Shown piece after piece: positions 1 to 64,000 of a stretch of DNA of 64,000 nt (the stretch's first letter is position 1; each line of letters begins with the position of its first letter). This stretch comes from Eledone cirrhosa (taxonomy: Eukaryota), in the NCBI GenBank assembly GCA_964016885.1, contig OZ024750.1, positions 9,672,001-9,736,000 of the forward strand. The letters are read 5' to 3'. Both the position numbers and the translations under genes were made by a program. The notes beneath the pieces are model-generated. The model searched no databases and was not told where the DNA came from. It worked only from the letters and a program-made list of their open reading frames with translations.

Positions 1-631
1 AGGTTAAATTATACAGGTTTTTCCTTATTATTTTAGTGTTTTTCTTCAAATGAAGCAATGATCAGAGCAGATCAAGGTGCAAATTTAGACAGCATTCAAT
101 TGTAAAATGATCATTAATCAAAAAGAAAATTATAGATTTATTTTTTTTTATTTTTTGGTTATTATTGTTTCCGCAGTAAAACTGATTGATCTTTTAGTAT
201 TTTGTTATTTTGGTTATTTTGTTTTAGTTTTTTATTTGTTTCTATTTACATCTATTTAATATCAGTTCTCTGATGTTCTGCGTACATCATTATAGGTTAA
301 TGGCCGTATTCTTTTCAACTCTATTCACCAGAAAATTATTTTGATTTTGATGCTCAATCATTTTCTCAACTCAACAACACTCATGTAACAGTTTTTTTCT
401 GAGTTGATACCAAACATTACACACGCACATGCACACACATACACGCATGCACGCACGCACACACACACGCACACACACGCACACACACACACACACATCA
501 CATACACACAACAGATCATAGGTAGGTAGTACATGGGTCAATGAGAGAACCTCTATGTGGTCACTCAGCCTGCTAGAAATAGATACAAAATAATATTCAT
601 AGCTCTGTGTTGGTTGGATCATAGTTTAGAG

Positions 632-794
632 CTGGTATCGGCAACCTTTTTTGAGCAGTGGGCCACATAGGATGTGGCTCATCATAAGGTGGGCCGCACT
701 ACTAAAAAATTTAAGGCCATTTTGAAATGAAGTGTCATTCAGAACGGCAAATAGGCTGCATTGTAGCTCACAGAATGCAGTTTGCCTATGACTG
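632..794. mobile_element. Degenerate hAT (Charlie-like) MITE
   Basis: Ends ctggtatcggcaacc ... gtttgcctatgactg resemble the CAGnGnTCGGCAAAC-type hAT TIR. Flanks gtttagag / atttagtg resemble a degenerate nTnTAGAn 8-bp TSD. Confidence 0.55.
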
Positions 795-980
795 ATTTAG
801 TGTGAACAGAGTTTTGGATGGTAATTAGAGTGAGAGAAAGAAGCCAACCAGTTAGGATTCCTCACTGCTTGAATGTTCACAAGTTATATAATCTTAATAG
901 AGGACAGATCTTCAGAGTCATTTACTCTGCATCAAAGATATAACATGAGAAAAGTTTCAAGGTGAAGTTTCCTAATTTGA

Positions 981-2091
981 ATTGGAAACCTTTAAAATGG
1001 GTGGTTTTATTTCATAGAACCAGAGCTGGTTTTGGCCGGGTTGATAAGATAGTAACTTAATGTAAGGTTTGTATTTAAAATTATTTTGGAAGATTTTAAT
1101 TTAAATAGGAACACCCTATTTCAATTAATTAATAAAGAATTTTGAGGGATTTCCTAAAATTATCAATTATTTCATTTCTAAGATAGTAAATTAATGTAAG
1201 GTTCTTATATAAAATTATGCTGGAAGATTTCAATTTAAATTGGAAACCTTTAAAATGGGTGGTTTTATTTCATAGAACCAGAGCTGGTTTTGGCCGGGTT
1301 GATAAGATAGTAACTTAATGTAAGGTTTGTATTTAAAATTATTTTGGAAGATTTTAATTTAAATAGGAACACCCTATTTCAATTAATTAATAAAGAATTT
1401 TGAGGGATTTCCTAAAATTATCAATTATTTCATTTCTAAGATAGTAAATTAATGTAAGGTTCTTATATAAAATTATGCTGGAAGATTTCAATTTAAATTG
1501 GAAACCTTTAAAATGGGTGGTTTTATTTCATAGAACCAGAGCTGGTTTTGGCCGGGTTGATAAGATAGTAACTTAATGTAAGGTTTGTATTTAAAATTAT
1601 TTTGGAAGATTTTAATTTAAATAGGAACACCCTATTTCAATTAATTAATAAAGAATTTTGAGGGATTTCCTAAAATTATCAATTATTTCATTTCTAAGAT
1701 AGTAAATTAATGTAAGGTTCTTATATAAAATTATGCTGGAAGATTTCAATTTAAATTGGAAACCTTTAAAATGGGTGGTTTTATTTCATAGAACCAGAGC
1801 TGGTTTTGGCCGGGTTGATAAGATAGTAACTTAATGTAAGGTTTGTATTTAAAATTATTTTGGAAGATTTTAATTTAAATAGGAACACCCTATTTCAATT
1901 AATTAATAAAGAATTTTGAGGGATTTCCTAAAATTATCAATTATTTCATTTCTAAGATAGTAAATTAATGTAAGGTTCTTATATAAAATTATGCTGGAAG
2001 ATTTCAATTTAAATTGGAAACCTTTAAAATGGGTGGTTTTATTTCATAGAACCAGAGATGGTTTTGGTCAGGTTGGTAACTAAAGGGTTAA
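981..2091. repeat. 258-bp tandem repeat, 4 essentially identical units plus a partial unit, ending in a MITE terminus (aaagggTTAA)
   Basis: attggaaacc recurs at 981, 1239, 1497, 1755 and 2013. Each unit holds two diverged copies of aagatagtaa(c/a)ttaatgtaaggtt...ggaagattt. Confidence 0.95.
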
Positions 2092-2574
2092 GTTGGTTTT
2101 TATTCAAGAACTTCTATGTGTAGTCATAGATATATAAGAAGCAAGGGTCAGAATGTTTCACAAAAATCTAAAATTACATTTACTTGAAAATATCAGTTTA
2201 GGGATTTATTTAAAATTTTCTTTGTATTTTTAAGGGGTGGGTGGAGTGATTGTTTGGAAGAAGGGTATTTTGCATTATTTTAAGAATCTTCTATAGAAAA
2301 CATTCTTTAAATCCCTCTTAAAAAAACTGAAGTATATTCTTTTAAAAATATAAAAGTAATAAAAGTGAAATATTTTCTTTAATATTGTTGTTGTTGCTGT
2401 TATTGCTGCTGTTATTGTTTTCTTTGTCTCTCATATTACAAAATCTGGTGTTTTAAAGTATACTTAAAAACAGCATTGAATATTATTTCCAAATATAAGG
2501 TTTAAACCATGCACCCAACCAAACCCACATGCTACACTCACACATACATATATGATGACATACACATAGGTATA

Positions 2575-2612
2575 TATGTACACATATATATATATATATA
2601 TATGTGCGTATG

Positions 2613-2644
<32 letters not shown>

Positions 2645-2660
2645 TAGACATTTATATATG

Positions 2661-2715
<55 letters not shown>

Positions 2716-2910
2716 CATATATTTATATATGAGTATTACACCTGCTAATCTCCTGTTTAAATTTAAATTTTATTTTAAATTTTAACTCTATTTTATTTCT
2801 CTTTGTGTTTCAATTTTACCATATATATATATATTTCTACTTTATTTTTGTCTCTTCACTCAGTTTTGTACACCTACTCTTGTGGCTTCATATATTGTTT
2901 CTGTCAATCC

Positions 2911-2973
<63 letters not shown>

Positions 2974-3233
2974 ACACACACACACACATACATACACACA
3001 CAAAAGAGCTTTTCAAATGAATGGCAAGAGTAGTTTAAGAGAAACTGCTAAATATTATGTAGGATGTACTATTTTAGTTTAAGTACTTTTTAAGGTTGCT
3101 ACGTGAAACGAAATTACTCAAAGAGTGAGATATACTGATATTAAAAATTAAAGCAGAGAAAATAGACAGAGAAAAGCATATATGCATATATATATATACA
3201 CACACATACATACATGTACAAGTATATGTATGC

Positions 3234-3274
<41 letters not shown>

Positions 3275-3330
3275 TACATATACTTGTACATGTATGTATG
3301 TGTGTGTATATATAGATATATATATATATA
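2575..3330. repeat. Compound microsatellite field (TA)n/(GA)n/(CT)n/(CA)n; similar fields recur throughout the window (e.g. 33045-33210, 56098-56600, 62370-62890, 63888-63970)
   Basis: Directly visible dinucleotide tracts; source of the [12 protein letters not shown] pseudo-ORFs. Confidence 0.95.
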
Positions 3331-3556
3331 TTAAAAACTCACATTAATCCCCTATAATTTAATTGTTTCTACTTTTGGCACAAGGCCAGCAATTACCCCA
3401 GTGTATTACTGGTGCTTTATTTTATCGACCCCATAAGGAGGAAAGACAAAGGTAACCTTGGTGGGATTGGAACCCTATAATTTAATGAGCTCAAGGAATA
3501 AATACCAGGCTCTTTATAAGATAATATATAGAGAAAAATACACAAAGAAGCATGTA

Positions 3557-3903
3557 ATCATCATCATCATCATTTCATTTTACGTCCGCTTTTTCCCTGC
3601 TTGCAAAGGTGGGACGGAAACTGATGCTGGCTTGATTTCTACAGCTGGATGCCCTTCCTAACACCAACCTCATTTACAGTGAGTGCTGGGTGCTTTTTTG
3701 CCGTGGCACCTCCACGACCACTTTGCAGTGGAATGATAGGGACCCCTGTCCCTATCATCTCATTTCTACAGCTGAGTAAACTGGAGCAATGTGAAATAAA
3801 GTGTCTTGCTCAAGGAAACAACACATCACCCGGTCTAAGAATTGAACTCACAACCTTTCGATTGCAAGGCCAATGCTCTAACCACTAAGCCATGTACCTC
3901 CAT
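3557..3903 (-). mobile_element. tRNA-headed, CORE-like SINE (family B here) with RTE-type tail
   Basis: Reverse complement of the copy at 39182-39521: (cat)n tail, tttacgtccgctttttccctgcttgcaa, body, and tRNA-like head ending ctctaaccactaagcca. Confidence 0.85.
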
Positions 3904-4099
3904 GTATAATGAAATTATTGTGTAAAGTGCTCAATCATAGGGGATATAATACCACTGGAGTGAAAATCATATTATCTATGAACGGAATGGAAAATACATA
4001 AAAATTAAAAGGATAATTTAAAATGTACAGACTATTCTATTTTCACTCTGGTGGTATTATATCTCCTATAATTGAACAGATGCTTCTTTGTGTATGTTC

Positions 4100-4201
<102 letters not shown>

Positions 4202-4876
4202 TGGCTACAACTTGATTTCAAGTAATGCCGTCGCTTGATACTTAAGCATGAGTATCACAGACATGGCTCTTTACTCCTGGTAGGGACTTGCCTGTGGCCA
4301 GCAATACCATGAATCACAAAAAATGTCACATATCAAGCGATGCCTTTGCTTGAAGCTTTTTTCAGTGAGGAAAGGCTTTACATGGGGCCAATCCCACTCT
4401 CTGAACATCAAAAGTATTTACCCAAAAAGTAGAACTTGTCTACATCATTGGATGCAAATGACGTCGCAGGTTTTATATCAGAGTGACCTTCTCTTAGAGG
4501 GATGTCTTAATGAAAACTATGAGTTTCTCACTCCACAAAAACTCACACACACTCAGTACATGATGTAAAGTGGTTAGTTATAGAAAACACCAGTAATATA
4601 CTGGGATCAATTTAATCAACTTTCTCCTCCCCTAAAATTGTTGGCCTTGTGCCAAATGTAGAAGTAATTATATAAAGATCAGTGTGGGGGATTAGAAGGG
4701 TTGTTAGAGTCGTGGACAAAATACTTTGTGGTATTAAGTTAATCCCTTCTCCATTCTGTGGTCATTTTTCAACAATGGTCAACTTTGCCTTTCATCTTTC
4801 CAGAGTTGATAAAATAAAATTGAAGCACAAATTACACCAATCACTATCATCATCATCATCATTATTAAAGTCATAT

Positions 4877-5731
4877 AGGTGGTGGTGGTGGTGGCACTGG
4901 TTGGAAGGATGGTTTTGGTAGTGGCAGAGGTGGTGGTGGTGGTTGTGTCGATAGTGGTGGTGGTGAAATTGGTAATGGTAGTTATGATGGTGGTGGTGTC
5001 GGGTGGTGGTGGTAATGGTAGTTATGATGGTGGTGGTGGTGTCGGGTGGTGGTGGTAATGGTAGTTATGATAGTGGTGGTGGTGTCGGGTGGTGGTGGTA
5101 ATGGTAGTTATGATGGTGGTGGTGTCGGGTGGTGGTGGTAATGGTAGTTATGATGGTGGTGGTGTCGGGTGGTGGTGGTAATGGTAGCTATGGTAGTGGT
5201 TGTAGCAATAATAGTTATGGTGATAATGATAGTTATGGTGGGGGTGGTGATGGTAGTTATAATGGGGGTTGTAATGGTAGTTATGATGGTGGTGGTGGCA
5301 ATGGTAGTCATGGTGGTGGTGGTAGTTATGGTGGTGGCAATGGTAGTTATGGGGGTGGCGATGGTAGTTGCCGTGGTGGTGGTGCTGGTAATGATAGTTA
5401 TGGTGGTGGTGGTGGTGGTGGTGCCAGTAATAGTAGTTATGGTGGTGGTGCCAGTAATAGTAGTTGTGGTGGTGGTGGTGGTGGTGGTAGTTATGGTGGT
5501 GTATTGATGTTATTGTTTTGATCTGGTTGAAACTTGATCAAACAAATTTATGATCAAAGCTATTCTAGGTATTGATGATAGCAGTGTTGATATGCGGAGT
5601 GTCTGGTGGTAGTGGTGGTGGTAGTAGTAGTGGTGGTGGTGGTGATGGCGGTAGTAGTCGTGGCGGTAGTGGTAGTAGTAGTGGTGGTAGTAGCGGTGGT
5701 GGGTGATAGTAGTGGTGATGGTGGTAGTAGC

Positions 5732-5762
<31 letters not shown>
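4877..5762. repeat. (GGT/GAT/AGT)n low-complexity tract including a ~39-42-bp higher-order unit at 4970-5185
   Basis: Visible trinucleotide repeats. The unit ggtaatggtagttatgatggtggtggtgtcgggtggtggt repeats about 5 times. Confidence 0.9.
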
Positions 5763-6218
5763 CATCTGGTAGTTATCTAATCATTACCATTATCCTAAGA
5801 AGTTTTATTATTAAAGACTTAGTCAGGTCTGGTCTGAACTGAGTTGAATTCAACTGGAATATTACAACAAAATATGGAGTTATTTCCCTTGAAAGAAACT
5901 TTTAAAAAAAAAAAGATTAACCATAAAATATTACACAAAAACAAAACCAAAACAATAACTAAAAATAAGACATATAATACTCCTGACAAAATCCAGCTAA
6001 AATTCCTGTATGAAAACATAACATGCTGACATATTAACTATAAAAGTACCTTGTGGTTATTGCTGATAAGGATTCTCTTAAAACCAGCAACCAATAAACT
6101 TTGTCAGGCTTATCACTAATAATTCCTTTCTATTCACTAATAATAATTTCTTTATTCTTTAAAATATCACTTTTACTCTTATTAAATAAAGCTCCATTGT
6201 GATTACAGAGTTATTAAA

Positions 6219-6886
6219 TTAACCCTTTTATCACCATATTTCTAACATAACCCTTTTGTCTCCATACTTCTAACATAAATTAACCCTTTCGTCACTATAA
6301 TTCTAAAATAAATATTAACCCTTTTGTCCCCATATTGCTAACATAACCCTTTTCTCACCATATTTCTAACAACCCTTTTGTCATTATATTTCTAAAATAA
6401 ATATTAACTCTTTTGTCACCATGTTTCTAACATAACATTTTTATCACCATATTTCTAAAATAACCCTTTTGTCACCATATTTCTAACATAACCCATTTGT
6501 CACCATATTTCTAAAATAACCCTTTTCTCACCATATTTCTAATATAACCCTTTTCGCACCATATTTCTAAAATAACCCTTTTCTCACCATATTTCTAAAA
6601 TAATTCTTTTCTCACCATATTTCTAACATAACACTTTTCTTACCATATTTCTAAAATAACCCTTTTCTCACCATATTTCTAATATAACCCTTTTCTCACC
6701 ATATTTCTAAAATAACCCTTTTCTCACCATATTTCTAAAATAATTCTTTTCTCACCATATTTCTAACATAACCCTTTTCTCACCATATTTCTAACATAAC
6801 CCTTTTCTCACCATACTTCTAACATAACCCTTTACTCACCATATTTCTAAAAAAAAATATTAACCCTTTTGTCACTATATTTCTAC
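6219..6886. repeat. 28-bp minisatellite (ataacccttttctcaccatatttctaaa)n, roughly two dozen units, made from a TTAA-CCC MITE terminus
   Basis: Period of 28 (e.g. 6516 to 6544). The array begins TTAAcccttttatcaccatatttct, the reverse complement of the terminus agaaatatggtca..aaagggTTAA seen near 32252-32275 and 51080-51104. Confidence 0.9.
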
Positions 6887-7801
6887 TTCTAACAGGAATA
6901 TTAATGCTTTTGTGTTTTAATATTCAAAGTATTTGAAAATTGTTGAGTGGCTGTTCCAGTACATCTCCCTTGCCATCCTCCGGGGTCAATATATTCTCCA
7001 GCCTGTCAGTCAGGACCCAGGGGCAAAGGATACATTAGTTGGATGTGGAGGAAACTCATTCTGACATCACACATTCCTCATCTAAACACGCTTCATTTAA
7101 TGAAATAACTTTAAACTTCAGAATAATTTCTAAATCAGGCACAAGATCAGCAATTTGTGGGGAGGAGAGCAGGAAAGTCGATCATACAAACCCAAATATT
7201 TTACTGGTATTTCATTTTTATTGAACTGAGGTATCTTTCAAACATGTGGCATGTAGCAATTCCATTTTTAATTCCTTCTTACAGTCACTTCTCCATGTAC
7301 TCCTCCTCTTTCATTCTTTTCTGTATTTCGAAAATCCCTCTCTCTCACTCTCTCTCCCTCTCAATCATTCTCTCCCCCTCCCTCTCTTTCTCTCTCTGGG
7401 TTCTCTGGCAGTTCCAACAGTCTTGCCAAATGACACAACACAATGTCAGCAATACATGTAATACATGGGACATTAACACCCCCACCCCACCCCACCCCCG
7501 GGCCCGAGATCAGATGACATAAGACCTTTGACCCCTCACCATTGAAGGGGTCAACAAATTTATCACTTCAACAACTGTAACAACTCTACTGTAACAAGCC
7601 CTAAATAATCTCCTATGAAACCCTTAAAAGTTTATTTAATTATTGTATTCCACAGGAAACCCTTAACTTCTATCAAGCAATCCTTATTTGACCCCTACAT
7701 TGACATGTGGTGTATGTCCAAGAAAAGGGGAGTCATTGATAAAATATGAACCTTGAACGATTCAAAGGGTTAATTTAATTGCCTCGTTATTGTTTATTAT
7801 T

Positions 7802-7989
7802 GGTAGATTGGCAGTATCGGTAGAGGGTCAGACACCATGCTTTGAGCATAGAGTTACGGCCCTTTCCATTTTGAGTTCAAATCCCGCCAAGATTAACTTT
7901 GCCTTTCATCCTTACGGGGTCGATAAAATAAAGTACCAGTAATGCACTGCGTAATTGCTGGCCTTGTGCCAAAAGTAGAAACAATTATT
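7802..7989 (+). mobile_element. tRNA-derived SINE family A
   Basis: A-box-like tggcagtatcgg, B-box-like gagttcaaatccc, body gcctttcatccttacggggtcgataaaataaagtaccag, tail ggccttgtgccaaaagtagaaacaattatt. Confidence 0.9.
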
Positions 7990-8505
7990 TCTTAATTATA
8001 TCTACTTCAACAATAACATCAACAACAACAACTACAACTACTGGATTATTGTTATTATTATTATCATCATCCCCATCACTGCCACCAATACCACCAGCAC
8101 TATCATTACAACTACCACCACCACCACCACTGTAATGCACCATTACAACTATCATCACAACTACCACCACTACCATTATCACCACCAACATTATCACTAC
8201 AATCCACCCACCCCCCACCACCACCCCACCACCATCACCACTGCATCACCACTACCACCACTACACCCACCACCACCACTATTATCACCACTGTAACTAT
8301 AACCATCAACTATACTGCTTTTAAATTCCACCACTACTATTAATGCCACTATTACCACCACTACTACTACCACTAGCACCACCACTACCACCACTACTAC
8401 CACCACCACCACCACCACTGCTATTAAATTCTTTCATAACCACCACCACTACCATTACTGCCACTATTACCACCACCACTATCACTATCAGCACTACCAC
8501 CACTA
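7990..8505. repeat. (CCA/CTA)n low-complexity tract
   Basis: Visible trinucleotide repeats. Confidence 0.9.
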
Positions 8506-8519
8506 TAGAAGCCAACACA

Positions 8520-8740
8520 GAAGCCTCTATGAAGTCGCTTGACCTGCTAGAAATAGCAGCCAAATCTATCTCAAATTATACCCTACCATCTTAAAAGAGG
8601 ACACATTAGATAATGTGGTCCCAGTTCCCTGCACACAAGAACACGATGGCTGTATGGGGTGGGTGGAGGACTCGTAAATGGGGAATACCTTTGATCAAAG
8701 GTCTGCTCAGTCCGTGTTGACCTAGGTTTAACAACAACAA
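8520..8740 (+). mobile_element. Older dispersed SINE-like repeat (family D); other copies near 545-610, 27860-28070, 30780-30915, 35640-35830, 36745-37000, 51930-52070
   Basis: Shared motifs gacctgctagaaatagcagccaaatct and tttgatcaaaggtctgct...ctaggtttaacaacaaca, found in both orientations. Confidence 0.7.
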
Positions 8741-9759
8741 CTGCTACTATTAACACTGCTATTACTACCAACATCAACATTATATCTATTATTGTCATCT
8801 CTATTAACTGTTACTATATTATTTTACCACTGCTAACACTTGGTCTTACTATCCCCCCCCCCCCCCACACACACACACAACCGCTACCCCCTTGCTATCA
8901 CCTCCACCGCTACCCCCTTACTATAACCCCCACTCACACATAATTACCAAGAGTATATCTGCTGCCATCATCAATATTACTATAATTAACACCACTAACA
9001 CCACCACCATTAACACCACCACCATTAACACTACCACGATTACTATATAAAGTAAACAGGGACATCTTTGGAAATTTTAATATTCAAAATGGTGAATTCA
9101 CAGGGTTGTTACAATGGTGGATAGAAGTTTGTGGAATTCGTTCAAATCCCGCTGAGGTCAACTTTGCTTTTCATCCATTCTAGATTGATAAAAAAAAAAG
9201 TACCAGTCAAGTACTGGAGTCGATTCTTCTTCTCTATATATCTCTCTCTCTTTCTCTCTTTCAGAGTAGAGAGCTGGAATGAATACCACAAAGTATTCTA
9301 TCTGACATTCTAACAACTCTACCAATTTTTCCACTGATAACCAACAAAAATACCATTTGTAAGAAACAAGTGATGAAACACTGGAGAGGTTTAAAATGTT
9401 TTAATCATGTGAGTTTCAACAGCACTGCAATGATGTAAAGTAATGACATTAAGCACATTTTAACAAATTGATCGTTTTCACTTTCAATCAAATTTTCTAT
9501 TTGCCCAAATTCAATTAAAGCTTAGACATTTGCTTTCATTTGCTTTCACTCATACACAGTTTTAGAATACTAGTGATTTGCCATTTAGATTACTAGTGAC
9601 TTGTTATTGAAACTGAGCAAGTTTACTTCACTATTGTCTGTATCAATAATAGTTAACTACCATGACATCATTGTCTATATAATGTATTAGACAGCTTCAA
9701 CTGCAGTAATCTTGAGCACGTTTCTGAACTATCAACGTCTTGTACAACATAAAACTGCA

Positions 9760-9982
9760 TTAACCCTTTAGCATTTAAACCAGCCATATCCGGCCAGAAT
9801 TCTCTCACCTCTTTCTGATCAAACTGGCAGTAACTGGCTGCTGATACTGTAGTTAAGGAATTGTTCTCAAAATAAATAACATCAAAACCTCGTAGATTTT
9901 GATATTATGTAAGATAAAGCCTTTATCACAATAATACAATTGTATATATATATATAGAATAATGTAAATGCTAAAGGGTTAA
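9760..9982 (+). mobile_element. piggyBac-like MITE (TTAA target, 14-bp TIR ccctttagcattta)
   Basis: TTAA-ccctttagcattta ... taaatgctaaaggg-TTAA. Homologous copies at 31689, 44192 and 58472. Confidence 0.85.
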
Positions 9983-10266
9983 CAAAGCATTCTTTAAAAG
10001 CTCAAAACAGATCTATGACTGCAACACATTAAAAATTTGTCTTTACTTTCTGATACTGTAAATTTCCACAACAATCTGACCACTACCAAATATACTATAA
10101 ATATTTGAATTAACAAACCTGTTTTCAGATATTTTCAACTAAATCATTACAGGATGTTATGAGTTAAAATAGATATTGTCTCCACTACTATGTAGTGTGT
10201 TAATGATGCATATTAAACTCCAATAAATATGGTAGCCATATCTTTTTCCTTAGCATTATTCCTTTA

Positions 10267-10459
10267 GAGTGGCGGATTGGCAGTATCGGTAGAGGGTCGG
10301 ACGCCATGCTTTGCAGCAAAGAGTTACGGCCCTTTATGGTCTGAGCTCAAATCCCGCCGAGGTTAACTTTGCCTTTCATCCTTACGGGGTCGATAAAATA
10401 AAGTACCAGTAATGCACTGGGTAATTGCTGGCCTTGTGCCAAAAGTAGAAACAATTATT
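10267..10459 (+). mobile_element. Full-length SINE family A with 12-bp TSD
   Basis: Same sequence as the 7802 copy. attattccttta occurs at 10255-10266 and 10454-10465. Confidence 0.92.
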
Positions 10460-10774
10460 CCTTTATTTCATAGAGAGAAAAAGGCTCTGTGTGTGTGTGT
10501 ATCACTGGCAGTGCCCCAGTATGGCCTCAGCCTGGCGTCTGGAACACGATATAGAAATAGAAAATTGAATGTGTGACACAATGTTTGTGTGTATGTGTTA
10601 GCAGTAATATTGAGTGCTACATTATTGATGTAATGACAACACTGTATTTGGTATGTTATTTCATCTGTTGTTCGAGTCCCAGAACTGACTTAAGATTTGT
10701 GTTCTATCATGTAAAGTTATCCCCATTGCATATTGGCAAGTTGACTAGTACTTTATTTTATTAACCCTGGAAAG

Positions 10775-10925
10775 AATTGTTTCTACTTTTGGCACAAGAC
10801 CAGCATTTACCTCAGTACATTACTGGTGCTTTATTTTATTGACCCTGTAAGGATGAAAGACAAAGTTAACCTCTGCAGGATTTGAACTCAGTCCATAAAG
10901 GGGCATAACTCTATGCTGCAAAGCA
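10775..10925 (-). mobile_element. SINE family A, reverse orientation; further reverse copies at 3361-3480, 21437-21610, 41023-41196
   Basis: Reverse complement of the family A tail and body. Confidence 0.85.
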
Positions 10926-11843
10926 TATAAAAGGTAAAGGTGACCTTGGAAGAATTTGAACTCAGAATATAAAGAACCAGAACAAATACTGGAAGACATT
11001 TTGTCTGATTGTCTTATGATTCCACAAATCTTTTGCAGTCTGGAAAATTCATTTAGTAAAGTTTGTAAATTTAGATAAATTTGTATGCTATGAGGAAATG
11101 TGAGTTACTGACATTTAAAGAGAGAAATATTTCCAAGATGAACATTTTTTTTTCTCTTCAAAGGAAAGATTTGCTATAAATGTCAGTACTTACATTTATC
11201 CAAACTTATACAAAGTTGTGAACTTATTATAACATATTGGCAATATATAATATATATAATAAATGTAACTTCGAAGTCACTGCTTTCCTACTAAGAAAAA
11301 GGAAATTTACACCCAACTCACGAGGACTGATTGCTCATTCAGTTAATGTTTGACTATCTTAACTACTATGGTATTTCAAACACACATTCATATATATATA
11401 TATATATGTGTGTGTGTGTATGTATGTATTACCAAACCATCAAGTATGGTTTAATAATTGTTATGGAATTAACTCTATACCCAACTCGTCCTTCAGACTG
11501 AGTGCTCTACTAACTTTGGATATAAACCTTCTGATTTTTCACTACAGTATATATATGATATAGAGAGAGAAAGAGGTAATATCCCAATTGTTATGCCCAA
11601 GTTCAATCAAGGGTAACCACAGTTAGTAAGGTACACAAAACATGATATATATACATATATATTTAAAGAGATCGTAAATGCACTTGTAGCTTTGGGGAAT
11701 TTTATTTACAATAACTTTACAGGTTCAGCGATTTTTGACGATTTTCAAAAGTGACAAGGAAAGACATGAAGTTGTGCTTGTCTTGCTCACGTCTGAGTGG
11801 AGAGAGAACCTGGCTCAAAGCGACGTTTGTGTAAAATGCCATT

Positions 11844-11868
11844 TGATTGGTTGAAATGATCACGTGAT
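11844..11868. promoter_or_regulatory. Candidate promoter module: CCAAT box (ATTGG) plus palindromic E-box ATCACGTGAT, 10 bp apart
   Basis: tgATTGGttgaaatgatCACGTGat lies in unique, locally CpG-retaining sequence (about 11670-11935). Confidence 0.45.
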
Positions 11869-12849
11869 TAGACAGAATTTTGTGAGTTCACCATTACGTT
11901 TGGGCATTCCAAGAAAACAAAAAAAAAAAGACCGATTTCAATACATCTAGTGGCAATATGAAGAATATTTGTATGTATAATATCTGTTTTCTTCTACATC
12001 TGTTGAAGCTATTATTTCAGAAATTAAGGACCGAAATACTTGCTTAAGGTGTGTGTGGGGGGGGGGGGGGGGGGGGTATCTTTGACCAGAAGATCTTCTG
12101 CTGTCCAGCTCTCCTGAGAATGTCTTACCATTCAATACATCAAGTGGTAAGACGAATGAGAAATGTTTTGTATGGGTAAGATATGTTCTGTTATGTCCGC
12201 TCACTAGTGACATGTGAGAAGAGCGTCGGATACCATGTTTTACGTAATAGAGTTACGCCCCTTTATGATCTGAGTTCAAATCCCGCCAAAGCTAGCTTTG
12301 CCTTTCATCCTTACAGGGTAAGGTAAAGTACCAGTGACGTACTGGAGTCAATTTAATCGCCTTTCCGCTCCCCCAAAGTTGTTGGTCATGTGCCTACATC
12401 AAAAACCATGATTATGTCCAAAGTTGAGGTTGTCGTCTGCTTAATTCCAACATGTCAAATGGTAGAATGAACAAAGATTCTGTTTGAGTAGTTAGTTGTT
12501 AGTGAATGTAATTTGTAATGTTTATTCAGACGTGGTTCGTATTCATGTTTGTTCTGTGATATTGTCTGAATAAAGGTAAATTGGGAAAGACTTGGAACTT
12601 GGATAAGGGAACATATTTGTCACACGTAAGTCTAAGGGAGTATATACATAAGTAACATTATAAATTGCTCGCAATTCGTACAGAAGAACATTACAAATAT
12701 AATGGCGTTGGTAAACACAAATATATACGTGTAAAAAAAAAAAAGAGAGAAAAAGTGGGAGGGGGACAAAAACGACCCTTAATTCAGCAGCAAGTGCGAC
12801 AATGGGCCCCACATCACATGTTAAAGGTTAATTAAACACTTTAAGGCAA

Positions 12850-12958
12850 GCCAGCATGATCGCAGCATTGCTAGATGTCAACTCAATGGAACCTGTCTTG
12901 TCCTGCGGTCTCGTATATGTTGACAATGGGTTATCATTCTGTTTCTGGGAGTAAGTTT

Positions 12959-13008
<50 letters not shown>

Positions 13009-14290
13009 AGTCTTCGTTACACCCTTTATACTTCATAGCATATATTGAATTGTTTGACAAATAGGGTAAATTATTTTATTATGGTAAGAGAGACGGGGGC
13101 AGTGAGTGAAAGTATTTTATTTACTTCTTGTTAGGTGTTTGACCATGGAAATATTCCCCCATGAAAATTGATTCGATTTAAACTAACACTAATCTCGTAG
13201 TTTTTTCATATATAATGACTCCTTGAAATGTGAGAGAGGAAATCACATTTTAATTATGACAGGGCACTAATTATAGTTAGGAGAGATATAAATTTGTGAC
13301 AAAGAGAATATTTTAAATGTAATAGTTCTAAGAATAAAAATTAAAATTAATTTCAGTTTAAAATTTGTCCTGATTTGAATATATACGATGTGTCCTCAAG
13401 TCCTACAATAAGGTCGACCATATTTTTTTTACTGTTGGAGTTTGGTTTATGGTGGATAATTTTTAAAGAGATTTTAGTTGTATTTTGCTTTTAATTGTGT
13501 ATTTTAAGAGGCTTTTATTTTATTCTAGGGTCTTATCTCAATAATGGAATGTTCTGGTGAATAATACTTTTGTATACCACTATTTCTAGAGTTGTGTGTT
13601 GTAATGTAGAATTAGGTATTGAATATATCCGAAGTATGTTTTGTTCTTCCTGTCTTGGATATCTTTTATTCTTTGCTATGTTCTATTATGTTATCTTTTG
13701 TCAATTGAAACATTTTTTATTGTTATCTACAGTTTTATAAATAACATTACGAATTATTTATAATTGTTTTGTTTTTTACACAATGAAAACATAAACACAT
13801 ATAATAAATGCAATTAATTATTGCTAGGAACCTCACAAATATAAACACATATACTAAATTCAATTAATTATTGCTAGGAACCTCACAAATATAATGCACA
13901 AAAATATATATGAGAGAAAGAACAACAAAACAGTCTTGTATTCCAAGATTCATAATGCCAACCAATTGTACAGACATTTCTTGCTAGATTAAACGGAATC
14001 TTCGTCTTTGTGTCTTGTACAGTTTAAGGTGAATAGCAAATATTGTTTAGAGTCCGTTGATTCATATTGGATGACAGGTTCAATGTTTGTGTCTATGTTT
14101 ACGATTAGAATGTCCAAGAATGTTTGTTAATCCTAACTACATTCCATTGTGAAGTTAATATTATTGTTTATGCTGTTAATTAAAGGTTTTGAAATCGTTG
14201 TGTTGGTCAAAGGTGAATCTACAGAATTAGGCGGTCATCTAAGTAACGATTCCAGTTTTCTAGCAAATATTTATGAAAGTCTAAGCCGTA
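12850..14290 (-). mobile_element. Decayed Penelope-like retroelement (RT C-terminal half to GIY-YIG region), with stops and frameshifts
   Basis: Manual minus-strand translation gives WNRYLDD (YLDD at 14234-14245), INFTMECS*D*QTFLDIL, TDSKQYLLFT, KTKIPFNLARNVCTI and RNRMITHCQHIRDRRTRQVPLS*HL, in the order expected for a PLE ORF. Confidence 0.8.
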
Positions 14291-14727
14291 TTTTAAGCTC
14301 AACTTTGAACACAATTATGACTTTTTCTCACATGTCACTAGTGAACGGACGTAGTAAAAAACATGTTATTCAGACATACAAAACAAAATCTTCAACCTGT
14401 CACTTAACGTATTGGATATACAGAGTTTTGATTCTTTTGGAAAGTACCTACATAATGGAGAACTTACAAAATTCTACCTAATTACGTAATCATCTTCAAC
14501 CAAACACAATTAGCAATTTCAGCCATGTTCTTTCCCTAAAACACGAGAAAGAATTATGGTAAAGCTCCACGGATACCTTTATTACTTTTGGAAATCGTCA
14601 ATGTGTGAAGCCGTTGTAAGGTAAGTGTTTGTAAATATATCTTCCTCAAAGTTCCAAGTGCATTTTCAAGCGCTTTTCTTTACATTTCTAACTACATGGG
14701 ATAAAAAAACCTTTTTCCTGTATATAT

Positions 14728-14945
14728 ATCATCATTGTTTAACGTCTCTCTCTCTCTCACGCTAGCATGGGTTAGACGGGTCTTCCCGTTTGGGACAAGT
14801 TTGGTCAGGTGATCGTGTCTAGCTCATACAGAACTGTTTCTGGTTTAGTTTCTACAGCTGGATGCCCTTCCTAACGCCAACAACATTTACAGTGTCGGCT
14901 GGTCACCTTTTGTCGTGATACCAATACAACCACATTACAGTGGGG
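14728..14945 (-). mobile_element. RTE-tailed SINE-like family C; other copies at 25668-25800, 33262-33530, 49595-49880, 59720-59978, 60245-60760, 63600-63880
   Basis: Shared (cat)n-gtttaacgtc...gctagcatgggttagacggg...tttctacagctggatgcccttcctaac.ccaac. Confidence 0.85.
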
Positions 14946-16071
14946 GCAGGGTATAAAGTCATGAGAGAAGGGTGGTGTGATCAGATGTATGCGGGGGGTG
15001 TTTTTTATTCCAAAATGACTGACTGTATAGGCACGTGTGTTTTTCTTTTCTGTCTCTTCCTCTTCTCGCTCTCTATCTTTCTATTTCATTTGATGAAGGA
15101 CTAGTGTCCTAAACGTTAAGACTCATTTCCTATTATTTCATGCATTAAACTCATATATTTCTTCATTGTATTGTATCGTTTGCTCTATTTCTGTTTACTT
15201 TTTACACACATTAATGTGAACAAAATTATCTACATACATGTACTGACAAAAATATCATATTGAAAATTAATAAATGAGAATCTTTGAATATCTTTCTTTG
15301 TAGAAGATTCACATTCACCTTTTAGACAAGTTGAAAAATTAAATCTATTAATATGAAGACAGTTTGTAATATTAAAATGAATATTAATATCTCAAAGTGA
15401 CTTCATATTTCTATCTAAACATTATGAAACAGGTCAAGTAGCTTTGGTTAGAAAAAAAACTAATCTGAGTACTTTTATTTATTTAATTAACAATTCACAC
15501 ATACCTACTTCATTTTTGTTTATTTAGTTTGAAAGTTATTTGTAATAATGGTATAAGGTGCCCAAGAACAAGTGTGGGTGTGTATTTATATATATAAGCA
15601 AAAGGGATATTCAATTTGTTGGTAATTCAACAAATATAAATGTTTATAACTGATTCAGAGCACTCGACAGATTTTCTGGAGTATAATATTCAATGATATT
15701 AAATAAATGGAAACTATATTTATAAAACCATATTTCTTCTATTATATATATTTCAAGGGTACCAAAACTTTGGTATGCTTTCATCAGATAAAATACAAAG
15801 TTTGTTTTATAAATTTTGACATAACCAAGAAAAAGATACCTTAACGGTTCAAGTTTTCCAAGGAAAACTTAAACCATTAAGTATCTGAAGACTCTGCCAA
15901 TTTGAGACCTTAGAATGACAATGATTTGATCATTAATAGTCATAATTAATAGTCTTTAGGAATAATTAATAATTTATTAAGCCAGATTAACAGTGATAAA
16001 TTTTTGATTAGATTCATTTGGATATCTTTTCTAGAAAGAAACATATAGAAAAATACTTGCAAGATATTATG

Positions 16072-16592
16072 AATTGAAGTATAGGTACCTCAATTGAAGT
16101 ATAGGTACCTCAATTGAAGTATAGGTACCTCAATTGAAGTATAGGTACCTCAATTTAAGTATAGGTACCTCAATTGAAGTATAGGTTCCTCAATTGAAGT
16201 ATAAACACCTTGATTAAAGTATAATCACCTTAGTTGAAGTATAGGTACCTCAATTGAAGTATGGGCACATCAATTGAAGTGTAGGTACCTCAATTGAAGT
16301 ATAAGCACATCAATTGAAGTGTAGGTACCTCAATTGAAGTGTAGGTACCTCAATTGAAGTGTAGGTACCTCAATTGAAGTGTAGGTACCTCAATTGAAGT
16401 GTAGGTACCTCAATTGAAGTGTAGGCACCACAATTGAAGTGTAGGCACCACAATTGAAGTATGGGCACATCAATTGAAGTGTAGGTACCTCAATTGAAGT
16501 GTAAGCACATCAATTGAAGTATAGGTACCTCAATAGAAGTGTAAGTACATCAATTGAAGTATAGGTATCTCAATTGAAGTGTAAGTACATCA
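16072..16592. repeat. 20-bp minisatellite (aattgaagtataggtacctc)n, about 26 units
   Basis: Exact 20-bp periodicity; the unit contains palindromes aggtacct and tcaattga. Confidence 0.95.
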
Positions 16593-16603
16593 AACTTCAT
16601 TTG

Positions 16604-16908
16604 TTAACCCTTTGATACCAACCTACCTGAAACTACTCATTGATTTGGTAATACATACCTCTGGTCTTATAACATTGATTATTGATTTGGTAATAGATAC
16701 CTCTGGTCAAGCTATTGATCATTGATATGGTAATAGATACCTCTGGTCAAGCTATTGATCATTGATATGGTAATAGATACCTCTGGTCAAGCTATTGATC
16801 ATTGATATGGTAATAGATACCTCTGGTCAAGCTATTGATCATTGATATGGTAATAGATACCTCTGATCAAGCTATTGATCATTGATTTGGTGATAGACAC
16901 CTCTGGTT
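16604..16908. repeat. TTAA-CCC MITE terminus running into a 40-bp minisatellite (attgatatggtaatagatacctctggtcaagctattgatc)n, about 6 units
   Basis: TTAAccctttgataccaacctacctgaaac at 16604; 40-bp period from 16681. Confidence 0.9.
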
Positions 16909-19900
16909 ATATAACAACAGGTCGCGCTATTGTTGATATTTATTATACTAGTATAAAATAAATGAATCTTTGATTCATGAAGTTTTTATGATGGATATTC
17001 CAGTTGTTTGATCACATAAACTGCTTATTGTCCAATATGTCATTCAAAGTGATCAAACATGCAAACACAAAACTATTAAGTAAACTTCTTAACCATTCAA
17101 CCATGCTTGCTTTCACAATTTCGATACTAAATACATATTAGCGTTATCATAGTAAATATTTATATTTCAGTTGGTGTGACTCCCATTGCTTTATATTAAT
17201 TGTTATAATCTCTTCAAATGAAACATTCTACTAGTAATAAGAAATGAGAATCATAAAAATACTAGAAAATGGAATATAATAATATTTCATGTGACCAGAG
17301 TATCAGGTGATGTTTGTGAAGGGGTGAGAATGTGGTGGGGGAGATTCACTTTTCCAATATCTCAGCTTCACAATTACCTACTGTAATGTCATGAGTAGTT
17401 TTGAGTTACTTAAAAGGTCTTTAGAGGGAAGTGCCAGTGTTTCCTTTTATGGTGTTTGTTTAAAGAAGTGTGATGATTGATTTTTGATTGATTTTCTTGG
17501 TGTCCAGTTTCTTTTGTAAATTGTGTGTGTATGTATGTGGGTATGTATGTATATGTGTATGTGGGGCATGTATGTGTGCATGGTATGTATTTATGTGTGC
17601 ATGTATGTGTAACCCATAATGTGTGGTGGAGTCGTAGGGGTGCCGTAGTGTCATACAGCATCACTTGGACATTTTTAAAACCTGACAGAGCCCGTCACCT
17701 TTCCATGTCTGAACACAGTTTATTTCTCCCAGTGAAGGAGAGAAAGTGATAGAGAAGAAGTGAGATAGAGATGAAGAAACGACCCTCGGAATGGACTGGT
17801 ACTCTTTTTATCGATTTCAAAAGGGTGAAAGGCAAAGTTAACCTCGGCTAGATTTGAACTCGGAGAACCAGAACAAATACAACAAAGCATTCTTTCCTAC
17901 AATCTAACAACTCTGCCAATTATATACTATTGGTAATTGTTGAAATATTGCTGCAATCAATTAGATGTGATTTTAATTGAGTGGTGATTTCAAAACTGAT
18001 AACACTCCAGTAAAACTAAGACTTTATAGTATCTGAGTTGCAGCAGCTTTTCTTTCTGTTGTAAAGTTTTACAACTCCTTTTTCTAAACTGGTATGGGGG
18101 AAATGGTGGTATTTGCTGAAGTAATTGATTTTTACAGCTGAGTCCTCTTTTTACTGATGACCTACAAAACCTTGTAACTACTGTAAATCACAAAGGAATG
18201 TCTTAAGGAATGGAATGGAGAGAAAAGAAAATCAATGGTAAACAGCAAACAACAGACACACAAAATAAATATAGCAATTGAGGAGAAAGCCAATTGAACA
18301 GACACCAAAGATAATAGACCTGGGTTATATCCAATCAAAAAACAGGAAACGCGAAGCAGAACCAAAAGAGGAATTGAGATATCTTAAATGTCATTTGAAA
18401 AAATTTCAAATTTACTAACATCAAGAAAAATATTTTTTTAGTTAAATGAAAAACCTTGTTGACTCTTATCAAGATGAAGCGAGCAGGTATATATTTGAAT
18501 AATATAAAAATGAGAAAACTCATCGCTAAAACAGCTGTTAAAACAGCCAAAGGCTGTTTAGTGACAGCAATGGGCAAAAATGCCTCCGAGGCCAATGGTC
18601 AACAGAGAGACAATCCACGAGGTGGGTGACAGGCAGATGAAATATAGAAAAGATTGAGAAAAGAAGAATACAAGGAGAGATGTGTTGTCACACAGAAGTG
18701 ACTGGAAGAAGGAAATAAAGAAAGGTGATGTACAAGACAAGTTCACACACATACATCTTCACCCTCATCAGCTCTCAAACCAGCATGGCTTCTATGACTT
18801 TCTCAGTGGTTTCTGAGACTTTCTTAGACATATTTCAGTTTTAAAAAAGCAACAAGAATTACTTCTGTTATTGCTAAGAAACAGACCCAATATATTTTCC
18901 TTCTACATATATGAAAGCTATTTTTAAGCTCATTGATCCTTATCAGTTCTTGGGGTAATAATTATTCAGCGTCTAAGACAGGTAAGCAGATTCATAAATC
19001 AGGATATTCTTTTGTAGCAACAACCAGATTGGTGGGAACGTTTTGCTGAATTTCAAAAGTGTGCATAGCGCATCATCTTGATGTGTGTATTACATGCAAG
19101 TGTGTGTTTGGAAAAATATGTAACCAAGCATACATATACACAGATAAGAGGGAACTCTGATTGTGAAAGAAGCAAACACTGCGAAGCATAAAAGAACTAG
19201 ACTGAGAGAAAGAAAGATAGATGGAAAATGGGTGAAACGAAGGAAGAACATTTAAAAAAAGAGAAAAGTGAGGTGATGAGAGAGGGAGAGAGAGAAATTT
19301 CTAGAAGGCTACTTGTAGACATTGAAAGGTCAAATTAATTTCCTTCTTAAACTGTTTCCATCCTTTTCATTTTAAATGATTGACCTCAGGGTACACAGTT
19401 TAAGTGGTTATAACTAGTTAGTAGTGAATACTGGATTAAAGTTGATGAATAAATAAAGACCTTGAATTTTTCTGGGGTTTTTTAGTTTGTTTTTCAGTAC
19501 ATGTATATTCCATTACTGCAGACTAAACATACACTTTTAGCTGCAATCTATGAAATCAAACTTAATATTGACGAAGAAATATACAGCACAGCAATTTAAG
19601 CTTGTATAACAACATCTTACAACTGGGAAGATTCAAAGCCCTGGAATATTGCAGTAAGCTATAAAAGGTGTTGAAAGATTTTATACAAACATCATCAATA
19701 AATTTTAACATTACCAAAGTGTTGAAAAATCCATTTCTGCTATGATAAATATTAATGAGGTTAACACAAATGTAAGTAAATTGAAAGGTTTTTCTTTTAA
19801 TCAATTACTCTAAGGAAGAAGGAAAGTAATCATAATGTTTTAAGCAGGTCCTCGTACACAGGAAAATAAGGATAGCAGAATGAGGTTGTAGAGAAAATAC

Positions 19901-20206
19901 AAACTATGTGTGTAAGTGCCAAAGGTAAATGAGTGTGAGGAGAAGAGATTGAACAAAGAGCTTAGAATAGGTTTTAGATGTTAGAAGGGAGATAGAATAA
20001 GATTTGGTATAGGAATATAGGAAGAGGTGTGGTTGGAATGAATGTGTTGAGATAGAGAAAAAAAGATCTGGCATAGGTGTGTGGCTAAGAAATTCACTTT
20101 CAAACCATATGGTTCCAGGTTTAATCTCAGTGTGACACCTTGGAGAAATATTTTAAACTACTAGTGGAATTTAGTTGACAGAAAATATGCAGAAGCCTGT
20201 TGTGTT

Positions 20207-20243
<37 letters not shown>

Positions 20244-22514
20244 TTGTATATATGATTCCATGTATTTATGTGTCCATGAAAAAAGTCCCTAATGGTTAGA
20301 ATACTTAACAAAGGATCTTAATGTTGTCAGTTCGATTCCTGGACAGGCTGCTGTGTTGTGTTCTTGAGCAAAACACTTTATTTCACATTACTCCAGTACA
20401 CTCAGCTGAGAGTGGGTACCAGCAGTAGCTGGGAAGTTAAACCTGTGGTAGCCCAGCGTCCTATCCAGGAGACTAATGTTGGATTAGAACCCAGAAAATT
20501 GTGAACGGAAAGTGAACTTCTAAATTGTAGTAGCAACATGACTGATATATGAAATGCATTGCATATAAGTGTTTGTGTGTGTATATATGTAAGTTTATGT
20601 TTGTGTGTATGTGTATATATATATATGTGTGTATGTTTGTGTATATACGTGAGTATGTATGTGTATATATGTATGTTTGTGTGTGTATATATATATATAT
20701 ATGTACATATGTATGTTTGTATGTGTACATATGACATTAGTTATAAATAAATATACAAGCAGACGTCGAATATTATTATTATGGTTGATTTATTGCTATA
20801 TATATATATATTTTATTTAAATGTTTAATATTTTATTTTTTGACTCTGCTTCATTAGTAACGTAAAATATATTGGGGAAATAGTCATTAATAAAGACTGG
20901 ATTATTTAGTTTAATTAATTTTATCAAGTTCATATGTGGGTTGATAATCTATGTATGTGTGTGTACATATATATATGTGTGTGTATAATATATATATATA
21001 TATATACACACACACACCCTACATATACACACACACACCCTACATATACACACACACTCAAACACACACATCTATATATAGAGAGAGAGATAGAGATGGG
21101 GGAGATTAGATTTATACAGAAACATTACTTGTCCTCCTCCACCCCCAAGAAATATTATATAGCATTGATTCTTTTTTTCTTTTTCTGAACATAAATGAGA
21201 TGTGGCCTCCCTCCTTCCCTCTTCCCAACGCCACCCCTACCTGTCTGGGAGGACAGAAACTCTGATTAAATACTGACCTGGTCTGTCATGTCCTGGTCAA
21301 CTTATACCAACATGAAAGAATGAACCTATGATGGTGGTGTATATTAATTGGTATGTTATTTGTAAATCAATGATAATGTAGGAATAGTTAGGAAACTAAT
21401 GTGTGTTTATATGTATTCAGAGACAACGATTGATTTAGGCACAAGGCCAACAATTAAATCAACCCCAGTATGTTACTGGTGCTTTATTTATTGACTTCAT
21501 AAGGCTGAAAGGCAAAGCTAACCTCTGCGTGGTTTGAACTCAGAACATGAAGGGCCGTAACTCTATACCGCAAAGCATGTCCGATGCTCTACCGATTCTG
21601 TCAATCCACCACAAAATAATAAACCGACTCCAAGATCAGTGTTTCAACCATAACCAGCTTGTCTTATTTACCATTCCCTATGGTAACCAAATTTATTGAT
21701 AGCCAATAAATTATCTGTGATTTACAATAATCAAACAGAATCGACATCAAGATCAAAGCTTAGATATTTACTGTTATTGTTTAGAGAGAGATTTAATGAA
21801 TATTTATTTCCGTTTGTATTTAAAAGACAAAAATGCCTCATAAAACGAGGATTTAATAAAGATACCTTTTGAAAAATAATCATATCTTTAATAAAAACAA
21901 ACATAATTTTACCAATTTTTTTTTTAATTATATATTTTACGGTTTTGTCTGAAGAGGCGGGAGGGGAATATAAAGACTTTTTTTTTTTTTTTTGCAGAGT
22001 TTCTGAGAATAGGAATGGTGTGGCTGCAGGAAAAAGAAAGAATGACAGTGTATGTGTGTGTGGTGGAGTTTGTAGTAAAAAGCAGTATATCAATATAGTA
22101 GTTTTTACTGAGATCAGAGAATGTTTGAAATGAAGTAGACTCTGCTAAAAACATCCCCACAAAAACAGGTATTGATGTTATGTCAGCTATATTTTACAAA
22201 CCAAAGTTATGCAATGATGGAAAATATTAAAAAAAGGATAACAATAAAATTAAGTAATGTAAAAAGGGGGGAAGGGGTAAAGAAGGGCGGATCTGGCTGT
22301 ATAGGAAAGTAAAGGAAAGGACTATAAATGCCATAAATGAGAAGAAAAGGAGGGATAGAGCAAGGAGTATTAGGCAAGAAAGAAAGAGAGGATGCCAGAT
22401 TCTACACCTATGTTGGAGTGGTGTTTCAGCTATACCCTGCAGACAATGGCCAGTGACATCCACTGCAACAGCCACTCCACCTGGTGGGGCTCTTTCTTCA
22501 GACAGGCTGCTGAC

Positions 22515-22705
22515 GTTCTGACTGTACTAGTGGAAGGAAGCTGCAGTAGAGGAAGACCAAGGTAAACTTTGTCAGGGATGATAGAGTTGATATATTAGTT
22601 CAAAAGAGAAGATAAAGGAATGCATCAAGTGAAGGCAGGCTGTGCTTCAGAGGAACCATCTAACTCATGCAAGCTTGGAAAACTGACATAAATTGATAAT
22701 GATTA
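22515..22705 (+). mobile_element. Old RTE LINE 3' remnant
   Basis: Translates VLVEGSCSRGRPR and is followed by a ctaactcatgcaagcttggaaaactgacat tail similar to the RTE/SINE tail. Confidence 0.55.
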
Positions 22706-23718
22706 TTATATGTAAGAACTTGTGTTGTGATAGGAAATAGATGAAGGCCTCTTTTAACAATACAGAATATAGAGAATTATAAACTTTAGTCAATACTTTA
22801 GCTTTAACACTCTCATACATACATACAATTGTGTGTAAAATGAACTGTCAACATTAAACTACACCAAAACCATTTATTTTATTTGTTTTTCTCTCTAACT
22901 GTTTAGAAACTCACAAAAGCAATAAATTTTTTTTTCTTCTTCTGAGTAATGTATTTTACAATGAAATTATTATTTAGACTGTTCAATAAATTTATTTGAA
23001 CAAGGGGTTAATAAATTTTCCTTTTTCCCTCACCATTAATGAATTACAAAGAAGAATTTTTTTCATCTTTCAACTTCCATTCACTGTCTGATTCAACCTT
23101 CATGTCCCCTTATTATATTTTTGAAAATATCTAATATGTATATCTTTTTTTTTTTTTTTTTTGCAATATAAATATAAAACCTGGCTCTTTCATTGAATTG
23201 TTATAGGTATAAATATTATTTGTGTTATCATTGTCAATTATTATATATAAACTAACAATTTAGATAACTTGCCCCCACTCCAAAAAAAAATTCTTGTAAA
23301 AATTAATTATTTCATCCATGTAATAGTAAAGTTTTATATCAATAACTTATAATTTTATGTGTGAATTGTTAACAGGAGAGACCAGTAAATAACATTATTT
23401 TCTCTCATCTAGGTTTATTGACTAAAAAAACTAACAATTTCTGAGGTAATTGCTCTGCAAATGTTTATATTCTCTGGTTTGTGTTTCGTAGTTTCAGTTC
23501 TTTTCGACATATAACCATTTATTTTATTTCTAATTGAATTATTTTGAATTTATTGGCTTTATATGAGATATATAGCTTAGTTGGTTATATCATATCAATG
23601 AAAATATTTTCATTCAACATTTTGCCTTTTTTTTAAATTCTTTAAGATAAGTCTTAAACCCCCAAAAAGGAAAGCAAATAGGGGGAAATACTTTCATTGT
23701 TCTATCTTATTATAGCTG

Positions 23719-24661
23719 GCAGGCGGACCCGGCTGTCAGTGGAGAATCCACCTCGTCATTCTATAGAGGGCTGGTGGTTAGCAGGTGCGACGACGCCCTC
23801 GGAGAAGCCCTAGTCATGGAGGAAGACGAACTGGCCAACCTGTTCGGTAGGACATTCAGCCCGGGACCCATGGATAACTTCCAGAGGTCCCTGGCCTGGC
23901 AATGCTACAGAAGGGCTCTGCCCGTTCGAGAAAGGCTCTACAGACACGGGCGCCCGGGTAGGGACCCATCGAAAAAGATCTGTCCCAGATGCGTGTGCGA
24001 CGAGGAAACCGTTGCACACGCACTGGTACACTGCTCGGGCATTGCCGATCTGTGGGGCTATGTCGAACAACTGCTGTCAAGGGTGGGACCGATCCGGTTG
24101 ACCACCGAGTCTATTGTAACGATCAAGCCGCCTCCCCTCTTCAAAAACGAAGGAGAGGCGGTGTTTCTGTGCGTAATAGCCATGGCGAAAGAGGTTGTAT
24201 GGTGGACGCGTCTGAAAGGACTGAGGTCAGACACCTTTCTCTCTGGCCAACAACTGGTCCGTTTCTTCCGATATCATTTCGGAAGAAGGATCAGGATGGA
24301 GAGAGAGGTGCTGCACCCCAGCCGTTTCTATGAAAGATGGGTGAAAGTGGCGAGAATGGCCCGTGTGAATGGGCCTTCACTCTACATCAGACTATAGGTG
24401 AGGAAGATGAAAGACCAAGGGAGCACCCCTTCTCTGTGCTCCTGAGGAGAAGGGTTGCACACTTTTTTCGGGGGTGTGTGCGACCCCCCAAGGCGCCTCC
24501 TCTCTATTGAGGACTTTGTTATAAATTTTATTTTTTGTTATATTTTATTTTATTTTTATATATTGTTATTGCCTCCTCCTTATTGAGGACGCCTTGTTTT
24601 GTAAACTCCCCCCATTGTACTTGTCCCACTTTTGATGCCCTGGTGGCAAATAAAAGAAACA
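23719..24661 (+). mobile_element. Young 5'-truncated L1/Tx1-clade LINE insertion with 16-bp TSD
   Basis: GC/CpG-rich island. TSD tatcttattatagctg at 23703-23718 and 24662-24677. The 3' UTR ends aataaaagaaaca. Confidence 0.9.
23720..24397 (+). CDS. C-terminal fragment of LINE ORF2 (zf-RVT-like CCHC zinc knuckle); no native start
   Basis: The frame is open from the 5' junction (QADPAVSGESTSSFYRGL...) to the stop. It contains W.C...ALPVRERL and CPRCVCDEETVAHALVHC (CX2CX8HX4C) followed by W. Confidence 0.8.
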   Translation, partial: QADPAVSGESTSSFYRGLVVSRCDDALGEALVMEEDELANLFGRTFSPGPMDNFQRSLAWQCYRRALPVRERLYRHGRPGRDPSKKICPRCVCDEETVAHALVHCSGIADLWGYVEQLLSRVGPIRLTTESIVTIKPPPLFKNEGEAVFLCVIAMAKEVVWWTRLKGLRSDTFLSGQQLVRFFRYHFGRRIRMEREVLHPSRFYERWVKVARMARVNGPSLYIRL

Positions 24662-24863
24662 TATCTTATTATAGCTGAATATTCTAGTTCCTGGTTCATT
24701 ACAAAGAGGTGTGCCATGGAAAAATGCTGGGGTAAACAAACAGAATTTTGCATATTTGAGAGGCAGTAGCTACACACACAGTGATATCGCCTGGTCCAGG
24801 AATTGAACTCTCAACCTCACAATTGTGAATCCAGTTCTCTAACCACTAAGCCACATGCCTTCA

Positions 24864-25275
24864 TTAAAGGTTAGATTTGGGATTAATTAAGTCAGTTTCC
24901 TATAAACGACTCCAAATTCACAGCCATACAAGCGAAAAAAATTCAGAAAAAATACTTGATACCTAATCAGATACCTATACAAATATTATTTCTGCACATT
25001 TGGGAATATTTTGTCGTAGAAATTAAAATTACTACATAGTAAACATTATTTTAATGAAGGCTGAAAAATACGTATTTATAATGATGTGTGGGCTATGCTG
25101 GAAAAACCACCCTATATTGTCTAAAAAATATTCAAAAATATAAATTGGATTAGCTCAGAAGTGGGCCACGCGAAGTAGAGTAGTTGGTTGTTCCAGCTCA
25201 TCTCTCTTGCTATCCTCCGGGGGTCAATGTCTTCTCTATCCTGTCTGCCGGGAACACCAGGCGGACTGACCCTTA
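24864..25275. mobile_element. Possible Kolobok-like non-autonomous DNA element
   Basis: TTAA-aggttag ... ctgaccc-TTAA imperfect termini. The right part (25180-25265) is homologous to 6945-7025. Confidence 0.4.
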
Positions 25276-25525
25276 AGTTTCATTTCATATTTTTTATTTG
25301 TATATTTTTAATTGATTTTTTTTCTCTTTTTATCTGACGTGACAAGAGAGTTCTCTCCCTTGCTTCTCACCATCTAATCACTCACCCAAAAGGGGAGTTT
25401 CGGTCGTAAAATTGTGAGGATAATCTCAGTTGATTCAATGTTTTCACTCGCCATATCTTGAATTTTAAACTTTACTCGTATGTCTATATTTTATGAAGAG
25501 CTCTCCCTTCGGACACTCTCGCTTA

Positions 25526-25568
<43 letters not shown>

Positions 25569-25887
25569 CATTCGTATGAAATCTCTCTCTTATATTCCAT
25601 TCGTATGAAATCTCTGTCTTATATTCCATTCGTATGAAATCATCAGGAATGTATAAATGCCTATACTCATCATCATCATCGTTTAACGTCCATTTTTCCA
25701 CGCTAGCATGGGTTACTCGAGTTGCCCCGTTGTGAGATAAGCCAGGTCCAAAGACCATGTCTTACTAATACAGAACTGTTTCTGGCTTGGTTTCTACGGC
25801 TAGGTTCCATTGGGAATCCACCCATAATTACACACACACACACACACACATATATACACATACACACACACACTAAAGTAAACATAT

Positions 25888-25961
25888 GCAGTGTCCCCCA
25901 AAAATGTATACACACTTCAACAACAATCTAATAAATGTATACATTTTGGAGGAGGGGCACC

Positions 25962-25965
<4 letters not shown>
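25888..25965. mobile_element. Tc1/mariner-type miniature hairpin MITE
   Basis: gtgtcccccaaaaatgtatacac ... tgtatacattttggaggaggggcaccc; same family as 29450 and 49905. Confidence 0.65.
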
Positions 25966-26004
<39 letters not shown>

Positions 26005-26315
26005 GATGTGAACACAAACAGTCTAGCTTCTCGACTTGCTAGAAGGGATAATAGGCATGTTGGAAGAGGGCTGGACGGGAGCTCAGTAACAAGACAACAC
26101 ATACAGTATGAAAACTCACTTACACACGCATACAGTATAAAAAATCATTCACACACACACACACACACACAACTAAAATTAGACTTCTCTTCCTGACGGC
26201 ATAAAATTTATTCCATTGTTTGTCTTACTCTGTTACTTTTTACTTTTTGTCGACACTGAACATTCACTAATTTCCTCCTCAGATACTGGGTTGCTCCAAA
26301 TACCGCATTCACCTA

Positions 26316-26353
<38 letters not shown>

Positions 26354-26376
26354 CATACATTCACACACACACACAC

Positions 26377-26417
<41 letters not shown>

Positions 26418-27106
26418 CACACTCATACATACAAATATATATACGTACAAGCATGTTGTTTGTTTATATATACATACGTATACACACACACACACACACA
26501 CACATAATATATATTTACATATATACACACTCACACATATATATATATATATACACACACATATATATTCTATACCTTTCATTTATATATATATAACATA
26601 CACACAACGTGCATGTACGTGTTTTCGACGATGTTGGAAATGTTTCTTGAGGAAAGCTAGTTGCCGAGGAATGTTTTTTTTATATTTTTTTATTTTATGG
26701 AATAATCAGTTAAAAAATAAACAGTGGCTGGGGAAAAAAATCGTTAATAAAAGAAACATAAAAATTGATGGTAGAGAAATAGAAATGTGTTGTAGGAAAT
26801 ATTAAAGTAATGTTTAGTGGGAGTAAGAGAGAGAGAATCAGAAGGAAAGACACTAGAATGAGAAAAAAAACCATGTCAATGTGAGAGATAAAAAAGATAG
26901 GGGAGGGTTAGTGAGAGTATTGTGGTAGGACGAAGGGGGAGAATGATGGTAGTATATGTTAGAGAGGGTGAAAGATACAGCTACTGAGAGAGAAACGATG
27001 AGAGAGAGAGTTAGTATGAAAGTAACAGAACTCTTTCTTATTTACAATACTCTCTCTCCCTCTCTAGCTATTACTTCCATACTAACACTCTCTCTCTAGA
27101 GACTGC

Positions 27107-27420
27107 GACTGACAGGACGATAGAGAGTTCCTGTGAGAGTAACATAGAAACAATAGAGAGTTCCTATGAAAGTAGCATAGACAGGACGATAGAGAGTTCC
27201 TCTGAAAGTAACATAGACAGAACGATAGAGTTCCTATGAGAGTAACATAGAAACATTAGAGAGCTCCTATGAAAATAACAGACGGAACGATAGAGAGTTC
27301 CTATGAAAGTAACAGACAGAACGATAGAGTTCGTGTGAGAGTGAGAGTTCCTATCATCGACAGACAACAGTAGAGAGTTCCTATGACCGTAGCAGACAGA
27401 AATATAGAGAGTTCTTGTGT
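27107..27420. repeat. Degenerate 32-36-bp minisatellite (agagagttcctatgaaagtaacatagacagaacgat)n
   Basis: gagttcct recurs about 9 times with quasi-regular spacing. Confidence 0.85.
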
Positions 27421-28449
27421 GAGTAACAGTGAGAGAGAGAGAGAGAGAGAGATGGTTTATAGCGACAGACAGAGAAACAAAGATATTAAAAGGAAAAAGA
27501 GTGAGAAAATAAATGCTAGAAACAGAATGAAAGGGTGAATTAGTAAGCGTAACAGATAAAATACAAAAGAGAATTTATATTGAAAGGAAAAGTGGATCAG
27601 TGACAGGGTAAATTATATGAGGGAGTGATTAAACTAGAGAGATAGAAAGATATGGAGAGGAGGAAGGAATGAGGAGAGTCAGTACGATTGTAGAGGGAGT
27701 GATTAGACTAAAGAGATACAAAGATATAGAGGGGGAAATGAGGAGAGTTAGTGAGATTGTAGAGGGAGTGATTAGACTAAAGAGATAGTGAAGAGTCAGT
27801 AAGATTGTAACAGAGAAGCAGATATCAAATGAGAGAGAAAGATAGACGAAACGAAGTGATGTTGTTTAGCCCCAGGTAAACTATGATTGAGTAGATATAT
27901 AAACAAAGATATCCCAACCACAATCACCCAGTTTTGTTTTTTATTTTAACATATAGTGTATATATGGACTACATTATTTAATTAGTCCCATTATTTTTAT
28001 GGTCCCTTTTGGGGACGATTTGACTGCTATTTCTAGCAGGTCGAGTGAACACGTAGAAGCTTCTTCATAGAGTGAAGAGTGCGACGGACAAATATAGCAT
28101 TTTGAAAAAGTGAAAGAGTAAGAAACAAATAGAAAGATAGTGATGAAATCAAGAGAGATATAGACTTTAAAAGACAAGTTAAAAAGATAGAAAGAAAGAG
28201 AGAGAGAAATAAAATAAAAATGAATAGATAACATAAAGGTAAAAATGAAGAAAAAATAGAGGAAAGACGGGGAAAAGAGAGAGAAACAGAGAATATATTG
28301 GAGTCAGAAAGACAAAATGGAGAGAAAGAAAGAGATAAGATGACTACAACAAAGAAGTGATAGAAAGTATAAAGAAAGAATATAGTAGGATCATATAACA
28401 GCAATGGAGTCGGAGGAGGAGATAATGATTAACAAGTATGGAGTAGGAG

Positions 28450-28740
28450 TCACCCTCTCTTTTTAACTCTTATTGCTTCTCTTTCACTCCGCCCCTCTTT
28501 TTCACTCCTATTGCTTCTTTCTCTCTCTCTGCTCCTCTCTTTCAAACCTATTGCTTTCTCTTTCACTTCTATTGCTTTCACTCTCCATCCGCCCCTCTCT
28601 TTCACTCCTATTGCTTTCTCTCTCCATCCGCCCCTCTCTTTCACTCCTATTGCTTTCTCTCTCCATCCGCCCCTCTCTTTAACTCCTATTGCTTTTCTCT
28701 GTCGTCGCTCTTCACTTTTTAACTCTTATTGCTTCTCTCC
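28450..28740. repeat. Pyrimidine-rich ~39-bp minisatellite (ccgcccctctctttcactcctattgctttctctctccat)n
   Basis: Visible recurrence of ctattgct and ccgcccctct. Confidence 0.85.
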
Positions 28741-29449
28741 TCCCTCTTCCCGTCTCTCTGTCACTCTTATTCCTTCACTCTCATGTAAAGAGAAAGAGAG
28801 AAAGAATGAGAAATATGTGTGGATGAGGAGAAGATTAAAAAAAAGAGAATGGAGAAGAACGAGTTGATAGAAAAATAGGAATGAAGGAAAGGGAGGAGGA
28901 GATAAAAAAAACAAGACTGAAGGAGATGGGAAGAGGAGTAGTAGATTTTAAAACAAGACTGAAGGGGGAGGAGGAGATAGCAGCAACAAAAATTGAGAAA
29001 GAAGAGAAGTAAAATGCTATCCGCCATTTTTCTTATTCTCCTCAGATTTTTCATGTTTCTCCAGCCACTAATCTGAATATATTGACACAGTTTCTCCCCT
29101 CCACCACATTAAATTGTTACCACTGAGCTATTACTAGTTCCATACTATTCTAAAATCTTTTTTTTTTTTCTCAATATTTCTTGTAATAGTTTCTTTACAT
29201 TCAGGAAATTTTGAATTATTTTATGACTTTTTATTTTTTATGTCATAATCTATTTTGTTTAGTTAGCTTTTCAATTTATTTTTTTTTCTTTTGTATCATG
29301 TCACGTAAAATAATATCCTAAACAGTTTATTGTAGACTATAAAACCTTTATCCTTATGGTAGGTGCAGCACAACGTCTCAACAACCATACAATATATAAT
29401 ATACTAGCTTTATGCATTCTTTTCTTAGCTTATATATACATATACTATA

Positions 29450-29530
29450 TACAGGATATCCCCCAAAAATGTATACACACTTAAACAGCATTCTAATAAA
29501 AGTGTGTATACATTTTTGGGGACACCTTAT
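29450..29530. mobile_element. Tc1/mariner-type miniature MITE (TA target)
   Basis: TAcaggatatcccccaaaaatgtatacacact ... agtgtgtatacatttttggggacaccttaTA, a near-perfect inverted repeat of about 30 bp. Confidence 0.75.
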
Positions 29531-30071
29531 ATATATATATATATATACACATACACACACAGACATGGAAATAATTGACAGAAATATAAACATAAACATA
29601 TGCACGCGTGTATGTTAGGTATACATACGTACACGCATAAATAGCACTGACAAAAAATTCTATAAAAATTATAAAAATATTAATATAAACATACTTTCAC
29701 AGATGGAAATACGTACAAATAAATATCTAAATAACTTCTAGAAAAATATATGAACATGTATTCACACTTGAAAATAGGTATATATACATACATAAATAAA
29801 ACTGACTAAAATATATATAAATATAAACATACAGTAATACTTAGAAATAGGTAGATAGACAAATATTTGAAAGCAAGTTTTCCACAACCACACACTTGCA
29901 TGTAAATACACCTACACGCACGTTGGCTGACAGATTGAATTACAGGTAAATTCAGTCTTACACAAACGTGTATGAGAGAGAAATTGAATGTGTATATATA
30001 TATATATACATGCACACACACACACATACTCACATATATACATACACACACTCACACTCATATATATATAT

Positions 30072-30102
<31 letters not shown>

Positions 30103-30274
30103 CACACACCCACAAAACGATGAAGTTTCATTTATATGTATTATTATTATGTTGCGCACGTTTCGCAGAGTATTGGCTCAAGGTCTCCTATGGAAGTTGT
30201 GGACGCGACTCCAGTACCAATCTGCTCGTTAAACCGGTGATTCAACAAAAACCACTTGAGCTTGTGATTGATAT

Positions 30275-30546
30275 CATCATCATTTTCATTTTCATTTCAT
30301 TTTACGTCCGCTTTTCCCTGCTTGCAAGGGTGGGACGGGAACTGATTTTGGCTTGATTTCTACAGCTGGATGCCCTTCCTAACACCAACCTCATTTACAG
30401 TGAGTGGTGGGTGCTTTTTTGCCGTGGCACCTCCACGACCACTTTGCAACTCATTTCTACAGCTGAGTAAACTGGAGCAATGTGAAATAAAGAACTCACA
30501 ACCTTTCGATTGCAAGGCCAATGCTCTAACTACTAAGCCATGTGCC
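30275..30546 (-). mobile_element. SINE family B, internally deleted copy
   Basis: Collinear with 3557-3903 apart from two deletions. Confidence 0.85.
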
Positions 30547-31688
30547 TATATATATAGAGAGAGAGAGAGAATGGAAAACGAAAATTCAGGGATGCATCGG
30601 AACTCAATTTATTGTGTTAGAATTGTTAGCTACTATTAGACATACATATATAGAAAGAGAGATAGTTGGGCTCTGGCAGGCTTCAAAAATGCCAAAGAAA
30701 CTACACCTTTATGGTGTCCCTACGACTCCAAAATGATTGGTATTGTACCTAAATGAGAAATCATTATATATATCTCTGATCAACCCATCTGTTTCCTATG
30801 TGTAGGTAACCCAGGCTCACATTATCCAACATGTCCTTTTCTAAGACAATAAGGTGTGATATGAAGAAATTTAACTGCTATTTCTAACTTATTGAGTGAT
30901 CATGTAGAGACTTCCACATTATATTGTGTAGGCTAAGTGGTTATGATCTGTTCCTATGTACCCTCTAGCTATGCCATTTGATATTCAATGGCTTACTTTA
31001 GCTATCCTATTTGTTAGCAAGATTATTTTTGTAACTACTCATACATTTTGTTAGATTTCTGTTCAATTTTTCCCTTAGGATAGAAAAACATTAACTAGAC
31101 TGGTGTTCATTATTATTATTATTATTGTTGTTGCTGTTGTTGTTGCTGCTGCTGCTGTTGTTGTTGTTGTTTAGCCCCAGGTCAGTTTTCATCAAGCAGA
31201 CCTATGATCAAAGATATACCTTGTCAGAAAGTAGTGGCTGTGCCACAACAAAACACACCTGGTATATGCTGTAAAGTGGTTTGCTTTAGAAAGGACATCC
31301 AGCCATAGAAACCATACCAGAAGAGACCAGATGAGTGAGACACTGGCCTCCAATGGCGACAACTCATCTAACCTCTCCAAGCATAGAAAATAGACATTAA
31401 ATAGAGATAAGTGTATTGAGGGCTACATTTCCCAATGTGTTCTTCCTTGTTTATGATTACAAGATATGATTATAAAAGGAGAGTTAGTTTTTTATTATAA
31501 TTCCATTAACATTTCTGGTGTTTTACAGGAATATTAAACATTACAGTGATCCCTAATATATGACTGGTATTTCATTTCATCAAACCTGATGGGTAGGATT
31601 TGAACTCAGAATGTAAAGCAGTCTAACTAAATATAACATATATTTTATCCAATAATCTAATAATGTTTCCCATCTATTATCATGATGT

Positions 31689-31895
31689 TTAACCCTTTAG
31701 CATTTAAATCGGCCATATCAAGCCAGAATTCTCTCACTCTTTCTCTTCAAACCGGCTGCTCATACTTATGTTAATTAAGGTATTGCTCTCAAAATCTCAT
31801 AGATTTGATATTATGTGAGATAATTATGTAAGATAAAGCCTTTACCACAAAAATACAATAGTAAATATAGAGTAAAGTAAATGGTAAAGGGTTAA
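31689..31895 (+). mobile_element. piggyBac-like MITE copy
   Basis: TTAA-ccctttagcattta ... taaatggtaaaggg-TTAA; homologous to 9760-9982. Confidence 0.85.
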
Positions 31896-33052
31896 CTTTT
31901 GTTTGTCTTTGCTTCAGTAACCACTCCAATAAGCTGAGCCGGTGTCTTTGTATTCAGTGCCCTAGACTAAGTCTACAATATGTGCCACCCACACCCCTTA
32001 TCCTCATTTCTTAGTTTTGCACTCACATTTCCTGAAATAAAATAATTTCAATCTAAAGCTTGGTGGTAAGCTGACAAGCCTAATTTTTGACACTTGCTCT
32101 ACCACTCACTAAAAGAAAAATATTAAGACTGCATTTTCTCTACATAGTCCACACCCATGCTAAAATCTATCTTAATAATGAAATAATTAATAATTTTAGT
32201 AAAGCTCCCGAAACTCTTCTTTAATTAATTAAAATAGAGAGTATTTCATAAGAAATATGGTCATGAAAGGGTTAAAGAAGTTACTAATATCTATTGAATA
32301 TTACATTGAAAACTCCTGCCAAAATCAAATTTAGTCAATAAACCTACACAATGACATCTAAATACAACACCCATACACCTATTTCACTCTCTTTTGTAGT
32401 TTTTAACTGTATAAGAAATGAATAATTTGAATAAAAACATTGTATAAAGTTGTTTTATAGATTTCATGAATAACAATTTAAAAACGATGTCTTTATCATT
32501 ACCATTCACCAATGTCAATAAAATGGTGTCCTTTGTTAGTGTAGTGTGTGTATGAAGGTTTATAAGCATATGTGTATGAAGGTTTGTAAGCATGTGTGTG
32601 TATGAATGTTAGTAAGCATATGTGTGTATGAATGTTTGTAAGCATATGTGTGTATATGAATGTGTCTTTGATTCTTGCATATATTTCAGAAATTGCTGGT
32701 CCACATATATAATATATAACAGAGAGGTCTTTTAGCTTCCATACCCTCCTTCTCCATATTTTCATAGATATATATATAACATCCATACTAGTATGGAGAG
32801 TGGACACTAAACAGTGGTGATGGTGATAATGTTATGTGTGTATGTCTGTCCATATCTGTGTTTATATATCTCTCTCTCTCTCTCTCTCTCTGACCATATA
32901 TATAAATATGTTTGTGTGTATGTCTATATCTGTGTTTATTAATATTCTGTACCAAATATTGGGTTCGATACAATCAACTAAATCCCTTGAAGTGATGCAC
33001 TAGTATGGCTGTAATCTAATAACTGAAACCAGTAAAAGAAGATATATATATG

Positions 33053-33107
<55 letters not shown>

Positions 33108-33130
33108 ATATATATATGTGTATATATATA

Positions 33131-33211
<81 letters not shown>

Positions 33212-33577
33212 TCTTTTACTCTTTTACCATCCGGCTGAGGCCATACTGGGGCACCGCCCTTATCATCATCATCATCATCACCGTTTTACGTCCGTTCTTC
33301 CACGCTAGCATGGGTTAGACGGGTTGTCCTGTTGTGGGCAGTGTCTGGTCGGCTGACCATGCCTTGCTCATACAGGAACTGATCTGGCTTGATTTCTACA
33401 GCTGGATGCCCTTCCTAACACCAACCTCATTTACAGTGAGTGCTGGGTGCTTTTTCGTGGCGCCTACACGTCCACTTTACAGTGTGGGCTGGGTGCTTTT
33501 TTGCCGTGGCACCTCCACGACCACCTTGCGGTGGGGGGGGGGGGGGCATATTGTTTATATATGTATATATAGATATG

Positions 33578-33608
<31 letters not shown>

Positions 33609-34044
33609 GCATGCACATACACATATATACATACACAAATATACATATACATACATACACAAATATATATATATATAAATATAAATACACACACATACAT
33701 ATATATATATATGCATACATACAGACACACTTCATATAGAAGAAGGTAGTACACATCATTGCATGTATATGTTTCTGAGTGAGCAAGAGTTATTTTTGCT
33801 TTGTTCTTTAAATAGCAACTGGTCTATGATGAACATATTGTTTGTGTATAAAGAATAATCAGTTTAATATTGATTTCTTGTTTCTTCACAAGATTTTCTA
33901 AGGAATGGCAAGTAGTCTGTTGTTATGTTCATGCCTTTTCTCTTGGAGTTTTAGTGGCATAAGTTAATGAAATGGCTTCAACTGAGAACCAAAACTGTCT
34001 TAGGGACATCTTTCATTGAATACTCACCATTATTACCAATGGCA

Positions 34045-34450
34045 TCTTCTTCTTGACCCACTTATTCCTGAGAGAATCATAAGGGCAGAGTCTTCAAACA
34101 CTCCTTCGACCAGGTCCTGTTAGAAACAACCATCTTTGATTGATCTGGCTGGATGACCAAGTGAGACCAGCCAAGTCATGCATGTAACCCAACCATCTTC
34201 ATGCGAAGTCTATCCCCGAGTCTCTTGTTGGCTTTACCCCATAAAATCTGTCCAGCAATTCTTTCCTGAGACATTCTAACCGCATGTCCTTAATATCAGA
34301 ACTGTGATCTCTCAATTCAGAGAAGTAGCTGCTCTATCTGGAGCAACTCTCTGATTTTCGAGCTAAGCACTCTATTGAGTAACATTCCAAAGACTTTTTG
34401 GAGGAACCCCATTTCAGCCACTTGTATTTGTTGGTTTGAGAAAGTACCGG
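34045..34450 (-). mobile_element. Decayed RTE-clade LINE 3' fragment (second RTE family) with (gaa)n tail
   Basis: Minus strand gives IQVAEMGFLQKV...RVLSSKIRELLQIEQLLL*IERSQ...GHAVRMSQERIA, typical of an RTE C-terminus. Confidence 0.7.
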
Positions 34451-37396
34451 ATTGCTTACTGGTGCGAATAAGAGCACCAAAACTGCAGCATGGTGAGAGG
34501 TAACAAAAAGAATCACACCACATCATCCTTCACATGGGTTAACAAGTTAGAGGTACTGTTCGAAAAATATATTGCAGTCCATTGCAACCTGTCCTGGAAA
34601 GCATTTGATGGTTGCACTAAAATTCCATATCTAATGGTGTAGGTATGTTTTATTGGTAAGAGTATATGAGTGTTTTAAGGCCTTTCCTCTGCTAAAACAA
34701 GAGTTAACTTTGAAGGGATTCCATAACAATCTTCTCCATTTTGCTTGCTATCACCCATTGTAACACTGCCAGTGTGTTGGCTTGCTTCAAAAAGTATTAG
34801 AGGGAGGCTCTGGCACCACTTGTGGTGTGTGACCAATTGACACAGGTAATGTTGACTTGATATTTTCTTGTTTTGATTCTATATTTTCATGTGAAATATT
34901 TTTGTAATTAAGTAATAGAGATATAGGTGTATATGTGTTGATTTTTGATAGTTATAGCATTTGTGTTTGTGTGTATATATATATATTCAAAATAGGGAGC
35001 TCGCAGGACATGTGTGTGTGTGTAAATACAGGCAGCCAGATTCATAGATTAACATCATTTTTGTTTGAATATCCATTTTTTTCACTGCTTACGTGGGTTA
35101 GATAGGTCTACTAAGCATTATATCTCTATTCATCTTGATCTTTGGTCATTTATTATCTTTTTATGTGAGACACAGCATTGGCGATCTGATCTCACCAAAT
35201 TCTATTTTTTTTCCTATATCTTACTTTGATGTAGATACCTTCCACTGACACCACACACACCATTTTGTTGTTGTTTTTTTCATCCGACTCTCATCTTCCA
35301 TAAACGTATCACATGTCCATATCAGTGCAGTCATCTCCACTGATGTCTTTAATGCCAGACCATTCTCTCTCATCTTACATCTACTCTGCCTTTCATGCAG
35401 GTTAATATTACACTTCTAACACTTCATACTTTGCTTCCTCACTTCTCACATGCTTCTGCAAGTCTTTTACATTTTATTAAGTTATATATTCAGTTATTTA
35501 TTTATTTATTTTAGAGTAGAAATAGTTTCTTGCCCTCGGGAAGAAGTGGAAGAGAAATATGAGGGGAAGGAAAAGAAGGGGGAGAAGAAGAATAAGAAAG
35601 CTATACCATGCAATATCAAAACTATCTGGGTACCTCAAAGTGGTTGACAAATCAACTAGAAATAGCAGCTGAAATCACAGTATACTATCATGAATAATAA
35701 AAACTAAATATAAAGCGCATTAGATATTGAATGTAGTGTCCTAGATAAGTAAAATGAAAAATATGAGGATAATCAGAGCTGGAATGCTTTTGATCCTAGG
35801 TCTGCTTAACGAAGGTTGGCCTAGGGCTAGAGAAGAAGAACAATAAGAAGAACTAAAGTGATATAATCCTTGCTATGTCTGTTGTATTATAATACAGCTA
35901 TGTCAGTAATAATACTTTCCTATACTGTACTACCATAGTAACTAAGTAACTTACTCTGTGTTCTGTATTTTGTATCTGTCTATATACTCTGTGATGGCTT
36001 TACTGGATATGGCTGGGTTTTAACCTCTTTATTGGCTCTAGTAATACACTAACTCACATGGCTTCTATTGGACTAGAACTGTTTCATTCGAATTAAACAG
36101 TTTAACCCTTTTAGAAGTCATTTATATATATATATATATATATATATATGATATTAATTTGATTAAAACAACAGGAGGCCAGATGGGGGTTATCCTTTTA
36201 AAGATTCATCCATTCCTCACTGTATTTCTCACAAATTACACTACTAATGTAGTTTCAATTAATTTTGAAAGCCATCAAAAATTTTCAGAAATTCAATGAA
36301 AATAATTCCCTTTTCCATTATTGAGCTGACTTTAGAGTTGAAATCCCACTGAGGTTAACTTTGCTTTCCCTTCCCTCTTTCTGGGATCAATAAAATAAAC
36401 TACCAGTGAAGAACCAAGGTCAATTTAATCGACTTTCCTCTCCCTAAAATTGCTGCCTAAATTAAAACTTTTGGAACATTATTTTTTTTAAATTATTTTT
36501 TTAAATGTTGGTGGAAAGGTTTTAATATAAATATGAATATTTTTTAATTGGGATTTTGGATCATAAAAACAAGGGCAGTTTCAGGGGGTTTGGTGTCAAA
36601 AACTCCAGTTTTTCTTTTCTCTATTTTTATTTATTCCTTAAAATGTTTTTTCTATATTTCCCCCACTCAGTTTTCTAGTTTTACACTTGTTTTTACATAC
36701 CAGAAATAGATATATGCATGTTTAAATAAGGGATTTGTTGGTGGGCATTTAGCTACAGGTCACACCATATTGAGTATTCCTATGATACCTACGATGAAAG
36801 ATATTCCAGCAGTGAACCTCCTGTTTTATTCTATTCTGGAATAGTGTATCATCATTTAAGGTCCATTTTCCAGGCTAGCATGGGTCTAGAGGTATACTAC
36901 CTCATTCAGTCTTCCTTTGACTTTTTTTAAAGACAGTAGGGTGTGTGGTTTATGAAGAATTGTCTACTATGTCTAGCAGGCTGAACTACTGATTAGAAAA
37001 TTCCTCCTTAGTTCAGTACAGTACATGTTTTTTTTTACTGTGATATGATTTTTTTCTAAAAATAATTTAGAAATATATGTTTAAAAACTATTTCAACAAG
37101 GAAAGGAAGCTACCTGTTGAACTGGAATAAATACCATCCTATATTTTGCTTGAGGGAGAAGGCAATGCCAAAGCCTGTGTTTGATATCATGGTGGGCTGC
37201 TTTGATTTGCTAATGAAATCTCTTTATCACTTAACCTTGTACCTTCTAATTTCATGTAAATTTGTAAACATGTGTTGTGTATGTCTGTGTATCTATATAT
37301 GTATGTGTATGTATGGTATGTATGTCTGTTTATATATTGTGTGTATATCTGTGTATGTCAGTGTGTCTGTGTATGTCTTGTGTGTATGTATATGTG

Positions 37397-37510
37397 TGAG
37401 TAGGTCTGCAGGGGTGTGTATGTATGGGTATGGATTTAAACACAACTTTACAATTGTAAAGTTGTGTTCAAATTCATACCCATACATACACACCCCTGTA
37501 GACCTACTCA
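37397..37510. repeat. Spacer-less palindrome with 57-bp arms and 3 mismatches
   Basis: Centred on caa|ttg (37453/37454); the arms were checked base by base. Confidence 0.92.
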
Positions 37511-38146
37511 TACACATACACATACACACAGATGTAAGTTGAACTGTATAACCACTGAGCCATGTCCCTTCACTAATTACAGAACAGTGTTAACACTAAC
37601 ACCCCTCCATCTATATATCACTCTTACTTCTCTCTCTCCTTCTTTCTCTCTCTCTCATTTTCTTTTGTCAGTTTCTCTTACTTTCACTCACCACTCTCTC
37701 TCTCTCCATATATATATATATATATGTGTGTGTGTATATATATACACACACAGAGACATCAACACACGCACACAGACATACAGAGAGAGAGAGAGAGACA
37801 TACTCACACACAAGTCATGAGCTCAGCAATTTGTCTCTAGAAATTTAATTAAAAATGTAAAATACAGAAGAAATGTGAGTGAAATTTTACATTGCAATGT
37901 CTTTTCCTAAAAATCAATGACTGCCATTTATATATATATATGTTTTATATTCAGCATTAATTTGTATGTTTGTTTAGGCAGTCATTAGTTATCTTTCCTT
38001 ATTCTTGTTCTTGTTCTTTGCTGGTAGCAGGTGTTTAGACCAACTCCTCTGTTTCATTTCTTCTTCATTTTAGCCTTCTTTCTATATATTCATGCACATA
38101 TACAGATACACGCATACACATACACGCACACGCACACACACACACG

Positions 38147-38181
<35 letters not shown>

Positions 38182-38373
38182 TATATAGAGTCTGGGCCCG
38201 ATGGCTGAGCTCTTGGTGTTTCAAAAGCTAGTTCCAGAGTAGGAACTAGTTGAAACGGCCAGAGCTCAACCAGTCCTCATTCTTTATAATGTAACCATAC
38301 TCCACTACCCCATGTATCAAGTAGTCTGTTGAGTAATGGTCTAACTAGTTTCAAACTGATTCCATCTCTCTCT

Positions 38374-38427
<54 letters not shown>

Positions 38428-38494
38428 ATATATATATATATATATAGAAGAGCTTCTACAGGACTAGAACTGTTTCATTCGTGAGAAATCATCA

Positions 38495-38547
38495 GAGATT
38501 CCTGATGATTTCCCACGAATGAAACAGTTCTAGTCCTGTAGAAGCTC
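38495..38547 (+). ncRNA. Minimal type-I hammerhead ribozyme motif (PLE-type) forming one arm of a 54-bp fold-back
   Basis: gagattc-CTGATGA-tttc ccac gaat-GAAAcag ttctagtc ctGTA-gaagctc. Stem III is acag/ctgt and stem I is ttc/gaa. Predicted cut after 38540; stem II is weak. Confidence 0.6.
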
Positions 38548-39181
38548 TTCTATATTAAAATATTTATATATATATATAATATAAGTTATTCTGGGTTGAA
38601 TTGGAAGTAACCACTGTAAGTAAGGTACTCAATACATAGCAGAGTATAAATATTTTAATATAGAAGAGCTTCTACAGGACTAGAACTGTTTATATAAACT
38701 TAAGAAAATTAAGACACAGAACTTCAGGGTCGTCAGCTGTTGTAAGGATATTGTTACATACCAACTGTAACATTGGGGTTGACAGTGGAATAGAGAAGTG
38801 TCAATCAGTAGAATTGGAATTCCTCAAAGAACCACTAAAGACTTGATGTGTGAAGTCATGTGTGGAGCTGTGTGTGACCATGATGGTATTTTAGTTGTAT
38901 CATCATATTGTCTCTCTACTGTTTGACCTTTATTCATTCCCCAAATCACATACATAATATATGCACATGTGTATAAATATGCATGTATGTTTAAATATGT
39001 TGACACTGCTGAAGTATAATTAGCTTAGAAGCTTTGAATATACATGTACCAGTGTAAATATACACTCACATTCACACACATACTCACACACATGCTCACA
39101 CACTCAGACACATGCTCATAAATACAATGAAATATATAATTCAAATATATACCCACGCATATATCTACATAAATTGTATAT

Positions 39182-39521
39182 GGAGGCATATGGCTTAGTG
39201 GTTAGAGCATTGGTCTTGCAATCGAAAGGTTGTGAGTTCAACTCTCAGATCGGGTGATGTGTTGTTTCCTTGAGCAAGACACTTTATTTCACATTGCTCC
39301 AGTTTACTCAGCTGTAGAAATGAGATGATAGGGACTGGGGTCCATATCATTCCACTGCAAAAGTGGTCGTGGAGGTGCCACGGAAAAAAAAGCACCCAGT
39401 ACTCACTGTAAATGAGGTTGGTGTTAGGAAGGGCATCCAGCTGTAGAAATCAAGCCAGAATCAGTTCCCGTCCCACCCTTGCAAGCAGGGAAACGCGGAT
39501 GTAAAATGAATGAAATGATGA
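39182..39521 (+). mobile_element. Full-length SINE family B: tRNA head + CORE-like domain + family C module + RTE tail
   Basis: A-box tggcttagtggttag, B-box gagttcaactc, ccttgagcaagacactttatttcac, then aaaaagcacccagtactcactgtaaa, gttaggaagggcatccagc, cccacccttgcaagcaggga and (atga)n. Confidence 0.88.
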
Positions 39522-41239
39522 TATGCATCACATAAATATGCATTTTATATATTTTTTAAAGATACATTTGATATTTATAAACATGCATGCATTCATAATC
39601 CCTCACACATATTCACACATGCATAAACATATCACTTTCTCGGACTCTCTCAATGTATGTATGTGTACACTTACACATACACACACACCTGGTATGACAT
39701 ACACACTCATACATAATTACACTAGTAGAAGACCAAACACTCCTTCCAGCAGGTCCTGCCTGTCAGAAGCAACCATTTCCAACTGATCCGGTTGCTACTG
39801 ACAGGACCTGCTGCATATGTATGTATACATACATACATACATACATACATACATACATACATACTGCGATAGCTGGCACCTTCAAAATATGCAAAACATT
39901 CTTGCGATTCAAGGGATGACAATTTCTTTTCTTTTACAACCTTGCCACCAGGAAGGTGGCCAGTCAAAAAAAATATACTCGAAATTAAGAGAAAGAGATA
40001 ACATACATACACATATATATATATATACTCATTTTTTATTGTTTAATTGCAATTGTGTGTTATGAAAAGCTAAAATAACAGTAAGTACATTGAAGTGTAA
40101 ATATCAATCAATGTGTAAACAGTTAAGATCCATTAAACAATTAGATCTCATCAACTTGTTAAAAAGAAAGAAAACCACAGCAGACTACATTAAGCATTAA
40201 AAGAACTTACTGGGAACTAGATATGTTATATATTAGATAATGGATGACCAATCAGTAGCTGTTGTATTTAGTTAACTGGAGAATAATTTTCAAATCTGTC
40301 ATGAAATTGACATGAGAAAGTGAAAAAATAGATAAAAACAAAAATCAACATAAAGATTTATTGTTGGGTTACTTGGAGTTTGATGAGGTGATCTCTGCAG
40401 GAAGGGGTGTTTATGTTTTACTTTTCTGGCTTTTAAAAGAATAAATAAATATCAATATATTTCATCATATCTCTTTTCACTGCATACACACACTGGGCAA
40501 TGTTGTTTGAGGAAGACCAGCAGTCGCCCATGCATACCAGCCTCCTCTCTTCACGCCACCGATGATGTCCAAGGGAAAGGCTATGGCCGATACAGGTTAG
40601 CATCAGTGACGTCGCAACTTATTTCTACAGCTGAGTAAACTGGAGCAACGTAAAATAAAGTGTCTTGCTCAAGGACACAACGTATCACCCAGTCCAAGAA
40701 TCGAACTCAGAACCTTTCAATTTCATGCCCAATGCTCTAACCACTTTCCATGCGCCTTCACATATATTATATACATATTATGTATACACTATATATTATA
40801 TAATAATAATGAAATTATTGTGTACAGTGCTCAGCTGCACTACAAAAAAGATTATAAGGAAACTTTACGTGAATCTCACATCTAGGATTGAACCCCAGAG
40901 CAGGATCTCCACCCCCACTAGGCCACCAAGACAGCTATATATATACACTATATGTTTCAAAATAAAAATAAAATGAGCGGTGGTGGAGTTTGAAAGAGTA
41001 GAACAATAACAATAAGAAGAAGAATTGTTTCTACTTTTGGCACAAGGCCAGCAATTACCCAGTGCATTACTGGTACTTTATTTTATCGACCCCGTAAGGG
41101 TGAAAGGCAAAGTTAATCTCGGTGGGATTTGAACTCGGAATGGCAAGGGCCCTAACTATGCTAGAAAGCATGGCGTCCGACCCTCTACCGATACTGTTGG
41201 AAGGTAAAAGAGAAACAGACAATAAGATAGAGAATTGGT

Positions 41240-42010
41240 CATGGTCATGGCTGTTGTTGTTACTGTTGTTGTTGTTACTGCTGCTGTTGTTGATAGTGGT
41301 GCTCATGTCAGTGATGGTGGTGGTAGTTGTAGTCATCATTGTGGTGCTGTTGTCAGTGATGGTGGTGGTATTGTTGTTGGTTATGATGATGTTGGTGGTG
41401 GTGGTGGTTATGCTGTTGTTGTTGCTGATGGTGATGTTGTTGTTGTGGTTAGTAGTGGTGGTGGTGGTAGTGATGCTGTTGCTGGTGGTACTGCAGTTGT
41501 TGTTGTTGCTTGTGGTGGTGGTGTTGCTGTTGGTGGTGGTGGTGGTGATGGTATTGTTGCTGTTGCTTCTGGTGATGGTGATGGTGGTGGTGTTGTTGTT
41601 GATGTTGTTGTTGATGGTGGTGATGCTGCTGTTGTTGTTGGTGATGATATTATTGTTGTTGCTTCTGGTGGTGATGGTGATGTTGCTATAGATGGTGATG
41701 GTATTAGTGTTGGTGTTGATGGTGATGGTGGTGGTGTTGCTGTTGGTGATGGTGTTGTTGTTGATGGTGGTGATGCTGCTGCTGTTGTTGGTGATGGTAT
41801 TGTTGTTGTTGCTTCTGATGGTGGTTGTGTATAACGACTATATCAGCCGTTGCTGTTGGTGATGGTGGTGTTGTTGTTGCTTCTGGTGGTGATGTTGTTG
41901 TTGATGATGGTATTATTATTGTTGGTGGTGGTGGTGTTGTTGCTTCTAGTGGTGGAGATGGTATTATTGTTGTTGCTTCTGGTGGTGATGGTGGTGATGT
42001 TGCTGGTGAT
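41240..42010. repeat. (GGT/GTT/GAT)n low-complexity tract
   Basis: Visible trinucleotide repeats; source of the poly-V/L/G ORFs. Confidence 0.9.
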
Positions 42011-42571
42011 TGTCTTCATCAGTGATATTGTAGTAACATCATGACATACATGATAGTAACAGGAATGAAAATGATAATAGTACTGATAAGATAAAGGTTG
42101 GGCTTTTTTTCTGGTAGTTTTCCTCTTTTTTTCTTTTTTTTCTTTACCTCAGAAATATTTTAGTCTTTGTTTTATTCTTTTATATTTGTTTCTTTTGCTC
42201 CTTCTGCCATAGCCATTAGCTTTCCATTTTCCATTTACTACATGCCATCCCATGAGCACCAGTTCTTTATTCCTATTAGGTCTTGTGTCATCTTTCTCTT
42301 TCATATTCTTCCACCAACTACAAAATGCTCTTCTCGTCTTCTTTAAAAGCTAATGTCTTTTCTTCTTCTTCTTCAAAACCTAATGCCTTGTCTTGTTCTT
42401 CTTTTTCTTTCATTTTTCTTTTCTTCCTTCACCATCAGTAATAATGTGTGCATTATTTCCAAATGGAGCTACAATTATCCTGACATTATCAACTGATGCA
42501 TAGCTCATGCTGCTATTAAACCTGCAGATGATATCCATAATAATCAGTGGAACTGCACCAATCTATGAACA

Positions 42572-43214
42572 CCATCTCACCATCTAGCATACCATCTAAC
42601 CATCACATCATCTAACCATTTCACCATCTAACCATTTCACCATCTAACCATCTAACTATCTCACCATAACACCATAACACCATCACACCATCTCACCATC
42701 TATCTCACCATCACACCATCTCACCATCACACCATCTCACCATCTCACCATCACACCATCTAACCATCTAACTATCTCACCATCTAACCATCTCATCATC
42801 ACACCATCTAACCATCTCACCATCACACCATCTAATTATCTCACCATCTCACCATCTAACTATCTCACCATCATACCATCACATCATTTATCATACTAAC
42901 CATCACACCATCTAACCATCACACACTAATCCATTATCATACATATGAGAGTGGCAGAGTTGGACATATGAAGGATACACATGTCCCTAGAATACCCAGT
43001 AACTTATATCAAGGGTACACATGTCCCTAGAATACCCAGTAACTTATATCAAGGGTACACATGTCCCGAGAATACCCAGTGACTTATATGAAGGGTACTC
43101 ATGTCTCTAAAACACCCAGTGACTTATATGAAGGGTATATGTGTCTCTAGAATACCCAGTGACTTATATGAAGGGTACACATGTCCCTAGAATATTTAGC
43201 AAATTAAGGGTTAA
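42572..43214. repeat. (accatc/tcacc)n short-unit repeat followed by a 40-bp minisatellite (42965-43193) that ends close to aagggTTAA
   Basis: 40-bp period (aagg at 42971, 43011, 43051...); the terminus-like aagggttaa ends at 43214. Confidence 0.88.
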
Positions 43215-44191
43215 TTTAATTAGCAGAGCATTCATCAGTTGATTGAACAACAACTGGAAGCTCATCTTTAAAACTGATGGAGGATCAATTACCTACTTAA
43301 AACTGATGGAGGACCTATCATCTACTTCCCTGCTCCCATACTGTCAGTAAAGTGTCAGTGTGATTGTGGGGGAGTTTCTGGGGGGGAGGAGTGTTTCTTC
43401 AGGAATGTCAGCTGCACTGGTGGTATATATGACTTAAAAGACAGTCTGAAGCAGCACACACACACACACACATACAAACACACAGATACACATATACATA
43501 CACACACATACAAACACACTCACACACATACAAACATACTCACACATACAGACACTCACTCAGATACACACATATACAAACATGCACTTAGACTCACACA
43601 CACATATATAAACACACATACTATACAAGAAGTCACTTTAAATACACACACACACACTATACAAGAAGACACTTTAGATACAAGAAATGATTTTTTTTTT
43701 TCATTAATTTCTTCTTAAAATCTCAATCTATGATTTCTTTCAATTAATATTCTATTACGTTTACCTTTGAGGATTTTTATTTTTATTTCAATTCTTTATT
43801 AAATAGTGGAGTTGAGTAATTACATTTCAGAATTACTGCTGCCAACAGCAAAGGATTTAAATTCTGGCAAAAGAACTGTTTTCGTTACTTAAGATGAGGC
43901 ACCATAGCATGCAATACATGCCAGCCACTGAAGCTAACACAAAGTACACTTTACCACTTTCATTGCACAATTGTGTAGTCATTGATGTAGTTAATAAGTT
44001 AGCTATACAACTACATGGTTTTAGGTTTGATGCCATGGTGCAGCACCTTTGGCAAGTGTCTTTTCTTCTACCTTTCTACAATTGTTTCAGATTGCCCAAT
44101 TATTTTATAAATGGAAGTTGGTAAATGGTTATGAAACTAAGCTGAAATATTACACAGACACACACACATATGTATATGTATACTCATTTTA

Positions 44192-44421
44192 TTAATCCTT
44201 TAGTGTTTACATTACTCTATATTTACTATTATATTTTCATGGTAAAGGCTTTACATTACATAATTATCTCACATAATATCGAATCTATGAGATTTTGATG
44301 TTATTTATTTTCAGAACAATACCTTAACATCAGTATGAGCAGCTGGTTACAGCCGGTTTGAACAGAAAGATGTGAGAGGAATTCTGGCCAGATATGGCCA
44401 GTTTGAATGCTAAAGGGTTAA
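44192..44421 (-). mobile_element. piggyBac-like MITE copy (reverse)
   Basis: Reverse complement of 9760-9982, with TTAA at both ends. Confidence 0.85.
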
Positions 44422-44609
44422 GACTAAATAGTGAGTCTTGTTATTGCTGCGTGGCATATGTTCATGTACTGCTACAGAGCTCACCAGTCTCAAATCCTTG
44501 GAGTCTCTCACTACATGTCCAAAATACTTCAGCTTGCGATCTTGTGCTATCTTTAACAATGACCAAACCATACAGTACTGTTATTTAAATAGCAACTAAA
44601 AATAAAATA

Positions 44610-44920
44610 CAAGACCACTTCTAATGCTTCCAAGAAAACTAACACCGTTCTTGGAACATTAAAAAGAATTTTTTTTTTTTTTTTTTTCGGTGCTCATCAA
44701 AAATAACCTTTAGAATGGTTTTTATGATTTTGGTTCTACTGTATTTCAAATATGGCAACATCTTTTTGGAACCAGATTACATCAACTATCATATTCATAG
44801 AGAAAACCTAGAATGCCATGCCATTATATTAATAGAAATGGTATAAAATTTTCAGTGTGCGATTAGTCTTAAGGCACTTAACATCTCTCAATTCTACATT
44901 GAAGAGGGGAGACTATATAT
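44610..44920 (+). mobile_element. Highly decayed CR1/L2-group LINE 3' remnant
   Basis: Reads ASKKTNTVLGTLKR.F...LV...FKYGN...LKALN...RGGD-like across frameshifts. Confidence 0.5.
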
Positions 44921-45597
44921 TTCTGTGAGATAATAACAGAATCAACAACAGAGACTAAAACTAGAAGTTCTATCAGTCTTCGAGAAGAAGCTATTTGTAT
45001 ATAAATTACTTAAAATACAATCCAGTAAACCTTTTGAAACGAAATATATAAATACTGTAATTTATTGCCAAAGAGGTAGCTAAGTTAAAGGGGGGGGGGG
45101 GGGGGGGATCAGTCATTTTAAGAATATACTTGGTAATAAACTTGAACAGAAAATTTTTTATGAATAAGTTGCCATTTACAGGATCTCGCTAACAGTCATA
45201 AAAACTATAAAATAACTGTATAGTGAATATTATGTAAGACTCAAAACAGTAAATTAGAATACCGATACAGTGTGAATTATAAATCAATAAATATATATTT
45301 TGCTTTGATGTAAAATTGAACACACTAAGGGTTTTTCTGTTTTGTGTTTTGTGTTTTTTTTGTAGCTTGTAAAGGAGATTGAACCAGCCAATTGTGTTAT
45401 CATTTAATACTCTAGGGTCCCAAATAATAGGACGTGGAATAAGTACGGGGTGGGTGGAAAATCTGTATATTTTCTAGGTTGTCTCCGATGATTTAAAAAA
45501 AAACAGAATTAGTCACTTTGTTTACATATTGAAACCCCAACCCATCCTATTTATTTTTGCTCATACAGAATTGATACATACATGTATGTATGTATGC

Positions 45598-45634
<37 letters not shown>

Positions 45635-45841
45635 CGGAATTCAGCTGAAAAGTTCATACGTTGACCAAGATACTCTCATGGAATGATCAAATGAGATTTA
45701 TTAGTTTATTTTTTAACATAGTCTCTGAAAAGAAACAATGCTGTTATTAATAAGAAGAGTTGAAATGAATGCATGCAAGATTTCACAGCTCTAACATCAC
45801 TACGTCATAGTCATCCGATGAATATTTAGGCCTATCCTCCT

Positions 45842-45893
<52 letters not shown>

Positions 45894-46014
45894 GGAGGTG
45901 AGTTTTATTGTAGCACAATAAAGCAATGCAAATATCGGATAAGTAGCACTCCACAGTTTATAGGACTGGAGTATAAATAATATAAGATCAAAAGATGGTT
46001 AAAAGAGTTCCAAG

Positions 46015-46085
46015 TATTTTATTATGCGCATTTCAAAATCAAATATCATCATGGGATGATATTTGCATTCTCATCAGATAAAATA
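46015..46085 (-). ncRNA. Type-I hammerhead ribozyme with palindromic stem III (PLE-type)
   Basis: Minus strand: tattttat-CTGATGA-gaatgcaaatatcatc ccat gatgatatttgatttt-GAAAtgcgcATA-ataaaata. It has an 8-bp perfect stem I, a long stem II and the ATGCGCAT palindrome. Confidence 0.78.
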
Positions 46086-46374
46086 GGGAGACATGATATG
46101 AAGCTTAAAAAACACTTGCCATGATGATATTTGTTTTTGAAATGTGCATAATAAAATACTTGGAACTCTTTTAACCATCTTTTGATCTTATATTATATAT
46201 ATATATATATATATTCATCCACTTTTCTAAAAATTAAATCATACACTAAACGCCAGCACCAACAGTTTTGCAAGAGATATCAACATGAATGGACCTGTTA
46301 TTTTTATCTAAAGACATTTTTTCCAATTCCAGCCTGCCCGTCCCCTCAATCTATCTTATCTCTCATTCTTTCTT

Positions 46375-46410
46375 TCTTCTGATGAAGGACTAGTGTCCGA
46401 AACGTTAAGA
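46375..46410 (+). ncRNA. Minimal hammerhead variant (loopless GAAAC-GTT stem III, extra A after the core); degenerate paralogue at 15088-15121
   Basis: tctt-CTGATGA-a-ggac tagt gtcc-GAAACGTT-aaga; stem I tctt/aaga, stem II ggac/gtcc. Confidence 0.65.
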
Positions 46411-46540
46411 CCCTCTTCCTGCTATATCAAGTATTAACCTAATATATCCCTTCCATATACTGTACCGATTGTGTTGTTATTTCTGTTTACCTTTTACATA
46501 CATATATATTTATATATATATAATTGTATGCATATATGTG

Positions 46541-47003
46541 TATCATCATCATCATCATCATCATTTTATGTCCGCTTTTCCCTGCTTGCAAGGGTGGGAC
46601 AGGTCTTATTCAGCACAGCATCTCTCCACTTGTCACGGTCCTTCATCATCTCCACCGTGAGCTTCAGCAATCTGAGGTCTGTTCTCACCACCTCCGCCCA
46701 TGTTTTTCCTGGTCTACCTCTACCACGTCTTCCTTCAACTGGCATTTCCTGGCACTTCTTCACCCATCGGTCATCCTCCATGCGCACCACATGTCCATAC
46801 CACTGCAGTCTCCTCTCTCGCACACTACATTCTATCCCTCTCAGACACAGTTTCTCTCTGAACACATCCATGCTGGGTCGTTCACGCACATTGACATTGC
46901 ACATCCAATGGAGCATGCTTGCCTTATTTCTCTCCAGCCAACGGAGCATGCTTGCCTCATTTCTCTCCAACCAACGGAACATGCTTGCCTCATTTCTCTC
47001 CAG
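46541..47003 (-). mobile_element. 5'-truncated RTE-clade LINE with (TGA)n tail and intact C-terminal reading frame
   Basis: ORF 46566-47054 reads ASML.WMCNV...REKL...RRLQWYGHVVRMEDDRWVKKC...VEGRRGRGRPGKTWAEVV..DL...DRDKWR. Confidence 0.9.
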
Positions 47004-47319
47004 AAATACACACACACACACGCACACACACAGCTTTATTGAGACAAATGCCAAAGAAATCTTCTATCTAGATATCTTCACATTAGTGTGAAAAAATAGA
47101 ACATCAGAGTAGCAGTCTTAACAAGGTTGAATTGGAGAAAGTAACTATAGAATGATAGAAAAACTAGTCAACCAATTAAGTTAATTTTAGTTTTACTTAT
47201 TTCTTCTCTCTTTCTCATAGAACTCAGATTTCATTCAGATAAGTTTTCCTTTTTTTTGCTCTTTCATTTTTTTTTACCAATCTTTGATTGGTTTCCCATT
47301 CACTGCTCTTAGATGTGTG

Positions 47320-47365
<46 letters not shown>

Positions 47366-47903
47366 CATACATATGACACACTGATGCATGTACACTCACA
47401 TACACATATATGTATGTATATATGTATATATATATTGTTTACTTTTGTTGTTGCTTGTGTGATTTAGTTTCTGCTAATCTGAAATAAAGTTACATCATTC
47501 TTTTCTGGAAAGTCTTTACACTTGGAAAAGGTGAGAACTGAGACAGCAGTAGTAGCAGCAGCATCATTATACACACAGTTTTCATACTGATATGTGCCAC
47601 AGACATACATACATACACACACACATATATATATATATATATACACATATATACCATACACACATACATATAGAGCATATATACATACATATAGACACAC
47701 ATGCACACAGACATACTTTCTCTATCGTCAATAAAATATATAATATACTCATGTATTGAATTAGTTCACTATCTTTATATCAGAAAGGTAGCTCTTACCA
47801 GTGCTATATACATTCATGTATATGTATATATATATGTATATGTATATAATATATAATATATTTTTTAGAACCACTGAGCAGATGGGAAGGTTTGAATTTA
47901 AAG

Positions 47904-48400
47904 TTAGTTGCTTAGTGTGATACTATTATGTATTACTTGATTGACTATGAAAGTAACTAGTTCAACTCCTATTTCTCCACATGATTTCAGCTTCTCAGCA
48001 ATTATTTCTGATGGTTCAGCAGCTTTTCCATTTACCATTTTCATGATTGCTTCTTTGACCCTGTAATTATCAACCCTGATAGCTGGTCCCTCTATTGATC
48101 CTTCTACTGGGGCTAATCCCTTTTTTACTTCCACTTATTCTCCACATTTATCAACTTCTCATAATATTTAGAGTTTTTTCTGAACATCAGTGAGTCTTAG
48201 TTTTCCAGTGTCATTATAAATACCTTTTCTCTCTACAACATCCTGGTTTACACTAGTGTCATTAAAAACACCTTTTCTTTCTACAATATCCTGGTTTACA
48301 CTGACACACTGCCTTACCGTGCAGAACTTCTCACACATCTGACTTTTATAATGTTGTAGAACATTGAAAACTTCCTCCTTTCAGCTCAGGTATGTTCTAT
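47904..48400 (-). mobile_element. Decayed internal RTE LINE fragment upstream of the RT core
   Basis: IEGPAIRVD..RVKEAIMKMVNGKAAEPSEIIAEKLKSCGEIGVELVTFIVNQVI matches the KAxGPxxIxxExLK motif of LINE ORF2. Confidence 0.75.
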
Positions 48401-49904
48401 GTAAACATGTCATCTAGGTTCTCTTTTAAATACTTGATATTGTTCTTTGCTGCCTCCATTTTTCCAGTCTACAGGGCTGTTTGTTCTCCCTCTAGGTCAC
48501 CTTTTGTCTAACTGGTACCTCCTTGCTCCAAGGACCGATCTCAATAGTGGCCTACAGTAGATTGTGTCATGTACCTACTCACCACCAAATGGGTGAGCCA
48601 TGTGTAGAGACACACCACCACATGAGAAAAACTACACCACCACCACATGAGCCATGTAGGAAAACTACAACAAATATTTTGTATAAATCATTTGCGACTC
48701 AACATGTTTCGCTGTGGTTATTCTCCCATGTTTCATCCAATAAATAAGTTTTCAGAGAAGCAGACAACTAAGAACTGTCACAGACATTTTTCTAAATTCA
48801 GCCAGAATTTCTGCTGCTATATTCTATTTTATTTCATATTTAGTTATGCAGTTTGGTTCTTTTTTCTCCATTTTTTTTTGTTGTTCTTTTGTTGTTGTTT
48901 TAAATATTTCATTTCTTTATTTATTTTTGTTGTAATCTTAAAAGCTATTCATGAAAAGAACTGTTTGATTAAAAGCAAAGATATATGTTATATATTAATA
49001 TAAATATATATAAATAATATAAGACATTCATAGTAAATATGTGACAGCTGATAAAGGATTTTAATTTTCTTTGTTATGCTTTCTTTCAATTTTCTTTCTC
49101 TATTTGTATTAAAGATACATCTTTTGTTAAGAAATAGAGAAGTAGTGTATCCATGGGCAGGTTGTCGTAGACATATACAAAAATAAAATATATTAATATC
49201 TGATATATATATATACACACTAGTACTAATACTAAAACTGCATGTCTGTTTGTGCATAACAAAAATTTAACAAAAGCAGTCCATTGCAGTACAAAAACGT
49301 TTTGACTAATGTACCTTTAAACACGTCTTTTTGACTACTGCCACCGCCACCATCACTATATATAATCAGGATAGAACCAGTTTAAAGCTGGTTAGACCAT
49401 TACTGAACAGAGTACTTGATACTTGGGGTAGTAATGTATGGAACTAGCTGTTGAAACAGCCAAAGTTCAGCCGTCAGATCCCAGCTCTTTATTATATATA
49501 TATACCAAAAATTTAACAAAAGCAGTCCATTACAGTACAAAAACGTTTTGACTAATGTACCTTTAAACACGTCTTTTTGACTACTGCCACCGCCATCACC
49601 ACCATCCAGTCCCAAACAAATGAGGTCGTGTAGGTGTCACGACAAAAAAAAAACACACAGTCCACGCTGTAATGTGGCCATGTAGGTAACACGGTAAAAA
49701 CCTCCCAGTCCACACTGTAAACGTGGTTGGTGTTAGGAAGGGCATCCAGCCGTAGAAAACCCGCCAGACAGTCCTACACGAGCAAGACAATCAATCTTGC
49801 CTCAAGTGGGAAAATTCCCGTCCAAACCCATGCAAGCGTGGAAGATGGACGTTAAACGATGATGATGATGATGATGATGATATATATATACACACACACA
49901 CATA

Positions 49905-50015
49905 TACAGGGTGTACCCCCAAAATGTATGCACACTTGTATACACAATACATACCAGTACAGGCAATATTTATTAGAATGCTGTTGAAATGTGTATACAA
50001 TTTTGGGACACCCTG

Positions 50016-50017
<2 letters not shown>
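49905..50017. mobile_element. Tc1/mariner-type MITE
   Basis: TAcagggtgtacccccaaaatgtatgcaca ... tgtatacaattttgggacaccctgTA. Confidence 0.75.
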
Positions 50018-50095
<78 letters not shown>

Positions 50096-51672
50096 TTATA
50101 TTGGTTGAGTGATTTATTGATTGACTGATAAACTGACAGCTACCGTTACATTAGATTATATGCTATGAATATTTCAGCTCTAGGCTGTTTCTTACAGACG
50201 ACTGAAGAGGAATTTTAAAATATTTCACATACATTATTTATTACAACTAAATTAGAATCACATTCACCATCATCATTCATCATTTTATATTTGCTTTTCA
50301 TATTGGTCTGAGTTAGTTTTTATTTGGAGTTATTAGCCAGAGAAAGCGACCACATGTCACGGTTTCATGTTTAGCTTGGTTTCTATAGTTAGATGCCTTA
50401 CCTTAATAGCCATCATTTTACAGAGTGTACTGGGTGCATTTGATCTTGGCCCCAGCACTAGAGAACTCTTTGGCAGAATTTAAATGCTGCCTTAACTCCC
50501 ATTCATTACATAACCACTTAAGGTGATCATATATATATATATAACAAATTTTTATTTTTTGTCGTTTTGGAAGCCTCAACAATGCAGATGGGTAAATCTC
50601 TGGGTAACAGAATCCAGTGGTGAAGTGAGAGATGTAAGGGAATGTAGAATGAGATGTATAGTGTGTAGAGGAACATAGGAAAGAGCGTAAAAAATAAAAA
50701 TAATAACACGAGATAGTTACCTTGGGAGAGATTTAATTGTCCCTATATTTCGGATTCGCATCCATCAACTGGTTGGGAGGGGGTTCCGAGGGGGAAAGTT
50801 ATCTGTCGGAGAGGAACGACCAAAACGACCAAAAAAAAAAAAAATGTTATTATTCCACAATGCTTCAAGCAAACTTCAATACTCTCTTATATATATATAT
50901 ATATCACACGCACATATATATATATATATTCACATGTGTATATATATAGATGTACCTTCCATTATGTTATGTTCTATACATCAATTTAATAAAGAAAAAT
51001 TTATTTATTTTACAAAACCCCTTCAAACTCTTGATTATTTTTCAAAGTTAATTTCTCATCATGAATTGCATGTTTTATTAGAAATATGGTCACAAAAGAG
51101 TTAAATATTTTTAAAAATATATATATAAACTTTATAGAGCTGAAATATATTGCAATGTATATATAATATCATTTTTTGTGGTTAGTAAATGCTGTTTCTT
51201 TCTCAATTACTAATCTACTGATATGTATATTTCATCTAATTTTATGTACATAAAACAATTTAATCTACTTATCAACAAACCAGCTTTAATATTTTAACCA
51301 GTTTTGATTCTGTTCAGATTTTGTGTGTCGTAGAAAATTGTTTTTAAAATTACTTTTATGGCAAAATATAAATAAATATTGTTTTATTTTGAAATTTTTT
51401 TCATTTCTAAAATGTTAAATTTCTAAAATTCTGCATATAGATTACATTGTAGTGACTATTTTATTAAAAGCAAAACATAGGTTTATGAAAAAGCTAAAGT
51501 ATGCATTGCTATTTTTAATACAATGTGACATAAAATGAATTTAGATAAAAATAGATGAATGAAAGTTAATGGCATTTATTTAATTTACTTTGAAGTTGAA
51601 CAGTGATATTGTAATAAAGTGTTATTTTAAAGAAACAAACAAGCAGACATTACTGAGTGAGGGGAAATGGCA

Positions 51673-51932
51673 TTAACCTTGTGGTCAACAGTTTATATCT
51701 TGACCTTGTGGTCAACCGTTTATATCTTGAGCTAGTGCTCAACAGTTTATATCTTGAGCTAGTGGTTAACAGTTCATATCTTGAGCTAGTGCTCAACAGT
51801 TTATATCTTAATCTAGAGGTCAACAGTTCATATCTTGAGCTAGTGCTCAACAGTTCATATTTTGAGCTAGTGCTCAACAGTTTATATCTTGAGCTAGTGG
51901 TCACAGTTTATATCATGAGCTAGTGGTCAACT
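51673..51932. repeat. 27-bp minisatellite (agtgctcaacagtttatatcttgagct)n, about 9 units, at the end of a family D element
   Basis: 27-bp periodicity; explains the repetitive ORFs at 51650-51923. Confidence 0.92.
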
Positions 51933-52595
51933 GTTCAAAAGCATTCTAGCCATGACTATCCTGTCTTTTTTTAAATATCTTAGGTTATATTAGCTAATGT
52001 TCATTTCTGTTTCTTTTTAAGAAGGTGGGTTGTAGTTTGATGGAGATTTGGTTGTTATTTCCATCAGGCTGAAGGTCCCATTGAAACCTTTAGTTGTGAC
52101 ATATATAAACTTTCTCAATAGCAAAATGAAATCAAAACCATAGCCCTACTCACAAAATAAAACTGATTATGATTGTCAGAATGATATCAGTTCAGGCTAC
52201 AGTAAATAGATTAATAAATCCCATTATATAATCATCAGCACTTGTTTTATCAACCTTGACAATGTATATGATAAGATTTAAACTATTTTATATTATTTTT
52301 AAGTCTAGCCCCGAGCAAATGTACTGTAAGTCACTGTTGTGTACCACTTAGCTTGTCATGGAAGGTATGTTTTATTCAATAGGACTTCACCAAATGTTTG
52401 ATTAGCTAATGAAGCAACACTGAATTAGAGTTAGTCAAGTTGATATGACATTGAACTGCAAGTCAAAAGTTCAACGTTTCATATCACCTCATCACCAGTA
52501 GTATTAAGATAGCTCCTTGGCCAACTTTTAGAAACTTTCAATATTCAACTTCAGATCAAAGTTTACAATCATCTTGGACATAACTAACATTAATT

Positions 52596-52975
52596 TGGCA
52601 GTATCGGTAGAGAGTCAGACGCCATGCTTTGCAGCAAAGAGTTACGGCCCTTTATGGTCTGAATTCAAATCCAGTCGAGGTTAATTTTGCCTTTCATCCT
52701 TACAGGGTTGATAAAATAAAGTACCAGTAATACACTGGGATAGTTGCTAGCCTTTGTGCCAAAAGTAGAAACAATTATTAGGGCGGTGAAATGGCAGTAT
52801 CGGTTGAGGGTTGGACACCATGCTTTCTAGCATAGTTACGTCCCTTTACAGTCCGAGTTCAAATCCTGTTGAGGTTAACTTTGCCTTTCACCCTTACGGG
52901 GTCGATAAAATAAAGTACCAGTAATGCACTGGGATAATTGTTGGCCTTGTGCCAATAGTAGAAACAATTATTATT
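52596..52975 (+). mobile_element. Head-to-tail dimer of SINE family A
   Basis: Two consecutive copies, 52596-52779 and 52780-52975. Confidence 0.9.
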
Positions 52976-53924
52976 ATAAGGTACTGTGTGATTGCAGCTA
53001 TCATCATCATCATCATTTAAAAGAAAGGATATTTTCAGGCAATGGACACACCTTTAATCTTTGCTTGTTTTGGTTCCTTAGGCTACAGACATAACCTAAT
53101 ATGTGTTATATCTACTTTTACAGTTCCCTCATTAAAAGTTGTCACAAAAGAACAATCAAAGACATTTTTAAAAGACAAATAGAATAATTTAACGTACTAT
53201 ATGCTACATTACATTTCTATGTAGATGTGATGGAGCAAAACTGACTTCATATTCAGAAACAGCACCCTAAAATTATCTAAAATCACCCGAATAATTCTTG
53301 CTAAAGAAATGTTTTTATCATTTTGTTAAGCAGTGTTATCCTTTAGTTGTAAATATAATTTTAAACAGATAATGTACTCATGTATAAAGCAAATGATATA
53401 TTTGTAACTGTGTAAAGTGTGTGGTGTGAACAATCTGTGGTGTTTATTTTTGTGGCTTATAAATGTATTGAGTGAGTTTCTCTGCCCTGGGTGTCTGGAT
53501 GACACATTGAAGGAAGAGAAAAAACACAATTAATAATAATAATCTACACAGTAGACTCTATTTCTGAAAGATATTTAATAAATGTGTTAGACCAATCTAA
53601 ATTGTTTCTGACTTAAGATCAAAATATCATAGGATCACAGACTTCTGGGAGATGGTGGTTTACAATAAATATGCCTGAAGGAGAACTGTTAATGTGAGAA
53701 TAAGGAGGAAATTATTTGACAAGAGATAAATGCCAAATGAAAACAGACGCTGCAATACTAAAAAGTTCCACCCTGCTGAGTCGATATATGATCAAATATG
53801 TTTCAAACATTATCAGGCATGTCATTCTTTTTCATTTATAAGGTGGAGGAGATATAGTTGTTATTTTTAACAGGTTAACTGACAACATAGATGCCCACTT
53901 ATTGGTTCACTATCACATCTATTA

Positions 53925-53961
<37 letters not shown>

Positions 53962-55515
53962 ACATTTAAAATTATATATATCATGTTTGAGATAATCTCA
54001 AACAAGTGCCTTCTAAGAATAAGCTCAAAGAAAAATTCAAGGAATAAATCCAAGCATTTAATCATTACTAGATAGTGAATGACATATATACATACATAAA
54101 TATTTAATTTTATAAACATACACTAGAACATATCAAACTTTAACAGGGGATAATCTGTATAGAATGTAAGAACACATAGTTCATTACAGTATCATATTTA
54201 AATTTAACAAAAATTTCAAATATAGATACCTGACAAAAATTATATATATTTTCATTCATACATATCCCTAAAAAATCATGAATACATTTCACCAATAATA
54301 TCAGTGCAGTTCGATGATCAATCTGGATCATATATATGTAACTAGAGCCAGAGAGCTTGCTACACAGAATGTCAGTACTGAGCTATTACAAAATATGTTG
54401 CTATCATTATCTTTCAACACATATTAACTATTAATGTTTTCTCTCATAAATTTTAATTATTCAAAGTTTGCAAATAGAGTTGTTTTGTCATTCTGTTTTT
54501 TCCATGTGTATTAAAAAACATAACTCTGTACACCTAATGTCCATCTCACTGAAAGATTTGTCATCACCACATCATCTTTACATATTTCTCATCTGACAAA
54601 GAATCAGCCTAGAAATGTTAATCTCCAGTTTCATCTCATAACACACCTGTCTTTATTTCCAATTTGCTATTACAGCATACCTGTTCTTTTTTTCCAATTT
54701 GCTATCACAGCATACTTGTATTTATTTCCAATTTGATTTATGCTGAAATAAATCTTCACTAACTTGTATATATGTTGGTTTTTGACAGCTATAGCATTAG
54801 TGTTTGTAATTTCGAGTAAAATATGCCAACATATTTGTTTGGGGGAAAAAATGTGAACTTTGCTGTTATGTAATTTCATGTACATCATATATTTTTCATC
54901 AATAAACTTATAGATGCTAGACCTACCAATTCCAGTTATTATCCTTATTTTTTCACTACAGGTATCAAATTTGTATTAGAATATATGCCCAGAAACCTTG
55001 TGGTATTTGCTCTGATGCTCTGCTTTCTGAGTTCAAGTCCCACCAATGTAAACTTTCCCTTTCCATCTTTTCAGAGTTGATAAAATACAGTATCAGTCCA
55101 GAGTTGTAGATTAGCAGAATTATTAGAATGTTAAACAAGATACATTGCTGTATTTGTTTCAGCTTTCTGAAGTAGAAGACTTAATAAATAACTCGGTTTG
55201 AGGCCTTCATTTGGCCTATAGGTGATTTTAGTGGGGTTCACTTTGTTGTGCGGATTTAACCCAGCTCTTCAACTTGAGAATAACTTCCTCTTTCCCTCTC
55301 ACCAGTCCTTATAAAATTTCAAAAGGTTCATATGTGTCCCAGATCTTCAGCTTGAGGGTAACTTCCTCTGTTCCCTCACACCAGTCCCTATAAAAAAATT
55401 TAAAATTCATGTGTTGGCTTTTCTCCCTAACAAAGTAGAGAAAAAAGAAGTTTCTGTGGATACTGTTAGTGATGGCATATTATTCTAATAATATAAAATT
55501 TTCCAACAATCAATA

Positions 55516-55546
<31 letters not shown>

Positions 55547-56106
55547 TTTTGGGGTCTAAATCTTCAAAACTATCCAGGCATAGGCCGCATGGAAAAAGTA
55601 TTTTAAATGTCTGTAAAAATGCAATAAACAGAAATGAACAAGAAAATAAACATAACTAAATAAAACATATAAAACTGAATAAGATTATTAAGCAGCTATA
55701 TGGTTAAATTGGGGGCTTTGTGATGATTTTATTGCCATAAGATGCAAATGTAAATTGCACCATGCTGCAATTGTTTGCATTAAAGCATCTGTTGGCTAAT
55801 ATTCTCTGAATAGTAATGTCGAATGTCACTTTGAAAATGTTTTGCTTTTGGTTTTTATTATTATTATTTATTTTGTTTTTTGTAGTAGGGGTTACTTGTT
55901 GCTTTATTTATTTTTTTTTTTTGTTTGTTTGTTTATTTTAGTTCTTTCTTTTTCCCCTCATATCCTGCAGAAATAATTTACTTTGATGAAGTTTATACTG
56001 AGCAAAACCTCATGGTTCCAGCAGGCAATCAATTCATCAGAGCAATACATGAAAAACATTTTTCAAACGACAGAAAACAATATAAAAATCAATTACAATA
56101 TATATA

Positions 56107-56137
<31 letters not shown>

Positions 56138-56150
56138 GTATATGTGTATG

Positions 56151-56191
<41 letters not shown>

Positions 56192-57325
56192 ATGTATATA
56201 TGTATATATATGTATATGTGTATATATATATGTATATGTGTATGAATATATATATATATGTGTGTATGTATATATATATATATGTATATGTGTATGAATA
56301 TATGTATATGTGTATGAATATATATATATGTGTGTATGAATATATATATATGTGTGTATGAATATATATATATATGTGTGTATGTATATATATATGTATA
56401 TGTGTGTATGTATATATATATATGTATATGTGTGTATGAATATATGTGTGTATGTATGTATATGTGTATATATATATATGTATATGTGTATATATATATA
56501 TATATATGTGTGTATATATATATGTATGCATATATGTGTGTGTATTTATGTATGTATATGTATGTATATATGTGTATATATGTGTGTGTATGTATGCATG
56601 GGGGAATGTTACACAGAAGGGGGGACCACTGGTAATTAAACCAAAGCATGTAATTTTAAAAATCAAAACCATATAATTGAAGAAGGGGTAGATATTGCGT
56701 GTGTGCACTCTTTCCAGCTGTCTCTTGTAAAAATACAACATTCATAATAATAATAAAAGCAGCAGATTTGTTATTTGCATATATTTATGTGTCTTTGGCA
56801 TGTATGTCTGTCTTGCATTCATGCAGCAAATACCATTACTGCGTACACCTATGCTCATTTATGTAAGTATGTATGTGTGTATTTATCTATGTATGTACGT
56901 ATGTGTTTCTGTATATTTATATGCGCAGTTCTTGTTGTTGTTGTTGTTGTTTAACCTCCATGTCAGACCTGTTTGAGTAAATCCATTATTAAAGACATTT
57001 CAAACTTTGGCCATTCAGTTTATATATGCATATGTATATATATATATATAATATACGTCTAACCCATGCTAGCATGGAAGAACGGACGTAAAACGGTGAT
57101 GATGATGATAATTTGTATAGATATGTATGTGTGTGTATATATATATATTGATATATATTTATATATATGACTACATTAAGCCAATGTGTCATTTTGTGTA
57201 TGCATATGCATATTGATTATTTCAAGGTGGTAGTGTGTGATATAAAAGATATTTTGCTGCTATTTCTAGCAGGTTTAACAACTGTCAGTGGATGCCAGTA
57301 GAATGGCAGGAGAAATCATGAGGAA

Positions 57326-57398
<73 letters not shown>

Positions 57399-57765
57399 AA
57401 TCAGCTATGGTGGTTATGTCAGCAAGACATTGGACTAGCAATAAATATTACATCATAGTTTCTCAAGATCAAACATTTAATTTATAACCTGGTCCACCAG
57501 TAAGGTACAAATAATTTGATACTCATAGTTACAACAGTAACAATATTACAAGATTGATCTTGGAGCCACTGACTTTCTGTGTGAGGTTTACTATATCTCT
57601 TTCTCACTTCCATTCTAGAACTTTCTCTATCCTTGAAGAAATCTGCTGTATTCAAACCTGGGGAAGAGATGGGCTTTGCCAGGTTTTAAAAATGCCCAAG
57701 AAATGCTGTAAATCAAGATGTATTCATGTGTGTTGACATTAAAAAGAAATATTAATTGAAAGATT

Positions 57766-57958
57766 AATGGCCAGTGGATTGGCAGTATCGGTAGAGGGTC
57801 GGACGCCATGCTTTGACGCATAGAGTTACGGCCCTTGCCATTCTGAGTTCAAATCCCGCCGAGGTTAACTTTGCCTTTCATCCTTATGGGGTCGATAAAA
57901 TAAAGTACCAGTAATACACTGGGTAATTTCTGGCCTTGTGCCAAAAGTAGAAACAATT
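57766..57958 (+). mobile_element. Young SINE family A with 15-bp TSD
   Basis: attaattgaaagatt at 57751-57765 and 57956-57970. Confidence 0.92.
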
Positions 57959-58471
57959 AATTGAAAGATTCTACCGATATTGATAGAGTATCAGATAGAA
58001 TTCTTTGCAGTGTTTGTTCTGGTTCTCTGCCCTCTCAATTCAAATCCCGCCAAGGTCAATTTTGCCTTTCATCCATTCTAGGTTAATAAAACAAGTTCCA
58101 GTCAAATACTGGAGTCGATTCTTCCTCTATATCTCTTTCTCACTTCTATCCTAGAACCCTCTCTATCCTTGAAGAAATCTGTTGTATTCAGACCTGGAAA
58201 GAAGATGGGCTCTGCCAAGTTTTTAAAAATACCTAAGAAATGTTGTATGTTAATATGGCACCCCTGCAATTCCCTCAGGAGTTACGGGAGCATACATACC
58301 AATATTCTTCATAATCATATTGTATTCCATTTGTATTATTTATATTTCTACATATGTAATACTTCTATAGATTACTTTGGGTTTCATAGCAGTATAATAC
58401 CTTACTAATATTTATCAGTGAGAAGCAGGTGAAACTCCAGAGTAACAAGACTCACTATTTAGCCTTAACCC

Positions 58472-58695
58472 TTAACCCTTTAACATTTACATTACTCTAT
58501 ATTTACTATTGTATTTTTTCAGGCTTTATCTCACCTGATTATCTCGCATAATATCGAATTTATGAGACCTTGATATTATTTATTTTGAGAACACTACCTT
58601 AATATCAGTGTGAGCAGCCGGTTATGGCTGGTTTAAACAGAAAGAGGTGAGAAAATTCTGGTCGGATGCAGCCGATTTAAATGCTAAATGGTTAA
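58472..58695 (-). mobile_element. piggyBac-like MITE copy (reverse)
   Basis: TTAA-ccctttaacattta ... taaatgctaaatgg-TTAA. Confidence 0.85.
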
Positions 58696-59286
58696 TAAAA
58701 TGAATATTTAAACTCTACTTCAGTATTGAGTACACTTTTCACTTGGCCTTCAACTACATATGGATATACACATACTCACATACACATATGTACATGGATA
58801 TACTTTCATTGAAAATGCTCTAAGAGTGTGTGTATATGTGTGTGTGTGTGTGTAAAGCAAATATATAAAAAAAACTACCTAACAGAAGAGTAAACAATAT
58901 GGTAGACAACTGCCTTAATACTGACATCAAAACTACTTTAGTGGAATCAAAAAGGAAAAGAAAATATGATATAAGCTTTTACTATTAAAAATATGGTTTT
59001 GCAATGGTATCTTTAGGGAAATCTACAAAATGACTTCAGTAAAACAGTTCTGGCAGCTATTAATATCAACGACAGCAAGTATATCAAAAGTAGCAGAGCC
59101 ACTATATGAAGAAATAGTAGCTTAAAACAAACCAAAACAAAAGAAATATATCTATTTTTATATTTTATGTATATTTTTTTGTTGTTGTTTATGTATGTAT
59201 AATGTTTGTTTTATTTGGTCGTCATATAATATATACATAATAGATATGTGTAGTGTGTGTATGTGTGCATGTGTCTGAGTGTGTGA

Positions 59287-59318
<32 letters not shown>

Positions 59319-60244
59319 TCATCATCACCACCATTTAACGTCTGTATTCCATGTTTGCATGGGTTATATGGCCTGTCATGTACTGTGGGTCTGTTTTGGG
59401 GTATGGTTTCTATGGTTGGATGCCCTTCCTAACACCAACCACTTTATACTGCATGTATGTATGTATATATATATATATACTGTAATAAAAGTTAGGTTGA
59501 AATATCCAAGGGTAAGAGCACTCACTCCATAGGATGATGAGTTTAGTATAAATAATTACAACAGTGACATAAACAGTTACACAAGTTTCGTTGAGTTCTG
59601 GGCCCCAACTCATTCAGCCTGTCATGAGAAATAAAACAAAACAAAAAAAAAACAGAACCCAACGAAACTTAAGTACCTGTTTATGTCACTGTTGTAATTT
59701 ATATATATATATAAATGAGATCGAGATCATGTAGGTGTCACGAGAAAAAAACACACAGTCCACGCTGTAATGTGGCCGTGTAGGTAACACGGTAAAAAGT
59801 TCCCAGTTCCACACTGTAAATGTGGTTGGTGTTAGGAAGGGCATCCAGCCGTAGAAAACCTGCCAGATAGTCCTATATGAGCGAGACACGGTCACCCGAC
59901 CAACCTTGCCTCAAGTGGGACAACTCCCGTCTAACCCATGTTAGCATGGAAAATGGACGTTAAACGAAGATGATGATGATATGTGTGTGTGTAATTGTAT
60001 AGTACATTGGAGTTGTATTTACACTTAGGTAACACAATTTGAATTATTTGATGTAGTCCCTTTACACTTGATGATGCGAGAAATAAATTCCTGGCATCAG
60101 TCGACTCAATTACAATATTAAAGGAAAACACCATGAATAACATTTCAACAGTATTTACGTCAACTACAATAGATAACAACAACACCAGCGAATAGCAAAG
60201 GGGAAAGAATTTATATATATGTGTATGTATGTATATATATACAA

Positions 60245-60760
60245 CAAAAAGCACTCAACCCATACTGTAAAGTGGTTGTGTAGGTATCACGACAAAAAGC
60301 ACCCAGTACACACTGTAAAGTGATCATGTAGGTATCACAACAAAAAGCACCCAGTACACACTGTAAAGTGATCATGTAGGTATCACGACAAAAAGCACCC
60401 AGTACACACTGCAAATGTGGTTGGCATTAGGAAAGGCATCCAGCCATAGAAACTAAGCCAAAATCTGTTCTGTGTGAGCAAAACACAACCCTCCAGGCTG
60501 GATGTCTCATAACAGAACAGCACGTCTTACCCATGCTAGCATGGAAAATGAACGCTAAACAATGATGATATATATCATTCTCGTGACATAACAAAAAGCA
60601 CCCAGTCAACCCTGTAAGGTGGTTGTGTTGGTGACATGACAAAAAGCACCCTGTTCACCCTGTAAGGTGGACATTTTAGTGTCGCAATAAAAAGCACCCA
60701 ATCCAAACTAACATGGTTGGTGTTGGGAAGGGCATCCAGCTGTAGAAACCAAGCCAAAAT
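60245..60760 (+). mobile_element. Two family C elements; the first carries four tandem 48-bp head modules
   Basis: caaaaagcac at 60245, 60293, 60341 and 60389, then ttaggaaaggcatccagc and the RTE-type tail. Confidence 0.85.
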
Positions 60761-61739
60761 CCAGTTTATTTCATGATTGCACTTACTGGCTGCTAACCAC
60801 TTCTGATATTGATGTTGATGAGGAGGATGATGATGATGATATTGATAATGATGATGGTTATGATGGGGGGGGGGGGTAATATGGAGGAGGCGGTGTGATG
60901 ATATTGATGATGAGGAGGAAGTGAAGTGATAATGACGATGATGATGATGAGGAGGAAGTGGGGAAGTGATGGTGATGACGATGATAAATATGATAACTCT
61001 GCTAAGCTGGCCTCATCAATTGTACAATATTGATTACTATCACTAGTGAGGTTTGTCACTGCTGCTGCTGCTGCTGCTAACACAGGTTTCCTTCCTTTGT
61101 TACACCCCCACCCCACCACTGTTATCCCACCCCCTTACCCTCTCACCCCACCCCACCCCTCTTCACTGTCCACCTATAAACACTGAGACAAAAACTTGAC
61201 ATTGCAATGATTGATCAACACAACACACTTTAACAGTCCTACATTTTCTACTCAGTTTTGGGAAGATGTCATCTGCTACTGCATCTTTCTCTCTCACTCT
61301 CTCTCTCACTCTCTCAATCTCTCTCACTCTCTCTCTCTCTATCTCTCTCTCTCTCTCTCTCACTCTCTCTCTCATTCAGAATATCATTGATAATATAACC
61401 AAGACCTTGTACATTGTTGTCATTTGTTATTGAGCTTCTGTCTCTACTGACAACAAGTGCTTCAGTTGTTTGATCAATGGAACAGCTTACTCATGACATT
61501 AACGTGCAAGTGGCTGAGCATTCCACAAACATGTCTACCCTTCACACAATTCTCCAGGAGATTCAGGGCATACAGCCCTAAAAAGCCTGGCAAATAAATG
61601 GTTGGGAGGACCTTTCAGTTATGTTAAAGACATGACAACCTCTCCTGTACACTAGATAGAACATAAGACCATATGTAAGTGAGGTAACAGACCCCTCGAC
61701 TTGTCTAGGAGACCAGTAGTTCCACTTCCATACTGACTT

Positions 61740-61950
61740 GGTCTATGTGGGCCTGTCCAACACTTGCTAACATGTGTGCATCATTTGTAATATGGTCATG
61801 AATACAGGAACAACACCAAACTCTGAAGTTCTCCTCTACAGAATACAGAATGTAATACACCATATATGAGGAATGCTGGAGAGTAAAATCCCAAATGTTA
61901 GTGTACACCATTGCATAATTCAAAAAAGGAAGATTGCTATCAATTGCCAA
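61740..61950 (+). pseudogene. Possible hAT (Charlie/SPIN-type) transposase remnant
   Basis: Plus strand gives PNVSVHHCIIQKRKIAINCQ, resembling the HCxxHxxxL motif. There are stops upstream. Confidence 0.3.
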
Positions 61951-62573
61951 AATGTTACATTATTGTTGTTGTTGTTGTTGTTGTGACAATATTTTTGGTT
62001 TTAGAAGACCCTAATTTTTTAAATCTTTATTTTGAGAAATCAGAAGCATAACATTGGCTTCAGTTGGCGATACATTTTTCTCCTTCTTCCTAAAATAACC
62101 ATATTTGGCAGATTTTTATCACAGAATAGCAACCCTTGGCAACTCTCTCTAATTTCTTAAACTCATTCACACACACACACACGCACATACACATACACAC
62201 TTATACAGGTGGGCATACATACATGCACACATACACACATATAAATATTGAAAATCTAAAAAATACAAGAATTAAACAAAATACATTACAGAGAATAAAG
62301 TGAAGTTTTTGTGTTGGTTAGAAACGACTGACAGATATAAATATATGTGTCTGTGTGAGTAAGGGTGTCGGTCTGTGCTTGAATGTGTGTGTGTGTGAGT
62401 GTATGTGTGTAACTGTGTTTTGTTTGATTGTGTATACACAAATTTATGTTAATATTTATATTGGTATATTTACATATCTTACTCTGTTTTATAAACATAG
62501 ATGCACACACACACATATCTATATATATATACACACACACATATACACACACACACACATATACACAGGCATT

Positions 62574-62617
<44 letters not shown>

Positions 62618-62627
62618 GGCATTTATG

Positions 62628-62670
<43 letters not shown>

Positions 62671-63189
62671 ACACACGTAGACAGGCATTTATGTATGTAT
62701 AAATATATATATATATCTATATATATGTGCATATAGACAGGCATTTATATATGTATATCTATATATATATACACACATATAGACAGGCATTTATATATAT
62801 ATATATATACACACATATAGACAGGCATTTATATATATATATATATACACACATATAGACAGGCATTTATATATATATATATATACACACACCAGCACCA
62901 TCATTCATCATCGTTTTTCACATCTGTTTTCCATAATGGCATGGGTTTAACAGTGATTTTTTTTTTCTTTATGCCAAACCTGACATTAGTTTTAAGTAAG
63001 GTTCTTATTTCACTGGTCACCACGAGCTGCAAAACATATTGTTTATGTGGGACATAAACGAATGTCACCAGCAATGTCAATGTGAAAACATACCGGGAAG
63101 AGGGGTGGGGACACAAACACACTTATAAACATACTTGCAAACTCTTATAAACACACAAACACACTTATAAACATATGCACTCCCTTCAT

Positions 63190-63226
<37 letters not shown>

Positions 63227-63318
63227 TAGAAGTATTTAATTTGTTGGAAGTCCGACAAACATAAATGTTTATAACTGATTTAGAGCACTCAAATAAATAT
63301 ATAAATGATATTAAATTA

Positions 63319-63356
<38 letters not shown>

Positions 63357-63365
63357 TTGTGTCCT

Positions 63366-63422
<57 letters not shown>

Positions 63423-63885
63423 AAGACAATGTCACTGGACCGAGATCTTTGGCGCTACACAGTAATAGAGAAGATCCGCCTTACCTAAAGTGCAAAGTGA
63501 AACCTACTACAGTCAGTAGGCACCTCTAACAAAATACACCCGCGTCCCACTACCCCCACCCCATCCACACCACTCCTTTCAATGTAAAGTTATGTCGGTA
63601 CCACAACATCCAGCCCGAAACAAATGAGGTCGTGTAGGTGTCACGACAAAAAAAAACACACAGTCCACGCTGTAATGTGGCCGTGTAGGCAACACGGTAA
63701 AAACCTCCCAGTTCCATACTGTAAATGTGGTTGGTGTTAGGAAGGGCATCCAGCCGTAGAAAACCCGCCAGACAGTCCTATGCGAGCAAGACAACCACTC
63801 TTGCCTCAAGTGGGAAAACTCCCGTCCAAACCCATGCAAGCGTGGAAGATGGACGTTAAACGAAGCTGATGATGATGATATCTCA

Positions 63886-63973
<88 letters not shown>

Positions 63974-64000
63974 TTGTGTCCTGGTATATATATATATTTA

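What the first reader, a model, noticed from the sequence alone, without database searches (positions are those of the whole stretch)
38442..38691. Triple fold-back built from a second, unrelated hammerhead motif
Seen: 54-bp arms 38442-38495 and 38502-38555 differ at one base around a 6-nt spacer, and the fold-back junction falls exactly at the CTGATGA core. A third copy (38645-38691) is the reverse complement of 38522-38568. Both strands therefore carry a CTGATGA...GAAACAG...CTGTA core, but only the plus copy has stem I. Fragments of the same family occur at 36061-36090 and 25562-25649. Inference: template switching at the ribozyme during reverse transcription repeatedly produces hairpins. 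Together with the 46-kb cassette this suggests a general 'hammerhead + fold-back + (TA)n' class of small non-coding retroelements (retrozyme-like) in this genome.
Basis: partly seen in the sequence, partly recalled or inferred. Interest (0 to 1): 0.75.

Follow-up and report, generated by a model that had tools for sequence, protein, structure and literature searches.

The report
Penelope hairpin marking capped transcript start
This mirror-image repeat is one of thousands of short stubs of a protein-coding Penelope-type jumping gene, likely made when both cut DNA ends copy the front of one RNA and run off its predicted capped start, which in this family lies right at the ribozyme motif; it is not a new class of ribozyme element, but it likely records a missing step of how these transposons insert.

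Summary
The palindrome and the type I hammerhead motif are real. They are the end piece (pseudo-LTR) of a high-copy Hydra-clade Penelope-like element (at least 8,256 tail copies; a natural 713-aa RT–GIY-YIG copy starts 174 nt behind the ribozyme), not a retrozyme. About 4,500 copies fold back at this point. In 89 position-sampled copies, 5' ends pile up at −8..+3 of the CUGAUGA core (44 of 56 inverted arms), not at the cleavage site (1 of 56). The two arms carry the same marker allele (29 of 29). The pile-up lies about 30 nt behind TATAAATA and carries an untemplated G (65 of 80 unambiguous junctions), the mark expected from copying an RNA cap. In two other families the wall lies 69 and 80 nt upstream of the ribozyme, so the ribozyme does not set it. 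Best reading: twin priming from two internal start sites, run-off at the capped 5' end, then head-to-head joining. No RNA data could test this. The architecture is published; I did not find the run-off mechanism in six paper searches. This scan already reported it on other DNA, including this genome.

The parts
38425..38441 (.). (TA)n target tract at the left end of the insertion
   Evidence: sequence; 50 of 56 inverted arms and 76 of 89 tail ends abut (TA)4 or more
38442..38495 (-). Inverted short arm, element positions 0..+53 (0 = C of CTGATGA); its 3' end lies at the first of the two fixed end points; it has no stem I 5' strand
38495..38501 (+). Fold-back junction G|AGATTC. A38496 is the inferred transcript start (-6) and the first base of stem I. 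G38495 is shared: last base of the left arm, or the inferred cap-derived G
   Evidence: start site is inferred
38496..38568 (+). Second arm, element -6..+66, holding the complete hammerhead motif and ending in TA
38496..38546 (+). Type I hammerhead motif: stem I 38496-501/38541-546 (one A-G mismatch), CUGAUGA 38502-508, stem II 38509-520 (U-U at its base), GAAA 38521-524, stem III 38525-527/38536-538, predicted cut after 38540. Predicted to be sequestered by the 54-bp hairpin at this locus
   Evidence: activity untested
38578..38691 (-). Third piece, element +20..+130 with the tail, tail-to-tail with the second arm across a short TA tract. It shares rare variants with the second arm, so it is likely a local inversion-duplication of the original long arm
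36061..36120 (.). Older degenerate hairpin of the same family, apex near +15
25562..25650 (-). Weak family fragment (-4..+22) with three short tandem repeats of part of it
   Evidence: E 0.02-0.03
11601..11643 (-). Old tail fragment (+74..+116) of the same family
45891..46190 (.).
15590..15860 (-). End piece of a third hammerhead-bearing Penelope-like family (family 3), used as a control

Best explanation
This is a head-to-head pair of short end pieces of a Hydra-clade Penelope-like retrotransposon in a TA repeat, likely made when both nicked target strands prime reverse transcription on one RNA and both copies run off its predicted capped 5' end. Shown: family membership, the two fixed 3' end points (+53..+66 and about +130), identical marker alleles in both arms, the pile-up of 5' ends at -8..+3, a TATA motif about 30 nt upstream, and an untemplated G at the pile-up. 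Inferred: a promoter in the upstream pseudo-LTR starts the mRNA at the A at -6, so the hammerhead is the very front of the mRNA. The element's enzyme starts internally at two sites 60-70 and about 136 nt from that end. The two run-off cDNAs are joined end to end, often using the cap-derived C as 1-nt homology or a few filler bases. Priming on the downstream copy of the same signals would give the long read-through copies. The hairpins lack the TATA box and would be dead ends. The third piece at this locus is likely a later local inversion-duplication of the tail-bearing arm.
For: Parent: L031 shows end piece + hammerhead + tail followed by a broken RT-EN frame. L187 holds an unbroken 713-aa ORF 174 nt behind the core, with RWR, DKT, YRDD, CxCx5C, IVY..YIG, CxxC and CxH. 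Counts: 8,256 exact 30-nt tails; 4,498 fold-backs at the core on each strand, control 1; 759 arms reading through upstream (different pattern lengths, so not a strict ratio). Positional sample, n=89: 56 have an adjacent inverted arm. 5' ends at -8..+3 in 44 of 56 inverted and 36 of 89 long arms. End rate per base is 0.10 and 0.06 there, against 0.002-0.007 elsewhere. One template: 29 of 29 hairpins agree at a 13:16 marker, p=1.5e-8; 49 of 50 listed agree at another. TATAAATA-like motif at -35..-39 in 22 of 32 upstream contexts printed, 4 of the other 10 not being read-through copies. Base before AGATTC in the first 100 of 1,002 junction rows (counted by hand): G 75, C 20, T 3, A 2. Leaving out 20 ambiguous rows it is G in 65 of 80. 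The template base is C in 27 of 29 read-through copies. Family 3: G in 65 of the first 100 of 148 rows, template C in 13. Family 2 wall at -66..-70 (7 of 14 inverted arms, none beyond); family 3 wall at -80. Literature: two internal RT start sites bound the tail, both strands are cut and extended, and uncut RNA is the main substrate (PMC11167929). A 5' untemplated G is read as a cap signature for L1 (PMC9341517).
Against: No RNA was seen, so start site and cap are inferred from DNA alone. In family 1 the inferred start coincides with the 5' edge of stem I, so this family cannot by itself separate start from ribozyme structure. The commonest mapped end is -5, not -6 (13 against 7 inverted arms). 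Families 2 and 3 have no canonical TATA box. Family 2 mostly shows the templated C at its wall, within a CATATG palindrome; one G was seen. Most family-3 Gs can also be read as the last base of the inverted arm. RTs add untemplated bases without a cap (own knowledge). The T-rich tract plus CAG at -7..-5 also looks like a 3' splice site. This locus is atypical: both hairpin arms end at the short end point.
Confidence: 0.72

Rival explanations
1. The folded or protein-bound hammerhead stalls the RT at the 5' edge of stem I and triggers template switching.
For: The pile-up coincides with the 5' strand of stem I. Stem I covaries across subfamilies, AGATTC/GAATCT 57 and AGCTTC/GAAGCT 11. A stem I-homology join exists (48 genome-wide). 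The ribozyme is protein-assisted in the anole element.
Against: The walls of families 2 and 3 lie 69 and 80 nt from their ribozymes. The cleavage site is not enriched (3 of 89, 1 of 56). A stall does not explain the TATA spacing or the extra G.
Confidence: 0.1
2. Same RNA start, but one cDNA snaps back on itself (or an antisense RNA self-primes, as proposed for rotifer Penelopes), and the endonuclease trims the second arm; there is no twin priming.
For: Identical arms are predicted equally well. Some junctions look like 3-4 nt loops. Palindromic junctions were read as self-priming in PMC3846280. One subfamily has an AGCT palindrome at the apex.
Against: The dominant subfamily has no palindrome there. 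Many junctions have both arms reaching -5/-6 with filler between them, some with an extra G on both arms. Some insertions have non-overlapping arms that meet at +53..+59 (L039, L043, L045, L057), as twin priming on one RNA predicts.
Confidence: 0.12
3. The wall is a 3' splice site or a splicing-related RNA end at CAG (-7..-5), as the D. virilis Penelope intron ends at helix I.
For: T-rich tract plus CAG directly upstream. Family 3 has CTGAC plus a pyrimidine tract. PMC4209133 maps the intron end to the 5' end of helix I.
Against: Arms keep the AG and show no shared upstream-exon sequence; the fillers vary. The family 3 wall lies upstream of its AG, and family 2 has no AG at its wall.
Confidence: 0.04
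4. A self-propagating non-coding retrozyme-like hairpin element.
For: One sibling locus (L002/L219) shares this hairpin's junction, arm mismatch and rare variants, so this hairpin was copied at least once.
Against: Every segment maps to a coding element. There is no tandem array. Junctions differ from copy to copy. Only 2 of 6 exact-junction loci are siblings, and the second lies in a composite with another repeat between 18-bp direct repeats.
Confidence: 0.02

Closest known systems
Hydra clade of C-terminal EN+ Penelope-like elements (Craig et al. 2021, PMC8557442; passages and section 11 read)
   Same: Short single ORF, RW[KR], DKT, CxCx5C linker, C-terminal GIY-YIG, CxxC/CxH, canonical hammerhead, (TA)n targets, inverted 5'-truncated copy with a one-sided tail.
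   Different: The parts read do not map the fold points or tie them to a transcript start. The tail here is about 65-75 nt, not 30-40. The supplements, which may list this family, were not read.
Anole Poseidon element PAc in vitro (Frangieh et al. 2024, PMC11167929; parts 1-2 of 4 read)
   Same: Two internal RT start sites bounding the tail, both strands cut and extended, AT-rich targets, uncut RNA as template.
   Different: Different clade. There the ORF starts inside the ribozyme, here 174 nt behind it. Joining of the two cDNAs and run-off at a cap were not addressed in the parts read.
Adineta vaga Penelopes with inverted pLTRs and palindromic junctions (PMC3846280; passages read)
   Same: Head-to-head inverted pLTRs, solo pLTRs, TATA and Inr-like motifs in the pLTR.
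   Different: Read there as self-priming on an antisense template. Here the dominant subfamily has no palindrome and shows an untemplated G.
L1 twin priming and cap-derived 5' G (PMC9341517 passages read; Ostertag and Kazazian 2001 seen only as a reference entry, content recalled)
   Same: Second-strand priming on the same RNA gives a 5' inversion; an extra G marks a full-length cDNA.
   Different: Here both primers start at fixed internal sites and the arms usually overlap fully, which gives palindromes.
Metazoan non-LTR retrozymes (PMC7229834 passages; bioRxiv 10.64898/2026.07.22.740005 part 1 of 5)
   Same: Type I hammerhead, related to Penelope-like pLTRs.
   Different: Retrozymes are 150-450 bp tandem repeats expressed as circles. 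This is an inverted single-unit stub of a coding element.

Membership tests
Hydra-clade PLE | Single ORF, element under 3 kb, RT with C-terminal GIY-YIG | tested here: met
   713-aa ORF with QLDI/MGAS/YRDD and IVY..YIG. Pfam GIY-YIG is only weak (E 0.012, below cutoff; E 5e-4 for another copy). The 3' UTR is swollen by microsatellites, so total length was not fixed.
Hydra-clade PLE | RWK motif present, GxKF/Y not conserved, DKG changed to DKT | tested here: met
   RWR at 38, GFKT at 58, DKT at 116, no GxK[FY]
Hydra-clade PLE | CxCx5C linker; CxxC and CxH in the EN; no CCHH | tested here: met
   CNCLNKEAC 566, CDLC 666, CMH 694. The absence of CCHH was judged by eye from the recalled position of that motif.
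Hydra-clade PLE | Canonical hammerhead in the pLTR; insertion in (TA)n | tested here: met
Hydra-clade PLE | Groups with Hydra references in an RT tree | not tested
   No named references were on hand; 1,403 unnamed homologs at about 40% identity
Type I hammerhead ribozyme | Core CUGANGA, GAAA, UH with three helices and covariation | tested here: met
   Pattern; stem I covaries, 57 and 11 arms against 2 mismatched, one of them this locus. No Rfam hit.
Type I hammerhead ribozyme | Self-cleavage | not testable with these tools
   The minimum-energy fold of the motif alone is not the hammerhead fold; at this locus the hairpin would dominate.
Non-LTR retrozyme | Tandem 150-450 bp units each with a hammerhead | tested here: not met
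   Inverted single arms of 55-140 bp
Non-LTR retrozyme | Non-coding family with its own master sequence | tested here: not met
   Colinear with a coding element
Non-LTR retrozyme | Expressed as circular RNA | not testable with these tools
   No RNA holder listed

The most novel reading that the evidence does not exclude
Penelope-like elements build their inverted ends by a retrovirus-like strong-stop step done twice. One enzyme dimer starts at two fixed sites near the capped 5' end of its own mRNA, primed by both strands of a TA repeat, and most insertions are the two run-off cDNAs joined cap end to cap end. In this family the mRNA begins with the hammerhead itself, so cleavage would remove the cap and could switch the RNA between translation and use as template.
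Probability: 0.5. Interest if true: 0.7.

Novelty: new member of a known kind. Interest (0 to 1): 0.5.

Why it matters
How Penelope-like elements form their inverted pseudo-LTRs and tails is named as open in PMC8557442 and PMC11167929. The breakpoint statistics here give base-level predictions: where the RNA starts in three families, that it is capped, and that the ribozyme is copied uncut. They also explain why this genome holds thousands of small hammerhead-bearing palindromes that look like a new non-coding element but are by-products of a coding one.

Tried and rejected
No RNA holder was listed for the promoter-ribozyme-ORF stretch, so there is no verdict on expression. Contigs of 4 runs hold the family and other junctions, but none spans this locus. 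An assembly artefact is therefore not excluded for this one locus, but it is unlikely given thousands of different junctions and a sibling on another chromosome. An apparent systematic difference between arms at +11 (14 of 26) came from my query; 49 of 50 listed hairpins agree there. The idea that the AGCT palindrome sets the apex was dropped because the dominant subfamily lacks it. The cleavage site as breakpoint was rejected. Rfam, Pfam RT families and PDB gave nothing useful. Automatic end mapping for family 3 failed because hairpin copies served as references; its wall was read from the printed sequences and (my notebook says -88; the recount is -80). The alignment had two rows with wrong coordinates and was not used. 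The first end mapping with one reference mis-called subfamily ends and was redone. L113 was dropped as a duplicate of L111.

Full report
Coordinates. Element position 0 is the C of CTGATGA (window 38502). The window is G000:C10:9672001-9736000 of a 3.0-Gb animal assembly.

1. Observation. The two 54-bp arms, the single mismatch, the 6-nt spacer and the 47-bp third copy are as described. The + strand carries a type I hammerhead pattern with the cut predicted after 38540. Rfam does not score it. The third copy extends to about 38578 and covers +20..+130. A transcript through the locus would fold as one long duplex (-90.9 kcal/mol), so this copy of the ribozyme is predicted to be inactive.

2. 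What it is. The motif recurs across the genome (59 matches from 40 of 164 candidates scored). In L031 the motif and a tail of about 70 nt sit between a truncated 3' UTR and a broken RT-endonuclease frame, the partial-tandem layout of Penelope-like elements. L187 holds an unbroken 713-aa ORF that begins 174 nt behind the core. Its motifs match the Hydra definition in section 11 of PMC8557442. No tree was built. An exact 30-nt tail pattern occurs 8,256 times. Stem I covaries between subfamilies: 57 arms AGATTC/GAATCT, 11 AGCTTC/GAAGCT, 2 mismatched, the window copy being one. An inverted 5'-truncated copy, a one-sided tail, a hammerhead and (TA)n targets are all described for this class.

3. Is the fold point special? 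Yes. A pattern for two cores joined head to head within 14 nt gives 4,498 per strand against 1 for the control. Read-through into the upstream sequence gives 759. I took the first 90 of the 100 tail hits listed on C1 and dropped one duplicate. Of 89, 56 have an adjacent inverted arm. 44 of 56 inverted arms and 36 of 89 long arms end at -8..+3. The end rate per base is 0.10 and 0.06 there, against 0.002-0.007 on either side (ends called by BLAST against natural copies, 13 long arms censored at -400). The cleavage region (+36..+41) holds 3 of 89 and 1 of 56. A join at stem I or the cleavage product occurs 48 times genome-wide. The RNA was therefore copied uncut or religated, in line with PMC11167929.

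4. One template, two primers. Inverted arms end mostly at +53..+66 (53 of 56) and long arms at about +130, like the two RT start sites that bound the tail in the anole element. Both arms carry the same allele of a 13:16 marker in 29 of 29 hairpins, and of another in 49 of 50 listed. Some insertions have arms that meet without overlap at +53..+59. Many junctions have both arms reaching -5/-6 with filler between them. This favours twin priming (L1 concept recalled) over snap-back, without excluding it.

5. Why there? Read-through copies carry a TATAAATA-like motif at -35..-39 in 22 of 32 contexts printed, about 30 nt before the A at -6 (the TATA spacing and initiator consensus are recalled). Where an arm reaches -6, the next base is G in 75 of the first 100 of 1,002 rows, or 65 of 80 after removing ten hairpins with a single ambiguous base (hand count). 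The template has C there (27 of 29). An untemplated G is the recognised trace of copying a cap (PMC9341517). Controls: the 46-kb cassette also belongs to a coding family (DKT-bearing frame in L173), and its wall is at -66..-70, with 7 of 14 inverted arms ending there and none beyond (the 30 loci were chosen by score). Family 3 breaks at -80, with G in 65 of the first 100 of 148 rows. The wall therefore does not follow the ribozyme. Against this reading: no RNA data, a modal end at -5, no canonical TATA in families 2 and 3, almost no extra G in family 2, family-3 Gs that can be microhomology, and a splice-acceptor look-alike at -7..-5 (one search reports an intron ending at helix I in D. virilis).

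6. This locus. The junction CATCAG|AGATTC fits a run-off end with a shared G. The same junction arose in four other loci with different variants. The second arm and the third piece share a variant seen in 2 of 81 arms. The sibling L219 has arm and tail contiguous. A local inversion-duplication of the long arm is the simplest account of the 'triple'; a second insertion from the same master is possible.

7. Novelty. The element type and its layout are published. Six searches of the held library and the passages read did not show the capped run-off explanation. Subscription papers and the supplements of PMC8557442 were not seen and may hold this family. I noted the start-site idea. One search had shown earlier scan notes on Hydra membership and twin priming in this genome, and one search then showed several notes with the same run-off reading in this and other genomes. 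These are unchecked notes and are not counted as support. Papers seen: PMC8557442 passages and section 11; PMC11167929 and PMC4209133 parts 1-2 of 4; bioRxiv 10.64898/2026.07.22.740005 part 1 of 5; PMC3846280, PMC2377424, PMC9341517 and PMC7229834 passages only.

8. Verdict. Interest 0.5, for the testable account of how Penelope-like inverted ends form.

Noticed in passing
L219:1470-1812 (same place as L002): Sibling of this hairpin (same junction, same arm mismatch, same rare variants) fused to a SINE-like repeat (label recalled) and flanked by an 18-bp direct repeat; the hairpin was apparently carried along once by another retroposition event.
   Followed up: partly
   Followed up: partly
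window 38188-38365: Degenerate fold-back of a fourth repeat family, 60 bp left of the finding, with relatives in 8 fetched loci.
   Followed up: partly
window 3186-3319 and 37379-37528: Near-perfect palindromes with no spacer, made of microsatellite-like sequence and without a hammerhead core; origin not determined.
   Followed up: partly
window 39173-39522, 3557-3910: Dispersed repeat with a tRNA-like head (Rfam tRNA 29.7 bits at 39191-39246); likely a SINE.
   Followed up: no
L074:2120-2160, L097:2165-2400 and other loci: Further hammerhead-bearing families turn up in the flanks, some as fold-backs.
   Followed up: no
L187 and L031, 3' of the ORF: The 3' UTR of the element is swollen by kilobases of (TA/TG)n sequence.
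   Followed up: no
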